Origin: Nitrospirota bacterium | GTDB lineage: Bacteria; Nitrospirota; UBA9217 | Length of the DNA stretch: 64,000 nucleotides | Assembly: GCA_963751455.1 (NCBI GenBank) | Contig: CAVVUN010000006.1 | Coordinates: 228,589-292,588, forward strand | Direction: 5' to 3' | In this document: positions 1 through 64,000 of the stretch, in pieces | Numbering within the stretch: the stretch's first letter is position 1 | Layout of the letters: the number at the start of each line of letters is the position of its first letter | Program-made: the position numbers and the translations under genes | The notes under the pieces: generated by a model | Databases searched by the model: none | Seen by the model: the letters and a program-made list of their open reading frames with translations, nothing else | What the model was told of the DNA's origin: nothing

Positions 1-100
1 GCTGTTGATTTCAACTACTATTGTTCACCCGTGAGCCATCGAGAAAATTGAAAATTTTTAAGTGAAAGATGCGCGCTTCCCTGAGATCGAATATCGATGA

Positions 101-835
101 TTACATCGCCGCTTCGGCAGCAACATGCCCGGCTAATGTCGTAATAAATGCCTTCAGTCCGGTTAATTCGCTCATTTCAGAGTACACGCCGTTTTTTGAA
201 GCAATCCGGGGAGAAAGAATAATAGTAGCAGCAGAGTATAATTGTTCGGCCATCAATTTCTTACACAGAATGTTATAACGCTCGGCATACGAGGCATTCT
301 GAAACTCCGGGAAAATGGGAAAGTTCGGAGAGAAATCCTTTACCGCCCTGCGTGAAGCCGGAGCGTCTTCAAGCAGCATTAAATAACCCAGAAACGGTCT
401 CTTACTTTCTCCGAAAGCCCCTTCACGGTAGGCAGTCCATAGATCAACCGCATTTCCAAGGGCTTCCTCACAACGATTATTACAATTGTTGCCGAAGGAG
501 CCCGCCTGCGACTTAAATTCAACCGCAGCAATGAGTTTTCCCTGATTCATCACCAGCAAATCCCAAACCTTGGTAGGCCGGAAAAAGCCAGGCAGCGTAA
601 GGAGGCGTCGTTTCTGCAGGATGTCCGCATGGCCGAGCCCATTTGCATGCACGATATCGACAACGAGACGGACAAAGCCATGAAGATTGTTGCCTCCGGT
701 AACCGCGCCTCGTTCACCCTGGTCCATTTTTCCGCTTGTACGCTGCTTTTTTGTAGCCTTTTTTCTGCTGACCCAGAACTTTTTGACAGCAGAACGCGCC
801 TTCGCTTCATAATCAACAAGATCAAGCGGCATCAT
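101..835 (-). CDS. PaeR7I/XhoI-family type II restriction endonuclease
   Basis: Family motifs [40 protein letters not shown]. Likely start MMPLDL at 835, overlapping the methyltransferase stop. Confidence 0.88.
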
Positions 836-2558
836 CCACTCCCTTTTCGCCATCTGATGCGATAATGCACCGCTCATCTGGCGATAATTTATAAAGATCG
901 GAGGTCAGAGCGTTGCATGCCCTGACGTCTCGCTTATCCGCAGCAGCTCTCAATTTCGCTCGCATGTCTTCCGGGACATCCTGCCAATGAGGGATGCGAA
1001 TGCGGCGCAGATACTGTGCCTGGAATCGCAGATACCCGCCTCGCATTTTTGTGGAATAGGTTGAAATAAAGAGCCCGGGGATATCCGATAGCAGTACTGC
1101 CTGGAGCGCTTTTAAATCCCATGTGTCCGATGTAATGTAATAGAGATTGTGATGAGGATAATATTTTCCTTCCTCATACACGATGTTTGCCTCGCCCTTT
1201 ATGTCAGGGATCAGGAGCTTCGGCGTGTTCGTAAGCTGAGGGGTGATCCGGTCAATCGTCCGGTACCATCGGTCGCTGTTCCGCTTCGCCACGTTACGGT
1301 TGCAGATAATAGTCTTATGCCGGTTCAAATATGCAGCAAGCTTCGGATATTTTTTCAAATTTACAAGGCCGCCCTCTTCGTCAAAAGGATTAATAACGCC
1401 TTTCCCGCGCCATTCAACATGGCCCGCCACGATGTCTTTCGTCATCACCAGCGGCAATTTCCGGTCTTTTTCTACATCAAGCTCATCATACGGCCCGACA
1501 TAAACTTTATCCGCGCCGGTAGCAACGCCGATGCCGACTTTGCACCCCGCCTCTTCGAGTGTTGGAAGCTCTGCTTCAAGTCGTCTTAGAACAGCAAGCT
1601 GATCAAATGATTCAAGCACCCACGGCTCGCTGCCATGCATGATGCCGCTAACTTCATGCACATCGCCGCTGGGTTTGATTGATTTGGCTCGCATATCATG
1701 TGCAAGCTTGTTTAAGGTGTCTTTATCAACTTGTGGACGATGCGCTATGCGGGTCGCTTCGGACTTTTCATGTGCAATTACCGTAATAGCCGGGTATGCG
1801 CTCACTTCAGAATGAAAGGCATCGGTATCGACCATATCAATATAGTATTTCAGATGATAGCCGTGCGCAACCATCTTCCGCAGCGGCCCACCGTAACGGT
1901 TCTTCATCCACCGATCAGAGCAGATGAATCCCACAGAACCTTTCGGCTCCAGGAGCTTTAATGATTTTTCTATAAATGGGATGTACAGATCCGCGCGATC
2001 GTAAAGAGTATCAAAGCGATGCCTATATTCGGCAAGCAGGACAGCAGGGATTAATTCCTGGCGCACATATGGAGGATTGCCGACGATGTGAGTAAACTGA
2101 AAAGGAAATTCGGTAAGGAGAAAATCGCTCTGAATAAGCCATGCATCGAGCAGCTTTTCAGTATCGGATTTTGATAGTCCCGTATCCTTGAGCAACGTGT
2201 GGAGCTTCCACCGTGTTTCCAAAAAACTCTTACTATGCAGTTCAATTGAACGAATAGAATCTCTGAGATCTGCAACAGGTTGAGGGTGCGCAGGAGCATG
2301 TGTATTGTAAGAATCGAGCAGCCGTTCCACAGCCACTAGAAGAAACGCGCCTTCTCCGAATGAAGGTTCCAGCAAGCGTTTCTTGTAAAGAGCGACAGTG
2401 GCCGTGTAGCCGGTTAAATCCAGGATAAACTCGACCACTTCACGGCGTGTGAACACAGCACCGCGCCCCTCTACGCCAGCCGCTGCCAACTGCTCAATAG
2501 CGCCTTGAAGCCGGTCCATACCTGGCAATGCAATTTGTAAAGTGTCAAGTGTCGTCAT
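822..2558 (-). CDS. N6-adenine DNA methyltransferase, gamma class (M.PaeR7I/TaqI-like)
   Basis: [16 protein letters not shown] (motif I), IVGNPPY (motif IV), TaqI-like C-terminal region; coupled to the endonuclease gene. Confidence 0.92.
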
Positions 2559-2615
2559 CTTGTTATAGCCACAACCTGAATTCGTTTTGCGTTTCTACGT
2601 GCATCCCAAATACAA

Positions 2616-5600
2616 TTACGCCTCCGGTTTATTACCGCTTTGTTCCTGTTCATAGAAATCCATTTCTCTTTCCCACTGCTTCCTTTGAGCGATTGCTTTT
2701 TCTTTTGCACCTTCTTCGCCCCATCTCTTGACGGAAAAGCGCCTTAATTTTTCTTTACCTGGCATTGGGCTTCCCGAGGCAAACCAAGCATCAGTCGTCC
2801 AGACCTTGCCATTTCTCTTGGTGACGCTTTTTCCACGTCTGACACCTACTATGCCGGACTTATTCCTGGCAGTAATTCTAATAGCGTTTTCCCTTCTTTT
2901 GTAGGGTGTTATTAATTTATTGATTTCAGCTAATTGCTCTTTTGCGGCTTCAAAGGCATCTTTTATACCGCCATATATAGAATCGCTAAAAAATTCATTA
3001 TAGTTCTTGTCTCGCCGTCTGACTCTGATTTCCCAACCGTGTGTACCCCTCTTAGTAAAGATATCAATCCTTGTGATTCCAATAGTTCTTGGAAAAGTCT
3101 TTTTAATAAAATCCTTAATCTCAGAATAATCTATAACTTTATTCGGTTCAGAAGAGGAAAATAGTGAACCTGAGATTTTTATCTTCGGTACATAGTCGCC
3201 CTTCTTGACTGCGCTGCCTTTTCCTCTCTTGCTTGCAGTACCAAAGCTTTTCGCATAATGTTGATGCCGTACTCTTCCTTGCGGAATAATTGTTAAGTCT
3301 TTGCCCCACCTTAGCAATGTTTTTAAGCGCCACTTTAAGGTTTCTTCAGTATATCTATCATCCATTATTTTTTCAAATGGCGGCCTTACGGGTTCATCTT
3401 GCCTGACAGTCTCCCAAATTATTTGTAGTGGCTCAGTGGTAAGCGCTTCTTTAAGCAATTTCCGAAATTCGCCTGGAGATACAGTCACTGGTTGATCACC
3501 GGTTAGCCAGCCACCAAGACGTAAATCAGATATTGCTACACGATCATCGATTTGTGATACTGGCACTCCACCCTGTATTGACTGCCAAGCATTTTCCACC
3601 AACGCAACATTCGGACTCGACGGCAAGAAAAAGTCCAGCCGACTTGAAGCCCTTCTCCTGACATTCAACATGCCCAAATTGCCGAGAGTTTCAATTATAG
3701 AGCTTCTCGACTCGGTCGGTTGTATCAAATTTCCGTCATCGGTTTCTACTAGGAGTTTGGTTTCCGTCAACCATGCCCGAAATACTAATGAGTAGGATTC
3801 CCAGGTTTTACTTGACGCCTCTATGAACGGAAACTGTTGTTGAAGATATTTAGACATAGCCTTTACAGAGAATTTATCACCGTGTGATACGGCGTTAATA
3901 ATTCGCGATACGATTTCATTCTTTAGAAGTTGTCGCCGTATATACTCCCCTAAACGCCCATGATTATAGATATCGCGTACAGATTGAGATACTTCCCATC
4001 CATCTTTACTTGCTATGATCAGATTAAAATTTCTCAATTCCCGAAGTATGTTGAAGGCATATCCCCGCGATAATCCCTGAGTCTTTTCAATATCTTCGAC
4101 AGAGATGTCTTTTTTGTTTTTATCTATAAGCGAGTGAAAAACGGCCAGTACGGGGCTAGGAGAGGTTCTGTAGACATTTATCTGGCGAAACTCGGGAAGT
4201 TTTTGATAAACTAGATAATCTTTAAAAACGTCACTATAAGTGTCATAAGTAATTCCGGTAAGCCTGATTAATCTTGAAGCCGTTAGTTTATCAAGAATTT
4301 TTAGTAAAAGTGGGTCTTCATCGAAATGTCTATGAATTTGGTTAAAGTCTGCGGGGAGCAATCTTGCAATTCGAGAAAGATAGTCTCTTTCCATTTCATC
4401 AAGTTCTTCAAGCTCTTCATTAAATAAATCATCAAGCTGCAAACCTGCGGATATCAACTCACTTTGAATAACGCCTTTACTGACTAATCTTGTTAGATGC
4501 GCCATTGTTCTTTTTAACAACCAAGGAAATCCTTGGGCAAAGCTGAGAACATATGATTGAACTTCACGTGTTATTGGTTTAGCTGCTGTCTCGTTAATTC
4601 TTCGTATAAGTGAGATGGCCTCTTCAACTGAAAAGTCAGGCAATTCGAAAGATTTTGAAGATTGATTTATTTTTTCGAGGGAAATTTTAGAATTATCAAA
4701 AGTCGTCAGCTGGTCATTTTTCCTAGCAAAAATGACAAATGTCTTATTTTTGCTACGAGAAAAAATATCAAAAAGGTTTTCGTAAGCTTCAAATATCTCT
4801 GGAACAAGGAACGTCGATTCAAATTGATCAACGAAAAACAACTTCAATCTATCTCTGTTATTTTCTATTAAATTGTTAATTTGATTTTCAATATCACGAA
4901 AATCTTGCGCTAAGTAGTCCGAATTCGTGAAGCGCTGCACCACGGAAAATATATCAAGAGTTGATTTAATATCACGCGCATCATGCAATTCTGTAATAGC
5001 ACCTGCTTCCACCTTTGCCTTTTCAATAAATGCCAAAACCGAGCTTTTCCCAACACCTGAACGACTTTTAACCTGTAAGATGTTAGGCCCTTGATTCTCA
5101 TCGATATAGGTTGATAGTCGTTCAATAAACTTATCTCTTCCTATGAAAACATTCGGGCTTGCTGGCAACTTGTAATCTGCCCAATCAGTACCTAAAGATA
5201 AGCCCTTCGGAATGCTTCGTTCTTTTTCACGATAAATCTTGCTTGGCTTTTTTGGGCTCAAAATTGGCTCAAGTGGTTGCAGAGGAATCTCCGATGAAGT
5301 TAAAGCCTGCAAAAACTGCACGTCATCAATTTGATTGCAATTGAGATCAAAAACAGAAAAATAGGCCGGTGTAATAGAATTATGCGCGCGTGCAATAAGC
5401 ACTAAAAAAATGTCATCATCCGTTTTCAGGATTTTGCTAGTAACAGGTATATAGCCTTGTTGTTGTAACACACTTGCCAACACATCAAAAGATGGACATC
5501 TCAATGAGTCTTCAATCGACCTGAATAGTCCCTTCCCCGTTATGCTGGTGATACCGTACGATTTGACTTTAGAGTAGTAATCATCGGCTTCCGGAGTAAG

Positions 5601-5909
5601 TGGGGCCGTTGACAAAAAAAGTCCATGTACTTTTTTTTCGTTTAAGCCTAATGGTAATAACTTCCCAACAAAGGCAGAGAATTCCTTTCCTGTAATCGAT
5701 TTTTCCAAAGCCTTCGCTTCACCAATAACTTGCTGCTGTGTTGTTACATTTACACCTTCAATATCATACTCAAGACTATTCTTCTTTTTCCTTAATTCAA
5801 CATTAAAGCCAGAGGCTTGTAGATATTTTTTCAAAAGGGACTCGAATAGGAGCCCTTTATAGAAGCTTTTGTTTTCTTCGGTTTGTTTGCTATGATAGAA
5901 AAGAAACAT
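2616..5909 (-). CDS. Mrr-like PD-(D/E)xK nuclease + STAND-type ATPase + winged-helix region + two C-terminal AP2-like domains; putative defence protein
   Basis: N-terminal G.LFE...EYDIEG...IGEAK; FIGR, Walker A SRSGVGKS, Walker B FFVDQFE, GFPW (STAND GxP); C-terminal HGWEIRVRR...FFSDSIYGG and NKSGIVGVRR...FSVKRWGEEGAKEKAIAQRK. Start taken at the second Met (ORF track starts at 5945). Confidence 0.75.
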   Translation of the reverse strand: MFLFYHSKQTEENKSFYKGLLFESLLKKYLQASGFNVELRKKKNSLEYDIEGVNVTTQQQVIGEAKALEKSITGKEFSAFVGKLLPLGLNEKKVHGLFLSTAPLTPEADDYYSKVKSYGITSITGKGLFRSIEDSLRCPSFDVLASVLQQQGYIPVTSKILKTDDDIFLVLIARAHNSITPAYFSVFDLNCNQIDDVQFLQALTSSEIPLQPLEPILSPKKPSKIYREKERSIPKGLSLGTDWADYKLPASPNVFIGRDKFIERLSTYIDENQGPNILQVKSRSGVGKSSVLAFIEKAKVEAGAITELHDARDIKSTLDIFSVVQRFTNSDYLAQDFRDIENQINNLIENNRDRLKLFFVDQFESTFLVPEIFEAYENLFDIFSRSKNKTFVIFARKNDQLTTFDNSKISLEKINQSSKSFELPDFSVEEAISLIRRINETAAKPITREVQSYVLSFAQGFPWLLKRTMAHLTRLVSKGVIQSELISAGLQLDDLFNEELEELDEMERDYLSRIARLLPADFNQIHRHFDEDPLLLKILDKLTASRLIRLTGITYDTYSDVFKDYLVYQKLPEFRQINVYRTSPSPVLAVFHSLIDKNKKDISVEDIEKTQGLSRGYAFNILRELRNFNLIIASKDGWEVSQSVRDIYNHGRLGEYIRRQLLKNEIVSRIINAVSHGDKFSVKAMSKYLQQQFPFIEASSKTWESYSLVFRAWLTETKLLVETDDGNLIQPTESRSSIIETLGNLGMLNVRRRASSRLDFFLPSSPNVALVENAWQSIQGGVPVSQIDDRVAISDLRLGGWLTGDQPVTVSPGEFRKLLKEALTTEPLQIIWETVRQDEPVRPPFEKIMDDRYTEETLKWRLKTLLRWGKDLTIIPQGRVRHQHYAKSFGTASKRGKGSAVKKGDYVPKIKISGSLFSSSEPNKVIDYSEIKDFIKKTFPRTIGITRIDIFTKRGTHGWEIRVRRRDKNYNEFFSDSIYGGIKDAFEAAKEQLAEINKLITPYKRRENAIRITARNKSGIVGVRRGKSVTKRNGKVWTTDAWFASGSPMPGKEKLRRFSVKRWGEEGAKEKAIAQRKQWEREMDFYEQEQSGNKPEA

Positions 5910-5978
5910 TTTTAGGGACCCGTAATTTGTTGTGCAGATGCCCATATAGCCTTATTAGGAGCGCTGCTATGGTTTCTA

Positions 5979-7283
5979 TTATTTTTTCCAGGTATCGTAG
6001 GCCTTCTTACTCTTTGATGGAACCGAAACAGGGTCGATTAACCTAACGATTCGCTTAAAGGCATCCCTGCACCTACCGTATGACCCGATCCGCAACCCTA
6101 CGACCGTTTTCGTGTCCGGTAAAGCCAGCATTATGGCTACCTCGCTTGGCGTAAAACTTTTAATGATCTGGTCATAATAAGGAACCGCAGCTCGGGATAC
6201 CCCATATTGGTTGCCGACAGAACAAGTCACAACAGTTGACACTAGTTCCGATTTGGCAGTATCTGGGATGGCGCCTTGGGAGGTGATCTGAAGAAGTCTT
6301 TCTGCAAAAGGTGGTTCATTATAGAAATTATCAAAAGCTTGGTGTACTTCAAAGAGCCGCTTACATGCTCCCGAAATCAATGCATGCCTTTCGCTATCAC
6401 TAAGCAGATTTAAAAGAGCGAGTTTTTCAAAAAAAACCTGAGACGCTTTGTGGCGGTCTTTATCCCCCTTTGCCAAGTAATCTTGGTGTCTATCGATGAG
6501 GTCCGATTTTGCCTTCGGTGTTAAATCAGGCACGAGTTCACTAACAACCGCTAGTGCATTAATTCGTCCTTCTTGGGCTATAGCGGGGTCACAAAATATG
6601 CCATGTAGTGTTCCTACAAGTAATTCCCGTTGTGCTTCGTGGGTTTTCCGTAGCCGCTGAATCCACTCGTCTTTTTGGTCTTTTGTGAATTTTTTACCAT
6701 TGATCGCCTTTATGAAAGCCTGTATGTCAACACCAACAGGGTTTTGCTCTCCCGTTAAGGCGTATTTAGAGCAGCGATTCAGAAAAGAAATTAATTCATG
6801 ATCATCGATTTTTCCTACAGCAGGATGAGCAGCTGAGAAATTATTCCGAATATCGCGGCACTGATCCAAGAAGAAGTACCCGTCCTCAGTGATCAGGTTT
6901 AGGCTGAGACAGAGTTTAAGGAGTTCGGCATCCTTTAAATCTTGTAGCGCTCTCTCATCAAAGTCCTTTGCGTCGATAACCTGACCCACTACATTGAGGC
7001 CGAAGCGCCTTACCTTGTCTCTAAGTTCAAGAATTGTAGCATTCCAGACATAATTAATGGCACTGTCGAAAAGACCAGATGCGACTGCGACACACATACG
7101 GGCCAATGCCTCGCTACGAAGAGCAGGAGGAACTTTAGTTAAGACACGGGGAAGATTCGTCCAAGCACCATCGATTTCTTCATCACTCGCTAGGATATCT
7201 CTGGGTACGCCCAGAGCCGTCGTTAGCGCTATTAAAATTGACTGACTGTTTTTGATGACTGCCGGTAGATTTACTTTAGACAT
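5979..7283 (-). CDS. HEPN-motif protein with helical C-terminal region (putative RNase defence effector)
   Basis: CRDIRNNFSAAHP (R-x6-H) and upstream GLFDSAINYVWN helix; start MSKVNL at 7283 after GAGGGA; lies inside the defence operon. Confidence 0.6.
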   Translation of the reverse strand: MSKVNLPAVIKNSQSILIALTTALGVPRDILASDEEIDGAWTNLPRVLTKVPPALRSEALARMCVAVASGLFDSAINYVWNATILELRDKVRRFGLNVVGQVIDAKDFDERALQDLKDAELLKLCLSLNLITEDGYFFLDQCRDIRNNFSAAHPAVGKIDDHELISFLNRCSKYALTGEQNPVGVDIQAFIKAINGKKFTKDQKDEWIQRLRKTHEAQRELLVGTLHGIFCDPAIAQEGRINALAVVSELVPDLTPKAKSDLIDRHQDYLAKGDKDRHKASQVFFEKLALLNLLSDSERHALISGACKRLFEVHQAFDNFYNEPPFAERLLQITSQGAIPDTAKSELVSTVVTCSVGNQYGVSRAAVPYYDQIIKSFTPSEVAIMLALPDTKTVVGLRIGSYGRCRDAFKRIVRLIDPVSVPSKSKKAYDTWKK

Positions 7284-7329
7284 ATGATTTCCCTCTTTGG
7301 ACACTACAACCCGAAGATGACGATTCAAC

Positions 7330-8238
7330 TCACTCTTCCGCAAAATAATCCGAATCCACTCTACGTATTTCATACTTTGCTGTTGAAGTCGTTCCCAGTC
7401 CATAATCGATCATCAATTCCGCAAGCGTTCTTCCATCAATCAGGATCACCTTTGGATCAATGCTTTCGACATACTTTACGGCATCATCGGAAAATCTGCC
7501 GGTTGTAATGAAGACGCCCTTCTTTGCTCTTTTGCCGTGAAGCGCACCGACGAATTTCTGAATCTCCGGCCGCCCCACAGTACCTTCCCATCTTTTAGCC
7601 TGCAAATAAATTACATCCAATCCGAGACGATCTTCCTTGATAATGCCATCGATACCCTCATCGCCGCTTTGACCTATTGATTTACCCGCGTCTGCATGCG
7701 AACCACCATAACCTAGCGCCACCATCACATCCACAACCAGCCGTTCGAAGAATTGCGGAGAATTTGCCTTGATTCTTTCCATTATCTCGGATGCCAGATC
7801 AGCCCGGATATTCAAATATGCCTTTTGAAGTGTCTCTTCAGGAGTTTCTACAGGAGAGGTATCCGTGTGATTAACAGTGGTGACTTGATCGGTCTTGGAC
7901 GTATGAAATTCGACGAATTCAGGAAATTGATTGAGGATCTTCACGTCGATTCGGTCATGGCCTTTCTTGTGCAGCTCCTTGCCGCGTTGGGTTACGCGGA
8001 AATAGCCTCGACGGGGGGATTCAAAAACATTTGCCTGGACAAAGTAGCTCTTTGCCCATGCAATCCTATTATCGAACTTTGTCTGCGTCCCACTCGGGAG
8101 CATCTCCCGTAAATCTTGCTCCGCGATGTTCATGCGTTTCGCGATGATCTCTCTCGCCTCTTTCATGGAATGCTCTTTGCCATCAGCAGCAACATCCAGC
8201 AGGGGCTTAAAAAAAGATTGAAAATCAGGAACCGCCAT
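7330..8238 (-). CDS. mrr: Mrr type IV restriction endonuclease
   Basis: Mrr_N (VPDFQ...LPSG...NRIAWAKSY) plus Mrr_cat (DEGIDGII...YLQAKRW...IQKFVGAL...GVFITT). Confidence 0.95.
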   Translation of the reverse strand: MAVPDFQSFFKPLLDVAADGKEHSMKEAREIIAKRMNIAEQDLREMLPSGTQTKFDNRIAWAKSYFVQANVFESPRRGYFRVTQRGKELHKKGHDRIDVKILNQFPEFVEFHTSKTDQVTTVNHTDTSPVETPEETLQKAYLNIRADLASEIMERIKANSPQFFERLVVDVMVALGYGGSHADAGKSIGQSGDEGIDGIIKEDRLGLDVIYLQAKRWEGTVGRPEIQKFVGALHGKRAKKGVFITTGRFSDDAVKYVESIDPKVILIDGRTLAELMIDYGLGTTSTAKYEIRRVDSDYFAEE

Positions 8239-8517
8239 GATTAGGCTCCTCGGTCGCAACATGTGATCGCATAGGATGATGTTTTTCGCTGATTGGCTGA
8301 ATCATTCGTTCTGGGACAGTTGATATAAGCAAGGTGTACTTTTCCGGTTGGTTAATATGGAGAGAATATCACAGAAGGTTACAAAAATAAAGGGAGTTCT
8401 GAGCAGCTGGTCTCATAATTTCAGTGTGAACGATTGAGGTTTCGAGAAGATGTCGATACCGCAGATTACAGGAAGAACTTCTCGTCACCTCTTTTCTCCA
8501 TCTACGCAGTCAGACAC

Positions 8518-9399
8518 TTATTTCCCGCCCATGCTTCTTTGATATTCCGAAGGCGCCATTTTATACTGCCTCTGAAAACACGCGGACAGATACGACGGGC
8601 TTCCGAAGCCGCAGTCCAGGGCGATCTCGGTCATGGACTTGTCCCCGGCAAGCAGAAGTTTTTTTGCGCGCTCCAGGCGTAGGCCTTGGACGTATTCCAT
8701 GGGTGCTTTTCCCGTTTCCGCCTTGAATACGCGTGCAAAGTGCGAGGCGGACAGATGAGCGATTGAGGCCATGATTTCGACAGTGATCTTTGCATCAATA
8801 TGAGAGCTGAGATATTCGATCACGCGGCTGATTTCGACCCGATCGGCTATTCGGCTCCCGTTTACGGGGGCTTTTGTGATCGTCCTGATGAGAGAATGGC
8901 ATATCTCGACACCCAGTGCGTCTAGCACCGGGGCGGCTCCGGTTGTTCCGCTGTCCGCTTCGATCATGAACCGCTTCAGCAGATGGACAAATCCTTCCCC
9001 CGGGTCAAGGAAGTTCCCGCGGAATACCCCGGGCTGTTTGCGTGAATAAAATCGGTACTGTTTTTCAAAAAACTGTTTGCTGATTAAGATACAGATATAT
9101 CGAGGCGGCGTATCAGACGCTAGTTCCTGATGAGGGAGGCCGGGAGACAACGCAAGGACCTTGCCAGGTCTGCCGGATATCGTCTTCCCCTGCAGCCTTA
9201 TCGAGGTTCGTCCGCTGAAGTCCAGGACAAACATGTACGCCGGGTGGGTGTGCTCCGGCGTAAGTGCATAGAAGCACGCCCCGCCTACAGGTGTGAAAAG
9301 TCCTATATGCTCACACACAAAGCAGTCGACATAGCGAAGCTGCTCCTTCGATACTACGCCCACAAGCTTTCTGATTATTTTTAGTTCCTGCCCTGTCAT
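8518..9399 (-). CDS. AraC-family transcriptional regulator
   Basis: C-terminal HTH (LSASHFARVFK...RLERAKKLL...IALDCGFGSPSYLS); N-terminal cupin-like domain. Confidence 0.92.
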   Translation of the reverse strand: MTGQELKIIRKLVGVVSKEQLRYVDCFVCEHIGLFTPVGGACFYALTPEHTHPAYMFVLDFSGRTSIRLQGKTISGRPGKVLALSPGLPHQELASDTPPRYICILISKQFFEKQYRFYSRKQPGVFRGNFLDPGEGFVHLLKRFMIEADSGTTGAAPVLDALGVEICHSLIRTITKAPVNGSRIADRVEISRVIEYLSSHIDAKITVEIMASIAHLSASHFARVFKAETGKAPMEYVQGLRLERAKKLLLAGDKSMTEIALDCGFGSPSYLSACFQRQYKMAPSEYQRSMGGK

Positions 9400-9495
9400 G
9401 ACCGCTCCCTGTGCTGCAGCAGCGATGCTATCAGAAAATGAGTTGGTCTGTCAATCATGACAAGTGAATTGTCCCGGAGCTTAATAAATTCCTCC

Positions 9496-9910
9496 TCAGA
9501 GTCTGTTATAGATGGATGCGGGCATGGTTTTGAGGAGCCATCCGATCAGCCTCCACCGCTTCGTAATATACGCGTGATCTCTTTTTCTCCTGATCGCGTT
9601 GTATATCTGCCGCGCCGCCTTTTCCGGAGAAGCTACCCAGAAAAGGCCGTCACCTTTTGCCATTGCCGTCGACAATGTCTGTTCCCTCCATTTCCGCAAT
9701 CAAGGCTTCGAGCCGGGCCATTGCGTCGGCAGTTTGAGCAACATCGATATGCTTTATGAAAACACGATCTGCGTGCTTCTCCTTCAATTCGGCCAGCAAG
9801 TGAATGCGCCTTCCGGCCAGTCCGACAATATAACCTTCATTCAGAAGGACCGACGACAACTCTTTGCCTATTCCCGAGGTCGCACCGATAACAATTGCCT
9901 TTTTTTTCAT
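9496..9910 (-). pseudogene. Short-chain dehydrogenase/reductase with internal deletion and frameshift
   Basis: N-terminus MKKKAIVIGATSGIG is joined out of frame near 9670 to the C-terminus TAMAKGDGLFWVASPEKAA; the YxxxK catalytic core is absent. Confidence 0.85.
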
Positions 9911-9960
9911 ATATGCTCCCATTTGGTAATGCCTGTTCTTATGGCCCCCGAAAACTCGAT

Positions 9961-10641
9961 TCAATCTCTATACGGTCTCCTCCTGAGGCTCACTTTGCAG
10001 CCGTTCCTTATGGCGGTCGCCCATACCAGCAGAGGATTTGCTCCGATTTGAACATAGAGGCATGTCGGCATGAGAGGCATTGCCATGAGTTTTACGGCTT
10101 CTTCGGGGATTGTATCACCTTTTGCAAGGGCTTCGGCAGCAAGATCGAGGGATTTTTTGATATTCCTTGCCAGTCCTCCGGCCTGTTCCAGCCGCTTCCC
10201 GTGGATCGCTTCTCCGCCGCCCAGGGCAAGGCCGCCGGCCCATTCAAATCCGCATTCGAGCGCAAAACGGCGGCTTATCGCCAGGGAAACCGCATTTTGC
10301 CTGGCTTCAGGAAATCCTGAATTGGAAATGGCCGCCATCCTCCGCTTTCTTTTCTCGGTTCTTTTTTTAGTGTCGGCATTGATCAATTCCATCGCCTTTA
10401 CCACATCGGCATGATGACTGTCGGCGAAAAGCGGAGCAGCAAGGACAATGAGATCGGATTCGTCAGCAGTCGCAAGAAGATGGCGTATGCCTTTTTCGGT
10501 CGAAAGCGACTGCTGTATGTATATTGTCTTTGTTGCAGCGCCTTTCGCTTCCAGTTTCTGTAAAAGATACGCTCCGAGGGCGTCCGAAGTGCTTTTGGGG
10601 CCCCTGGAACTTCCGACGAGCAGCGTGACAAGCATGGTCAT
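9961..10641 (-). CDS. Flavodoxin-like NAD(P)H-dependent oxidoreductase
   Basis: LLVGSSRGPKSTS, DLIVLAAPLFADS, SNSGFPE motifs. Confidence 0.8.
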   Translation of the reverse strand: MTMLVTLLVGSSRGPKSTSDALGAYLLQKLEAKGAATKTIYIQQSLSTEKGIRHLLATADESDLIVLAAPLFADSHHADVVKAMELINADTKKRTEKRKRRMAAISNSGFPEARQNAVSLAISRRFALECGFEWAGGLALGGGEAIHGKRLEQAGGLARNIKKSLDLAAEALAKGDTIPEEAVKLMAMPLMPTCLYVQIGANPLLVWATAIRNGCKVSLRRRPYRD

Positions 10642-10982
10642 TTCCTCTCTTTCAGATTTGTTAGCAGGGAGCGGACCCGGGCTTCGATCGATTCGGCTTT
10701 GTCGGATGTATAAAAAACCGCTGATTCTGCCGCGGGATTATGGAGGTTTACCGAGTTTCGCTGCACAAGCGCCCTGAATATGCTTTCGCTTTCCTCATCA
10801 GGGCCCGGGAGGACGCCTATGCCCAGCAGACTTGGCAGCGGGCTGTACCGCGGTTTGTGGTGGACTTCGCCTTGAATTTTCGTAAAAAAAGGAAGAAGCA
10901 TAGTGCATGAGATGCGGTCTATTGCCTTTTTCAGCTCTGAGGAATATCCGCCGAACGTGACCGCGGTCAGAAAAATAAGCAC
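10638..10982 (-). pseudogene. N-terminally truncated flavodoxin-family protein
   Basis: Begins mid-domain (LIFLTAVTFGGYSSELKKAIDR) with no room for the N-terminal part before the stop of the upstream gene at 11011. Confidence 0.65.
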
Positions 10983-11010
10983 TAAATTGAGGTTCTGTAA
11001 GCGAAGTAGG

Positions 11011-12381
11011 TTATGCGGCTAGTTTCCTGGGGTCTGTCTCCCGGATGATTGCGCTCACATTCTTCCTGTTGAACCCTTTATAACCTTCGCGGCGCTCGAT
11101 GCTTTCCAGGTGACTGCCTACAGCTCCGTGGGAAAGGAACCTGTCGCCCTGTTCGCTCGTTATGGCCTTCGCCCTGATCAGCGCCTCGATTCGCATTGGG
11201 TCGACCTGCCATTTTTCAGCAGTGCTGAACGCCTGCTTCAGATAATCGAAATTGCTGAACGGGGCCATATACTCGACTCCGTACCGGGCAATATCCTTGA
11301 TGAGACGTTCGAAATCAAAGCGGGCTGCGATATGGTGCACGCCCGCCTGAAGAACTGAATCGCCGTGGAGGGCGCACCACAGCCCAACGGTTCCCAATTT
11401 GTCCGTCGGCTTCAGCTGTTCCCGGGAGAAGTCGGTCTCCACTTCCTCCGGTGCAAGGTCGACATCGAGGAAGAGCGTGAGACCTGATCCGTTCTCCATC
11501 ACTTGTGCGCCCCAACCTGCCTCAGACCCGGCGTAAAAGCGCTCACGGTTCCGGAAGCCCAGCCGGGAAAAGAGGTCCACCAGCCGCGAGAAGTTTCTGC
11601 GCGAGCTGCGGAAAGTGTAATGATCCTGGTTGGCCCACCCGAGCCCCATCGTGTCATGCCGGCCCTGCTGCACACGGGCCGCATAATTTCTGGACAGCCA
11701 GTACGACCGCTCCGACCGGCATATTACGTCTGCCGCAAGATCCGGCCCGAGCTGCGAGATCAAATGGTCAACGGTCCTTCCAATTTCCGCAAACAAGAGA
11801 TCCTCATTATCGTCTACGCGCGACCGGTTCTTCCAGACCTCGCTTGCCCTCAGGTACGTCCGTAGATAAGCATCACCCATGTGAACCGGCTCATAATCCC
11901 TGGTTCCTCTCCGTTCGATTGCCGTCAGGCTTACCCCGTTGTCCGTGCCTAACAAAGCCCGCCTGAATGGACTGTAAGGTGAGCCCTCTATTTCAGCGCG
12001 GAAACCGTTGCACTGAAGGAAGTCGGCAATGCTTTCCACACGAAGTCCCACTCCCTGCTCATGATTTTCGGAAGAATGCCCGGCCAGAACGAAGCCGGGC
12101 AAAACAGCACCCGGATGAAAATAGGCCTCATGACGCCCACCCGCTTTTCGTATGAATCCCAGGGACACGAGTTTTTCCCTTACCTGTTGCGATTTGGCAA
12201 TATAGAAATGATCCACCCAGTCGAGCAGGCGGGAACTGGTCTCCCGGATAAGCCTCTGTTCAAACCGGGCGAGGGTCATGCTTTTTCGCCTGCAGTCATC
12301 AAGGAAATCGAGACATGCTTTTTCCGCTTCGGCATGACGTTGCCAATAAAAACCTTTCTCCTGGTTCATGTAAGCCTCCAA
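11011..12381 (-). CDS. VOC-fold metalloenzyme; divergent DUF1338/HglS-like 2-oxoadipate dioxygenase/decarboxylase candidate
   Basis: DHYTFRS, GVHHIA and HLESIERR..Y.GF....S.II.ET parallel the His/His/Glu motifs and C-terminus of DUF1338; co-oriented with lysine catabolic genes. Confidence 0.55.
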   Translation of the reverse strand: MEAYMNQEKGFYWQRHAEAEKACLDFLDDCRRKSMTLARFEQRLIRETSSRLLDWVDHFYIAKSQQVREKLVSLGFIRKAGGRHEAYFHPGAVLPGFVLAGHSSENHEQGVGLRVESIADFLQCNGFRAEIEGSPYSPFRRALLGTDNGVSLTAIERRGTRDYEPVHMGDAYLRTYLRASEVWKNRSRVDDNEDLLFAEIGRTVDHLISQLGPDLAADVICRSERSYWLSRNYAARVQQGRHDTMGLGWANQDHYTFRSSRRNFSRLVDLFSRLGFRNRERFYAGSEAGWGAQVMENGSGLTLFLDVDLAPEEVETDFSREQLKPTDKLGTVGLWCALHGDSVLQAGVHHIAARFDFERLIKDIARYGVEYMAPFSNFDYLKQAFSTAEKWQVDPMRIEALIRAKAITSEQGDRFLSHGAVGSHLESIERREGYKGFNRKNVSAIIRETDPRKLAA

Positions 12382-12417
12382 AGGATAAACTTACGCCATC
12401 GTAATTAAAGAAAGCTA

Positions 12418-12515
12418 AAGGCGTCTCGCGCAAAGCCCGCAGAGGTCGCAAAGAGAAGCGAAAATCAGATTTATTTCATATCCTTAATTTTGCGTCTTGG
12501 CGCCTTTGCGAGAAA
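12418..12515. repeat. REP-like inverted repeat, family A (CGCAAAG tandem units)
   Basis: CTAAAGGCGTCTCGCGCAAAGCC is shared with 54485; further copies near 13071, 21567, 59767 and 63525. Confidence 0.8.
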
Positions 12516-12801
12516 ATGAATTCAGGTCTTTATCCGTGAGGTCCGTGTCCATCAGTGGCTAATTATCTTTTTCTCGGTTTGCTGTGGCAAAACTGTTACA
12601 GTTCTAAAAGATCCTGTACTTCATGCCAGGAAGTTCAGCCAGTATTCGCGCTATGCGAAATACTTAGACTCATTGTCGTACCATCTCGCTGAGAATCGCG
12701 AGACAGGAATCAAGGGCCTCATAACCACTGGCCGCAGGCGAGATCCTTGTTTTTTTTCTGCACCCCATTCACAGGTCCATGCAAGCCGCAGGTCATACTA
12801 A

Positions 12802-12951
12802 AGCAAACGCATTAATTTGTGTTAAATCTCCCCTGGCCCCTCTTTTCCAAAGAGGAGAATAAAAGGATCTCCCCCTTTGAAAAAGGGGGATTAAGGGGGA
12901 TTTAAGCATCAGCGATTCAACAAACAGGTAACAATATTAAATGCGTCTGTA
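12802..12951. mobile_element. MITE with YTAR-like flanks carrying a CCCCCTTT/AAAGGGGG palindromic repeat
   Basis: Imperfect TIRs CAAACGCATT / AATGCGTCTG, flanked by CTAA and TTAG. Confidence 0.6.
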
Positions 12952-12955
12952 TTAG

Positions 12956-13253
12956 TGCCACTGTAAAAATGTTTTTTGATAGTTCTGCACCTCTGCTTGC
13001 ACGTCACCCGGCATGATTAGTCGGGTTCCGGTAGTCAGTTACAAATAGAATTTATCTCAAAACGGCAAAGAATATTTACCGCGATGTCGCGAGGAACGCG
13101 AGGAAAGCGAAATTCCCGTAACATGTAAGAGAAGTATCGCCTTCCTGGCGACCTTTGCGCCCTCGCGGTTCAATCTTATTGGTTCTGGTTTGACCCGCGA
13201 AAAGCACGCCGGAATGACGGCGTTGAACCTTTAATAATTAAGTTTACGCTGTA
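12956..13253. mobile_element. MITE with CTAG/TTAG target (IS701-like signature) and a nested family A repeat at 13071-13173
   Basis: Homologous to 30912-31077, sharing GCCGGAATGACGGCGTTGAACC and TAAGTTTACG..GTACTAG. Confidence 0.75.
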
Positions 13254-13495
13254 CTAGGCCACTATCCATCCGCGGCACTCACGCTTCGCTGAACTTCGCT
13301 TCGCTGTGCCGTTCCAGCTGAGAGGTTTAATAACGTTTTTTTCACGCATGACAAAGCATGTACCTGCTCACGCCCTACTCACGCACTGCGCACTCGAAGT
13401 CGTTGGGTGCAGGCGGGATGCAGGGGTTCTGGGGGAAAAGATTCCAGGCTTTTCCCAAAACCGCGGACGAGACCGAATATAATGCATGCTTTCAT

Positions 13496-13659
13496 CCTAA
13501 AAACGGCATTTGAACACGGATGAACACGGAAACAGCGGATCAAAACAATGTGATAGAGCAAAAAGCCATCTCGCCTTTTGGGTGAATCCATTACTGTTCG
13601 TAACTTCCTATAAATCCGTGTTGATCAGATTTTATCCGTGTCCAACTGCTTTTTTCAGG
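13496..13659. mobile_element. MITE with CCT(A/G)AAAA ends and 5-bp target duplication (IS1380-like signature)
   Basis: Colinear with the reverse complement of 33770-33933; flanks TTCAT/CTCAT. Confidence 0.8.
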
Positions 13660-13728
13660 CTCATCCGTGTTCATCCGTGGTTAAATTGGGCGGCTCAGTT
13701 ATTTTCTCTGTGCTCTCTGTGGTAAAGC

Positions 13729-15321
13729 TTAACTTTCCAAAAGATCCGGACGCATATTGTCGGTAATGGGTGCGTCATTGAACATGGCCCCGGGATTGAA
13801 GAGGTCGCCGGGATCGAAGATGTTCTTGACCTCGCGCATGTACCCGTACAATGCTTCACCCCATTCCCTTTTTAAATAAGGCGCCCGAAGCCTTCCCATT
13901 CCGTGTTCCGCGGTCACCGTGCCTCCATAGCGCAGCACTGTTTCATATACATCGTCTGCAAGCCTGCGGACTCTTCCGGGAAGGTCCGGCAGGGATGTGT
14001 CGAAAAGCGGACGGAGATGAAGGTTCCCGTTTCCCGCATGGCCATATATCGGCGAAATCACGCCATGCCTCTCGAAAACCTGCTGCACTTCGGTAATGAA
14101 TGCGGACAGATGTTCGGGTGGAACACCGACATCATTGACAACGGCAAGCGCCCTCATGCCCGGTTTAGGATGCTCGATCAGCCAGAGTACCTGCTTTCGA
14201 AGCTCCCAGAGGCTCTGCATTTCGCACACGCTTTGCGCAACCGAAAGAGGTTCAGGCATTTTCAGCCCTGATTGCTGCAGCACGGTAACGGCCTGCTGAA
14301 CTTTATCCGTCAATTCTGATCCGGAAAACTCAACCAGAAGCAGATGCGCATCCCGTGCAAGGCGTCGTGTCCATTTGCGGTTAGCGTTCGGGAGGTCCCT
14401 GATGATCTGAAGTGTTTCACGGCTGACAAGCTCTATCGCTGCCGCATCAAGGTCGCGCAAAACAGTTACTGCCCTGCCTGCCTCCGCCAGATCATCAAAC
14501 AAAAGAAGAACCACTGCCCGTTCCGGTTCAAGCAGTTCAGCTCGCAGTGTTGCGCGGGTGATAAAGCCAAGGGTGCCGACACTCCCCGCAACAAGGTGCA
14601 GGATGAGCTGCCCTGCGGTGAGCCCGTCAAGAAACGCAGACAGATTGTATCCACTCGCGGTTTTAAACCTTTTTCGGGCCTCCAGCGCCCGCACTGATAC
14701 CCTGTCCTTGCTGATCTTCCGCTCCAGATCAGCCAGTTTGTTCTTGAGGGATTGCGGTATGGACGTTTCGTCCGCTGTGTTTATAACGTCGCCCCCCGCT
14801 GTGACTAATTCGACGGATTCGAGGAAGCGGTCGATCGAACCATACTTCAGAGCATGAGGACCGCTTGCCCTGGTAGCGATGTTGCCGCCGATCCGGCTGA
14901 TAGCAGCGCTCGTGACATCAGCCGGAAGAAAGAAACCGTGATCCTTCAGGAACTCCTGCAGCTCATTGTGATAGACTCCTGCAGCTGCAGACACGGTCGC
15001 GGTCCGGGCCTTTGCTGAAAAACCCGATATCCGGCTCCAGAACTCGTTCTTCGGCAGTGCTAAAACAATACCCCGGCCAAGCGCGCTTCCCGCTGTTCCC
15101 GATCCTCCGGCCCGACAAGTGATTGGCACACCTTCATCCCGGGCAAACCGGACGATTGCAAGGACGTCTTCGATGTCCTCGGGAAGGACTACGAGCAGCG
15201 GTTTTATTTCATAGATGCTCTGGTCTCTCGAAAACCGGCCAAGCGATTTGGGATCAACGAGAACATCGCCCCGCACCAGCTCGCGCAGTTTTGCGGCAAC
15301 TATATTCTCAATGATTTGCAT
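13729..15321 (-). CDS. FAD-linked oxidoreductase (GlcD/D-2-hydroxyacid dehydrogenase family)
   Basis: RAGGSGTAG, IGGNIATRASGPHALKYG, GSVGTLG, GHAGNGNLHLRP, TAEHGMG, DPGDLFNPG. Confidence 0.88.
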   Translation of the reverse strand: MQIIENIVAAKLRELVRGDVLVDPKSLGRFSRDQSIYEIKPLLVVLPEDIEDVLAIVRFARDEGVPITCRAGGSGTAGSALGRGIVLALPKNEFWSRISGFSAKARTATVSAAAGVYHNELQEFLKDHGFFLPADVTSAAISRIGGNIATRASGPHALKYGSIDRFLESVELVTAGGDVINTADETSIPQSLKNKLADLERKISKDRVSVRALEARKRFKTASGYNLSAFLDGLTAGQLILHLVAGSVGTLGFITRATLRAELLEPERAVVLLLFDDLAEAGRAVTVLRDLDAAAIELVSRETLQIIRDLPNANRKWTRRLARDAHLLLVEFSGSELTDKVQQAVTVLQQSGLKMPEPLSVAQSVCEMQSLWELRKQVLWLIEHPKPGMRALAVVNDVGVPPEHLSAFITEVQQVFERHGVISPIYGHAGNGNLHLRPLFDTSLPDLPGRVRRLADDVYETVLRYGGTVTAEHGMGRLRAPYLKREWGEALYGYMREVKNIFDPGDLFNPGAMFNDAPITDNMRPDLLES

Positions 15322-15476
15322 AATTCGAAATCCATTCGGACGCGGATGAACGCAGATAAACGCTGATTAAGACTCTTATTGAAATATTTATTCAGCCGGG
15401 ACTTAAGATAAATAACTTTTTTAGGTTTATCTGCGTTTATCCGTCTTTTCTGCGTCCCGATTTGCTCTTTCCAGGG

Positions 15477-16850
15477 TCAAATACCGCCCACGGGGCACAA
15501 CTCCGCATAGATCTCGGTTCGGGCATAGTCCCCCTTTGCCAGGACTCCGCGGATGATGCCGATTGCCTGCAGAATTTCGTCTGAAGAAACGATCAGGTGC
15601 GGACGGAAACGGATGCTCTTTTCACCGCAGCCGACCAGCAGAAGTTTTTCCTTCAGGAAGGCCTTTACGAGCTGGTCACGGGTCCGCGTGTCCGGCGCAT
15701 CAACGGCGCACATAAGCCCCCGGCCTCTGGCATTCGAGACTACTTCGGGGAAGTCTCTTTCCAGTTTCTGCAGTTCCAGGAGCAGCACGTCTCCCTGTAC
15801 CCGCGCGTTCTCGACGAGCTGCTCCTCCTCGAGAATGCGGAGGATATGGGTGCACCGGACCATGTCGATCAGATTGCCCCCGAAGGTGGAGTTGATGCGG
15901 CTTCGCTGCGTAAACACGTTGCATCCGACCTCGTCGATTCTGCGGGACGCAAGGATACCGCAGACCTGGGTCTTTTTGCCGAATACGAGAATATCCGGCA
16001 GAACTTCGAAATGTTCGTACGCCCAAAATTTCCCGGTGAGCCCCACGCCGGTCTGTACCTCATCGAAGATAAGCAGGATCTCATGCTCGTCGCAGATACG
16101 CCGCAAAGCCTGGAAAAACTCCTTCCTGAAATGGTTGTCCCCGCCTTCCGCCTGGATGGGCTCTATGATGATCGCGGCGATGTCGCCCTTCTCCTGCTCT
16201 ATCACTTCGTGGATTTCGCGCAAGGCGCCTTGCTCGCGTTCCCTGACCTTTGCAAGGTTTTCCTGTGTAAGCGGAAAGGTCATCTTAGGATTGCTGATCC
16301 GCGGCCAGGGGAATTTCGGGAAATACTGTGTTTTGCGGGGATCGAAGGTATTCGTAAGGGACAGGGTATATCCGCTTCTGCCGTGAAACGCCTGGCGAAA
16401 ATGGATTATCTGTGTTCCCTTCTCGCTTATCAATCCGCGGGTAAGGTTCTTCCGGACCTTCCAGTCGAACGCGGTCTTGAGCGCGTTTTCCACGGCAAGC
16501 GCACCGCCTTCGATAAAGAACACGTGCGGAAGATCGGCCGGGATGGCGACCCGCGAAAAAGTGTCGACAAATTCAGCGAGCGCGGTGGTATACATGTCGG
16601 AATTCGACGGCTTGTTCACAGCGCTACGGCCAAGCTGCTCCTGGACCTCGACCAGGCGGGGATGGTTATAACCTACTGCCATGGATGAATACATCGAGAA
16701 GAAATCTAGATAGCGGTCTCCGTTACGCTGGTCAACCAGCCAGGAACCGGAGGATTTTTCCGGATCGAAAATGATGTCGAAGCCCTCGGCCAGCAGATGC
16801 CTGGCAACGGTCTTTTTCACGTCCTGCGGCTGGATCACGGTTGCCTCCAT
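15477..16850 (-). CDS. lat: L-lysine 6-aminotransferase
   Basis: NKPSNSD, GGALAVENALKTAFDWK, AFHGRSGYTLSLTNT, FGKKTQVCG, SRINSTFGGNL. Confidence 0.93.
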   Translation of the reverse strand: MEATVIQPQDVKKTVARHLLAEGFDIIFDPEKSSGSWLVDQRNGDRYLDFFSMYSSMAVGYNHPRLVEVQEQLGRSAVNKPSNSDMYTTALAEFVDTFSRVAIPADLPHVFFIEGGALAVENALKTAFDWKVRKNLTRGLISEKGTQIIHFRQAFHGRSGYTLSLTNTFDPRKTQYFPKFPWPRISNPKMTFPLTQENLAKVREREQGALREIHEVIEQEKGDIAAIIIEPIQAEGGDNHFRKEFFQALRRICDEHEILLIFDEVQTGVGLTGKFWAYEHFEVLPDILVFGKKTQVCGILASRRIDEVGCNVFTQRSRINSTFGGNLIDMVRCTHILRILEEEQLVENARVQGDVLLLELQKLERDFPEVVSNARGRGLMCAVDAPDTRTRDQLVKAFLKEKLLLVGCGEKSIRFRPHLIVSSDEILQAIGIIRGVLAKGDYARTEIYAELCPVGGI

Positions 16851-17108
16851 TAAGATTTTTATCCGCAGATTACACAGATTTCACAGATTATTTAATCTAT
16901 GCTATCTCTGCACAGAGATCAGAGACTAAAGATAGTATTAAAACTTAACTTTCTTTTGACACGGATAAAAACGGAAGAACGAAATGCATAATTTTTTTCT
17001 ACAAAATCTGCCATTCTGTAATCTTCGTGTCCTTTCAGAATTTACATGCATTTCACAGATTCTTAAATCTGCGTTAATCTGCGAAATCTGCGGATAAAGT
17101 CTCGATGA

Positions 17109-18644
17109 CTACTCGATCTCAAACCTGATCCCCTGCGCCAGCGGCAGCGAAGTGCCGTAGTTGATTGTCACGGTCTGACGCCGCATGTAGTTCTTCCAGA
17201 CATCGGAGCCCGATTCGCGGCCGCCGCCCGTTTGTTTTTCTCCGCCGAACGCGCCGCCTATCTCAGCCCCGGATGTGCCCATGTTGACGTTCGCGATGCC
17301 GCAGTCGGAACCGGCTGCGGAAAGAAACTCTTCGGTCTCTCTCAGGTCGGTTGTGAAAATTGCGGACGAAAGACCGTGCTTTGCAGCGTTCTGGAGGGCA
17401 ATGGCCTGGATAGCGTCGCCTGAATATTTTATGAGATAGAGGATCGGCCCGAACGTCTCCTCCTGTACAATCGGTAAATGGTTCTCCGCCTCAACAATTG
17501 CGGGAATCACGTAGCAGCCGGATTCAAAACCTTTGCCCGTGAGTGCCGTTCCCCCATAGAGCAACCGGCATCCCTGCGCCTTGCCTGCTTCGAGCGCGGT
17601 CGAGAAAGCAATGACGGCTTGCGTGTCAATCAGCGGCCCGACGTTGTTCTTTTCATCCAGGGGATTGCCGATCCTCAGGCCTTTATACGCTTTAACGAGC
17701 GAATCCCGGACCTTTTCATAGATATTCTCGTGTACGATCAGGCGGCGTGCTGTTGTGCAGCGCTGCCCGGCCGTACCTACTGCGCCGAAAACAACCGCAC
17801 GCAGGGCAAGCTTCAGGTCCGCATGCTCTGTCAGGATGATCGCGTTGTTGCCGCTCAGTTCCAGGATCGTCCTTCCCAGCCTTTCCGCCACGACTTGCGC
17901 GGCATGGCGACCCACGGGGACAGAGCCGGTAAAGGATATGAGCGGCACCCGCCCGTCCCTGAGCAGCAAATCTCCGATTGTCGAGCCCTCGCCGATTACG
18001 AGTGAGAAGATACCTTCCGGAAGCTCATTTTCCTTCAGCACCTGTGCGATTATTTTCTGAACGGCAATGGCTGAAAGCGGGACCTTGGACGAGGGTTTCC
18101 AGATAGTAACGTCCCCGCAGACCGCAGCGATCATCGCGTTCCAGGACCAGACCGCCACGGGAAAGTTGAAGGACGTTACGATACCGACAATCCCGAGCGG
18201 ATGGTACTGCTCGTACATGCGGTGCTGCTCGCGCTCCGAATGCATGGTAAATCCGTGCAGCATCCGGGACTGGCCGACGGCAAAATCGCAGATATCGATC
18301 ATTTCCTGGACTTCGCCCAGCCCCTCCTGAAGCGACTTGCCCATTTCGTACGAAACCAGTGTGCCGAGCGGTTCCTTGAAAGCCCGCAGTCGTATACCGA
18401 TCTGGCGCACGATATCGCCGCGCTTCGGCGCAGGCACCTTACGCCAGCCAATAAAAGCCTCTTCTGCAACGCTGACCGCTTTTTGGTACCCTTCCGGCGA
18501 TGCCTGGCTTACTGAGCCTATCACTTTGCCGTCAACAGGGGAAACGACAGTGAGCAGCGGACCGCCGGCTTCCCTGTCCCACCGGCTGCCTGTCGAAACT
18601 CCGGAATTATTTTTCTCGATGCCGAGCTTCGTGATGAAATCCAT
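17109..18644 (-). CDS. pcd: Family 7 aldehyde dehydrogenase (2-aminoadipate semialdehyde/P6C dehydrogenase)
   Basis: GEVQEMIDICDFAVGQSR, LELSGNNA, VGTAGQRCTT, SDCGIANVN, GAEIGGAFGGEK; adjacent to lat. Start MDFITKL. Confidence 0.9.
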   Translation of the reverse strand: MDFITKLGIEKNNSGVSTGSRWDREAGGPLLTVVSPVDGKVIGSVSQASPEGYQKAVSVAEEAFIGWRKVPAPKRGDIVRQIGIRLRAFKEPLGTLVSYEMGKSLQEGLGEVQEMIDICDFAVGQSRMLHGFTMHSEREQHRMYEQYHPLGIVGIVTSFNFPVAVWSWNAMIAAVCGDVTIWKPSSKVPLSAIAVQKIIAQVLKENELPEGIFSLVIGEGSTIGDLLLRDGRVPLISFTGSVPVGRHAAQVVAERLGRTILELSGNNAIILTEHADLKLALRAVVFGAVGTAGQRCTTARRLIVHENIYEKVRDSLVKAYKGLRIGNPLDEKNNVGPLIDTQAVIAFSTALEAGKAQGCRLLYGGTALTGKGFESGCYVIPAIVEAENHLPIVQEETFGPILYLIKYSGDAIQAIALQNAAKHGLSSAIFTTDLRETEEFLSAAGSDCGIANVNMGTSGAEIGGAFGGEKQTGGGRESGSDVWKNYMRRQTVTINYGTSLPLAQGIRFEIE

Positions 18645-18743
18645 TGCCGCCGCTCCCCGTACGAGACCTGCATTGTGAATCACCTTCTCATACTATAAGT
18701 ATAATTGCCTTGCGCTGCGTCGGCAAGTACGCTGAATTATTAA

Positions 18744-18850
18744 CCTAAAAACGGCAGTTGCTCTTGTTTTGGCCGCAAAGCTTGCCGCCGGTTACGAGTG
18801 GAATCGCGAGTGCAGGGTGAGTTCTCTGCGGTTAACTGCTTTTTATCAGG
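18744..18850. mobile_element. Short MITE with IS1380-like ends, containing a family E mini-insert
   Basis: CCTAAAAACGGCAGTT...AACTGCTTTTTATCAGG flanked by exact ATTAA direct repeats. Confidence 0.75.
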
Positions 18851-18909
18851 ATTAAACGTCTATAACAGGCCCTGACATGGCATCAAGTCAGCGTTTCCTG
18901 TCATCCAAG

Positions 18910-18990
18910 CCGTCATTCCGGGCTTTGACCCGGAACCCAGCGGCTTTCTTCGATAAGACCCTGGATTCCTGCATTTCGCAGGAATGACGC
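18910..18990. repeat. REP-like repeat, family C (GTCATTCC...GGAATGAC)
   Basis: Same ends recur at 21663-21740, 30960-31043 and 38555-38650. Confidence 0.75.
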
Positions 18991-19163
18991 AGTAGCGGTG
19001 TACTTATATGGAGTAGTATTCAGGAAAAACCGGGGAAGTTTGCGGAGCACAATCTGACCGTCACAGCAAGATGATATTTTTACGACATTTTTATTACAGT
19101 CAAAGCTCGCCTGGTATTTACTCGCGCCATGATGAAGATCAGCCATCCCTGACGTTCGTTTTT

Positions 19164-21374
19164 CTATTTTCCCGCGGTCACCAATTCTTTAAACTCTTCT
19201 GCCGGCAGCGGCTTGCTGAAAAAAAAGCCCTGCGCTTCATCGCAACTGAGAGCCCGAAGAAATGAAAACTGGGTCCTGTCTTCAACGCCTTCGGCAACCA
19301 CTTTCAGTTTCATCGAGTGCGCCATGAGCAGAACCGCCGTAATTATCTTGCGGTCGTCGCTGTTGCTCGCGATGTCTCTGATAAATGATCTATCTATCTT
19401 CAGTTTCCGGATCCGCAGCCGTTTCAGACGGCTCAGAGAGGAGTAGCCGGTGCCGAAATCATCGATGGATACATTGACTCCCATGTTTGCCAGTTGATCG
19501 AGACGGAATATGGTGCTCTCAATATTTTGCATTGCGACTGTTTCCGTAATCTCGATACTCAGGCATTCAGCCGGCAAACCGGTTTTCTCAAGGATGCCGG
19601 AGATCCGTTTGACGAGGTCGGAGCTTTCAAACTGTCTTGCCGAAACGTTTACCGTCACGCAGATAGGGGGGAGGCCTCCGGCGCTCCACAAATTGATCTG
19701 CTCAGCGACCGCATTCAGGACCCATGCGTCGAGCTCGGATAGGAGGCCGATGTCTTCCGCCGTAGCGAAAAACTGTTCAGGCAGGAGAAGTCCTCTTTCC
19801 GGGTGCTGCCACCGCAGGAGCGCTTCACCCGATACGATATTCCTTGATTTCACGTTTACCAGGGGCTGGTAATACAGGCGGAATTCATTGCGTTCAAGCG
19901 CCTGCCGCAGGCTGTTTTCAAATTTCATCCGCTCCACGGAACGCGTGTTTATGACAGGATTATAGAACTGCAGGTTGTTGCGGCCCTTATCCTTGGCATG
20001 ATACATTGCGATGTCGGCAAAGCGAAGAAGCGTTTCCCCGTCTTCGCCGTCATCCGGAAAGACGCTTATGCCGATGCTTGTTGAGACGTTTATTGCGTGG
20101 CCGTTGATCTTGAACGGCTTCCTGATTTCATTCAGAAGCTTACAGCCCACTTCGGAAGCATATTCCGGCCGGTCGATGTCGGAAAGTATGAGATTGAACT
20201 CATCGCCTCCGATGCGCGCCACGGTATCCGATTCTCTCACCGTGCTCTTGAGGCGCGCGGCAGCTTCTGTGAGGAGCGCATCTCCGGCGTCGTGTCCGAG
20301 CGTGTCATTGATCTCCTTGAACCGGTCCAGGTCAAGGAAGAGCACGGCCAGCTTTTTATTGTGCCGCCTCATCTGGGCCAGCTCAACATGGATGATCTCG
20401 TTAAAAAGCCGCCTGTTCGGCAGACCGGTGAGCGCATCATGCTGCGCCATGTGCCTCATAGCTTCCTCCATCTCCCTGCGCTCGTCGTACAGGCGGGCGT
20501 TTTCGAGGGCAAGGGAAAGAGAAGCGGAAAGCTTCCTGATAAAATCCAGGTGAGTCTCTGTAAAAAAGAACGGGGTGAGGGAAAAAAAATTCATAATGCC
20601 CAGGACGCTTTTTTTGATTATCAAAGGAGCCGCCATCATCGAGCGTATGCCGTATTTCCGCACCATCTCGGGATTAAGCCGCTCGTCATTCATTGCGTCA
20701 TTGAAGGCGACTACATCCTTGACTGATGCGGCATACTGAGCACCCTTTGCTTCCCTGGATAAAAGGTATTGACCGATGACGCTTTCCGGCATGTTGTATA
20801 CATACCGTATGATCAAACGCTCGCCCTCGAACAATCCCAGTGAGGATGCATCGGTCCCTATCGATTTAGCGGCTTCTGCGATCACCCGCTGCATGATCTT
20901 GTCAAGCTCGAGCGTCGAGTGAATAACGACATTCAGCCTGTTCAGCGCGTCACTCAGGTCTTTTGCGCTCCTGAGTTGATCGTCCGCCCGCTTGCGCTCT
21001 ATCGCATAGCGTATGGATCTCATCAGAAGTCCGCTGTCAAGCTGTCCTTTTATCAGGTAGTCTTGACCTCCGAAACGTATCGCTTGCGTGGCGATCTCCT
21101 GGTCGTCGAGTCCCGTCAGAACAATGATGGGAACAACCGTATCTTTATCATGAACCTTCCGGAGTGTATCGATTCCCTGGCTATCAGGGAGCCCGAGGTC
21201 GAGCAAGACAACATCGAAATGCCTGTCTTTCAGCTGCGCAAGTCCCTCGGATAGACGCTGAACATGTGAAATTACAAACTTTGGATTCGTTGATATCTCC
21301 AGCATGTGCCTGATAAGATAGGTATCCTTCAGATTATCCTCAATCATAAACACTTTTATGGCTGTATCACCCAT
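19164..21374 (-). CDS. REC-GAF-GGDEF-EAL c-di-GMP cyclase/phosphodiesterase
   Basis: LLDLGLPDS receiver, GAF ending ALENARLY, intact RIGGDEF, GEALLRW and DDFGTGYSSL. Confidence 0.95.
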   Translation of the reverse strand: MGDTAIKVFMIEDNLKDTYLIRHMLEISTNPKFVISHVQRLSEGLAQLKDRHFDVVLLDLGLPDSQGIDTLRKVHDKDTVVPIIVLTGLDDQEIATQAIRFGGQDYLIKGQLDSGLLMRSIRYAIERKRADDQLRSAKDLSDALNRLNVVIHSTLELDKIMQRVIAEAAKSIGTDASSLGLFEGERLIIRYVYNMPESVIGQYLLSREAKGAQYAASVKDVVAFNDAMNDERLNPEMVRKYGIRSMMAAPLIIKKSVLGIMNFFSLTPFFFTETHLDFIRKLSASLSLALENARLYDERREMEEAMRHMAQHDALTGLPNRRLFNEIIHVELAQMRRHNKKLAVLFLDLDRFKEINDTLGHDAGDALLTEAAARLKSTVRESDTVARIGGDEFNLILSDIDRPEYASEVGCKLLNEIRKPFKINGHAINVSTSIGISVFPDDGEDGETLLRFADIAMYHAKDKGRNNLQFYNPVINTRSVERMKFENSLRQALERNEFRLYYQPLVNVKSRNIVSGEALLRWQHPERGLLLPEQFFATAEDIGLLSELDAWVLNAVAEQINLWSAGGLPPICVTVNVSARQFESSDLVKRISGILEKTGLPAECLSIEITETVAMQNIESTIFRLDQLANMGVNVSIDDFGTGYSSLSRLKRLRIRKLKIDRSFIRDIASNSDDRKIITAVLLMAHSMKLKVVAEGVEDRTQFSFLRALSCDEAQGFFFSKPLPAEEFKELVTAGK

Positions 21375-21552
21375 TTCATTCTTATACCCGTTTTTCTGAT
21401 GTTCACCTTCGTAGTGCGGTCTTCGGCCGCAGCCAATGCAAATTGTAAATTGACTTGCACCCAGCGATTACGAGTGCGCAAGCGCGAGTGCAGGGTGAAA
21501 ATTGCAAAGTTGTGGTATGGCCGTTGGCCATGATTTAATATGTAAATCATTT

Positions 21553-21845
21553 GTAACTACTCAGTTGGCCGCAAGAGCTCGCAAAGAACGACTCGACTAA
21601 GCTCGTCGAAGTCTCAAAAAATAAAATTGAGTATCTCTAATTTAATGCACTCGTAAGAAGTCGTCATTCCCGCTTGTCGGGAATCGTATCGCCACATAAC
21701 ACGATTGAAAAATAAGGATTCCGGACAAGCCGGAATGACGGCTATTCGGTGATTTTCGACTTTTTACGAGACCATCAAATTTAATCTCTCTGCGTTCTAT
21801 GCGTTCTTTCGCGGCTAATTGGGTTGGTTTAAGCTGAATAGTTAC
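21553..21845. mobile_element. MITE with IS66-like ends and 8-bp target duplication, containing further nested elements
   Basis: TIRs GTAACTACTCAG / CTGAATAGTTAC; exact AATCATTT repeats at 21545-21552 and 21846-21853. Confidence 0.8.
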
Positions 21846-21896
21846 AATCATTTTTCACTCTGCACTTTGCAATTTGCACTTTGCAATTATGTTATT

Positions 21897-24800
21897 CTAC
21901 TTCCCCGTCACATCCTCGATCCCCAGGAGGATCGTCTCCGTCTTTGCTTCTTCCTTAAATATCCTGCGGGCATTGAGCCGCATCTTTCTAAGCCCGAGCT
22001 CCGGGAAATCGTGCTCTACCTCAAAGCCTTGAGCTCGGTGCTCTCCGGCAGGATCTTTTCCAGGAGCTCCCGCAGTTTCGGGATGTCCCACTGCCGGTTC
22101 CCAATGTCGTAAATCAGCCTTCCTTCGGTATCAGCATGAGACACCCGGAAGGTCTCAAAAAATGATTTATTCGCGGAAATCACTTTCAAGGCCGAGTCGA
22201 GGACCAGGAACGGCTCACGTACGGCCTCAATGATTCCTCTCGTGTAGGTCAGTGCGGCCTGGAGCTCCGCCGCAAGCCTCTGGGCGGTGATATCCACGAA
22301 CGTGATGACCGCGCCGTCGATGGTATTGTTCTTCACGCGGTACGGCAGCACGCGCGCGAGATACCAGCGGTCCTCGGGATGCCTGACCGTTCTCTCTTTC
22401 AACTCGGACGTTCTCATGACCTCTTTGACATCAGCCAGGAATTCCGGGTAATCGAGCTTTGAAGCGATATCGTTGATAGGACGTTGGATATCAGTCTCTA
22501 TGAGGCTGAACAGCGCGACGACGTCCGGAGTGAAGCTCTTGATGCGGAGATTGTTGTCCAGGAATATCGTCGCGATGCGGGTGCTGGAAACCAGGTTCCT
22601 CATATCGTTATTCGCCTGGTTCAGCGCGCCGATCTTGCCCTCAAGCTCTGAGTTTACGATCATCAATTCTTCATTCATGGACTGGAGCTCCTCACGGGAT
22701 GTCTCCAGTTCCTCGTTGGTGCTTTGCAGCTCCTCATTGGAGGACTGGAGTTCCTCGTTCGTGGACATGAGTTCCTCATTGGAGCTCTCCAGCTCTTCAA
22801 TCGCACTCTGCAGGTTCTCCTTTGTCGATTTCAGCTCGTATTCCAGTTCCAACATACGGGCCTCGCTCTTTTTCTCCGCGCGGTCTTTGGCTGGGGCAAA
22901 CTTCTCATCTTTTCTTCGGGGCACGGGATTGAACACGACCATAATCAGGCCCTGGAGATGATCGGGTGCGGCTATATAGTTCGCGTCCAGGTTGATCGTT
23001 TCCACACCCCCGTCCGTTTTCACCTGGACCTGCTCGTACCTGATGCTCTTCTTTTCCTTTACCGCTTTCCGAAGAGCGGTCCTGAGATCGAGGCGCAGTC
23101 CCTCACGCGCCATTTCAATAATATTCATGCTCGCTCTTCCCGATGCGGGTTCCAGGTATTTCCCGGTGCGCCCCTTTATATAGAGAATATCGCCCCTTTC
23201 GTTCACGATGGCGCAGGGCGGCGAATATCGCTCGAGGAGAAGCTTTTCAGTGAGTTCGTGTATCTTCAGGGCCTGCGGTTCTTTCGCCGCCGGAAGGCCG
23301 TCGGGCTTCACGCCCCTGCCCAACTGGTCGATATGGCGCAAGCCGACGATGGCGGGAGGAAGGGTCTGCACCTTCACGGCTTGAAATATTTTCCATTTGC
23401 TGTTGACTGTTTTGAACATGTCTATCGAATCTCCGATGTTTTCCGAGGACCCGAGAAAAAGCATGCCTCCGGGATTCAGGCCGTAATGAAACAGGGGCAG
23501 CACCTTTTTCTGGATTTGCGGACCGAGATAAATGAGCAGGTTCCTGCAGCTGATCAGGTCGAGTTTGGAGAAGGGCGCGTCCTTGATCACGTTCTGGATG
23601 GAAAAGACCGTCATTTCCCTGAGCTCTTCCTTTATCTTGTAGGTATTGCCCTCCCTGGTGAAATACCGGTTCAGTCTCTCCGGGGAAACATCCACGGAGA
23701 TATTGTCCGTATACGTTCCGGCCCGGGCGATTTCTATCGCGCTGCTGTCGATATCCGTGGCGAAGATTTGTACCTTGAAATGGTTCTTTGTCTGTTCCGC
23801 GTATTCATGCAGGATGATGGCAAGGGAATAGGCCTCCTCGCCGGTGGAGCAGCCGGGCACCCAGACGCGGACCGGGTTTTCATACGATTTGTTTCTGGCG
23901 ATGACGGGCACGACCTTTTCCTTTAAGGCTTTGAACGCCGCTTCGTCCCTGAAAAAATTGGTCACCCTGATAAGGAACTCCTTGAAGAGGATGTCGATTT
24001 CATGCTTGTTGTTCTGCAGATAGGTCACATAGTCCGCGAGATCGTCGATCTGGTGCAGGGCCATCCTGCGCTGGATCCTGCGCAGGATCGTATTCTGCTT
24101 GTATAAGGAAAAATCATGGCCCGTGTGCGCGCGTATCAACGAGAAGATACGCTGTTGCTGCTGCTGCATGTCTACCCTTCCGGACGGCCGCTCTTCGAGC
24201 GAAGGTTGTCTCTTCAGCGATTGTTTCACGTAACCAAGAAGGCGTTCGGGCAATTTTGACGCAGGGAGTACGTCATCAACCAGACCGGTAGCGATAGCGC
24301 TGGACGGCATCCCGTCGTATTTGGCCTCTTTCGGGTCCTGCGCCAGGACCAGTCCGCCCTCTCCCTTCACCGCCTTCAGCCCGAGCGTGCCTTCCGTGCC
24401 TGTTCCCGAGAGGATGATGCAGACTGCGTTCTCGCCCTTGTCCTGCGCGAGCGCACGGAAAAAGAAATCGATCGGATGCCTGAGCCCCCTCGCTGCCGAG
24501 GGTTCGAGGAGCACCAGCTTCCCGCGCAGGATCGACATGTCCCTGTTCGGGGGGATAATGTAGACATTATTCGGTTCGACCGCGGTCCCATCCTCCGCCT
24601 GCACGACCGGCATCTTCGAGGTCCGCTGGATCAGTTCCGGCATCATGCTTTTATGCGTGGGATCGAGATGCGGGACCAGGACGAACCCCATGTTGCTGTC
24701 CGGGGGCATATTGGCAAAGAACTGCTCGAAGGCTTCGAGACCGCCGGCGGACGCGCCGATCCCGACGACCGGGAAACCCGGTTTCGTCTCACTTCGCGCG

Positions 24801-24925
24801 ACAACGGCTTTCTCTTCCTGAAGCGAAGGCGGTGCACCGTCCGGCTCAATTTTTTTCCGGGTAACGGTTTTCCGGGGCGTGGATATCGTTTTCTTTTTAT
24901 CCGGTTCTTCTTTTTTTCTGGTCAT
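21897..24925 (-). CDS. CheB-CheR-PAS fusion protein with a frameshift near the C-terminus
   Basis: GIGASAGG (CheB); VTNFFRD, WVPGCSTGEEAYS and CRNLLIY (CheR); ELQSTNEEL coiled coil; PAS. The last PAS continues in another frame (GFEVEHDFP...ILLGIEDVT) to 21897. Confidence 0.9.
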
Positions 24926-25117
24926 GTTTTCGACGACCTTTCAGTAAAATTATAAACCCTGTAGCCGGGATTAGCAAAAAGGTTATGCAGATGGTCATAA
25001 CACGTACTTGAAATCATACGAACAAATCAGTACCGTTAAACGAATGTATCAGAATTAAATTGGCTATTCAAGGGAATTAGCGGGTTCCCACCCTTCAGTT
25101 GTCGGGCGGGGCAATTG

Positions 25118-25312
25118 GTAGCCGCACCCTTTAGGGTGCGTTTTTTTGGACCAAGGCAACCATGTTGCCGTGTGAAATAACGCCATCACACCCTGTACCC
25201 GCGCTTTGCACTCGTGGCACCGGGCGCAGGCGGATGGCTCGGTTCAAATAACCCCCAAATAACGCAGGCTAAAACGACTCAACTGAGCTCGCCGAAGTCC
25301 TGCGGCTGCCTC
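25118..25312. repeat. GTAG-type REP doublet with nested family E and G inserts
   Basis: GTAGCCGCACCCTTTAGGGTGCG and CGCAGGCTAAA[insert]CCTGCGGCTGC. Confidence 0.7.
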
Positions 25313-25612
25313 CAATTACTGAAGACTTACGCCCAATTATATCTTCCTCTTGCAAAAGGACTTATTCTCATGCTATAGTTTTCATGTTTTTTATTCCGGA
25401 GAGGGACGGGGTGAGGATGGGTTTCATAACGAGTGCAGGTGTGAGGATGCGTTTTGTTGCCGACTCACCGAGACCCATCCCCACCTTAAATCCTCCCGCC
25501 CTGCACTCGCGGCCGCGCACTCGTAATCGCTGGGTGCGAGACCTTGAAGGGGAGGAAACTTTTATAACATTCACCCGGACATGTCAACTCTTCAGATAAA
25601 TAAGATATTCCT

Positions 25613-27892
25613 ATGAGGAAGAAAACCGAAAAAGGCCGGCCAAAGCACAATACAGAAAGTCTGATATCCCCATCGAAAAAGTCACCTCGTCTCAATTTTA
25701 AATCCAATTTAAAAGATCAATCCAAACCTCTCGCAATAAAAGCGTTTGACACGAAAGTAAACAAAGCTCGCACCCGATCGACAAAGGCCGGAGCGAAGCC
25801 CGCCGTCAACAAAAAGCGCGAGTCGTTCTGCCACGTAAAACGCGACGACCTGGAGAGAATAGTCCGGGAGCGGACCGAGGAACTCAGAACGCATCAGATC
25901 GAACTGCAAATGCAGAATGAAGAGCTGCGGTCCGCGCAGCAGGAGCTGGAAGCATCACGAAGAAAATACGTTGAATTATACGAATTCGCACCCGTGGGAT
26001 ATTTTATGTTCGATGCGAACGGACTTATACGCGACGTAAATATGGCCGGGGCAAATCAGCTTGAGCTCGATAAACAGGCGCTGCTCAAAAAGCCGTTCTC
26101 CTTGTTTATTCCCTCGCCCAATGACCGTCTTGCTTTTACGGCTCATAAAAAAAGGACTTTTTTGACGCAGCAGCGGCAGGAGTGCGATCTCAAGCTGCGG
26201 AGGCGCGACGGCGTCGTTTTTTATGCGCGACTCGAAAGCATTGCAGTTGAAAACGTGGACTACAGGGCCGGCCAGATCAGGACCGCGGTTGCCGACATCA
26301 CCCGGCTTAAGCAGGCTGAAGAGGAGTTGAAGAATGCCAATGACGAGCTGGAAAAGCATGTACAGGTCCGCACCGATGAGCTGGCAAAGACGATTGCGGC
26401 GCTGACGACGGAAATATCCGATCGAAATCGGGCGGAAAAAACATTAAGCGAAACCCAGGAGGATCTGAAAAAGGCCCAGGCTCTCGCCCATATCGGAAGC
26501 TGGAGTCTCGACCTCCGGTCCAAACGAGTCGCGTGGTCAGAGGAATTATTCAGGATTTTCGGGATAGCACCCGGTACGCACGACTCCGAACTCGAGAATA
26601 TCATTCTCGGGATCGTTCACCCCGATGACCGGCGAAAAGTGCGGCAAATTTACCGGCAGATATTTGAAACTTCAAAAGTGCAGCCTTGAGAATTCAGGCT
26701 AATCCTGCCGGACGGCAGGAAACGAGTGGTCTGGGGCGAGGCCGAGATTGTCCGGGATTCGCTGGGAAAACCCGTTTCAATTGTCGGGACCGTACAGGAC
26801 ATCACCGACCGTAAAGGCGCCGAAGAAGAGCTCATTCGTCTGGTAACAGCTCTGGAATCCGCGGCTGATGCTGTCGTTATTACCGATTCGGCCATGGGAA
26901 TTATTCAGTACGTCAATCCGGCCTTTGAACAGCTCACCGGTTATGAAAAGGGCGAAGCGCTGGGGCGCGATATTCACCTGCTGGACAGCGGCAGGCATGA
27001 CCAGGCCTTCTATCATCAACTCCGGGGCACGCTCAAAGAGGAGGGCTTCTGGGCCGGGCGTCTTGTCCAGAAAAGGAAGGACGGCACGCTGTACGAAGAG
27101 GAGTGCACCTACTCGCTGGTCAAAAATTCCGACGGTGAGATCATCAATTACATATCGATCAAACGTGATGTGACAGAAAAAGCCCGCCTTGAATCGATCG
27201 CACAGTCTGTGGAGATGGTGAACAACATCGGATACATCTTCGCCGGCGTCAGTCATGAAATCGGCACTCCCGTCAACACAATAGGAATGAGCCTGGATAT
27301 GATCAGGAAGAATCTGGATATGCTGCCCAGGGAAAAGATCGCCGAATACGTGGACCGGGCGCAGACACAGGTCTCGAGGGTCCTGTACCTGCTGCGCAAT
27401 CTGAGAAACTTCAATATGTACGAGAGTCTGCAGCCGTCCACGATAAAGGTATCGTCCTTTCTGGACGGCTTCCTGTCCATGGTAAAAGAAGATTTCGAGA
27501 AAAAAGGGATCAGTATTGGGGCCGTGCTCGAGCAGGACGCGAAGTCTGTGCATGCCGACCCCCGCGCGCTCCAGCAGGTTTTACTGAATATCTTTACCAA
27601 TGCCTTTGATGCGCTCGAAGGGCGGGATGATCCGAAAATCGATATAACAGTTGCAGCTGCAACGGATAGTCTCGTAAGAATTCGGGTTTCAGACAACGGA
27701 CGCGGAATAGAAGAAACCAGGATGAAAGATATCTTCAAGCCTTTTTACACCACCAAGAAACACGGGACCGGCCTGGGCCTGGTCATCATTAAAAAAATGG
27801 TTGCCAGGATGGACGGTACGGTTGACGTGACAAGCCGTCTCAACGAAGGGACCGCCGTCGAGATATGCCTTCCTTCAATCGTCTCACAATAG
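25613..27892 (+). CDS. Multi-PAS sensor histidine kinase interrupted by an in-frame TGA at 26687-26689 (pseudogene or recoded)
   Basis: ORFs 25613-26689 and 26726-27892 share a frame; the PAC motif reads VQP*EFRLILPDGRKRVVWG; H-box SHEIGTP, N-box, DNGRG, GTGLGL. Confidence 0.85.
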
Positions 27893-27987
27893 TACGGACA
27901 GAACGTATTCGCGTGCTCAAGATTATTTTGAGACCATTGAATAACTGCTGAGGTCTTTGTCCTGACGTTAAGACATTTCCTTTTCTT

Positions 27988-28176
27988 TTACAGTATTGTT
28001 TTCCAAATAAAGCCTGCCAGCGCGGACCCCGCTATCACCGGTATCATGCCCCCCCCTGTTCTCCACCACCTCCTTGCGCATCATGGCGATCTGACCGGTG
28101 GGGCCGCCGAAACTGACGAAGCCGAGCTTTAACCAGTATCGCAAAGCCTCCTTGAATGTGATCTATCGCTTGTCAT
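27988..28176 (-). pseudogene. chrA: Collapsed chromate transporter chrA remnant
   Basis: Not in the ORF track. Reads [34 protein letters not shown] fused directly to [19 protein letters not shown]; the start ATG is out of frame; follows chrB. Confidence 0.8.
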
Positions 28177-28199
28177 CGGCTCTCTCCTTATTTGCATTA

Positions 28200-29177
28200 T
28201 CAGGACTTCGATTGATACAGCATCTCGAACGCAGTCATGCCTCTTTCCAGTCCATCAACGTCGTTCTTCGCTGTTTTGCGGATGCCTGCGAGGATATCTT
28301 CGACACCGGCTGTTTCAGGCTTGTTGTATTTATCGTCCTTCACGTCCAGATCGTGCACGACCTCAGCGATCTTTTTAACCGCCTTGTCTTTGATCCCGAA
28401 GGACTTTATCAGCACCTCGAAGGTGCAGAGTTCGCCGATATGGGTAAATGCCGCGCCGCGCGCGTCGAAGGCAACAGTCGACTTGCCGAGCGAAGCGATA
28501 TCGCTCTCGTCGATGAACTCGAACGAGGCTTTCGGATCGATAAACCGTTTGATGAGCCAGGCCGACGCCATGCGGTCCACAAAAGGGTTTTCTCTGGTGG
28601 CCCATATTTTCCCCTGGTAGTCCTGGATCCGCCTTGCAGTGATCGAGCCTGAGTCCGGAGCTTTTTTCCCGGCATCCCGAAGCCCGGCTTCGAGCGCCTG
28701 AATGCGCTTTTTCAGGATATTTCCCATCGAAGACTCAAAATAATCACGTTTGCCGGCCTCGTCGAATTCTTTCGTGAACTTTGCGCTTTGGGCCGCGAGA
28801 CTCTTGCCTTCCTCGCTTTTCGTGCCCTTCCAGATGCTCTGGACCTTCCGCTCGAGAACATCGAGCGCTTTTTCAAGCCGGTGGTATTCCTGGTCCGATT
28901 GGATCGTGAAAAGCCGCCTGATATCGGCATCGGTCATTGTCCTGATCTCGGCGCTCCTTGCGAACGCCCCGTCTCCGCCCATGGACTTTACCTCGCCGAT
29001 GAGCCACTGAAAGAACTCCTCATGCTCCTCGGTTGCGGGAAGGATATAGACCGCGCCTTTGAGCTGCACTGCGCCCGCCTTCGCGAGCTTCCGCCACAAC
29101 TTCATGCGGTTGCTCACGGGATGAGACGGGACGCTGTAAAAGATGAGCAGCCATTCCTGGTGTGTTGCCCTGGGCAT
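28200..29177 (-). CDS. chrB: Chromate resistance regulator ChrB
   Basis: N-terminal RMKLWRKL...GAVYILP; C-terminal WATRENPFVDRMASAWLIKRFIDP, FTHIGELCTFE. Confidence 0.9.
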   Translation of the reverse strand: MPRATHQEWLLIFYSVPSHPVSNRMKLWRKLAKAGAVQLKGAVYILPATEEHEEFFQWLIGEVKSMGGDGAFARSAEIRTMTDADIRRLFTIQSDQEYHRLEKALDVLERKVQSIWKGTKSEEGKSLAAQSAKFTKEFDEAGKRDYFESSMGNILKKRIQALEAGLRDAGKKAPDSGSITARRIQDYQGKIWATRENPFVDRMASAWLIKRFIDPKASFEFIDESDIASLGKSTVAFDARGAAFTHIGELCTFEVLIKSFGIKDKAVKKIAEVVHDLDVKDDKYNKPETAGVEDILAGIRKTAKNDVDGLERGMTAFEMLYQSKS

Positions 29178-29223
29178 ACGTCGGTCCTCCTCTGCTGAGC
29201 TCTGCGCAAAGCAGGCATTCAGT

Positions 29224-29484
29224 CTATACGATGCATATATCGTTGTCGCCGTACTGACAGTCGTCGGGCCGGGCGATATCCAGAGCCGGCTCGTGTTCTC
29301 TCAGGATTGCCTTGTGGATTTGATCGTATTCTCCAGCCTCCGCAAAGGCAATTTGGATGAAGTTCTCTTCGAGTGTTTCGCGGACCAGCTCCTTCTTCTC
29401 CACCGGCATACCTGCGGGAACGCCCATTTCCAACAGGGCTGCATCAGCCATCATATCCGAGATCTTCTTCATGAGCTTTTTCAT
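29224..29484 (-). CDS. Small hypothetical protein, first gene of the chr operon
   Basis: AAGGAGG RBS before MKKLMKK; IAFAEAGE motif; acidic Cys-containing C-terminus. Confidence 0.65.
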   Translation of the reverse strand: MKKLMKKISDMMADAALLEMGVPAGMPVEKKELVRETLEENFIQIAFAEAGEYDQIHKAILREHEPALDIARPDDCQYGDNDICIV

Positions 29485-29518
29485 GGGAAACCTCCTTACT
29501 TTTGTTACTGTTGTTATT

Positions 29519-29547
29519 ATTGTAACATGTGTTACATCTTTTGTCAA
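29519..29547 (-). promoter_or_regulatory. Sigma70 promoter with overlapping palindromic operator (probable ChrB site)
   Basis: TTGACA-N17-TACAAT on the minus strand; perfect inverted repeat TGTAACA-TG-TGTTACA at 29521-29536. Confidence 0.75.
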
Positions 29548-29617
29548 GAGGACGCAGAAGGCGCGGATGACAGATATTCAGGGGGCAACGGGCAAGTGGT
29601 AAGTAATTATGGCGACG

Positions 29618-29854
29618 TCAGCTCAGCACTTTATTTACCGTATGACATTTCAAACATTGTTCCTTTGGAGGATGGGCGGCTTTGAGCGGGGCGCGTTTGC
29701 CTGGCGCATGGCATTCGGTACATGCGGCGTCAGTGGTAATGTTTTTATGGAAGTCATCGGCGGGAATGGCCGGGGGTTTTTGCCCGGATGAGAGAAGAAA
29801 GAGAACGAGCAGTACGGATAAGGCAAACAGAATGAACCCTACGGTATTCTTCAT
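29618..29854 (-). CDS. Small membrane-anchored diheme c-type cytochrome
   Basis: N-terminal hydrophobic helix; two CxxCH motifs (CTECH, CLKCH) and extra His residues. Confidence 0.8.
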   Translation of the reverse strand: MKNTVGFILFALSVLLVLFLLSSGQKPPAIPADDFHKNITTDAACTECHAPGKRAPLKAAHPPKEQCLKCHTVNKVLS

Positions 29855-29894
29855 GGCGAAACTCCTTTACAGACTTTGTGCCGAGACCGGTTCA

Positions 29895-30635
29895 TCACTT
29901 CACGGACTGGGCTGGAGGGCGTATTTCTCTTTTTTCCGGTTCGATGCGGCCGAACAGCCTGGTGAAAACTTCAGGCACTTCAGATTCGAAGGTGAGCTGT
30001 TTGCCGCTGACGGGATGCCTGAAGGAAATAAATCTTGCATGAAGCGCCATGCGCGCCGGCCGGTCGTCCCCTCTTCCGTACTTGACGTCTCCCAGAATAG
30101 GGTGGCCAATGTCTGCGAGGTGCACCCGTATCTGGTTCTTTCTGCCGGTAAGAAGAGTAAGTTCCAGCAGAGAGAGCGCCTTCTTCTCCCGGATAACTCT
30201 ATACACCGTCCGGGCCAGCCTTCCCTTCGTACTGTCCTGCGTTGCATAGACGTTATAGTCCTTGTCTTCGGCAAGATAGCTTGTAATGGTTCCCGTCTTT
30301 TTTTCTACGGGGCCGTGAACGATTGCAAGATATTTTTTCTCAGTCTCTTTCCAGCGGGCCTGCAAACGCTCCTTTGCCTCTTCGCTTTTTGCAAAGATGA
30401 GGACGCCGGAGGTGTCCCTGTCCAGCCGGTGAACCACGAAAAGACGTTTCCGGCATCTGCCGCACCCTGTGCGGATGTACTCGGTCAGTATGGAATGAGC
30501 TGTGCGCAAACTTTCATGTTCGGTAGCGACGGTAAGAAGGCCGGCGGGCTTGTCCACAAGAAGGATGTCCTTATCCTCGTACAGGACTGCGAGCCCATGG
30601 GGCAGGCGTATGTTCGATCCGGGCCGTCTTCGCAT
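29895..30635 (-). CDS. RluA-family pseudouridine synthase
   Basis: VDKPAGLL, VHRLDRDTSG, TGRKNQIRVH, HPILGD.KYG. Confidence 0.93.
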   Translation of the reverse strand: MRRRPGSNIRLPHGLAVLYEDKDILLVDKPAGLLTVATEHESLRTAHSILTEYIRTGCGRCRKRLFVVHRLDRDTSGVLIFAKSEEAKERLQARWKETEKKYLAIVHGPVEKKTGTITSYLAEDKDYNVYATQDSTKGRLARTVYRVIREKKALSLLELTLLTGRKNQIRVHLADIGHPILGDVKYGRGDDRPARMALHARFISFRHPVSGKQLTFESEVPEVFTRLFGRIEPEKREIRPPAQSVK

Positions 30636-30704
30636 ATGCCATATACTACCATATTTCCCGCCGGGCGATGGAGATTTGAGAGAACAGCAGTTTCGGAAAA
30701 ACAG

Positions 30705-30738
30705 AAAAAAAGGGGCTGCAGCGTGCGCTGCAACCCCT
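30705..30738 (-). terminator. Intrinsic terminator of the tRNA gene
   Basis: AGGGGCTGCAGC / GCTGCAACCCCT stem followed by a U-run on the minus strand. Confidence 0.75.
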
Positions 30739-30747
30739 GGAGTTGGT

Positions 30748-30824
<77 letters not shown>

Positions 30825-30835
30825 ATGAGAAATGC

Positions 30836-30864
30836 ATACTAGAACACCTGCCCTTGAATGTCAA
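30836..30864 (-). promoter_or_regulatory. Sigma70 promoter of the tRNA gene
   Basis: TTGACA-N17-TAGTAT ending 11 nt upstream of the tRNA. Confidence 0.7.
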
Positions 30865-30911
30865 GAAAATTTATACAAGGCACTCATCAGGTCCTTTTCG
30901 GCAGGCGCTAG

Positions 30912-31077
30912 TACTCTGTAAAGGTAGTTCTTGATGGTGTATTGCGCCTCTTTTTTCCGTCACCCCGGCATGACTTTAGCCGGGGTCCAGAGGTTTGAAT
31001 CGAAATTTCCCTGGATTCCGGCTTAAAACGTGCCGGAATGACGGCGTTGAACCATTAACAACTAAGTTTACGGAGTA
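30912..31077. mobile_element. MITE with CTAG target duplication
   Basis: CTAG-TACTCTGTAAA...TTTACGGAGTA-CTAG; internal family C repeat. Confidence 0.8.
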
Positions 31078-31182
31078 CTAGTCTGCCTTTACCCGCCACC
31101 GGCGAGTCCAAAGTCGTATCGGAATTGCTGTTTTGTCATTCTTCTGTTGACAACTTCTTAAGTAAAAAATATACTGAGAGGC

Positions 31183-31938
31183 ATGAAAGGGGAAGCAAAG
31201 ATTGTTTTAACCACGGCGCTATTCCTCGTAATACCTTTTCTCGCTGCCCATGCCGACATTTACCAGTACACCGACAAAAAGGGCGTTATTCATTTTACAA
31301 ATGTGAACGGCGGCGGCAAAAAACAGAAGCGTGTGAAATCCGAACCAATGCGAACTGAGAACGTCGGCCAGGAAGCCGGCCTCCGGGAAGCAGCAGCCCC
31401 GATATCGTCATCGAATATTCCAAGCGACTATGTCGACATTATCAACAGCGCCTGTGACCGCCACGGCGTGGATCCGTCGCTGGTTAATGCCATCGTGAAG
31501 GTGGAATCGGATTTCAATCCCTATGCCCTTTCTCGAAAAGGCGCCATGGGTCTCATGCAGCTCATGCCCATGACAGCCGTGGAAATGAACGTCAAGAACT
31601 CCTTTGATCCGACCGAGAACATCTACGGCGGGGTCAAATATCTCCGGTACCTGATCGACAGGTATGAAGGGAATCTCGGCCTGGCCCTCGCCGCATACAA
31701 TTCAGGCGAGACAGCGGTCAAACGGTGGGGAACCATACCTCCCTTCAAGGAAACCCAGAACTACGTTCGCCGCATTTTAAAAATCTACAATGGCGGCAGC
31801 AGCATCGGGCAGTCCAACTACGTCACGCGTTACACCACGATTTACATGGGCTACAGCGACGACGGCTCCCTCGTGGTTACCGACAACCCCTCCAGCCGGC
31901 AGTACAAGAACCTCAAGCGTGCCCGGAAGAACCTGTAG
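31183..31938 (+). CDS. Lytic transglycosylase (DUF4124-like + SLT domain)
   Basis: Signal peptide, IYQYTDKKGVIHFTN, VESDFNP, GAMGLMQLMP, ALAAYNSG, ETQNYV. Confidence 0.92.
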   Translation: MKGEAKIVLTTALFLVIPFLAAHADIYQYTDKKGVIHFTNVNGGGKKQKRVKSEPMRTENVGQEAGLREAAAPISSSNIPSDYVDIINSACDRHGVDPSLVNAIVKVESDFNPYALSRKGAMGLMQLMPMTAVEMNVKNSFDPTENIYGGVKYLRYLIDRYEGNLGLALAAYNSGETAVKRWGTIPPFKETQNYVRRILKIYNGGSSIGQSNYVTRYTTIYMGYSDDGSLVVTDNPSSRQYKNLKRARKNL

Positions 31939-31949
31939 CGGCAGAAACA

Positions 31950-32042
31950 GGGATTCAGGATTCAGGGTCCAGGGTCCAGGATTCAGGATCCAAGTTCAGG
32001 CGAAATCCCGGTCTTTAAACATGCATCATGCATCGTGCATCG
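31950..32042. repeat. Heptamer tandem repeats (CAGGATT/CAGGGTC and TGCATCA/G)
   Basis: Directly visible 7-bp periodicity. Confidence 0.7.
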
Positions 32043-32156
32043 TTAACTCTCGAACTCCTCATCCCTTCCACGATATGTTTGACCTTGCTGCAAAGAGTGT
32101 GTACACTAGTAGTATAAAGAGAATTTTATCCTGGTTCCCGATTGCAGGAGGACCGG

Positions 32157-33611
32157 ATGTCGCAAGACTGTTTCATCGGCATCGATCAGGGCAGCAGCTC
32201 CACGAAGCTGCTCGTTATCAGTGCGGAAGGACAGGTGCTGTTCCAGACCAAACGGCTGCTGTCTTCCTTATTGCGGGACGGAGAACGAGTCGAGTACGAT
32301 GCCGCTGAAATCCTGGAAAGCGTGCAGGAAGTGCTTAAGGAAGCTGTTCAGTCCGTCTCTGCCTCCGGCTTTGTTCCCCATGCTGTGGGTTTGTCCTGCC
32401 AGAGGTCGACATGCCTGATATGGAATGAAACCACCGGAAAGCCTCTTTCACCCGTAATCAGCTGGCGGGACGTGCGCGGTTCAGACCTGGTACAGCAGCT
32501 ATCCATCGACCCGGAGCATATATTCCGGGCCACGGGGCTTCCGCTCACCCCCTATTATTCGGCATCCAAACTGCGATGGCTTAAAGACAATATTGCCGAT
32601 GCCGATAAAACCGGTACTGTTTTCGGCACACTCAGCGCTTTCCTTTCTCAAAACCTGACCAATAATAAACGAGCTTTCATAGATCATACCCAGGCCGCCC
32701 GCACCCAGCTCATGAATATTCAATCTCTTGCCTGGGACCCTGAATTGCTCGCTCGATTCGGCCTCACGGACATAAATCTGCCCGGGATCGTACCGGTCAT
32801 CCATACATTCGGAGAAATAGCGACCACCAGCGGCGCTGTTCCGCTCTCTGCCTGCATCGGAGACCAGCAGGCGGCCATGATCGGTCTCGGCGTTCTGGAG
32901 AAGGGCGACGGGGGCATCAACTACGGCACGGGCGGGTTCCTTATGGTGAACACGGGCACATCACTTTTGCCGGCGAAAGGACTTATGGCTTCGGTCTACT
33001 ATTCCAAAGAAGACGCCCGTTACTATCTTCTGGAGGGAAGCGTAAATGCTGCCGGAGATTCGCTCGAATGGCTCAGAAACAATATTGGATTATTCCGTGA
33101 TTATGCGGATGTAGACGATTTTTGCTGGCAGGCGGCAACAGATGTTATCGCCTTTATCGGTTTGAACGGCACCGGTGCGCCTCACTGGGAGCACGACATT
33201 TCCAGCTCGATTCATGGAATGACGCCGCAAACAACCGCAGCAGACATCGTCCGCGCGACCGTGGAAAACATTGCCTTCCTGATGAAGGATATTGCCGAGG
33301 AGATAAGGCGCGTGGGACTTGAACCCGGGGGGTTCGCAGTCTCCGGAGGGCTTTCATCACTCAGTTACCTCGTGCAGGTCCAGGCGGATATGCTCGGGAA
33401 AGAACTGTGTGTCAGCAGCCAGCAGGAAGTTTCCGCCCTTGGCGCTGCTCTCCTCGCCGGCATGGCTCATGGAACATGGACACCGGCAGTCATAAAGAAA
33501 ATGGTCACAACGGGCGAGATCGTCACACCCCGTCAGAATGCGGGAGCTTCAAAACGATACCATCGCTGGAAGGAGCTCCACCGGATTACCAGGGAGCTCG
33601 ATAAGCTGTAA
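32157..33611 (+). CDS. FGGY-family carbohydrate kinase (glycerol kinase-like)
   Basis: IGIDQGSSSTK, CQRST, SWRD.R, IGDQQAA, NYGTGGF; GGAGG RBS before MSQD. Confidence 0.88.
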   Translation: MSQDCFIGIDQGSSSTKLLVISAEGQVLFQTKRLLSSLLRDGERVEYDAAEILESVQEVLKEAVQSVSASGFVPHAVGLSCQRSTCLIWNETTGKPLSPVISWRDVRGSDLVQQLSIDPEHIFRATGLPLTPYYSASKLRWLKDNIADADKTGTVFGTLSAFLSQNLTNNKRAFIDHTQAARTQLMNIQSLAWDPELLARFGLTDINLPGIVPVIHTFGEIATTSGAVPLSACIGDQQAAMIGLGVLEKGDGGINYGTGGFLMVNTGTSLLPAKGLMASVYYSKEDARYYLLEGSVNAAGDSLEWLRNNIGLFRDYADVDDFCWQAATDVIAFIGLNGTGAPHWEHDISSSIHGMTPQTTAADIVRATVENIAFLMKDIAEEIRRVGLEPGGFAVSGGLSSLSYLVQVQADMLGKELCVSSQQEVSALGAALLAGMAHGTWTPAVIKKMVTTGEIVTPRQNAGASKRYHRWKELHRITRELDKL

Positions 33612-33769
33612 TCCGATCATTTTTTCAGCAACTGCCGGTCTGGACACGGGAGGCCGTATTGGATATACTGAGTGGAGGCTTCTTTCCCCGGTCTATGTAA
33701 CCACAGGCGCCTGCGGCGCACACGGATAAACACAGATAAAATATGTAGTTGAGGCAAAGTTCCCTTCAT

Positions 33770-33933
33770 CCTGAAAAGAGCTTTTGGACACGGATAAAAT
33801 CTGATTAACACGTATTTACAAAGATATACAACTCTTTCATAATTCTCCAAAAGTGCGAGATGTTATTTTGTTCTATCGCACTGTTTTTATCCGTTATTTC
33901 CGTGTTCATCCGTGTCCAAATGCCGTTTTTAGG
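33770..33933. mobile_element. MITE with IS1380-like ends
   Basis: Exact TTCAT direct repeats at 33765-33769 and 33934-33938; homologous to 13496-13659; nested in a CACGGAT-type repeat. Confidence 0.8.
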
Positions 33934-34023
33934 TTCATTCGCGCTAAAGCACTTATAAGCGCGGGTACAAGTCCGAAACCCGTGTTTATCTGTGGTTAGA
34001 GCCCATCATAAGGAAAGCGCCCG

Positions 34024-34617
34024 ATGTTCGATGATTTCTTAAAGCCGTTTCTGATGAGTTTCATCCCTATCATGGTGGCCATGGATGCACCGGGGATACT
34101 TCCGATCTTTATCTCCATAACGGAAGGGATCGATTCGCAGGAACGGAAAAGGATCCTGCGTCAATCGCTTCTTACGGCCCTGCTCATTACCATCGGCTTC
34201 ACGTTCCTGGGCGCGTTCGTGTTCAATGCGCTCGTCATACGGGTAGAGGACTTCATGATCGCCGGCGGCATTATCCTGCTCATTATCGCCGTCAGCGATA
34301 TCGTGCTCGCCGGCGCAAGACAATATACCATCAGCCCAACCTTCGGCATTGTTCCCCTCGGCACCCCGCTCATAGCAGGCCCCGCCACCCTTACTACAAC
34401 GCTGGCGCTCGTCAGCACCTATGGGTACTTCCCCGTGCTGCTCTCTCTTGCGGCAAACATTCTGGTGGCCTGGGTAATTCTTGCACAGTCCGACCGCATA
34501 ATCAGGCTTATCGGCATCAACGGCGCGCTTGCCATCGCAAAAGTCGCGGCCCTTCTGCTTGCGGCTATCGCGGTAAAAATGATCAGGACAGGGATTTTTG
34601 CGATTCTTAATGGTTGA
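34024..34617 (+). CDS. MarC-family membrane protein
   Basis: About six hydrophobic segments; FMIAGGIIL, VPLGTPLIAGPA. Confidence 0.9.
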   Translation: MFDDFLKPFLMSFIPIMVAMDAPGILPIFISITEGIDSQERKRILRQSLLTALLITIGFTFLGAFVFNALVIRVEDFMIAGGIILLIIAVSDIVLAGARQYTISPTFGIVPLGTPLIAGPATLTTTLALVSTYGYFPVLLSLAANILVAWVILAQSDRIIRLIGINGALAIAKVAALLLAAIAVKMIRTGIFAILNG

Positions 34618-34978
34618 TCTGTTTTATGCCCGCTTTGGATTTCTTTGCTTTTCCAGAAGCCCCTGCATCCCGTGAACAGCGACCGCGCTTTACATGACCG
34701 GCATGAGAGTCGGCGAACCACGAATCGTGCCTGCGCGTGCGTAGTGCAACGAAGCTCAGCGCAATGGGTGGCTGAGAGGTCAGCTGGAATTGAAGACACT
34801 TTGGCATGTTTGCGCGGCGATGTGAACGGCGGTGCAGAAAAAGATAAAGATCTCGAACCTCCTGGCATGAAGTACATGATCCTTTGTTTTTTTGGGTAAG
34901 CTCGGATAAACAAAATGCGGATTGGGACTGCGGCCGCTTTTCTTGAGAATTGGCTATTCAAATAAGTCAGAGCTACGT

Positions 34979-36088
34979 TTATTTTTTTCCCTTAATATAT
35001 CCCGTAACCATCAAATCACCATCGACAGTTTTTACGGAAACGTCCTTAAGTCTGCATGCATCGCACAGCTTCAGAGGAGATATTCCGCCGATAGAGCAGA
35101 GCGAATCAGTTCCGGCCATCAGCATCGGCGCCAGAAACATCACTACTTTGTCCACGATGCCCGCCTTCAGCGCCGAGGCATTTATCTCTGACCCGCCTTC
35201 GATCAGGACGCTCATGATGCCGATCTTCCCGAGCTTCTTCATAAGGTCCCGCAGGTCCACCCGGCCCCCATTACTTTTAACTTCGATTACTTCCGCCTTC
35301 AGTTGCCGGATCCTTTCGACCTTGCTCCTCGCCGCGCCCGCTACAGTTGCGATGATCGTTTTTGCCCCGGATTTCTGGGTTAGGACTTTTGCGTTGAGAG
35401 GAATGCGCAAGCTGCTGTCCACAACCACCCGAATCGGGTCCCTGCCGCCGGGAATACGGGTCGTCAGTGCAGGGTCGTCGTTTAATATCGTATTTATGCC
35501 CACAAGAATTGCATCATTGATATCGCGGAGTTTATGACCCTCATGCCGCGCTTTATCCCCGGTAATCCATTTAGATTCGCCGGACGAGGTCGCAATCTTC
35601 CCGTCGAGCGTCTGCGCTATTTTGAGCGTAACAAATGGTCTTCCCGTCGTAACGTGCTTTATGAAAGCCTCGTTCAGTTTTCTTGCCTCGTCCTCAAGTA
35701 CGCCGGTCCTGACTTCAAGCCCCGCTTTCCGGAGCAGCTGAATCCCCTCCCCGGAAACATTGGGGTTCGGATCGATCATTGCCACGACGACCCGTTTTAC
35801 CCCGCTCGAAACAATGAGTGGGCTGCACGGCGGGGTTCGCTTGTTCGTGTGCGAGCACGGCTCGAGCGTTACATAAAGCGTGGACCCTTTGGCGGCCTTG
35901 CCCGCCTTCGCAAGCGCAAGCGCCTCAGCATGGGGCTCGCCGGCCCGCTTATGATACCCGCTGCTTATGACGTTGCCGTTTTTCACAACAACAGCGCCGA
36001 CCATCGGGTTCGGACTCGTCCGTCCACTGGCCTTCTCAGCCAGGCGCAGTGCCATGCGCATGTATTTTTGGTCAAGGGATTGCTTCAT
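34979..36088 (-). CDS. ribD: Bifunctional riboflavin deaminase/reductase
   Basis: TSPNPMVG, HAE, TLEPCSH...TPPC, LDGKIA, VLIEGG. Confidence 0.97.
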   Translation of the reverse strand: MKQSLDQKYMRMALRLAEKASGRTSPNPMVGAVVVKNGNVISSGYHKRAGEPHAEALALAKAGKAAKGSTLYVTLEPCSHTNKRTPPCSPLIVSSGVKRVVVAMIDPNPNVSGEGIQLLRKAGLEVRTGVLEDEARKLNEAFIKHVTTGRPFVTLKIAQTLDGKIATSSGESKWITGDKARHEGHKLRDINDAILVGINTILNDDPALTTRIPGGRDPIRVVVDSSLRIPLNAKVLTQKSGAKTIIATVAGAARSKVERIRQLKAEVIEVKSNGGRVDLRDLMKKLGKIGIMSVLIEGGSEINASALKAGIVDKVVMFLAPMLMAGTDSLCSIGGISPLKLCDACRLKDVSVKTVDGDLMVTGYIKGKK

Positions 36089-36158
36089 AGTGAAGTTCTC
36101 AGCAGTCCCGCCTCAAGGGACAGGGAATACTCTCAGTCCGGAAGTAACTCAGCCAAAA

Positions 36159-36488
36159 CTAATCAACGAGCATTTCCTGAAGCACTGCCTTGACATCAAG
36201 CACTGTATTCTGATCAAGGCGGCCGAGTTTTTTGATCAATCGTTTTTTGTCGATCGTACGGATTTGGTCCAGCACAATCCATCCATCTTTGCCTTTGAAT
36301 CGAAACGAAACCCTGGTTGGGTAAGCGTGCCCCTGAGATGTCATGGGAGCGATAATAACAGTTTCGATGTGCTTATTCATTTCGTCGGGAGAGACCACAA
36401 CGCAAGGACGGACTTTCTTGATTTCATGACCTATGGTGGGATCGAGATTGACAAGGTGAATTTCGTACTGTTTGATCACCACTCCCAC
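36159..36488 (-). CDS. PemK/MazF toxin
   Basis: NLDPTIGHEIKKVRPCVVVSP, DQIRTIDKKRL. Confidence 0.93.
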   Translation of the reverse strand: MGVVIKQYEIHLVNLDPTIGHEIKKVRPCVVVSPDEMNKHIETVIIAPMTSQGHAYPTRVSFRFKGKDGWIVLDQIRTIDKKRLIKKLGRLDQNTVLDVKAVLQEMLVD

Positions 36489-36724
36489 TCCTTCATATCG
36501 AGATCCATATTATCGGAGATGAGAAGATTGTCTTCCTTGAGTTTCTTCATCTGCTTGAAGGACCCTTCCCAATCTTTGCGAGGCTCCTGTTTAGCAGGTT
36601 TTATGACGATCGCACCTTTCTCCACTTCCATGATCGCTTCCTTTTCAATATGACACTGCTCAAGAACAGCCTTGGGAATTCTGACGCCCTTTGAGTTTCC
36701 TATGGGAATTATCATCGTTTTCAT
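36476..36724 (-). CDS. AbrB/MazE antitoxin
   Basis: IGNSKGVRIPK; overlaps the toxin start. Confidence 0.92.
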   Translation of the reverse strand: MKTMIIPIGNSKGVRIPKAVLEQCHIEKEAIMEVEKGAIVIKPAKQEPRKDWEGSFKQMKKLKEDNLLISDNMDLDMKEWEW

Positions 36725-36725
36725 A

Positions 36726-36759
36726 GTGTAATTATAATGTAATTACACCGGGCAGTCAA
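36726..36759 (-). promoter_or_regulatory. Promoter and operator of the mazEF-like operon
   Basis: TTGACT-N17-TATAAT; palindrome GTGTAATTA-N5-TAATTACAC. Confidence 0.75.
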
Positions 36760-36797
36760 GACGTTTCCCGTCTCCGGCAGGCCATATTGTGCATGGG

Positions 36798-37187
36798 CTA
36801 TGCTTTTGATTTTACCGCATGCTGTTCCAGCCACTTTATTGCATCCTCCACCGATATTTTTTTCAATGCCATATCCAAGGCAAAGTGCACAATCTCCTGC
36901 TGTTCAGACATTAGCCGGAATCCGTTGCGTCGGCAAAATAATGAAGCTGAAGCAATGGCCGTTCTTTTATTCCCGTCAATGAAAGGATGGTTGTTGATGA
37001 GAGATTGCATCAGGGCAGCGGCCTTGGACCAGACGTTGGGATAGAGATCATGTCCGTCAAAGGTCGCCTGCGGACGACCGACCGCTGATTTCAGGAGACC
37101 TATATCCCTGACTCCATGCGCCCCGCCCGACTCATCAATGATCCTTGCATGGAGAAAGAGAACCTGCTCGGCGATAAGATATCTCAC
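36798..37187 (-). CDS. Doc/Fic-family toxin
   Basis: GVRDIGLLKSAVGRP, HPFIDGNKRTA. Confidence 0.93.
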   Translation of the reverse strand: MRYLIAEQVLFLHARIIDESGGAHGVRDIGLLKSAVGRPQATFDGHDLYPNVWSKAAALMQSLINNHPFIDGNKRTAIASASLFCRRNGFRLMSEQQEIVHFALDMALKKISVEDAIKWLEQHAVKSKA

Positions 37188-37432
37188 TTCCTGGCAAGTT
37201 CCTTGAGGGCTGGACGGTATTGTTCTATGAATTCGTTCACCTGTGCAACGAATTCCCGGTCAATGCCTTTTGCGTATTTCTTTTTCCGGACCGGCTCAAT
37301 CATGATCCGATCATGTTTTTCGTCAAGGACAACATCGACCTCGGATCCGACTGCGAGATCAAGCTTGCTGAGATACTCTGCGGGAATTGAGACGCCCCGG
37401 CTGTTTCCTACAGCGAATACTTTTCTGTGCAT
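37184..37432 (-). CDS. AbrB-family antitoxin
   Basis: RKVFAVGNSRGVSIP, C-terminal YRPALKELA; operator ATGTTATAA-N5-TTATAACAT at 37443-37465. Confidence 0.88.
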   Translation of the reverse strand: MHRKVFAVGNSRGVSIPAEYLSKLDLAVGSEVDVVLDEKHDRIMIEPVRKKKYAKGIDREFVAQVNEFIEQYRPALKELARK

Positions 37433-37589
37433 ACAACCCCCCATGTTATAACCGAATTATAACATATGCTTTATGGTTGTAAAGATAATTTTGAAGCGAA
37501 AGGAGAAGCCTTTTGACGTTTATAGGAAAACAGGAATGTTCGTCTCTGCTGTTATAGCCGGCATAGCCTGGGAGGTAGCGCGATTGCCC

Positions 37590-38006
37590 CTATTTCCGAA
37601 CAGTATCTTTCAAGTACATCCGGACTTTCGCCGCGATCTGACGATCGGACATCTTGTCAGCTGTTTCAACACAGGCTATGCGGCTGCTCAGCCCGGAATT
37701 CCCGATTCGTTTTGCCAGCTCGCCCTTTGCCTCGCCGGGACCGAAGATCAGGATCAATTCAGCGTCACGAAGCTGCGAAAGTACCTCATCGTAATATTTA
37801 TCGAGATGTCCCGTAAGGTCTCTCTGCTGCGAATCATCCGCCGGAACCAGCTGGGCAGGATAGGAAGTCGTTGAGCGTTCCCCCTCAAAACGGCCGAGTT
37901 GTTTTTCCACATGGGAAATTATCTCTTTTACTTCCTCCCCTTTGTCCGTAACAGCCACGATAACAGCCTTCCTGTGGTCGATCCACAAACCCTTTATCGT
38001 TTTCAT
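37590..38006 (-). CDS. Small eRF1 domain-2-like (host-attachment/baeRF-type) protein
   Basis: GLWIDHRKAVIV, ILIFGPGEAKGEL, ETADKMSDRQIAAKVR. Confidence 0.7.
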   Translation of the reverse strand: MKTIKGLWIDHRKAVIVAVTDKGEEVKEIISHVEKQLGRFEGERSTTSYPAQLVPADDSQQRDLTGHLDKYYDEVLSQLRDAELILIFGPGEAKGELAKRIGNSGLSSRIACVETADKMSDRQIAAKVRMYLKDTVRK

Positions 38007-38119
38007 TGAATTCTCCCTGGGAAATAATTCTCTCCCGCTCTTCACTTTAATTATACTACGAGGAGTTCGAGGAGAGGAGGAAGGTCTTCGCGTATTAAGG
38101 GACCGCAAGATGTTCCTTT

Positions 38120-38425
38120 TTATTCTATATGTGCTTTTGCCGTTTGGAGAGCAATATCTTTATCCCTGGTAAACAGTTTCCACTTCATGTTTGATGAATG
38201 AATACCTGCTTTCTTGTCTTGGCCTCTACAGTAATACCAGTGTCCAAAACGTTCGACCGTAGAAAAGGGATGATTGCCTGTACAGAGAAGCCCGCAAGGT
38301 TTGATCTCTTTGAATAAAATAGTTTCCTCCGGGACTTCATCATAAGACATATCTGCCGGCAATACGATTTGAGATACGTCCACGTTCTCTGCTTCCTTTT
38401 CATCCAGCCAGTCTGATATTTTCAT
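38120..38425 (-). CDS. Hypothetical protein
   Basis: AAGGAG RBS, protein-like composition, several Cys/His residues. Confidence 0.6.
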   Translation of the reverse strand: MKISDWLDEKEAENVDVSQIVLPADMSYDEVPEETILFKEIKPCGLLCTGNHPFSTVERFGHWYYCRGQDKKAGIHSSNMKWKLFTRDKDIALQTAKAHIE

Positions 38426-38701
38426 TTGATTTTTATCTCCTTCAGAAGTCTCACGCGCGCGTGATCAATGCAACCCCCGATATGACCATAATAACGTCCC
38501 TTGGATGTTCCCATCGGCAAGTCCGTATTTTACCAGCCAACAGACACCAGGATCGTCATTCCGGCGAAAGCCGGAATCCAGTTCTTTTCTTTGCTTTCTG
38601 GATGCCCCCGTTCAGGTACGGGGCAGGCTCCTCAAGTCCGGCATGACGGCATAAGAGCATTAATACAGCTCTTATTAACGCGGCTTGAAGATGCAGATGG
38701 T

Positions 38702-39982
38702 TTATTCCGCCGGCGGCGATACGATCGTTTCCCGCGGATGCTCCTGAAAAAAACGCGTCATCTCTCGCGAGGCGTCCGGACCGGCGGGGTCGGTGTACGA
38801 GCCGTTGCCGTTCCCGCCCGACCAGCCATGGCCGGCGCCGTGGATGGTCCACTGCTCCGCAACGACCTGCCCGCGGGCGTCGCGGTAGATCTCGCAGGTG
38901 TAGGCCCGCCCGCCCGCCACCCGCCCCTGACGCATCGTTACCGACGGAGCTGCCCTATCCGTGGCGACCGGCTTACCGGCGACCCACTGTCGCAGCAGGT
39001 CATCCGCGTTGGCCGGGTGGACGGTCGCATCCTGGTCCCCATGGAAGAGGATCAGCGGGACGGTGCGGCCGACGCCCATCTGCCCCGACTGCCCTCCCTG
39101 TCGCATGGCCGCAAACGCCGACGGCAGGTCGTGGGCGGAGCCGGCGGCGAGGCCGGAATGCACACCCACGGCCACATAGAGGTCGGGGTAGGTCGCCGCC
39201 ATGATCGCCGCCATCGCTCCTCCCGCCGACAGACCCGCCACGTATACGCGGCGCGCATCGACCTGGTACTCGGCCATGACCTGACGAGTAATGCCGGCGA
39301 TGAGCGAAGGCTCGCCCTGGTCCCGCTGCTGGTGGGCGGCCTGGAACCAGTTCCAGCACTTGGAGATATTGGCGCCGGCAGCTTGCGCGGGATAGGCGAC
39401 GAGAAAACCATTCTCCTCCGCCAGAAAATTCATGCGGGTGCCGACGGCGAAATCGTCGGGGTCCTGGGTACAACCGTGCAGCATCACGACCAGCGGCATG
39501 GCCTGCCCGTGATACTCGCTGGGGATATAGAGTTTGTAGGCGCGAGTGCCGGCCGCGTTGGTATAAGTCGCCGCGATCCACTGGCCCTCCGCCGGGGCCG
39601 GCGGCGAGATTGGTCTGCCGGGACGTTTCAAGGGCATACCCGGCAACGGCCTGCCGCTCAGTGGCATACCGGGCAGTGTCATACCGGGCAGTGGACGAAT
39701 AATTGCGCGACGGGCCGTCGTCGCTGCGTCGATGGGCCGCTCTGCGCCGCGTCGGGCGTACATCCTCCGCATCGGTTGGCGCGCCCGCGTCAGTGTCGGG
39801 TGCCTCTACCGGCTCGACAGTGAGTCGGAATCTCTCTTCGATCGGCTCCGTGTTCGGAGGAACGGCTGGGCGTGTGCCCCAGCCCTAAAGTGCTGTTGGA
39901 TAAGGAGGGTCGCTTCGTTCAATCGACCCTCGCGCGTGAGGCGTGTCGCCTCGAACATTGCGTTGTACATCTTGTCGTTCAT
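38702..39982 (-). pseudogene. PHB depolymerase-family esterase with disrupted N-terminal linker
   Basis: Catalytic domain intact (MLHGCTQ, CWNWF, GLSAGG, FHGDQD, GHGWSGG). The family N-terminus (EATRLTREGRLNEAT) starts at 39982 in the same frame but hits TAG at 39806-39808. Confidence 0.75.
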
Positions 39983-40038
39983 TGGTCTATCTCCATTTGT
40001 TGCTCCGCCGGCACTTCTGCCGCGGAAAACTTGTCTGT

Positions 40039-40428
40039 CTATTTGATTCGCCCCGCCAATGCCCGCTTGACCGCGTCACTGGCCCGAAAGGCCCCGAGCA
40101 CGACAACGGTGTCAATCGTTGCCAGGGCCAGTTCGGGTGAGACATCCTCAGCGATGCTCGCCAAGCCAAGCACGTTGATCTGCACCCGCTGACCGGCGGC
40201 ACGTATCGCCTCCAGGTCCTGACGGGTGTAGTGCTGCAGGCCAAGGACCAGCGTCTTGCGGGCAACAGTCTGCTTGACGGTCTCGGCGTGGGTGGCCAGT
40301 TGGTTGCGGATTGCCGTGCGGATGAAGTCGGTGCGGTTGGAATAGAAGCCCTCCGCCACCAGCAGATCGATCTGCCCGAGATCAACAGGGCCCAGATTAA
40401 GGGTAATTTTCTCGGTTTCGGCTGCCAT
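40039..40428 (-). CDS. CopG/RHH-family regulator
   Basis: EKITLNLGPVDLGQIDLLVAEGFYSNRTDFIRTAIRNQL; family typically paired with this esterase. Confidence 0.88.
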   Translation of the reverse strand: MAAETEKITLNLGPVDLGQIDLLVAEGFYSNRTDFIRTAIRNQLATHAETVKQTVARKTLVLGLQHYTRQDLEAIRAAGQRVQINVLGLASIAEDVSPELALATIDTVVVLGAFRASDAVKRALAGRIK

Positions 40429-40593
40429 TTACCATCCTCCTTACATCCACATGCCATCCAAATACCATCCAACTAGATGGTAGAATTATATCCAAGGAAA
40501 CAGGTCAAGTCAAGGGCCGCGCAACAATGGATACTAAAGGCTGTCATTTGTGAGACGGATGAAGGATTATATATTAAGAAAGGGGATGATGAT

Positions 40594-40881
40594 ATGAACT
40601 ACAAGACGCACAGAAAAGAACTCCTCAAAGACAAGGCGGTCAAGGCAGAACATGAAAAGCTGCTGCCCGAGTACGAACTCGCAAAGAGCATCATTCAGCA
40701 ACGCTTAAAAAAGAAAATGACGCAGTCAGGCGTAGCTAAGAAGACCGGCATGCCGCAGCCCACCATTGCGAGGATCGAGGGGGTGACACACGGGCTTCCG
40801 AGACTTGCAACCCTGAAGAAAATAGCGAAGGCGCTGGATGCGGAATTGATAATTAAACTGCAGCCGAAAAAGATTGCATAG
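40594..40881 (+). CDS. XRE HTH protein (HigA-like orphan antitoxin)
   Basis: RLKKKMTQSGVAKKTGMPQPTIARIE; no toxin gene upstream. Confidence 0.82.
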   Translation: MNYKTHRKELLKDKAVKAEHEKLLPEYELAKSIIQQRLKKKMTQSGVAKKTGMPQPTIARIEGVTHGLPRLATLKKIAKALDAELIIKLQPKKIA

Positions 40882-41219
40882 TGAAGATGCCGGATCGCGT
40901 TCCCGGTTGCTGCTATTGACAATGACCTAAGCAACGCAACGGGTGCAACAACATCCCCGTCTTGGGTCCTTAAGATGTCCCCGGGGAAAGCACGCCGAGA
41001 ACCAACGTCCCCAAAGTCGTCGTCCCCAAAGTCGTCCCACAACAGTATGGACCTGACCCTGAGAGGTTCCCTGCTGAGCGAGACCTCTGCAAGTTGGGAG
41101 CATATCTGATCAATTCCTTATTTCCTTACCCCATTTGACCTCTAAACTTATTTGACAAAGCCCCGTGAATCGGGTAACTATGGGGGTAAAATAAATTAAT
41201 GAAAGGAGGACCGAAAATA

Positions 41220-41312
41220 ATGCCAAAACCTATCTATGAACTTACAGCAGTATCCGGGGTTAAACCACCCACTATGCCGGATGGAATTACTTGGTCAGTG
41301 GCCTTTGACTGA
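41220..41312 (+). CDS. 30-aa small ORF
   Basis: AAAGGAGG RBS, ATG, MPKPIYELTAVSGVKPPTMPDGITWSVAFD*, downstream terminator. Confidence 0.45.
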   Translation: MPKPIYELTAVSGVKPPTMPDGITWSVAFD

Positions 41313-41384
41313 GTGATGACCACGAGCGACCTACTGAAAACAATCAACTAGATTAGCATCGGTCCGAGCTCGATGGAAGAATCG

Positions 41385-41418
41385 ACGGGAGAGACAAGTT
41401 CTCTCCCGTTTTGATTTT
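41385..41418 (+). terminator. Intrinsic terminator
   Basis: Perfect 10-bp stem ACGGGAGAGA/TCTCTCCCGT followed by TTTGATTTT. Confidence 0.65.
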
Positions 41419-41646
41419 GGCTTTAAGCATGCTTTGCCAAGCTAGCCGGTATACAAGAGCAAGCAGGAGTCCCGTTCCATCCGAAGCACACAAGGAGGAC
41501 CAAGGAGGGGACGTTGTGTCTGAAATGGATTTACCTGCCAATCTCTACAAGTCACTCTGAGACACAACGCCCCTGTCAGCTCTTCTTGACAGGGGGACTA
41601 TAGGATGTCCCTTTTCGCTTCCGTGTGCTAACGCCTCCCGTAGTCC

Positions 41647-41856
41647 TTAACAACCCTTGTATTCGATCCAGTATCTTTTCGTTGGAGGAGATGTTTCGTA
41701 ATTCGGTTGTTCATATAAACGATAGGTTAATGGCTCGGTTAAATAAGAGCCAAAGACTTGTCGAAAACCTTGACTGTGCAATAGTGTAATTTGATGACTC
41801 CGAACATTATCATTCGCGCAATCAAGAGTCCCGTGGCCGTTTCGATAGTTATTCAT
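41647..41856 (-). CDS. 69-aa hypothetical protein directly after the CBASS E2 gene
   Basis: GGAGG RBS before the ATG; 13-bp gap after the E2 stop. Confidence 0.45.
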   Translation of the reverse strand: MNNYRNGHGTLDCANDNVRSHQITLLHSQGFRQVFGSYLTEPLTYRLYEQPNYETSPPTKRYWIEYKGC

Positions 41857-41869
41857 GAACCCTCCAAAA

Positions 41870-42301
41870 TTATCTGTCAGCGCTCTCTTTCACCGTGGGA
41901 TGAATGCCACCCGCACACCAACTTCCGGTTGCCAGCCATATTTCGTAATGAAGTAGCCATTCCGACATCCAGGGAACAATGGTCTGACTGAGAAGCATAT
42001 CACCTCGCCACTCACTTGCTCGTGGGTAGTAAAGGCAAAGCTTTTCCCCAGGATATGTATGCGGCAACCTTTGTCCTTTTGGAACATGAAGAACAGGATT
42101 TATTACGTTAATTTTAGGAGAATCACCCAGCCTATAAATGACACGCACTTTATATTTTTTGCTGAGAGGAGACGGCACAAGCTCAGCTACCCAGGTAAGA
42201 ACTCCTCTTTCAACATGAGCCTGAGATTCAGGAAAAAGTATCTTAAGATGGTGTGCCTGCACCAATGGATTAATTTTTTTGACGGGGATTTTATTTGCCA
42301 T
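41870..42301 (-). CDS. Prokaryotic E2 (ubiquitin-conjugating-like) protein of short type II CBASS
   Basis: LPHTY...LCLYYP...EW...IVPWMSEWLLHYEIWLATGSW.AGGIHP; overlaps the CD-NTase stop. Confidence 0.82.
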   Translation of the reverse strand: MANKIPVKKINPLVQAHHLKILFPESQAHVERGVLTWVAELVPSPLSKKYKVRVIYRLGDSPKINVINPVLHVPKGQRLPHTYPGEKLCLYYPRASEWRGDMLLSQTIVPWMSEWLLHYEIWLATGSWCAGGIHPTVKESADR

Positions 42302-43472
42302 AGAATGTATGATCTTTTACTTTTGTCGATCCAACTATACCAAGCGTTCCGGTACCGGCCGCCATCATTAATTTACCTGAAACACGTTCACTTCTATATG
42401 AGTCACCGAAGTTCATAACAGCAGTGTTCAATGTCCGTTCTCCAAATGCTGCCTTTAACGATTCCGATATTTCGTTTATTCCGCGCTTGTTGAGTGCAGT
42501 ATTCAGATCCACTTTTACCTGTCGGAGCCAAACCTTGAACATTTCAGCACGTCGAGGGTTAGTTTGCCATTTATCGGCAAAATTTTCTTTTGGGTTAACG
42601 GGGTTCGCGACCCAATGCACGTCGCCTACGGTCTCGATATACTTCGGCATACCGTCGACGATGGTGGATAGAGCGTCGAAAAGGTCTCGCTCATTATTGT
42701 AAGCTCGAGCTGCAAGGGTAGTTATAATTATCGAAATCGGTTTGTTATCGGGATCATTCTGAAATTTCATATCGCGATGTCTTTTCAGAATCTGAATTGC
42801 CCGCTGAAGCGGAGTTTTGACGCTAAAGTCAGGTACATCGTCGATCTTTACACCTCGCTCAGCAGCGACAATACGCTTTTCTTCTGTCAATATGGTCAAC
42901 ATGCGGTTACCGAACCATTCCGCATAACCCTTTGGGTTGCTGCGTGGCCAATCACGATCGTAATTCCACGTCACTTTGTCAGTAATGCATATCGCATGTT
43001 TGGCATATTCAACAGGAACTCCGAGAGCGATTAACAATTCAGCGCTATCAGGAATGGCAGGCAGGACATCCATATGGAATTTCGATCCGTCAGCATAATT
43101 CAACGTCCAGCAACGCCTACCTTCTGTGTCGAGCATTTGAGCATATGCCTCATTTGCTCTCAAACGATCACCTATCATTTTTTTGAGAGTTTGTTGAGTA
43201 ACTTTTAATTTTGATATATTCAACTGACAAACAAGATCAATATCATATTCATCCTCATCAGAGACCGGTTTGATGACAGTACCCAATCGGAAAGAACCCT
43301 GAGGATAAATATCTGGGCTGTAATATGATAGAGGTGAATCTTCTTTGCTCAACCATTTTCCAACAGCTTGATAATGTTCTTCCGCCTTCCGGTAACGCGA
43401 TTCCGATATATCAAGTGCGTCGGAGACGAACCGAAGCAGGCCACTAAATTGAGTTGATGTTTCTGTTACCAT
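42291..43472 (-). CDS. CBASS cyclic oligonucleotide synthase (CD-NTase/SMODS)
   Basis: YPQGSFRLGT, EYDIDL, FHMDVLPA, SNPKGYAEWF, PISIIITTL, NPVNPKENFADKW, C-terminal HTFYGK. Confidence 0.93.
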   Translation of the reverse strand: MVTETSTQFSGLLRFVSDALDISESRYRKAEEHYQAVGKWLSKEDSPLSYYSPDIYPQGSFRLGTVIKPVSDEDEYDIDLVCQLNISKLKVTQQTLKKMIGDRLRANEAYAQMLDTEGRRCWTLNYADGSKFHMDVLPAIPDSAELLIALGVPVEYAKHAICITDKVTWNYDRDWPRSNPKGYAEWFGNRMLTILTEEKRIVAAERGVKIDDVPDFSVKTPLQRAIQILKRHRDMKFQNDPDNKPISIIITTLAARAYNNERDLFDALSTIVDGMPKYIETVGDVHWVANPVNPKENFADKWQTNPRRAEMFKVWLRQVKVDLNTALNKRGINEISESLKAAFGERTLNTAVMNFGDSYRSERVSGKLMMAAGTGTLGIVGSTKVKDHTFYGK

Positions 43473-44424
43473 TGATTGGATCCTCCACTTTGAGATGGTA
43501 AAGAGGTTTAAATTCTGCAGAACGATGGCCTAAGAATGTTTGCTCAAAGACCGGGATAAAATGTCGGCTCTCGTGTGCTGCTTTGCCCATCAACTCCTTT
43601 TCTGTTAATTTGTCTAACTCGAACAAACCTTCAGGTACTTTAGGATTGATCCGAATCACCCTGTCTTTGCCAAGAAGATGCTGAGCTTGAGTATGAGTTC
43701 CTATACTTTGCCCCCGGAGAATCACATCCACAGCCGCTTCTCTCCATTGGAATAATCCGCCATTGTCTAGATTTGCGGATCTCGTCTTAACGTCGCTTGT
43801 TGTAGCGAGACTGAGAACGGTTATTTCATTTAAAGGCTGTCCGAGCATGCTGACAGCTTCTGAAATACCGACTAATGTCGGGTTGTTGGCCCATACCCCT
43901 CCATCAATAAAGCGAATGTTATCCAAATCATTAAAGGCGGGGAAGTAAGTCGGTGCAGCGGCAGTTGCTAGCGCTACTTTCCATATGGGTATTTTGAAGT
44001 CACGTTTCAATCGTTCATGATGTGGTGTTTTAAAAAGGTACACATCGTCATCACTCAAGCTATAGGATGGAATTACCAGCCTTTTTTTACTGTCGCCGAG
44101 AAGCTTTTTCTGAAAACATTTCATCAAAGCTTCTTTGAGTGGCTCCGAACTAAATTTACTTCTCCAGTATTTCCTTACTGATATTGCCGACATTCCATAA
44201 AAAATGCACGGGCCTTGATCGATATAAAATTTTAAAATCTCTCGTGGTTTCATACCTACACCTAGACCGAGTGCTATTATTCCGCCTGTAGAAGTACCGG
44301 CGATTAAATCAAAATGATCGATAATCGAAATATTAAGGTCTTCCTCGATGTGAGCCAGTATAGCAGCTGAAAATATTCCTTTTATCCCGCCGCCATCTAA
44401 TGCAAGAATATGGAATTTACTCAT
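43444..44424 (-). CDS. Patatin-like phospholipase CBASS effector (CapV-like)
   Basis: DGGGIKG, GTSTGG, AAPTYF, IDGGVWANNP; overlaps the CD-NTase start. Confidence 0.92.
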   Translation of the reverse strand: MSKFHILALDGGGIKGIFSAAILAHIEEDLNISIIDHFDLIAGTSTGGIIALGLGVGMKPREILKFYIDQGPCIFYGMSAISVRKYWRSKFSSEPLKEALMKCFQKKLLGDSKKRLVIPSYSLSDDDVYLFKTPHHERLKRDFKIPIWKVALATAAAPTYFPAFNDLDNIRFIDGGVWANNPTLVGISEAVSMLGQPLNEITVLSLATTSDVKTRSANLDNGGLFQWREAAVDVILRGQSIGTHTQAQHLLGKDRVIRINPKVPEGLFELDKLTEKELMGKAAHESRHFIPVFEQTFLGHRSAEFKPLYHLKVEDPINGNRNINSI

Positions 44425-44521
44425 AATGTTTCCTCTATCGGTGGCTCCACCTGGAAATGCGGCTTTATTTAGGGTTAAAGAAAAGGCGAGGAATTAGCAT
44501 ATCGACCTCGCCAGATAGTGC

Positions 44522-44695
44522 TCATTTTTCCTTCCGCACGCCCTTGAAAGGATCATTGTCGGACTTCTGGTCAATAAAGCGACCGTTCTCTGTGTCACGT
44601 TTTACCCAGCGATCGTTATGAGGATTATGCGTCTGAGAGCGGTCAGTTACTTGGCCCGCCCTGTGCCCATCGCCATACGGTGGATTCTTCGCCAT
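44522..44695 (-). CDS. 57-aa hydrophilic hypothetical protein (below the ORF-track cutoff)
   Basis: GGAAGGAGGTG RBS; MAKNPPYGDGHRAGQVTDRSQTHNPHNDRWVKRDTENGRFIDQKSDNDPFKGVRKEK*. Confidence 0.8.
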   Translation of the reverse strand: MAKNPPYGDGHRAGQVTDRSQTHNPHNDRWVKRDTENGRFIDQKSDNDPFKGVRKEK

Positions 44696-44722
44696 GTTTT
44701 CACCTCCTTCCCTTAGACTGAA

Positions 44723-45139
44723 TTATGCCCCGTCACCTGATTTAGCAAGAAAGACAGCCGTGGCCAGCAGACCAACGAATAATCCTGCAGCTTGTAACTG
44801 TGTGCTTTCTTTTGATCCCGTGGCCACATAACGGGCGAATTGCTCGCAGTTATTCCCGAACAGATCATACATATCGTTTTCCAGAGCCCTGTCTATTCTT
44901 TCTATGGCACGGGGTTCATCGGTGATCTGACCCAGCAGATCCCATTGCCCTGTATTATCAAGCCAATCCGTCCGAATACGGGGCGGTGTTTGATGAATTA
45001 CCACAGGTGAGTTTCCATATTTTGGAAGGCGAAGTCGGTTTCCAATATCAAGAATCGCATAATGATCGACCAAAACGCCTTTAACTTGGCTTTTTTGCTT
45101 TATGAGATAAAGACCATTGCTTAATTTGTAATCCGACAT
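44723..45139 (-). CDS. LRAT/PLAAT-like permuted NlpC/P60 thiol hydrolase with C-terminal hydrophobic helix
   Basis: DHYAI, VVIH, YDLFGNNCEQFARYVATG (NCExF) and tail AAGLFVGLLATAVFLA. Confidence 0.8.
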   Translation of the reverse strand: MSDYKLSNGLYLIKQKSQVKGVLVDHYAILDIGNRLRLPKYGNSPVVIHQTPPRIRTDWLDNTGQWDLLGQITDEPRAIERIDRALENDMYDLFGNNCEQFARYVATGSKESTQLQAAGLFVGLLATAVFLAKSGDGA

Positions 45140-45186
45140 TAGAGATCGCCTTTCATGAAATACATTGATAATCAAATAAAAAGAAG

Positions 45187-45213
45187 GATAGCTTTAAGTA
45201 CATCTTATTTAAA
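45187..45213 (-). promoter_or_regulatory. 27-bp repeated promoter/operator, copy 1
   Basis: GATAGCTTTAA-N8-TATTTAAA; the minus strand reads TTTAAA-N17-TATCCT. Confidence 0.6.
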
Positions 45214-45228
45214 AGGTTCTCAAAAAAA

Positions 45229-45813
45229 TTATACTACTGGTGCATACAAATACTGCTTTCCTTGTGGGTCGATAATTTCCTTTCTTCTAACTAATCTAGA
45301 TTTATAAAGTTTACCCAAATACATACTTGCAGTATAAATATCTTTTTTAAAAACTAAATCTGCGATATCTCTTGCCGTTGACTGGCCTACTCGCATTATA
45401 TAGTCATAAATAAGAAAGTCGAAAACTTCTCTTTTTTTTGATTGGCTCTCTCCATAAACGATTTTTGGCCGCTTCTTATTTTTCTGTTTAATAAGACACA
45501 TGATCTTTCTATGTGCAGATACGAGTTCGAGATCGTATAAAGAACTTTCTGGTATATTTTGGCTTATAAGATAACATTCTTCTGGCTTGCTTACAATTTC
45601 CTTCATCAGCAATACTATAACTTCGTCCGCAATTGAGGAGTTAAAAGATTTTATTTTATCAAAATCTAGATAGATAATGTCGTCCGGTTGCTTAAGATTT
45701 TTTTTAATCTCTTTCTCAATTTCCGCTCTAATCTCGACGCCCCAATCTCGAGAGTTTAAGTCGGCCCCCTTAATCCCGAGTCTTTTTTTTATCTGATAAA
45801 TCGAAATGATCAT
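45229..45813 (-). CDS. STAS-like + winged-helix repressor (CapS-like)
   Basis: IYLDFDKIKSFNSSIADE (STAS phospho-Ser loop); TARDIADL...ASMYLGKLYKSRLVRR (wHTH). Confidence 0.75.
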   Translation of the reverse strand: MIISIYQIKKRLGIKGADLNSRDWGVEIRAEIEKEIKKNLKQPDDIIYLDFDKIKSFNSSIADEVIVLLMKEIVSKPEECYLISQNIPESSLYDLELVSAHRKIMCLIKQKNKKRPKIVYGESQSKKREVFDFLIYDYIMRVGQSTARDIADLVFKKDIYTASMYLGKLYKSRLVRRKEIIDPQGKQYLYAPVV

Positions 45814-45833
45814 AAATAAACAAACGCCAATGA

Positions 45834-45860
45834 GATAGCTTTAAACTGACTCTATTTAAA
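45834..45860 (-). promoter_or_regulatory. 27-bp repeated promoter/operator, copy 2
   Basis: GATAGCTTTAA-ACTGACTC-TATTTAAA, with arms identical to copy 1. Confidence 0.6.
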
Positions 45861-45862
45861 CC

Positions 45863-46798
45863 CTATAATAGACTATGTCGGGTATCTGTGTCAAGATGAA
45901 AGTGCAGCTCACCAAAAGCAAGAATAATAGCAATTCTAGTGCCTCTTAGAAGCGGCAAATTAATATATTCTTTTAACTGATTTTCAGGATTAAGCAATAT
46001 TGCACTGTCACCCGAATTTATCCATAAATAGCCAAGTGTATCAGTAACAATTCGTCGCACTTCATACAGGCCAAAACCGCGATCACCCAGCCCAGAAACA
46101 CCCGGCTCCATTGCCATTTTAAGGTAATCAGAATCATGTTGAAAATTATATTTGTATTTATCTTCCAGACTGTTCTTTATTCCAATACCATAATCAACAA
46201 CAGCTAGCTTGACGACCTCGAAACCCGTTCTTTGATAGTTATACCGCTGAATTGCAACAAATCCCTCACTTCGGCTATGGGTATAAACGTTGGTACATAT
46301 TTCGGACATCACCTTTACAAATTGGTCAACATCCATTTTATTTCTAAAATTGCGAAGGATACGTTTGGCACGTTGCCGAAATTTTACGATAATATCGTCC
46401 ACATCTAGTTTGCCTTGCTCAATATTGGTACTTATTTTTTGAATTTCTAACAATTTATCTGTCTCGTATTTTCGCAGATACGTATTCTCAAGATTGGGCG
46501 AGTTGAACCATTCCGACCCTTGTTTATAGAAATCCATCCGCTCTAAATACAACAAGAAGTCGTCTTTGACGGCAATAATTGTTATCTTTTTTGCCGTTCT
46601 TTTGAAAACGTATTTCCCAAGAAATAGTAAACCCAGCAATCCATACGGAGAGATGAAAGACACGTTCCTTAAGTTGAAGTAAACAGCGCTATCTAAAGTT
46701 AATGTAGATTTGTTAATTTTATCAATTACGAACCTGAATTTGTCAACATCTTCAAGCCCATCCGGGATGTCTATATTGTAGATAAGAGGCATTTGCAT
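45863..46798 (-). CDS. STAS + GHKL anti-sigma-factor-kinase-like protein (CapK-like)
   Basis: FNLRNVSFISPYGL, YLERMDF, SEICTNVYTHS (N-box), VDYGIGI, GFGL, GT; no phospho-His box. Start at 46798 or 46792. Confidence 0.75.
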   Translation of the reverse strand: MQMPLIYNIDIPDGLEDVDKFRFVIDKINKSTLTLDSAVYFNLRNVSFISPYGLLGLLFLGKYVFKRTAKKITIIAVKDDFLLYLERMDFYKQGSEWFNSPNLENTYLRKYETDKLLEIQKISTNIEQGKLDVDDIIVKFRQRAKRILRNFRNKMDVDQFVKVMSEICTNVYTHSRSEGFVAIQRYNYQRTGFEVVKLAVVDYGIGIKNSLEDKYKYNFQHDSDYLKMAMEPGVSGLGDRGFGLYEVRRIVTDTLGYLWINSGDSAILLNPENQLKEYINLPLLRGTRIAIILAFGELHFHLDTDTRHSLL

Positions 46799-46902
46799 TA
46801 TATGGATGAGCCGCTGAATTGCTGAGTTCTCTCTGGGATCAAATCTTGTTGTCGCGTAAACGACTCCGGAACGTTGATGTTTTTGATGCTTTCCGCCATC
46901 GC

Positions 46903-47748
46903 TCATGCGCCTTCCCACTCCCCTATTTCAAGAGCGTTTAGAAGTTCAGTCACTTTTTCGAATGCCCGCCGCATCAGGATCGCCCGATCATCTTTATCAT
47001 CCGTTTCCAGGAAATCAGCCACCCATGCCGGACCAACGTGTTTCATCGTGGCGAACTTCGACCTGATTTTACCGAGCCCTTCCATAACGAGCTTATTTTT
47101 CAGATGAGGTTTGAATTCCTGAATGATCGCCTCTGCGCCGCCGGGATAATGCTCGATACAGAAAAAGATGTCATAAGCATCCTTTTCTTTCAATCGTTCA
47201 TACATCGCCATTCCTTTCATGACAAGGAACGGCACGATGCCCGCCACTTTTACGCTTACTTTATCCAACCCGCCGCCGGGCAGTTCCCCCTCGATCGTGA
47301 CGGTTATGGTCGAGCCGAAAGCAAGGTCGCATCCTCGCGTTTTTCGCGCACGGGCATCCTGCACAACCTGCGTTCTTCGGCCCTTTCCGGTCCCGCCGTA
47401 CTCGCCTGCCATGAGATCCACAGCGACCCTCACCGGCCCCAGGCCCTCCGCGTCTACGGTCCGGTAGAATCGGAACGGCTGGGCTTTATCCTGCTCATAT
47501 CCCCGCTTCAGGAAAGCTTTTAAGATGGACTGATATGTATCATTGGGGATCCTGGTGAAATCGAGGGCGACGTCTATGTCAAGACTGCCGATGTGCGGTT
47601 CGTCGGACTGCGGAAAGAGAAGCGTAGGCGTCCATCCGCCGATAATCACCATCTCGTCCTTGATCTCGCCGAAAAGATGAATAAGCTCCACAAGCACCGA
47701 TTTGCAGGCTTTCACCTCTTCCGGAGCATAATCGCTCTTGCTTGCCAT
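46903..47748 (-). CDS. AbiEii-like nucleotidyltransferase toxin (type IV TA)
   Basis: VIIGGW...HIGSLDIDVAL, VMKG...R.KEKDAYDI. Confidence 0.8.
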   Translation of the reverse strand: MASKSDYAPEEVKACKSVLVELIHLFGEIKDEMVIIGGWTPTLLFPQSDEPHIGSLDIDVALDFTRIPNDTYQSILKAFLKRGYEQDKAQPFRFYRTVDAEGLGPVRVAVDLMAGEYGGTGKGRRTQVVQDARARKTRGCDLAFGSTITVTIEGELPGGGLDKVSVKVAGIVPFLVMKGMAMYERLKEKDAYDIFFCIEHYPGGAEAIIQEFKPHLKNKLVMEGLGKIRSKFATMKHVGPAWVADFLETDDKDDRAILMRRAFEKVTELLNALEIGEWEGA

Positions 47749-48824
47749 CCGGGCTTGATCCTCTCATTTAAGATAAACTGCGCCGCTTCCTCGCCCCTGC
47801 CCATGTAGCTTTTGAGGTCGAGGTAAAGCTGGATATTTGATACCACCTGTGCGCCTTTCACATCCTGAAGCCCGTAAAATACTCCGTCATCGTAAGGTGA
47901 AAGAATTGTAACGTTGGCGCCGGAGTCGACTTTTTTGAACTGCAATGACTTGGCGAGGTCGATACTATCGCCCTTGACGTAGACGAAGAATCGCGGAAAG
48001 GTTACGAAGGGAGCCACCCTTCCGGCGCCCGTAAAAAGGGCAAGCCCGTATTCCCATCCCCACTTTTTGCACACCGACCGGATCGCGGCCGCCAGTTCCT
48101 CATCCTTCAGTCCCGAATAATAAGAGTAACCCTCATTGAGCGTGTATGAGTATTTCGCCGACCACGCCGCGAGCGCCTTTTCCGGATCAGCAAGGAAGAA
48201 CTGTTTATTTTCTTCCGCGATCCACTCCTGGTCCAGGAGCGCCTGTTTCATCCGCGAGGCAAGACCGATGCTGATTTTGGCCTCTTTCGATATTTCTTCC
48301 ACACGCCATCTCCGCGCCGGTTCAGCAAAAAGTACGCGGAGCACCCGGCTGGACTTAGGGAAAAAGAGGGATTTGGCGACCCGAGGCGCGGCAAAGGGAT
48401 TCGGGATGCCGGTCTTGTCGATAAAAATCCACTGAAAAGAAATCAAGGCATTGCCGGCCAGGTCAACGCACCCGATGCCGGCTTCTTTGCAGATCCGCCT
48501 GCTGGCGTCGCTCAGGTAGGGAGCAATAATGATCCCGTATGCGTCTTGCTTGCCCTGGCGGTATTTCTTTAATTGCTCGGCAGCCACCCTGACAAGACGC
48601 GGCTCTCCCTGCGTTTTGACCTCAACGGCAAATTGAATGGGTTTGCCCGAAACAAGGGCATTCAGAAGAAGGTCTACTTGGGTATCGCCAAGCCGAACGT
48701 CGGTCCTGGAACCCTTTAAGCGAACGACGGGAATTTCCGCAAAGAGGGCCTCCAGCCGCTCACGGGCCTCTTTTACCGCCTTGCGCTCAATTTTTTGTTT
48801 CACTATTTCAGCTTGTTTCACCAT
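47712..48824 (-). CDS. AbiEi-like antitoxin/regulator (type IV TA)
   Basis: N-terminal REase-like fold, central wHTH (KSSRVLRVL...ISIGLASR), C-terminal GANV...PYDDGVF...QLYLDL...GRGEEAA. Confidence 0.82.
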   Translation of the reverse strand: MVKQAEIVKQKIERKAVKEARERLEALFAEIPVVRLKGSRTDVRLGDTQVDLLLNALVSGKPIQFAVEVKTQGEPRLVRVAAEQLKKYRQGKQDAYGIIIAPYLSDASRRICKEAGIGCVDLAGNALISFQWIFIDKTGIPNPFAAPRVAKSLFFPKSSRVLRVLFAEPARRWRVEEISKEAKISIGLASRMKQALLDQEWIAEENKQFFLADPEKALAAWSAKYSYTLNEGYSYYSGLKDEELAAAIRSVCKKWGWEYGLALFTGAGRVAPFVTFPRFFVYVKGDSIDLAKSLQFKKVDSGANVTILSPYDDGVFYGLQDVKGAQVVSNIQLYLDLKSYMGRGEEAAQFILNERIKPGWQARAIMLRKR

Positions 48825-48861
48825 ACGGTGAAACTATATATTATAGTGAAACTGATGTCAA
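48797..48861 (-). promoter_or_regulatory. AbiE promoter with four GTTTCAC boxes in nested inverted arrangement
   Basis: TTGACA-N17-TATAGT; GTTTCACTAT (48797) / ATAGTGAAAC (48843) enclose GTTTCACC-ATAC-GGTGAAAC. Confidence 0.8.
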
Positions 48862-48879
48862 GGAAGAATTTACAGGTTT

Positions 48880-49059
48880 GTTACTCCCCTCGACACATTT
48901 CAGGCAACGCGTATATGTCGGGTCTGCTGAAAGCCGGTGAATATCAATTTCTTCGCCGCACACAAAACAGTTGCCGTACTCGCCGGCTTCAATACGGCGA
49001 AACGCGCCCTCAATTTTCCCGAGTTGACGCTGACGCCGCCTGGCAGGTTCCCGGGCCAT
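48880..49059 (-). pseudogene. TraR/DksA C4 zinc-finger C-terminal fragment
   Basis: IEGAFRRIEAGEYGNCFVCGEEI...RL...P...RCLKC; the N-terminal coiled coil is missing. Confidence 0.7.
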
Positions 49060-49220
49060 AAAATGAAAGGCAAAAATACGTTATCTCACACGAAGCCACG
49101 AAGGCACGAAGAAAAACATGGAGCGAGCTGATGCTCTTTCCTCATAGACCTCTTTCATAGAAGTCATCCGGCGTTATCAGTGTCAAAAGCATTTCTTTCT
49201 ATCCTGCACAGGCGTGCCTG

Positions 49221-49258
49221 AAAAAACAAGGCCGGAGAGAAGCTTTCTCCGGCCTTTT
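49221..49258. terminator. Intrinsic terminator
   Basis: AAGGCCGGAGA/TCTCCGGCCTT stem with A- and T-runs. Confidence 0.7.
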
Positions 49259-49287
49259 AGATCATGATGCTTCATGTTCTTATCGTC

Positions 49288-49533
49288 CTAGTGTTGATGC
49301 GCCGCCCCATGAGGTCCTTCGCCATGCTGCTCCTCTTCCTTCAAGGTCGAAACACCGAGCAGTTTGTATACGGGGCAGAAGCCCACGTAACTGGTCGCCA
49401 GGAAGATAACGGCAAAAATGCCGAGGAGCACTGCCGCTATTCCGGTCAATTGACCTCCCAGATACAGGACAACTACCACGACAGCAAGGAACGTCCTCAG
49501 TATCCGGTCGATCATTCCCATGTTTTTCTTCAT
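49288..49533 (-). CDS. DUF2892/YgaP-like membrane protein
   Basis: MKKNMG.IDR..R...GFCPVYKLLGVST. Confidence 0.88.
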   Translation of the reverse strand: MKKNMGMIDRILRTFLAVVVVVLYLGGQLTGIAAVLLGIFAVIFLATSYVGFCPVYKLLGVSTLKEEEQHGEGPHGAAHQH

Positions 49534-49881
49534 AACAAACACCTCCCGTCTCGCACAAGCCGGCCTGTCTCCCGCGACAACCCAGCCGCCAAACCTCTCT
49601 TTTTCCTACTTAAATTATACACCCGGCGGGGGGATTGAAGCGATACCGTCTTTGACGGCAATTTGGGATCAAATCCGGGACGTTGTTTCTATCTGTGCTT
49701 TCCATTTAAATAAGAAAGAAAAACAGTGGGAAGTTGGGTGAGGTTGGAAGGCTTCTCAATGATGTTCTCCCGGACGCATTTAAGAACATGAAGCTGACGC
49801 GGCGACGGGGGACTTCATAAGTGTGGAGTTGCGGGTGCGGAAATGTCGGATTCACTTGGCGCGACTGGGAGTTGATAGCGC

Positions 49882-50145
49882 CTACACGGTCATTTTTGAG
49901 TTCGATCGTCTCGGTTGATGTTTAACTCCGAGCAGGCCGTCAATTGATAAGTCTTCATCGATGAGCGGCCAATGGATACCGTATCCTGATGGCGATATTT
50001 CATAGGCTGCTCTTTCGGCAGGTGAAGCTTTGGCTAGTCTTGGGGAAATGTCCTTGAGGGCAAAAGAATATTCTTTCCCGTCCACCATTATAATCATGAT
50101 TTCTTCTTTGAACAGAACCTTTTCGATTTCATGGTATCTAGTCAT
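49882..50145 (-). CDS. DUF2442 protein (putative TA partner)
   Basis: PRLAKAS..ER...GYGIHWPLIDEDLSIDGLL. Confidence 0.88.
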   Translation of the reverse strand: MTRYHEIEKVLFKEEIMIIMVDGKEYSFALKDISPRLAKASPAERAAYEISPSGYGIHWPLIDEDLSIDGLLGVKHQPRRSNSKMTV

Positions 50146-50398
50146 TTTTTCTCTCCGCTTGGAACCTTTTCCATTCGGTTTCAATAAAATCAAAATATTC
50201 AAAGATGATCTTTTTAACCTCTCGCTTATTACTGCTGTTCATATTATAGCTATACGCCTCTTCAACGTCAAAGTTCATGCTGTCGAGCCAGAATTTGCAT
50301 TCCATCTCGCCTTTCTTACAGTGCACATGTATTGGTTCATTACCTTCATTTGCGTAAAAGAAAAATCTCCAACCCATGACTAATAGAATCGTTGGCAT
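50138..50398 (-). CDS. DUF4160 protein (putative TA partner)
   Basis: MPTI...GWRFFFYANEGNEPIHVH...KFWL. Confidence 0.9.
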   Translation of the reverse strand: MPTILLVMGWRFFFYANEGNEPIHVHCKKGEMECKFWLDSMNFDVEEAYSYNMNSSNKREVKKIIFEYFDFIETEWKRFQAERKND

Positions 50399-50506
50399 AT
50401 TGGTTCATATTATACACTGATACTCAAAAAAATAAAGGCCTGAAGATTTCCAGTTATCCCATTTCGTTCCGGTCTGGCCATTGCGAAAACCATTGCCGGT
50501 TTTGCT

Positions 50507-52387
50507 TTATCCCTTCGTCCCCTGTATTATCCGCTCCACATCGGCCCTTTCAAGCACTTCTTCCTTCATCAATGCCTCCGCAAGCGCGTCAAGGGTCTGT
50601 CTTTTCCCGGTCAGTATTTCAGTTGCCCTTGATTCCGCAGCGATGATGATCTTCTGGATCTCCTGGTCCATGAGCCAGGCCATCTCCTCGCTGTAGCGCT
50701 TCGGCAGGGACAGCTCCCTGCCGAGGAACGGATGCTCTTCACCGCGGCCGAGATTGACCGGACCGACCTTGTCGCTCATTCCCCACTGCGCCACCATCTT
50801 CTCGGCAAGCGAGGTCGCGTCTTTCAAATCGTTCTGCGCGCCGCTGCTGATGTCGTTAAAGACGAGCTTTTCCGCGACCCGTCCCGCAAGATTGATGCTC
50901 AATCTGTTCATAAGGTAGGTGCGGGGATAATAATGCCGGTCTTCCCCGGGCAGGAGCTGCGTAACACCCATCGCCATCCCGCGGGGAATGATACTTACCT
51001 TATATATAGGATCGGCTCCGGGCATTTCCCATGCGGTGAGCGTATGTCCTGCCTCATGATAAGCTGTTATCCGCTTTTCCAGGTCGCTGATGGTCAACTC
51101 CTTCTTTGCTCCCATAAGGATACTGTCCTCGGCCTCCAGGAAGTCCCGCCGGTCTATCGTCTCTTTGTTCTTCCTCAAGGCGACCAAAGCGGCTTCGTTC
51201 GCGAGGTTCTCAAGGTCAGCGCCGGTCATGCCCGGGGTGCCCTTTGCCAGTGCTTCGAAATCTACATCAGGCGCCAGCTTCTTGCCCCTCACATGGATCT
51301 CCAGGATCGCCTTCCGTTCCTTCCAGCCCGGCCGGTCTATCACGATATGCCGGTCGAACCTTCCCGGCCGAAGAAGCGCGGGGTCCAGAACATCAGGCCT
51401 GTTGGTCGCAGCCATGACGATCACTTCTTCATGGGGAGCAAATCCGTCCAGTTCGCTCAAAAGCTGGTTCAGCGTCTGCTCCCGCTCATCGCTTCCGCCT
51501 CCGAGCCCCGCGCCGCGCGTACGCCCCACCGCGTCTATCTCGTCGATAAAAATAATGCTCGGCTGAGTTTCCTTGGCTTTCTTGAACATGTCCCTGACGC
51601 GCGAGGCGCCGACCCCTACGAACATTTCTATGAACTCGGAAGCGCTGATGCTGTAAAAAGGAACTGCGGCCTCCCCTGCTGTTGCGCGCGCAAAGAGGGT
51701 CTTTCCTGTTCCCGGAGGTCCGATCAGGAGCACGCCCTTCGGGACCTTTGCCCCGATCTTCTCGAACCGGGAGGGGTCTTTCAGAAACTCTATGGTCTCC
51801 CGCAGTTCCATCTTCACCGTGTCCATGCCCGCAACATCTTTAAAGGTCTTTTTCGGCTTTTTCGCATCAAACAATTTGGCTTTGCTTGCTCCGAAGGTAA
51901 AGAGGCCCCCCGGACCGCCCTGGATCTGCTGAGTCCTTTTCGTCATCAGGACCCAAAAACCGATGATCAGCACCCACGGCAGGAACCCGATCACCAGCTG
52001 CCAGAACAAGCTCTGTTCAGCGGGCTCGATGGTGATGATCACTTTCTTTTCCTTCAGCTGGGCCAGGAGTCCTTCGCCCTGGAAAGAAGGCAGGACAGTT
52101 GTGAAATATTTCACCTGGCTGGGCTTCTTTTCTCCCGGCACCGGGACACTCGCCTCTTTCACGAACTCCCCGGTTACCAGTTCCTTTTTTATGGAAACGG
52201 ATTTGATATTGCCTGCGCCGAGTTGCTCCATAAACTGGCTGTAGTTTATCGCAGTGCGTGCGGGAGCTTTGCCGGTGAAAAGTCCGCCCCATGCGTACAT
52301 AAATGCGGAAACAATCAATACTGTCGCAAGGTATCTCCAATAGATACCAGGGATACGGCCTCTTTTGTCTTTCTTGTCTTCAGCCAT
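50507..52387 (-). CDS. ftsH: ATP-dependent zinc metalloprotease FtsH
   Basis: Two TM helices, [32 protein letters not shown]. Confidence 0.96.
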
Positions 52388-52776
52388 GATTTACCTGCTT
52401 TCATCCGTCAGAAGTGTTCTGTTTCTCCGTGTCTCGGTGCCTCCATGCCTGACCTTCATGCTGACCCATCATGAATTCAGTATAACACTATTATTCGATA
52501 CTATAGCAGTATTACCCGATACTCACGGGCGTCCCGATTCATAAAAACATAACTTCCACCTTTTCAGTTTATTTCTGCTACTATTTATATAGATGTTTTT
52601 TCAGCCGAATATTTACACTAAACAACCGGAGCATAATCAGGTCAGTCGGCGAGAACGTCAAGTCAAGATATCCACCCGCGCTGCAATTTATATCTTTTGT
52701 TTTCAAAAGACAACGGGATACTCGGCAATTTAACAATGCGTGTTCTTAAAACGCCATCGCCAAAAAGGGGGAACAA

Positions 52777-53244
52777 ATGAAGAGGGTACTTATTGCGGTA
52801 GACGGAACCATCGGCACGAAAAATATTTTTTCAACATGCGGGAATTTTTGCTCCTGCATGCGTCCTGACTTCATCGCGCTGGTCTACGTGGAAAAATTCG
52901 AGGGCAAATCACTCATCGATGAGATGCTTGGAGATGCGGAAATGGCGACCCTGCAAAACGTGTTGACAGGATCGGAATATCAGAAGGCGCTGGACAAAAA
53001 AGCGCGGACGGTCCTGAATCATTATCAGAAGGCCCTTGAGGACAAAGGCCTGACCGGCGTCAAGTCGATTATCAGAAAAGGGCATCCCGCTGAAGAGATT
53101 TTGAAGACAGCCAGGGAGGAGAAGGTGGATATGATAATAGTCGGCGCGCGGGGCAAAAGAACCTCGCACCTGTTCATGGGAAGCGTCAGCAGAGAAGTTG
53201 CGGACAATGCGAACATCCCCGTTCTCATCATGAAGCAGTCGTAA
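52777..53244 (+). CDS. Universal stress protein
   Basis: VLIAVDG, GHPAEEI, IIVGARG...GSVS...PVLI. Confidence 0.92.
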   Translation: MKRVLIAVDGTIGTKNIFSTCGNFCSCMRPDFIALVYVEKFEGKSLIDEMLGDAEMATLQNVLTGSEYQKALDKKARTVLNHYQKALEDKGLTGVKSIIRKGHPAEEILKTAREEKVDMIIVGARGKRTSHLFMGSVSREVADNANIPVLIMKQS

Positions 53245-53269
53245 ATGCCGGCGGTTCGACGAGATACTT

Positions 53270-53308
53270 AAAGAAAACACCATCCTCTAAGGGGAGGGTG
53301 TTTTCTTT
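53270..53308. terminator. Bidirectional terminator between convergent genes
   Basis: AAAGAAAACACC / GGTGTTTTCTTT arms. Confidence 0.75.
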
Positions 53309-53317
53309 CCCTGATTC

Positions 53318-54400
53318 CTATGTCCTGGCGTAAGCAATGCTGTCCTTTTGAAAATCCGCGATCATCCCCTCGGTTAATGACGGGCGAATCCTCGGAATCA
53401 TCTGCAAAAAAGTATCCGTAGTCACGGTGTAATCACGCTTGCTGGCATATTCCTCCTCGAAGGCGAATTGCGCGACCTGCTGGAACAGGTATTCGATGTC
53501 CGCCGGCGTAAATCGTGACGTCATGCTCACAATGCGTTCCAGATCGATCCCTTTTGTATTGAGCCTGGATATATAATATTCGAGAATAGTCCTTCTCCCG
53601 TCTTCATCCAGATCTCCGACAGGAATAATACAGTCAAACCTTCCGGGACGGAGCAATGCAGCGTCGAGTTGCCTGATATAGTTGGTCGCGCATACGAGCA
53701 GGATCTTATTCCCCTTATTCTTGAGGAGTGGGACCTGCTTCAGGAATTCGTTTGTAATGGACTTGTCTACCATGGTTGCATCATCCCGGCTGCCCGCAAT
53801 TTCATCAAACTCGTCGATGAAAATTACCGCGTCTTCCAAGGTTCTCGCTTTTTCCATGACAGCGTGCAGATTAGCGCCGAACTTCTCTATGCCGTCGGCC
53901 ATAAGCATGCTGGGCAGGATTTCAATATACCACCATGAAAGCACACCTGCTATTGCCTTCACAAAATGGGTCTTTCCGGTGCCGGGAGGTCCAAAAAAAA
54001 TGATCGTCTTCGGTGGAATGACTCCATGCTTTTTTGAAAGGCCGCCCTCGATCAAGGGAAGGATTATCCGCCTCTGGACCAGCTGCTTCGGCGGCTGGGA
54101 ATCTGAGATAGTGTCCCATATTTCCTTACCGAAGGCTTGAGCGCCCAGTTCGACCAGAACGTCCTTTCGCCGGTAGTCCAAATATTCCTTTACGGCCTGA
54201 TCCATATGTTCCAGGAAGTCGATGCCTGCAGCTCGTAATCCGACATCCCGGCCATGCTTCTCTGACATGAGCCATTTATGTTTCAGGATTTTCGGCCAGA
54301 GGGCGGCTGCTGCATCAGGTTCCAGTTGTGTGCCGCTGATCTCAAATATTTTTTGGGCGCAAACCTGCGCTGAGGGTGTCTTTTGTAATGGTTCAAGCAT
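53318..54400 (-). CDS. AAA+ ATPase with DUF4032-like N-terminal domain
   Basis: HKWLMSEKHGRDVGL; [26 protein letters not shown]. Confidence 0.82.
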   Translation of the reverse strand: MLEPLQKTPSAQVCAQKIFEISGTQLEPDAAAALWPKILKHKWLMSEKHGRDVGLRAAGIDFLEHMDQAVKEYLDYRRKDVLVELGAQAFGKEIWDTISDSQPPKQLVQRRIILPLIEGGLSKKHGVIPPKTIIFFGPPGTGKTHFVKAIAGVLSWWYIEILPSMLMADGIEKFGANLHAVMEKARTLEDAVIFIDEFDEIAGSRDDATMVDKSITNEFLKQVPLLKNKGNKILLVCATNYIRQLDAALLRPGRFDCIIPVGDLDEDGRRTILEYYISRLNTKGIDLERIVSMTSRFTPADIEYLFQQVAQFAFEEEYASKRDYTVTTDTFLQMIPRIRPSLTEGMIADFQKDSIAYART

Positions 54401-54480
54401 GTTGTCTCCTTTTCTGGTTGTGAGAAATATTCCTGCAGTCAATCCGGCATGCCTCAGACTAAGTAGGCATGATGAATTCA

Positions 54481-54625
54481 AAAACTAAAGGCGTCTCGCG
54501 CAAAGCCGCAAAGTCGCAAAGGGAATCTTTAAGTCATGATCTTGGTTTAAAAAAAGCAAATGATTTGGCTTTCTTTGCGGCTTTGCGCCTCAGTGTGGCC
54601 CTCTTTTTGGCCATTGCGCGAAAAT
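54481..54625. repeat. REP-like repeat, family A
   Basis: CGCAAAGCCGCAAAG...CTTTGCGGCTTTGCG inverted arms. Confidence 0.8.
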
Positions 54626-54679
54626 TGCTTTTATCTTTCATCCTGGTTCACCTCAAAATACTTTAACAGTTTTCACCCC

Positions 54680-57600
54680 TTACTTTTTATCCAAGACGGG
54701 CATCCTCACTTCGACCGCGTGCTCCTTACGGTCATCAACAAGAGAAATAGTCCTGCTGCTCTGCTCTACGCCATCGACAATCACGCTCGACGCGCTGTTG
54801 TCGCGCGTTTGCAGGACAGTGATATGATAGATTGTTTCCCGGTACCTGTAGTGCACCTTGAACGAAGCCCACTCCTTGGGCAGACACGTCTCAAAGCGCA
54901 GCTTATCCGTTTCAAGCCGCAGCCCCAGGAGCGATTCAACTATAAGCCGGTACATCCATCCGGCCGATCCCGTGTACCAGGTCCATCCGCCCCGCCCGAT
55001 GTGCGGCGGGACCGCATAGACATCGGCGGCGACAACATATGGTTCGCCTTTGTAGATCTGGATCTCTTCGGGCGAGCGCGCGTGGTTTATCGGATTGATC
55101 ATTGCGAGCAGCTCCCACGCACGGCTGCTGTCGCCCAAAGCGGCAAAAGCCATGGCACTCCAGATTGCCGCGTGAGTATACTGCCCGCCGTTTTCCCTTA
55201 CACCGGGCACGTATCCTTTGATATAGCCCGGATTCAAATCCGATTTGTCGAACGGCGGATCAAGGAGCTGGATCAGGCTGTGGTCCCGCCGGACAAGAAA
55301 CTTATCCACTGCTTCCATTGCGGTACGTGAACGTTCCGCATCTCCCGCGCCGGAGAGAACAGACCAGCTTTGCGCGATCGAATCGATACTGCATTCGGGA
55401 TTGCTTACGGAACCCAGCGAAGAACCGTCGTCAAAGAAAGCGCGGCAATACCATTCGCCGTCCCAGCCGTGCTCCTCGATATTTCGGCGCAAACGTGCGG
55501 CTTCCTCCTGGCAGCGTTCGGCGAATAAAGGATCGCCATGCAGCCGCGCGAGCTCCGAGAACCGCACAAGCACTTCATACAGGAAAAACGCGAGCCAGAC
55601 GCTTTCTCCCTTGCCGTGCAGGCCGACCAGGTTCATGCCGTCGTTCCAGTCGCCCGAGCCCATGAGCGGCAGGCCGTGCTCACCGCTGCTGAGGCCCTTC
55701 AGAATGGCCCGCACACAGTGCTCGTACAGGGTTGCCGTTTCCTCCGACGCACGGGGAAGATCGTAATAAGAGTCCTCGTCCGGGTTTATCGGGCGGCCCT
55801 CGATGAAACGGACGGTTTCATCCAGCACACCGGTGTCTCCGCTCATGAGAACGTATCGGCACACGGCCAGGGGCATCCAGAGAAAATCATCAGAACAGCG
55901 CGTACGCACACCGCGTCCTGTCGGGGGATGCCACCAATGCTGGACATCTCCCTCCCTGAACTGATGTGCCGCGCAGAGGAGGAGGTGCTCGCGCACGAGC
56001 CGCGGCTCGGAATGGATGAGCGCCATTGTGTCCTGCAGCTGGTCGCGGAAACCGAATGCGCCCCCGGACTGGTAGTATCCGCTCCGCGCCCACAGGCGGC
56101 ATGCCAGAGTCTGGTAGAGAAGCCAGCCGTTGGCCAGCATGTTAACGGATTGGTCGGGCGTTTCCACCTGCACCGCGCCCAGGGTCCGGTTCCAGTACTC
56201 CCAAACCTTTTCGAGCGCCGCGCGAGCGGCAGCGGATCCCCGGAACCGGCGGACCAGGTTGCCTGCTTCATCGGGGTTCTTCCCTGCACCAAGCCTGAAG
56301 ATGATCTCCCGCTCCTGCCCGTCCTCCAGATCGAAGGGAACCTGGATTGCGGCGCAGGGATCGAGACCCGCCCCTACCCTTCCGGATAGCCGCGCACGCG
56401 TCATCGCTGCCGGTTTTCCAAGCCCTTTGTTTCGTCCGATAAACTCGGTCCGGTCGCCGGTTACGGTCCGGGTCGCCTCACCGGTGTCAAAGAAGGCTGT
56501 CCGTCCGGCGAACTCAGGGTTATACGGGTTCCGCGCGAAGATTGCGCCGGTTTTGGGGTCGATTTCGGTGGTCACCTGCATTGCCGTTTTCGGCCGCAGA
56601 TCACCCAGCACCCATTCCACGTACCCGGTTGCCGAGAGCCGGCGCGGACGGCCTGATCTGTTTTTAACCTTCAATACAGTAAATTTGATCGAGGCATCAG
56701 TTGCAACGTAAACCCAGACCTCCGAGCCGATTCCGTCCTCCTCGTGTTCAAAGACGCTGTAACCGAATCCATGGCGCGTGACGTAATGCATCGCTCCGCG
56801 GGCAGGTAACGGCGTTGGTGACCAGAAGTGGCCGTTGTCTTCATCGCGGAGGTAGAAAGTTTCTCCCCCGGAATCGCTCACGGGATCGTTGTTCCACGGA
56901 GTGAGCCGGAACTCGTGCGCATTGTCGCTCCAGGTGTACGCAGCTCCGCTCTCTGAAACAATTGTTCCGAAATGCGGATTTGCAATCACATTCACCCAGG
57001 GCGCCGGAGTCTTCTGCCCCGCTGCGGTCGTAATGATGTACTCGCGGCCGTCAGGCGTGAAGCCTCCGAGCCCGTTAAAGAACAGCAGGTCCTTTCGGGC
57101 TATTGCTGCGGCATTCGCGGATTCAATGATGTGTCTCCGGGTTGGTACGAGGGGCGGCGCCGGAGCTGCTGTCAGGGGGCGGCGGCTTGCTTGGTCTGCA
57201 AGCGGGCCGAGGGTGTCGGTGATGATTGCGCGGGCGACTGTTTGCAGCAGAATGCGGTCCTCTTTCGATATCTGGTCCCCCGGTCTTACGAAAATGCCGC
57301 CCGGCCGTTCCGTTACGTTCGCTTCAACGCCTGCCGCAATAAGCCCGGTGATCTGTTCCTGCAAAAGCTGCCGGTAGCCGGCGTGATCTTCATTCCAGAT
57401 AACGAGGTCGACTGCCAGTCCCTTGAGACGCCAGTACGCGTGGGCTTGTACGAGCTTGCGCACCAGGTCGAGATTCGCCGGATCTTCAATCCGCAGCAGC
57501 ACGATCGGCAGATCCCCGGAAATGGAGTAGCCCCAAAGACCGGACTGCCCGCGGTGGTTCTTCAGTATGACGCCCGGGTCGGCGCGCAGGGATGAATTGG

Positions 57601-60600
57601 CGTAGAGAATGGAGCCGGCTAGGCGTCCATAGAGCTGCGCATCGGCTTCCGTGGCATTGATCTGACGCAGGAGTACCTGACTGTGCGTCCACGCGAGATC
57701 GAAAACGCGGTCAGCAAGCCGCCGGTCCTGATATTTTTCGACAAGGCCCATACAGATGTCCCGGGTCTCGCCGATGCCGGTCACGATATTGATTGTTGCC
57801 GGTTTGTCAGGATCAAGGGTTATCCGATACCGCACAGCGACTATCGGGTCGAGCACCGAGCCCCTGCTGCCTGACAGCGGCCCGGGTCGGTCCATTGCCT
57901 GTGGATCGGCCGCGGTCCTGCCCCGGCCGATGAACTGCATGCGGTCTGTCTCATAGGAAACGTTGCTGATCTCCGTTCCGTGGGCAGCCATCAGGTGGAA
58001 CATCCAGGGCGCCTGTTCTTCCCGGGAGCGGGGCCGGCGGGTGCAGAGGATCGCCTGCCGGTGTTCGACGATCTCGGTCTGAACAAAGAGATTACTGAAC
58101 GCCAGGTGCAGCGCGTCCGAGGCAGTCGGCGCAAGGACGACTTCCGCGTAGCTGGTGACTTCGATCGTTCTGCGTGTCCGGCTGCGGTTGGTGAGCGTGA
58201 TCCTGCGAAGCTCTATATCATCCTCAGGCGAGACAGCGATCTCGGTATGGGTATCGATATCATGGTCGCGGCGGCGAAATTCGGCGCGGCCTTCCGAGAA
58301 GATCGCTTCATAATTTTGCGAGCGTCTGAGTACCGGCTGATGTGCCGTTGACCAGAACTCCCCGCTAACAGCGTCGCGGATGTAACAGAACTCGCCCGCG
58401 CTGTCACGGGTGCTGTCTTCCTGCCAGCGCGTGACCGCGATGTCCTTCCAGCGGCTGTACCCGCCGCCTGCGTTCGTGATCATCACATGGAATCTGCCGT
58501 TCGAGAGCAGCTGCACCTGTGCAGACAACGTGTCCGGGGTCGTGAAAACGCGCACGGACGCCTCAGCGCCGGGTGAAGCTGTATACGACTCGGGACGTTC
58601 CGCAATCTGCGAATAGAATGCCGTGGCCCTCGGCACCCGCTCCTGGAGCAAAAGTGTGGTCGCCTGGAACAAGGGATCGGACTCGAAGCGTTTCTGCATC
58701 GGGCGGTTCAAAAGCAGATGGGCAAACGAGAGGAAGGTCATGCCAACGTGATGAGCCATGAACGACCTCACCACGGCGCTCGCTTGTTTTCTCGGGAGGC
58801 GGGAGGGAGTGTAATCGATCGCTTCATAGAGGCCGAATTTTCCCTCAAACCCTTCCGCAGCAAGCCGCTGCAGATTCACGCAGGCCTCCTCGGGGGCCAC
58901 CATAAGAGCAAGGGCCGAGGCATAGGGCGCAATGACAAGATCGTCCGCAAGCCCGCGTTTGAGTCCAAGGCCCGGTACGCCGAAGGCGCGGTACTGGTAA
59001 TTGAGATGAGCGTCGATCGTGTTATACCCGGATTCCGAAATGCCCCAGGCGACGCCGCGTTTTCTTCCGTACTCGATCTGCCTCGTCACCGCAGCCTTGC
59101 AGGTCTCATCGAGGAGCGTCCGTTCATACGTCGGCATTACCAGGAGAGGCATGAGGTACTCGAACATCGAGCCGCTCCAGGAAACAAGGATCGGCTCTCC
59201 GCCCACGTTCGTGAGCAGGCGGCCCAGGGCAAACCAGCTCTCCTGCGGCAATTCTCCCTGAGCGATCCCTACAAAACTGCAGAGTCTCGCTTCCGAGGCC
59301 AGAAGATCGTAATAACTCGGGTCCCGCCTGCGGCCGTCGACGTTGTATCCGATGGCAAGTAAATGACTCGGCTTGTCGAACAGGAAGTCATATTCCATGC
59401 TGCTCATTTCGCCTGTCTGCAATACGAGCCTTTCAATAGCCAGGAGCCTCTCTGCAGCAGTATCGTTTCCCGATCTGGCGGAATCGCGCAAAGTCGGGAT
59501 CTCATTAGTGCTGCGATCGGACATCGGAGCGAGGAGGGTCAGTTCGTCAAGCGCTGCCCTGCACTGTGCGGCAAAGGCACGCGCCCATACTCCTGCCTGG
59601 CTCTCCGGAGGGATGCCGGAGCCGGCAATGAGTGAAGGCAGTCCCTCTGCGGACGTTGTCAATTGAGCAAGGCAGGACCGCGCAGCCGCGAGCGTGATCG
59701 GCGGAGAAACGTGTGCGGAGCTCAGGTCATTCCGAACTTTTGCGAGTTCCCCTGAGTCAAGAACACTTGAACCGCGAAGGCGTGAAGGTCGCGAAGGTTT
59801 TTGAAGATCTTTGTTGATTGAGGTTTCCTTTGCGTCCCTTGCGTCTTCGCGGTAAATATTTTCTCCAGTTAATTCTTCAGATTTAAGAACATCCACGAGG
59901 ACCTGAAGGGTATCGCTCAAACCATTGAACAATCTCCCATGCAATATCTTTTGATCAGGCAGCGCAAGCAGACCCTGCCGCAAGGTGAGCAGATGGGCCG
60001 CGAGGTTCCCGCTGTCCACAGTAGATACATATCTGGGCGACAGCGGCTTCAACGATTGAGTGTCGTACCAGTTGAAGAAGTGGCCCCGGTATCGCGCCAG
60101 GGCTTGCATCGTAGAGAGCGCATTCGTCGTACGTTCGATGAGTTGCCCCGTTGAAATGTAGCCGAAGTCAAGGGCGGATAAATTGGCCAGCAGCGCGAGC
60201 CCCATGTTCGTTGGGGATGTGCGATGAGCGACAACAGGCTCAGGATTCTCCTGATAGTTATCAGGCGGCAGCCAGTTGTCCTCCGGACCGACGAAGGTCT
60301 CGAAGAAAGCCCAGGTTTTTCGGGAAAGCTTCCGGAGAAAAACGGTCTGGCCGGCTGTCAACCTTGCATCACGAGGGGCAAGCGGCCGGCTGATCCACCA
60401 TGAGATAAGAGGTGAACAAAACCAGAGCAGCAATATGGGCAATGCTGCTCCCAATGCAGAAGGGCTCAATAGCGCCAGGTAGACGAACGTGAGGACGCTC
60501 AGAAAGGGGGCAAACCACATGGTCCGCCAGGCCGAAGCGAGGCTTGTTTCTTTTTTTCGATCCGGGTCGTTTGACGGGCTCCATTCGAGAAGCCGCTTGT

Positions 60601-63496
60601 GTGCGAACAGCATTCTCCAACCTGTGCGCAAAATCGCATCCAGGCTGAAAATAGCCTCATAGGGAAGGTACGCAATAGTAAATAGATCGTGAGCAAAGCG
60701 CTTCCCCTGCGAGAAGGCTGCGGAAGCGAGATGCTGCCTGGGAAGCACATCGTCCGGCTTTCGAAATAGATCCAGAAAAGAAGACAACAAAGAAGGAACA
60801 AAAACGATCCCGATCACTGACAGGCTCCAGAACCAGGGCGATGACAAAACCGTCCATCCGAGCAATAAGAGGAGCGTCAATGCCGACGGTACGAGACTGC
60901 GCCGAAGGTTGTCGAAGAGCTTCCATTGGGACAGCAGCGAGAGGGGGTTCTTCAGGCGCTGTCCGTCGGGCCCGGGGACAACCGACCGCAGCCACGGCAG
61001 AAGCTGCCAATCGCCGCGGATCCACCGATGTCGACGGCTCACGTCTGCGCTGTAGCGGGACGGATATTCCTCGAACACTATTACGTCGCTCAGCAGTCCG
61101 GCCCGCGCGTAACATCCTTCGATAAGATCGTGGCTCAGGATCCGGTTCTCGGGGAAGCGGCGCCGGAGCGCCCGCTCGAACGCGTCGACTTCGTAGATTC
61201 CCTTGCCGATAAAGGAGCCTTCAAGGAAGAGGTCCTGGTAAACATCCGAGACAGCGCGCGTATAGGGATCGATGCCCGGATCGCTCCCGTACAGGCGGGC
61301 ATACCGCGACCGGTTTGTGCCCGGCAGGCTTACAGCGACCCGAGGCTGAAGAATGCCGTACCCGGCTACCACGCGCTCTTTGCCTTCGTCGTAAAGCGCT
61401 CGGTTCAGAGGATGCGCCATGGCTCCCACAAGCTGTTGTGCCGAATCGCGCGGCAGTTGGGTATCCGTGTCAAGGGTGATCACGTACTTTACGTTCAACA
61501 GCACTGCAGTATTGCCCACGACGAGGGAGAAACCGTTCGCGGAGATACCAGCACCCTCCCCTTCATCCCCTCCCATGAAGGGAGGGGAAACCTTACGACC
61601 CACTCCCCTTTGGGGAGAGGGCGGGGGTGATGGGGAAGCCCCGCTGCGCAGGAAGGAATTCAATTCCGCAAGTTTTCCCCGCTTGCGCTCATAACCCATC
61701 CAGACGCGCTCCCTGGGATTCCACTGGCGAGGGCGGTGGAAAAGAAAGAAAGTATCGCTCTTTGCATTCCCGTACTTCTCGTTCAGCTCCGCGATTCTCT
61801 GTTGGACGAGCAGTAACAGCGGTTCATCCTCCGGCAGCTTTTCCTTTGCCGCGTCGGGAAAATCAGTCAGCAGTCCGAAGTGCAGGTTACCATCGCGATT
61901 TGCCAGGAACCTGACTTCCAGCGCTTCGACCAGGTTCTCGATGTTCCGGGCGCTGTTGAGCATGGTCGGGATAATGGCCAGGGTCCGCGATTCAGGCGGA
62001 ATCCCCTTGGCGAAGTCCATTCGCGGCAGCGAATGAGGCGCTTTGAGGAAGGCAGCAAGCCAGTTCACGATGCCGATTGCCAACTGACTCGAACCCAGCA
62101 ATAAGAGAACAGTCGTTAACAGGACCAGCCAAAGAGGTAAGCCGTTCGGCTTCGCCATCAAGCCGCCGGTGTAAATCGCCGTGAGCAGCATGATCGTGCC
62201 GAGATAGAGGAATAAGGGAAACCGGCCGCTCGCCTTTCGAAGCGACTCGGTGACGGACAACCGGACTCCCGCCAGGTGTTCAAGCTGTGCGAGTCCCTTG
62301 TCGATTAGATAGTAGCCTACATGTGCTGTACGATTGTCTCCGCCGGGAGTGTCGCCTTTTCGGGCCGCGCTCTCGCGCGCGATCCGGACTGCCTCCGCTG
62401 CCACCTCCCCTTCCGACAGCCGGCCGCTCTTCGCAATCCTCTCCACTACATGACGGTAACGGTCACGCGTAGAAAAGTCCATTTTGTCGTAGGTACCGTG
62501 AGGGTCCTCATGCAAGGTCTGCTCGACAATGCTCATGGTCTCGACGAACTCTCGCCAGTCCATCGCGCCCAGGAAGCGGAGGCTGCCGATGCTGTTGCTC
62601 ATCGAGACCTGATCAGCCGCCTGCTGCTGGTTCTCCGACTGCACCAACTGATCGATCGTCATGCTGCACTCGGAGAGATGCTGCTCAAGCCACGTGAGCG
62701 GCATTGCCAGGACAGGGCCCTGCCCCTGAAGGCGGCGGGCAAATTCCGCAACAAAAGCGCTTTTGAGCGGAGGGTTTGAGCGTGCCATGTCCGCAATGAC
62801 CAGAACCAGACTCTTCGGATCCTTTGCGGCAACCTCGCTGATGCGGTCCGCCCAATAGCCGGCGAGGTTTCGGCCCGTCCTGTCGGCAGCCATCCGCGCG
62901 CCGACGCGCCGGAGATTCTCGATCAACGCCAGGCGCAGCATGATGGGGATTGCCCATAATTCTCCCAGCTTCAGGACGGTGACTTTCTGATAGGCCGCAA
63001 GGAAACTGCTGAGACTTTCAGGGTCCACGCGCCCGTCTCCGTGCGAAATCGTTTCCAGGGCGATGTCATACACGCGCGGAAGTCCTTCAGATGGTCCATT
63101 CAGCAGGCGGGGGAGCTCGCGACTGTAGCCCTTTGGCAAATGTCTTCTTGCGGTACGGATCTGTTCTTCGATCAGATAAAAGTTGTCGAGCAGCCATTCA
63201 GCCGCCGGCGTAATCCTGAGGTCAGTCTTAACCGCGTCTACCAGCAGGCTGCGGGTCCGGGTCAGGATGGCTTCATTCTCAGCCAACCGGGCCAGAAGCA
63301 GGTCACGAGCGTGTCCAGGGGAGAGCGTGTGCAGACCCGCCAGGGTCTTGCCATGCTGCTCCATCTGGTCGCTGCTGAACAATTCCGATCGCAGCGGCGG
63401 CTCGTACACGGCGCACTTTGCTTCAAGATCTATTCCCTGAAAGAGCGCCAGCACATCGGGCAGGTTTTCGAGAATGGCCTTGTTGCTCAACTTCAA
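54680..63496 (-). CDS. ndvB: Cyclic beta-1,2-glucan synthase (GT84 + GH94 phosphorylase)
   Basis: 2938 aa; [79 protein letters not shown]. Confidence 0.95.
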
Positions 63497-63524
63497 TTAA
63501 TATTCTCCTTAGGGGCAACAAAAA

Positions 63525-63622
63525 TTTCTCGCAAAGAAGCCAAGACTTCGGCGTGAGCTCAGTCGAACGCTCGCAAAGAAAAGCTTAAGACAATTCCTGG
63601 TTTAAAACCTTTGCGTCCTTCT
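63525..63622. repeat. Family A repeat with nested family G insert
   Basis: CGCAAAGAAGCCAA[GACTTCGGCGTGAGCTCAGTCGAAC]GCTCGCAAAG. Confidence 0.7.
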
Positions 63623-64000
63623 TGTACCCGGCGTTTATGAGGTTCTTGATTCCCGTCTCGTGCTTCTCAGCGAGATGGTACGACAATGAGTATAAGCATT
63701 GCTCGGCGCGAGTGCAGGGTATGCGTGCCTAGCGAGAAACGCCTTTTGGTTTGGTTTATCCGTGTCAGGATATCAAGACTGATGTGCAGAGAAGCACGCT
63801 GAGAAACGACAATAAGGTCTGGGGTGAAGATTTGAAAATCTGATACGCGAGAAGCAAGCTTATTGATTGGGCTTAGAATCGAGCTCCGTCTCTCAGTGGA
63901 GCTTCCATCTACGCTTCTCTGGGTTAGAATCATTATACACTTTACTGGCGTAATAGCTTTAATTCATTTGGCAAAAATAACAAGGCTGATCCTTTGTTAT

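Follow-up and report, generated by a model that had tools for sequence, protein, structure and literature searches.

Our analyses identify the product of a gene in the 64-kb window (the whole stretch of DNA analysed, 64,000 nucleotides) as a nuclease fused to a STAND NTPase, a winged-helix array and a C-terminal AP2 pair. Judged from its sequence, the protein is probably a variant form of antiviral STAND and may sense nucleic acid, with the array as a better sensor candidate than the AP2 pair. The layout read at first from the letters (N-terminal PD-(D/E)xK motif, STAND ATPase, winged-helix region, basic linker and two AP2-like repeats) was confirmed by Pfam and by structure models. The gene is intact, and the frame remains open for 12 further codons upstream of the ATG, to 5945. 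Its features are as follows.

2616..5909 (-), STAND nuclease gene, 1,097 aa from the ATG at 5909
5511..5909 (-), Mrr-like PD-(D/E)xK nuclease domain, residues 13-145, with E35, D61 and E76-x-K78; matches Pfam Mrr_cat (E 2e-5)
5241..5498 (-), small, fast-evolving beta-meander domain, residues 150-235, from the structure model; mean pairwise identity 0.32
4416..5198 (-), STAND/ORC-type NTPase and helical domain, residues 250-510, with Walker A SRSGVGKS (5043-5066), Walker B DQFE, sensor Arg408 and GxP
4176..4415 (-), STAND winged-helix domain (WHD), residues 511-590
3276..4175 (-), array of four predicted (winged) helix-turn-helix units, residues 596-883, from the structure model
3141..3275 (-), basic, disordered linker of variable length, residues 891-935; pLDDT < 50 at 896-933, 0/38 columns invariant
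2910..3140 (-), leading helix and AP2-like unit 1, residues 936-1012, from structure models
2640..2876 (-), AP2-like unit 2, residues 1024-1102; Pfam AP2

The catalytic core is strongly conserved. D61, E76 and K78 are kept in 120/120 near and 83-90 of the 91 far homologues, and the Walker A and B, sensor Arg and GxP motifs are invariant in all 120 near ones. The NTPase scores above the Pfam cut-off for nSTAND1 (PF20703) and has the Walker A/B motifs, sensor Arg, GxP helical domain and WHD of a STAND NTPase; as in Avs proteins, it is preceded by an effector domain with an intact active site (Mrr_cat; D61/E76/K78). The Walker B sequence, DQFE, does not match the NACHT/bNACHT signature D[GAS]hDE. 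Foldseek returned Avs4 and Avs3 as the closest solved defence proteins, the best being Avs4 (PDB 8DGF, E 5e-11), and the fold matches of the NTPase include ORC, Cdc6 and BrxC. According to the accessible text of the respective reports, a His of the WHD contacts ADP in NLRC4 (H443; 10.1101/2022.07.19.500537) and in SeAvs7 (H545; PMC13581612). At the motif-inferred equivalent, residue 571, we found N or S in 120/120 near and W or N in 82/91 far homologues, with His in 4/211 overall. This apparent, prevalent replacement of the ADP-lock His could mean that the protein rests in another state, possibly nearer to that of the DNA-loading ORC/Cdc6 proteins.

The winged-helix array is present throughout the family, in tailed and tail-less members alike, and together with the beta domain it is the least conserved part of the protein. 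Its winged-helix matches are weak yet consistent across profile searches. Its profile matched the Csa3 wHTH (E 0.003), Pfam AAA_assoc_C was matched in 9 of 25 array members, MarR, TrmB, HrcA and IclR in two or three each, and the Atlas leads for the array lay at 0.87-0.91. With 40 K+R against 38 D+E in 300 aa, the array is not unusually basic. Its two halves gave no BLAST match to each other, and no profile match linked it to the wHTH of the neighbouring Mrr. No DpnI-type methyl reader or other modification reader was found among 25 of the 26 Pfam families matched by the 25 array sequences. The description of the protein as a STAND-type nuclease without TPR or WD40 repeats was borne out, as neither the model nor the profiles showed a C-terminal TPR-like (or WD40/FGE) sensor; helix-turn-helix units and AP2 domains are found instead.

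The C-terminus is AP2-like, as first proposed. The models show the three-stranded sheet and helix of AP2/ERF domains (PF00847), and Pfam AP2 was matched by all ten members of the tail alignment (best E 1.8e-10), the query alone remaining under the Pfam cut-off. The fold matches of both the wHTH and the AP2 regions are weak; the top Foldseek match of the tail is a DNA-bound AP2 tandem. RNA binding is also possible for AP2 domains, according to the available text of PMC11652630. A PDB sequence search with the tail profile gave no match, and nothing below E 0.001 was found in a viral fold library, whose top rows were intron and HNH endonucleases.

Of the 120 best homologues, eight, all in one clade, carry the AP2 tail and 112 do not, 108 having no long tail and four having HA repeats in its place. 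Because of this distribution, the AP2 pair cannot be the obligatory sensor of the family. The proposal of a DNA-reading sensor therefore stands in part: DNA sensing is plausible, and the assignment of that role to the AP2 pair is not supported, given the 108 tail-less proteins, which have every catalytic motif. The fusion is nevertheless real. A read-through or assembly artefact was ruled out by its occurrence in seven other clustered proteins and at two further loci (L029 and L127), and an independent contig covers the core end and the linker as far as the tail start.

Purifying selection acts on the tail (dN/dS 0.07-0.21), and 23 of 64 columns in unit 1 and 25 of 77 in unit 2 are invariant among the eight tailed proteins. 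It is retained over cores that are 53-77% identical, with invariant Arg, Trp and His on its strands. The putative recognition residues are common to the stand-alone genes described below and are not diversified. All tailed proteins retain the whole array; between L029 and L001, the tail diverged faster than the array (dN 0.076 vs 0.033). A tail-less protein, P0009, sits inside or adjoining the tailed clade in our trees, which were made with FastTree and midpoint-drawn, with long branches flagged. In a low-sensitivity search, the only other long proteins (609-1,941 aa) with this tail were family members (4 matches). Two short proteins, P0122 and P0253, are made up of a fused-type tail and part of the linker and represent gene fragments or split-off tails.

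The same AP2 pair also occurs as stand-alone cellular and plasmid genes of about 150-190 aa, located among others on rhizobial plasmids and in 16 of the 76 genomes of one family (f9) within the host's phylum. The carriers in f9 include G069, G076, G104, G160 and G198. The fused tails cluster in the module tree as a single group (support 93) within the stand-alone genes, beside L030/L031, and the inner order of that group mirrors the core tree. Judging from these two features, the AP2 pair of the fusion was taken over from such stand-alone genes in one capture followed by co-divergence. The phage or homing origin suggested in the original prediction was not upheld, as the nearest relatives are these stand-alone genes and the pair had no match in 50,697 phage records searched by tblastn.

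We confirmed 115 metagenome loci with the AP2 pair and kept 80. One is a STAND fusion, six have the pair before an HNH_2 nuclease, one has it before another HNH, and a further one encodes a classic HNH_3-AP2 protein; the rest are mostly stand-alone. The six AP2-HNH_2 proteins of ~333 aa (L082:254-1246, L083:2838-3896, L105:210-1208, L106:1784-2782, L107:2-1123 and L108:1108-2106) match PADLOC restriction-type HNH models. Since they form one clade with near-duplicates, about two independent HNH captures can be counted. At L046:63-1016, the fusion partner of the pair is another type of HNH nuclease (PF01844), apparently the result of a separate capture. The AP2-HNH_2 layout is that of reader-plus-HNH, as in type IV restriction enzymes, and no description of it was found in the literature searched. 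The fusion of the pair to restriction-type HNH nucleases, separate from the STAND fusion, is new in this analysis, as are its derivation from stand-alone genes and the apparent replacement of the ADP-lock His in most homologues.

Using phmmer, we collected 1,154 clusters with an E threshold of 0.001 and 478 (50% identity) with one of 1e-10, partial and tail-only matches counted; among near-full-length members, 191/225 have 850-949 aa. Homologues are annotated as 'nSTAND1 domain-containing NTPase' or 'restriction endonuclease'. AP2 or HA repeats were added in three separate lineages, and P0046, P0072, P0102, P0111 and P0267, at two distant tree positions, have three to four HA (PF03457) repeats replacing the AP2 tail. 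Among distant members, P0232 has an XRE-type HTH as an insert preceding the WHD, P0250 a C-terminal GNAT domain, P0257 a long C-terminus without family match replacing the array, and P0261 a 150-aa extension.

The distribution of the family is patchy, low-GC and mobile. The gene has a lower GC content than its flanks at 28/30 loci, and several copies are truncated, split or beside IS elements (L002, L009, L013, L019, L020, L027 and L112). In E. coli, 35/5,426 genomes have a tail-less copy in a Rac-type prophage, with replication genes on one side and hokD on the other; this copy is annotated as 853 aa, lies behind an IS30 remnant and may miss its first residues. Viral contigs yielded one family locus, in an enterobacterial prophage. 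No recurring neighbour or partner gene was found among 28 genome loci. Around 30 loci, we compared 140 of the 209 ORFs lying up to 5 kb away with PADLOC, the 69 others being dropped for housekeeping or transposase Pfam names or as short overlapping frames, and generic ATPase and HTH matches were left out of the count. A defence-type neighbour was present at five loci (L002, HNH; L004, type III R-M and GmrSD; L008, AbiE; L017, PDC-S40; L020, C5 methylase) and absent from 25, a raw count without matched control in which nine loci are flanked on both sides by <5 kb of sequence. Most loci have no linked methylase, and several are among housekeeping genes.

In the window, the gene belongs to a co-directional island of five genes, which is flanked by TetR and AraC genes whose GC3 is near 0.6. 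Its four companions are as follows.

7330..8262 (-), canonical Mrr (Mrr_N + Mrr_cat)
5979..7403 (-), frame of 474 aa, probably 434 aa from the second Met; phrog_27609 (E 3.5e-45)
822..2558 (-), type II N6-adenine methyltransferase; Pfam/PADLOC-type match
101..877 (-), XhoI-family type II restriction endonuclease; Pfam XhoI (E 2e-86), PADLOC REase_II

The STAND gene is the most AT-rich of the five (GC3 0.35, with 0.42-0.50 in the others). The frame at 5979-7403, between Mrr and the STAND gene, has no annotation and carries the R-x5-H motif RNNFSAAH; we take it to be HEPN-like by motif only, without family match, and a candidate defence RNase. CTCGAG ranks third-lowest of 64 palindromic hexamers (obs/exp 0.77), too mild a depletion to bear on the R-M pair. 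A second low-GC stretch (GC 0.34-0.40) is present at 45001-47000. The suggestion that Mrr and the R-M genes form part of the system found no support elsewhere: they are absent from all three other AP2-tailed loci with flanks (L001, 3' side only; L029; L127), which adjoin toxin-antitoxin-like pairs and housekeeping genes. The island is thus a defence cluster rather than a multi-gene system.

The reading that we tentatively favour, giving it nearly an even chance, is a DNA-triggered assembly in which the winged-helix array would be the sensor, with the AP2 pair providing an optional grip. The single protein would work alone, as an NLR-like anti-phage or anti-plasmid defence switch. The predicted role of the array is the binding of foreign or aberrant DNA; the NTPase would then take up ATP and oligomerise, and oligomerisation would switch on the Mrr-like nuclease heads. 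By analogy with SeAvs7, whose cycle proceeds from ADP-bound rest through trigger binding, ATP exchange and tetramer formation to DNA cleavage (accessible text of PMC13581612), the NTPase would gate the nuclease. The AP2 pair would likely give an extra grip on nucleic acid, serving avidity or targeting and not core sensing. Several points speak against this reading: winged helices are often protein binders, the sensors of all 11 confidently modelled Avs complexes bind phage proteins (PMC13581612), the GNAT add-on of P0250 is no DNA binder, the defence context is modest, the wHTH and AP2 fold matches are weak, AP2 domains can bind RNA, and the tail diverged faster than the array between L029 and L001.

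The array might instead bind a phage or host protein, as in an Avs-type receptor, with the AP2 pair only holding the active nuclease on DNA. The Avs triggers known to date are all proteins (PMC13581612, available text), the nearest solved defence proteins are Avs4 and Avs3, and the charge of the array is unremarkable (40 K+R, 38 D+E in 300 aa). However, the model has no TPR/WD40-type sensor, about 300 aa is small for wrapping a protein, and tails of nucleic-acid binders were gained repeatedly at the C-terminal end. We consider protein sensing unlikely, if still credible. An ATP-dependent, methylase-free restriction of type IV-like character seems improbable. In it, the winged helices would recognise either a modified base or a sequence, the ORC-like ATPase would load or assemble on DNA, and cutting would be local and not suicidal. 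It agrees with the Mrr-family head, the rarity of linked methylases, the ORC/Cdc6/BrxC fold matches, the ADP-locking His in only 4/211 homologues and the 6mA readers among winged-helix fusion nucleases (PMC11037411, text available). Nevertheless, the 25 array sequences have no Pfam match to known modification readers nor a profile match to the wHTH of the Mrr neighbour, and the protein has the domain order and the GxP/WHD signature of a STAND switch.

That the AP2 pair is itself the sensor in the tailed clade, reading a specific DNA sequence or structure, is quite improbable. Its retention over divergent cores, its invariant Arg, Trp and His, the agreement between tail and core trees and the DNA-bound tandem as top fold match would fit such a role, but 108/120 homologues are tail-less, as is P0009 in or next to the tailed clade, the tailed proteins retain the whole array, and the putative recognition residues are shared with stand-alone genes. 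Least of all do we expect a domesticated regulator or repair nuclease without defence role, or a passenger tail. The loci among housekeeping genes, and the stand-alone pairs in 16/76 genomes of one family, which suggest a housekeeping donor, are outweighed in our view by the patchy, low-GC, mobile distribution, the invariant nuclease site and the purifying selection on the tail.

As expected, no full-length match was found in PADLOC (PADLOC-DB 2.0), NCBIfam, PHROGs or the PDB; PADLOC gave two weak local CARF3 matches on the query, and none or only local ones on 11 further family members. Literature searches on the architecture, the domain names and six homologue accessions, covering few subscription papers, found no description. 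None is present in the accessible text of PMC12803255, PMC8195603, PMC12839542, PMC5714182, PMC11037411, 10.64898/2026.10.19.760177, 10.1101/2025.09.30.679545 or 10.1101/2022.07.19.500537. The nSTAND1 NTPases were named in PMC8195603, and the architectures described in its available text differ, without a nuclease/wHTH/AP2 form.

Like Avs4 (PDB 8DGF) and other Avs, our protein is encoded by one gene and combines an N-terminal PD-(D/E)xK nuclease with a central STAND NTPase and its WHD. In contrast with Avs4, which has about 1,540 aa and TPRs, it has 1,097 aa (13% identity), a helix-turn-helix array and an AP2 pair, and the ADP-lock His appears mostly replaced in its family. We did not class it as Avs because the repeat sensor is absent. 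The ORC/Cdc6 and BREX BrxC ATPases carry no nuclease at the N-terminus, and their roles are in multi-gene systems or in replication. The DpnI-like winged-helix fusion type IV endonucleases (PMC11037411) share the principle of a stand-alone nuclease with a winged-helix DNA reader. The NTPase fusions mentioned in the available text are McrB-like or unspecified with one wH, whereas a STAND NTPase and four units without DpnI-type match are found here. In the HNH-AP2 homing endonucleases (His-Me group 2, PMC5714182, text available), AP2 is also the DNA-binding module of a nuclease, but HNH_3 precedes it; here, an AP2 pair from stand-alone genes was added to a STAND nuclease, and elsewhere it precedes HNH_2.

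The available text of Lee et al. 2026 (PMC13581612) reports at least 90 defence STAND families with mostly TPR-like sensors and a catalogue of Avs1-24 and of 589 clades. All Avs triggers identified so far are phage proteins, and the sensor binds a phage protein in 11/11 confidently modelled complexes; four clusters provide defence without a found trigger, and the sensing of non-protein molecules is considered possible. HTH and AP2 are not mentioned in the main text, and three homologue accessions were not found in the supplementary files searched, outside Supplementary Tables 1-6. Given the search design of that study, our family is likely listed among its clades, and could be one of these or one of Avs22-24. 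We find it possible, with rather less than an even chance, that the Mrr-STAND-(wHTH)4 family represents widespread NLR-like receptors that sense nucleic acid directly and are tuned by add-on readers (AP2 pairs, HA repeats, XRE HTH), the AP2 pair being a roaming targeting module also captured by restriction-type HNH nucleases. In itself, the AP2 fusion is a rare embellishment (8/120) that matters mainly as a pointer to the ligand of the C-terminus. Direct sensing of nucleic acid, if true, would settle a point raised by Lee et al. 2026, whether prokaryotic STANDs sense non-proteins. The family places DNA-binding folds at the expected sensor position, and its sister proteins with and without AP2 or HA tails provide a natural experiment.

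What the first reader, a model, noticed from the sequence alone, without database searches (positions are those of the whole stretch)
41647..46798. Extended CBASS locus: CapK/CapS-like regulators, LRAT-like hydrolase, micro-protein, patatin, CD-NTase and lone E2
Seen: eight co-oriented, tightly spaced, AT-rich ORFs. Known: patatin + CD-NTase + stand-alone E2 without E1 or JAB is the short type II CBASS layout, and the cyclase tail FYGK fits E2-dependent trimming and conjugation at a C-terminal Gly. STAS-kinase plus STAS-wHTH pairs (CapK/CapS) are reported transcriptional regulators of defence operons. Inference: the LRAT-like gene, the 57-aa gene and the 69-aa tail ORF are not standard CBASS parts but lie in or at the end of the same apparent transcription unit, so this may be an undescribed CBASS subtype with extra components.
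Basis: partly seen in the sequence, partly recalled or inferred. Interest (0 to 1): 0.85.

Follow-up and report, generated by a model that had tools for sequence, protein, structure and literature searches.

The report
Damage-switched CBASS with swappable leader genes
This is a known type of bacterial anti-virus operon (short CBASS) behind a likely DNA-damage switch; its two odd front genes are not CBASS parts but recur at the head of unrelated defence operons, where they may act as a shared, untested add-on.

Summary
All eight ORFs are real. The core is a short type II (IIB) CBASS: patatin, a clade-G cyclase ending FYGK, and a lone E2 with SmCdnG/E2 catalytic residues. Upstream is a divergent, HTH-less CapK/CapS pair; a 27-bp TTAA-N11-TTAA motif occurs twice in the 5.7-Mb genome, flanking capS, and is kept in a relative. 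CapKS plus IIB CBASS is published (49 of 443 rows), and this scan noted CapKS-CBASS before on other DNA.

A new CBASS subtype is not supported. Among 80 cyclase-relative loci the LRAT-like gene was found in 0, the 57-aa gene in 1, the tail ORF in 0. The extras travel with regulators and defence islands instead. The 57-aa protein (PADLOC candidate PDC-S38) lies within one gene of a CapH/P-, CapW-, LexA- or CapK/S-type regulator in 12 of 17 phylum loci, heading Bub-like, Pycsar, restriction and CBASS operons. The LRAT-like protein is a PLAAT-fold, predicted membrane-anchored Cys-His-His enzyme, with defence neighbours in 12 of 18 loci and CBASS in one. The tail ORF is a rare real gene of unknown context. 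The system is known; the leader-gene pattern was not found in my literature searches.

The parts
46903..48824 (-). Context: AbiEi/AbiEii-type (type IV) toxin-antitoxin pair, co-oriented, 104 bp upstream of capK; may supply capK's transcript
   Evidence: AbiEi_2 E 5e-9, above cut-off; AbiEii E 0.0025, below cut-off; promoter-like site 11 of 12 at 48861-48833
45863..46798 (-). CapK-like STAS-GHKL kinase, 311 aa, without the N-terminal HTH
   Evidence: HATPase_c 29 bits, cut-off 26.4; N-box N170, D202-x-G-x-G, G241FGL; 61% to the L002 homologue; weak match to V. gigantis CapK
45865..45894 (-). Predicted capS promoter (TTGACA-18-TATTAT) inside the 3' end of capK
   Evidence: 11 of 12 consensus match; same hexamers and spacing in the relative L183/L002. 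The scan as a whole is at chance level (15 found, 13.6 expected)
45834..45860 (-). Predicted CapS operator 1 (TTAA-N11-TTAA), just downstream of the -10 box
   Evidence: TTTAAATA-N8-TTAAAGCTATC occurs twice in 5.72 Mb, once on each side of capS; half-sites kept with a different spacer in L183
45229..45813 (-). CapS-like STAS-wHTH repressor, 194 aa; predicted phospho-acceptor S60
   Evidence: DUF4325 E 6e-6, above cut-off; 23% to V. gigantis CapS, E 2e-5; S60 in 30 of 30 aligned rows
45187..45213 (-). Predicted CapS operator 2, between capS and the LRAT-like gene
   Evidence: as for operator 1; no promoter was called here
44723..45139 (-). LRAT/PLAAT-like permuted NlpC/P60 enzyme, 138 aa, H26-H49-C98, C-terminal hydrophobic helix; leader gene 1
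   Evidence: 188 homologues; triad 41/42, 42/42, 42/42 and hydrophobic tail 41 of 42; model pLDDT 83.7; PLAAT3 top Foldseek hit; PLAAT4 Z 7.8
44522..44695 (-). 57-aa micro-protein of PADLOC candidate family PDC-S38; leader gene 2
   Evidence: E 1.7e-31 over 1-57; 76 plasmid records across several phyla; 26 of 401 phylum genomes
43444..44424 (-). Patatin/CapV-type phospholipase effector
   Evidence: NF041079 281 bits, cut-off 200; GGGIKG, GTSTG and DGG intact
42291..43472 (-). Clade-G CD-NTase; G392 corresponds to SmCdnG G406
   Evidence: PADLOC cyclase E 3e-146; 8HSB_A E 1.2e-43, aligned through TFYG
41870..42301 (-). Stand-alone E2: H81, C89, H134 and a C-terminal K138
   Evidence: PADLOC E2 E 1e-46; 8HSB_B E 9e-22; positions
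41647..41856 (-). 69-aa protein of a small unnamed family; likely passenger
   Evidence: six relatives; no Pfam or PADLOC family for the relatives scanned; own genome only, 1 of 401
41570..41595 (-). GC-rich hairpin after the tail ORF; possible end of the transcript
   Evidence: its T-tail is weak and it overlaps a 27-bp stretch repeated on contig C3

Best explanation
This is a short, E2-only (type IIB) CBASS anti-phage operon (patatin, clade-G cyclase, lone E2) behind a divergent CapK/CapS pair that likely switches it on after DNA damage; the LRAT-like and 57-aa genes recur at the head of unrelated defence operons and so are likely interchangeable leader genes, not CBASS parts, and the 69-aa ORF is likely a passenger. 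Proposed sequence: (1, inferred from CapKS) CapS dimers sit on the two TTAA-N11-TTAA sites; single-stranded DNA activates the kinase, which phosphorylates S60 and releases them. (2, inferred from SmCdnG/E2) E2 trims K393, takes G392 on C89, and conjugates or polymerises the cyclase. (3, established for CBASS, untested here) the cyclic nucleotide activates the patatin, which destroys the membrane. (4, inferred, about 40%) the LRAT-like protein is a tail-anchored Cys-His-His phospholipid hydrolase or acyltransferase acting in parallel, independent of the cyclase. (5, inferred, about 30%) the 57-aa protein is a co-induced, basic, largely unfolded peptide that binds nucleic acid or a conserved host partner, whichever system follows it.
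For: Core identity and intact catalytic residues. Regulator layout, invariant serine and twin palindromes conserved in a 71%-identical relative with different spacers: against PMC13373217. The same capK-capS-LRAT-micro head precedes Pycsar in L002; WYL-LRAT precedes Pycsar in L003 and long type II CBASS in L004; HTH/IrrE-LRAT precedes a Bub-like operon in L015. PDC-S38 lies within one gene of such a regulator in 12 of 17 phylum loci and directly beside one in 5 of 10 plasmid loci read; about 0.4% of the own genome lies that close to such a regulator. A canonical V. gigantis capKS-IIB CBASS carries the same micro-gene plus a YdjM membrane protein in this slot.
Against: No activity, transcript or binding was measured. 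The kinase lacks the HTH, matches canonical CapK only weakly (26 bits), and the ssDNA-stacking tryptophan could not be placed. Both palindromes have 11-bp spacers, against 1 and 10 in the paper. No promoter was called between capS and the LRAT-like gene. Only 4 of 18 LRAT-family loci follow such a regulator directly, three of them in this phylum and two (L003, L004) close kin; 3 of 18 show no defence neighbour. PDC-S38 has no regulator next to it in 5 of 17 phylum loci and does head CBASS operons elsewhere (L087, L105, L173, L179), so a CBASS-related role is not excluded. Structural scores for the LRAT model are moderate (Foldseek E 0.02; Z 7.8), and the micro-protein model is unusable (pLDDT 54.6).
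Confidence: 0.75

Rival explanations
1. An undescribed CBASS subtype in which the LRAT-like, 57-aa and 69-aa genes are dedicated components.
For: Tight co-oriented spacing. PDC-S38 heads four other CBASS operons (L087, L105, L173, L179) and the LRAT-like gene one (L004).
Against: LRAT 0 of 80, micro 1 of 80 and tail 0 of 80 cyclase-relative loci; 25 of the 34 distinct E2-bearing ones have enough upstream DNA to show the leader genes and 25 enough downstream DNA to show the tail. The full set was seen nowhere else. Both leader genes also precede non-CBASS systems.
Confidence: 0.08
2. The LRAT-like protein is a DeSI/PPPDE-type isopeptidase that stands in for the missing JAB and deconjugates the cyclase.
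For: Weak Peptidase_C97 match (E 0.006); DeSI fold Z 5.6; 3 of 18 family loci hold ubiquitin-like machinery (L004, L008, L015).
Against: PLAAT structures score higher; 41 of 42 members carry a hydrophobic C-terminal helix; L004 has its own JAB; L002 and L003 have Pycsar and no conjugation genes; the S. marcescens E2 trims and cleaves by itself, and its H87, C101 and H152 are kept here.
Confidence: 0.07
3. The extra genes are unrelated cargo caught in a defence hotspot, with no functional tie to the regulator or to defence.
For: The contents of these islands shuffle freely; 5 of 17 PDC-S38 loci and 14 of 18 LRAT loci lack a directly adjoining regulator; this reading fits the tail ORF well.
Against: PDC-S38 takes the first slot behind four unrelated regulator families in several phyla at 45-90% identity, far above the background of about 0.4%; kin are not independent, so no test statistic is given.
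Confidence: 0.1

Closest known systems
E2-only (short type II, IIB) CBASS of Serratia marcescens: SmCdnG + E2 (PDB 8HSB; bioRxiv 10.1101/2022.05.25.493364)
   Same: Clade-G cyclase alignable to the C-terminal TFYG-x; E2 with the H87/C101/H152 equivalents; no E1 or JAB.
   Different: Patatin effector in place of 2TM-SAVED; no exonuclease; E2 is shorter and its C-terminal lysine lies 4 residues after the second His, against 7; upstream regulators and leader genes are present.
CapK/CapS controllers (PMC13373217); 49 of 443 rows of Dataset EV2 are CBASS type IIB
   Same: Kinase then STAS-wHTH gene upstream of the immune operon; invariant STAS serine; TTAA palindromes on both sides of capS.
   Different: No N-terminal HTH on the kinase; about 23% identity to a canonical CapS; both spacers are 11 bp; closer (27-35%) to a lineage-wide chromosomal pair that precedes DNA-repair genes; the dataset has no row containing 'Nitrospir' or 'Pycsar'.
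PADLOC phage-defence candidate PDC-S38 (candidate set of bioRxiv 10.1101/2024.01.29.577857)
   Same: Full-length match to the 57-position model.
   Different: Listed as a single-gene candidate; not named in that preprint's main text.
PLAAT/HRASLS (LRAT family, PF04970) and picornaviral H-box/NC 2A proteins
   Same: Permuted NlpC/P60 fold, His-His-Cys triad with the NCE motif, C-terminal hydrophobic helix.
   Different: Bacterial, 132-150 aa, in defence islands; under 20% identity; below the Pfam cut-off; activity untested.
DUF2188, DUF3892 and YegP small genes behind CapH/CapP or CapK/CapS (bioRxiv 10.1101/2022.04.27.489752; PMC13373217)
   Same: Small uncharacterised genes in the first position of damage-regulated operons; seen near cyclase relatives or PDC-S38 in L110, L164 and L180.
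   Different: Different families: the 57-aa protein has no Pfam match.

Membership tests
Short type II (IIB) CBASS | CD-NTase with an intact nucleotidyltransferase centre | tested here: met
   QGS at 58-60 and D135; D77 and D79 counted by hand from the translation
Short type II (IIB) CBASS | Adjacent cyclic-nucleotide effector | tested here: met
   NF041079 281 bits, cut-off 200; catalytic motifs intact
Short type II (IIB) CBASS | Lone E2 with catalytic Cys and two His; no E1 or JAB | tested here: met
   H81, C89, H134 align with H87, C101, H152 of 8HSB_B; no JAB or E1 gene among the ten ORFs scanned
Short type II (IIB) CBASS | Conserved Gly near the cyclase C-terminus | tested here: met
   G392-K393 against G406-E407; similar tails in most E2-linked relatives
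Short type II (IIB) CBASS | Cyclic nucleotide made; protection against phage | not testable with these tools
   SmCdnG makes 3',2'-cGAMP; the product here is unknown
CapK/CapS | STAS-GHKL kinase immediately followed by a STAS-wHTH gene, upstream of an immune operon | tested here: met
CapK/CapS | N-terminal HTH on CapK | tested here: not met
   about 50 residues missing against V. gigantis CapK; L002 starts at the same place; the HTH was dispensable in the paper
CapK/CapS | Invariant phospho-acceptor serine in the CapS STAS domain | tested here: met
   S60 in 30 of 30 rows, V. gigantis CapS included
CapK/CapS | TTAA palindromes upstream and downstream of capS | tested here: met
   spacer 11 bp at both sites, against 1 and 10 in the paper
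CapK/CapS | ssDNA-stacking aromatic residue (W68 in E. roggenkampii CapK) | tested here: inconclusive
   the STAS alignment to V. gigantis CapK is too divergent to place it
CapK/CapS | ssDNA-activated phosphorylation and de-repression | not testable with these tools
   needs a bench assay
LRAT/PLAAT (permuted NlpC/P60) | Permuted papain-like fold with a His-His-Cys triad | tested here: met
   Atlas LRAT clusters at 0.94-0.96; structural scores are moderate
LRAT/PLAAT (permuted NlpC/P60) | C-terminal hydrophobic membrane helix | tested here: met
   41 of 42 members; helix 113-137 in the model
LRAT/PLAAT (permuted NlpC/P60) | Pfam PF04970 gathering score | tested here: not met
   22.6 bits against 24.3; most listed homologues carry PF04970
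LRAT/PLAAT (permuted NlpC/P60) | Phospholipase A or acyltransferase activity | not testable with these tools
   needs a bench assay
PDC-S38 | Full-length match to the PADLOC model | tested here: met
   E 1.7e-31, positions 1-57 of 57
   0, 1 and 0 of 80 loci; LRAT with CBASS in 1 of 18 loci

The most novel reading that the evidence does not exclude
Bacteria keep a portable, system-independent first-response module at the head of DNA-damage-inducible defence operons: a highly conserved 57-aa peptide (PDC-S38), often with a small membrane enzyme (a PLAAT-like hydrolase here, YdjM in V. gigantis). It is switched on by four unrelated ssDNA sensors (CapK/S, CapW, CapH/P, LexA) and adds protection on its own, whether CBASS, Pycsar, Bub or a restriction system follows. 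The LRAT-like protein would be a bacterial anti-phage counterpart of human PLAAT enzymes.
Probability: 0.3. Interest if true: 0.75.

Novelty: new variant of a known kind. Interest (0 to 1): 0.45.

Why it matters
The CBASS and its switch add only a divergent member from another phylum. The useful result is the pattern of the extras: a small gene that annotation often misses sits first in operons of unrelated defence systems, including a canonical capKS-CBASS locus, so cloned-operon studies may have carried or dropped it without knowing. It and the PLAAT-like enzyme are cheap single-gene tests for a shared accessory arm of damage-induced immunity. The predicted operators and S60 also make the regulation directly testable.

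Tried and rejected
The cyclase was not found with this query in 100 related genomes. LRAT-like gene: no match in plasmids, phages or viral contigs; of 44 genome loci I dropped 26 that matched only a short or weak stretch (L020-L045) before counting. PDC-S38: no viral-contig relative confirmed; of 28 matches outside the own genome I read the 17 strongest (16 full-length, one partial) and dropped 11 short ones; a tblastn hit on contig C4 lies antisense within another ORF and was rejected. Its AlphaFold model was too poor to search. Tail ORF: no genomic context obtained (1 of 401 genomes, the own one); seven repeat-type hits among the 13 were dropped. Rfam found no RNA in 40800-41700 beyond a chance match. 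Sequencing runs: none was listed. CapK and CapS had no meaningful PDB sequence match, so a V. gigantis locus served as the canonical reference. The promoter and terminator scan was at chance level overall. The top VIA hit for the LRAT model was an uncharacterised Euglena complex subunit (Z 9.1, rmsd 4.8), not followed up. No complex prediction was run. Literature searches with no relevant hit; one search listed three papers, and only one, a classification of papain-like enzymes, holds the term LRAT.
Full report
Observation. The eight ORFs are present on the minus strand at the stated coordinates, with gaps of 49, 89, 27, 97, -29, -11 and 13 bp and a GC content of 0.41 in a genome of about 0.51. 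An AbiE-type toxin-antitoxin pair ends 104 bp upstream. The cyclase was not found in 100 related genomes, which fits a recent acquisition. Two family-level relatives carry record titles naming Nitrospirota or Nitrospirae, so the window likely comes from that phylum.

The CBASS core. The 326-aa protein passes the curated cut-off for the CBASS phospholipase (281 against 200 bits), with its catalytic motifs intact. The 393-aa protein is a CD-NTase that aligns with S. marcescens CdnG through the terminal TFYG (8HSB_A, E 1.2e-43). G392-K393 therefore corresponds to G406-E407, where E2 trims and conjugates the cyclase (bioRxiv 10.1101/2022.05.25.493364, parts 1-2 of 6 read). The 143-aa protein matches that E2 (E 9e-22) and keeps H81, C89 and H134. 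No E1 or JAB gene is present. This is a short type II (IIB) CBASS. Its product and activity were not tested.

The regulators. The 311-aa protein has STAS-like and GHKL parts, and the 194-aa protein a DUF4325 STAS-like domain. PMC13373217 (abstract, parts 1-2 of 12, sections 11, 13 and 14, passages, and supplementary file 9 part 1 of 4 plus a term search) describes CapK/CapS as an ssDNA-activated kinase and a repressor that binds TTAA palindromes on both sides of capS. Its dataset lists type IIB CBASS in 49 of 443 rows. Here the motif TTTAAATA-N8-TTAAAGCTATC occurs exactly twice in 5.72 Mb, once on each side of capS. That motif was defined from these two sites; the independent support is a relative whose CapS is 71% identical and which keeps both TTAA-N11-TTAA cores and the upstream promoter hexamers while the spacers differ. 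S60 is invariant in 30 of 30 aligned CapS-like proteins. Against full membership: the kinase lacks the N-terminal HTH, matches a canonical CapK only weakly, and the ssDNA-binding tryptophan could not be placed. As canonical reference I used a V. gigantis plasmid locus with the layout that the dataset gives for that species; that it is the same strain is recalled, not checked.

Do the extras travel with this CBASS? A metagenome scan gave 80 loci of cyclase relatives, 58 distinct at 90% identity. Of these, 34 have a detectable E2; 25 of the 34 have at least 1,700 bp upstream and 25 at least 750 bp downstream. Across all 80, the LRAT-like gene was found in 0 (tblastn and profile), the 57-aa gene in 1 (L105), and the tail ORF in 0 (tblastn only). 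CapK/CapS was also 0, but the window's divergent proteins would miss canonical copies. The arrangement is therefore not a recurring subtype in this sample.

The LRAT-like gene. It has 188 homologues with H26, H49 and C98 conserved in 41, 42 and 42 of 42 aligned and a hydrophobic C-terminal helix in 41 of 42. The model (pLDDT 83.7) finds human PLAAT3 first in Foldseek (probability 0.99, E 0.02). In the wide search PLAAT4 (Z 7.8, rmsd 3.1, 88 aligned), two bacterial permuted NlpC/P60 enzymes, a picornaviral 2A protein and DeSI (Z 5.6) follow an uncharacterised Euglena subunit. PMC10318531 (passages) groups these as permuted papain-like lipid enzymes and deconjugases. Of 44 genome loci I kept the 18 near-full-length ones and scanned 96 hand-picked neighbouring ORFs, most of them from a list of 165. 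Twelve loci have clear defence or candidate-defence neighbours, three weak ones (L010, L018, L019) and three none (L005, L006, L016). Only L004 has CBASS, of the long type with its own JAB. Four follow a damage-type regulator directly: L002 (capK-capS-LRAT-micro-Pycsar), L003 (WYL-LRAT-micro-Pycsar-Wadjet), L004 (WYL-LRAT-CBASS) and L015 (HTH/IrrE-LRAT, then a Bub-like operon). L003 and L004 are close kin.

The 57-aa gene. It is PADLOC candidate PDC-S38. The candidate set comes from bioRxiv 10.1101/2024.01.29.577857 (part 1 of 5 and a term search read; S38 is not in the main text; supplements closed). It occurs in 26 of 401 phylum genomes and 76 plasmid records from several phyla. In the 17 strongest phylum matches, 12 lie directly behind, or one gene from, an HTH/IrrE pair or fusion (6), LexA (2), WYL (1) or CapK/S-like gene (3). 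One more closes an operon headed by HTH/IrrE, and 4 have no such regulator. Downstream lie Bub-like operons (4), Pycsar (2), a restriction system (1) and another patatin-cyclase-E2 CBASS (L087). Of 10 plasmid loci that I chose and read, 5 have WYL or CapS adjacent, 4 do not, and 1 has no annotation. About 0.4% of the own genome lies within 1.2 kb of such a regulator (a rough background, and kin are not independent). The V. gigantis locus reads restriction system, capK, capS, PDC-S38, YdjM, HNH-SAVED, cyclase, E2: the same slot holds the same peptide and a different small membrane protein. DUF2188, DUF3892 and YegP are reported in comparable positions (bioRxiv 10.1101/2022.04.27.489752, passages). 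The peptide's fold could not be predicted.

The tail ORF. It is a real gene: one relative at 74% over its whole length and five at 36-42%, with no Pfam family. It was found in no other of 401 phylum genomes, and I have no context for its relatives, so its role is open; a passenger is the simplest reading.

Mechanism. Shown by sequence: gene identities, catalytic residues, the two palindromes and the neighbourhood counts. Inferred from the two published systems: damage-triggered release of CapS, E2-driven trimming and conjugation of the cyclase, and activation of the patatin. Inferred from fold and context only: the LRAT-like protein as a tail-anchored phospholipid hydrolase or acyltransferase working in parallel (about 40%; a deconjugase role about 7%), and the peptide as a co-induced nucleic-acid- or host-protein-binding accessory (about 30%).

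Novelty. My searches found no paper on PDC-S38 or on an LRAT-family gene in anti-phage defence and none on YdjM with CBASS; subscription journals and bioRxiv supplements are outside those searches. Verdict: a new variant of a known system, not a new subtype. The lead worth following is the shared leader module. Interest 0.45.

Noticed in passing
G000:C15:1712211-1720019; loci L184-L211: A chromosomal CapK-like/CapS-like pair is lineage-wide (capS-like match in 86 of 401 phylum genomes, 49 of 63 in the family). The capS-like gene precedes pgpA/cinA, rmuC, mutS or a UvrD-type helicase, which suggests that it heads DNA-repair operons.
   Followed up: partly
G000:C15:1715127; L188-L193, L203, L211: A conserved TCAATTGA-[AT]-TCAATTGA repeat just behind a TTGACA box lies between the chromosomal capK-like and capS-like genes: a candidate operator different from the TTAA type. 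Variable cargo, including PDC-S38 and a restriction nuclease in L086, is inserted between the two genes.
   Followed up: partly
L173:5176-5544: A YdjM-family membrane protein sits between PDC-S38 and the effector in the V. gigantis capKS-CBASS operon; no paper holding both YdjM and CBASS was found.
   Followed up: partly
L084:7208-8596 and L105:4676-6042: PDC-S38 twice follows an MqsA-like/Panacea antitoxin gene, possibly a fifth kind of upstream regulator.
   Followed up: no
window 46903-48824: AbiE-type pair with a strong promoter-like site and no called terminator before capK; a different AbiE pair adjoins the WYL-LRAT head in L003 and L004.
   Followed up: no
window 36159-37444 and 40477-40881: A cluster of small toxin-antitoxin-like genes and an HTH_3 gene lies downstream of the locus; the toxin-antitoxin labels are by eye, only the HTH was scanned.
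   Followed up: no
window 38702-39772: A GC-rich (about 0.65) 356-aa esterase-like ORF stands out from its surroundings; label by eye.
   Followed up: no
window 41040-41073 and 41585-41611: Short stretches repeated elsewhere in the genome (C15 and C3); no Rfam family.
   Followed up: partly
L110: Two CD-NTase matches and a patatin downstream of the E2 in one locus: possibly tandem CBASS cassettes.
   Followed up: no
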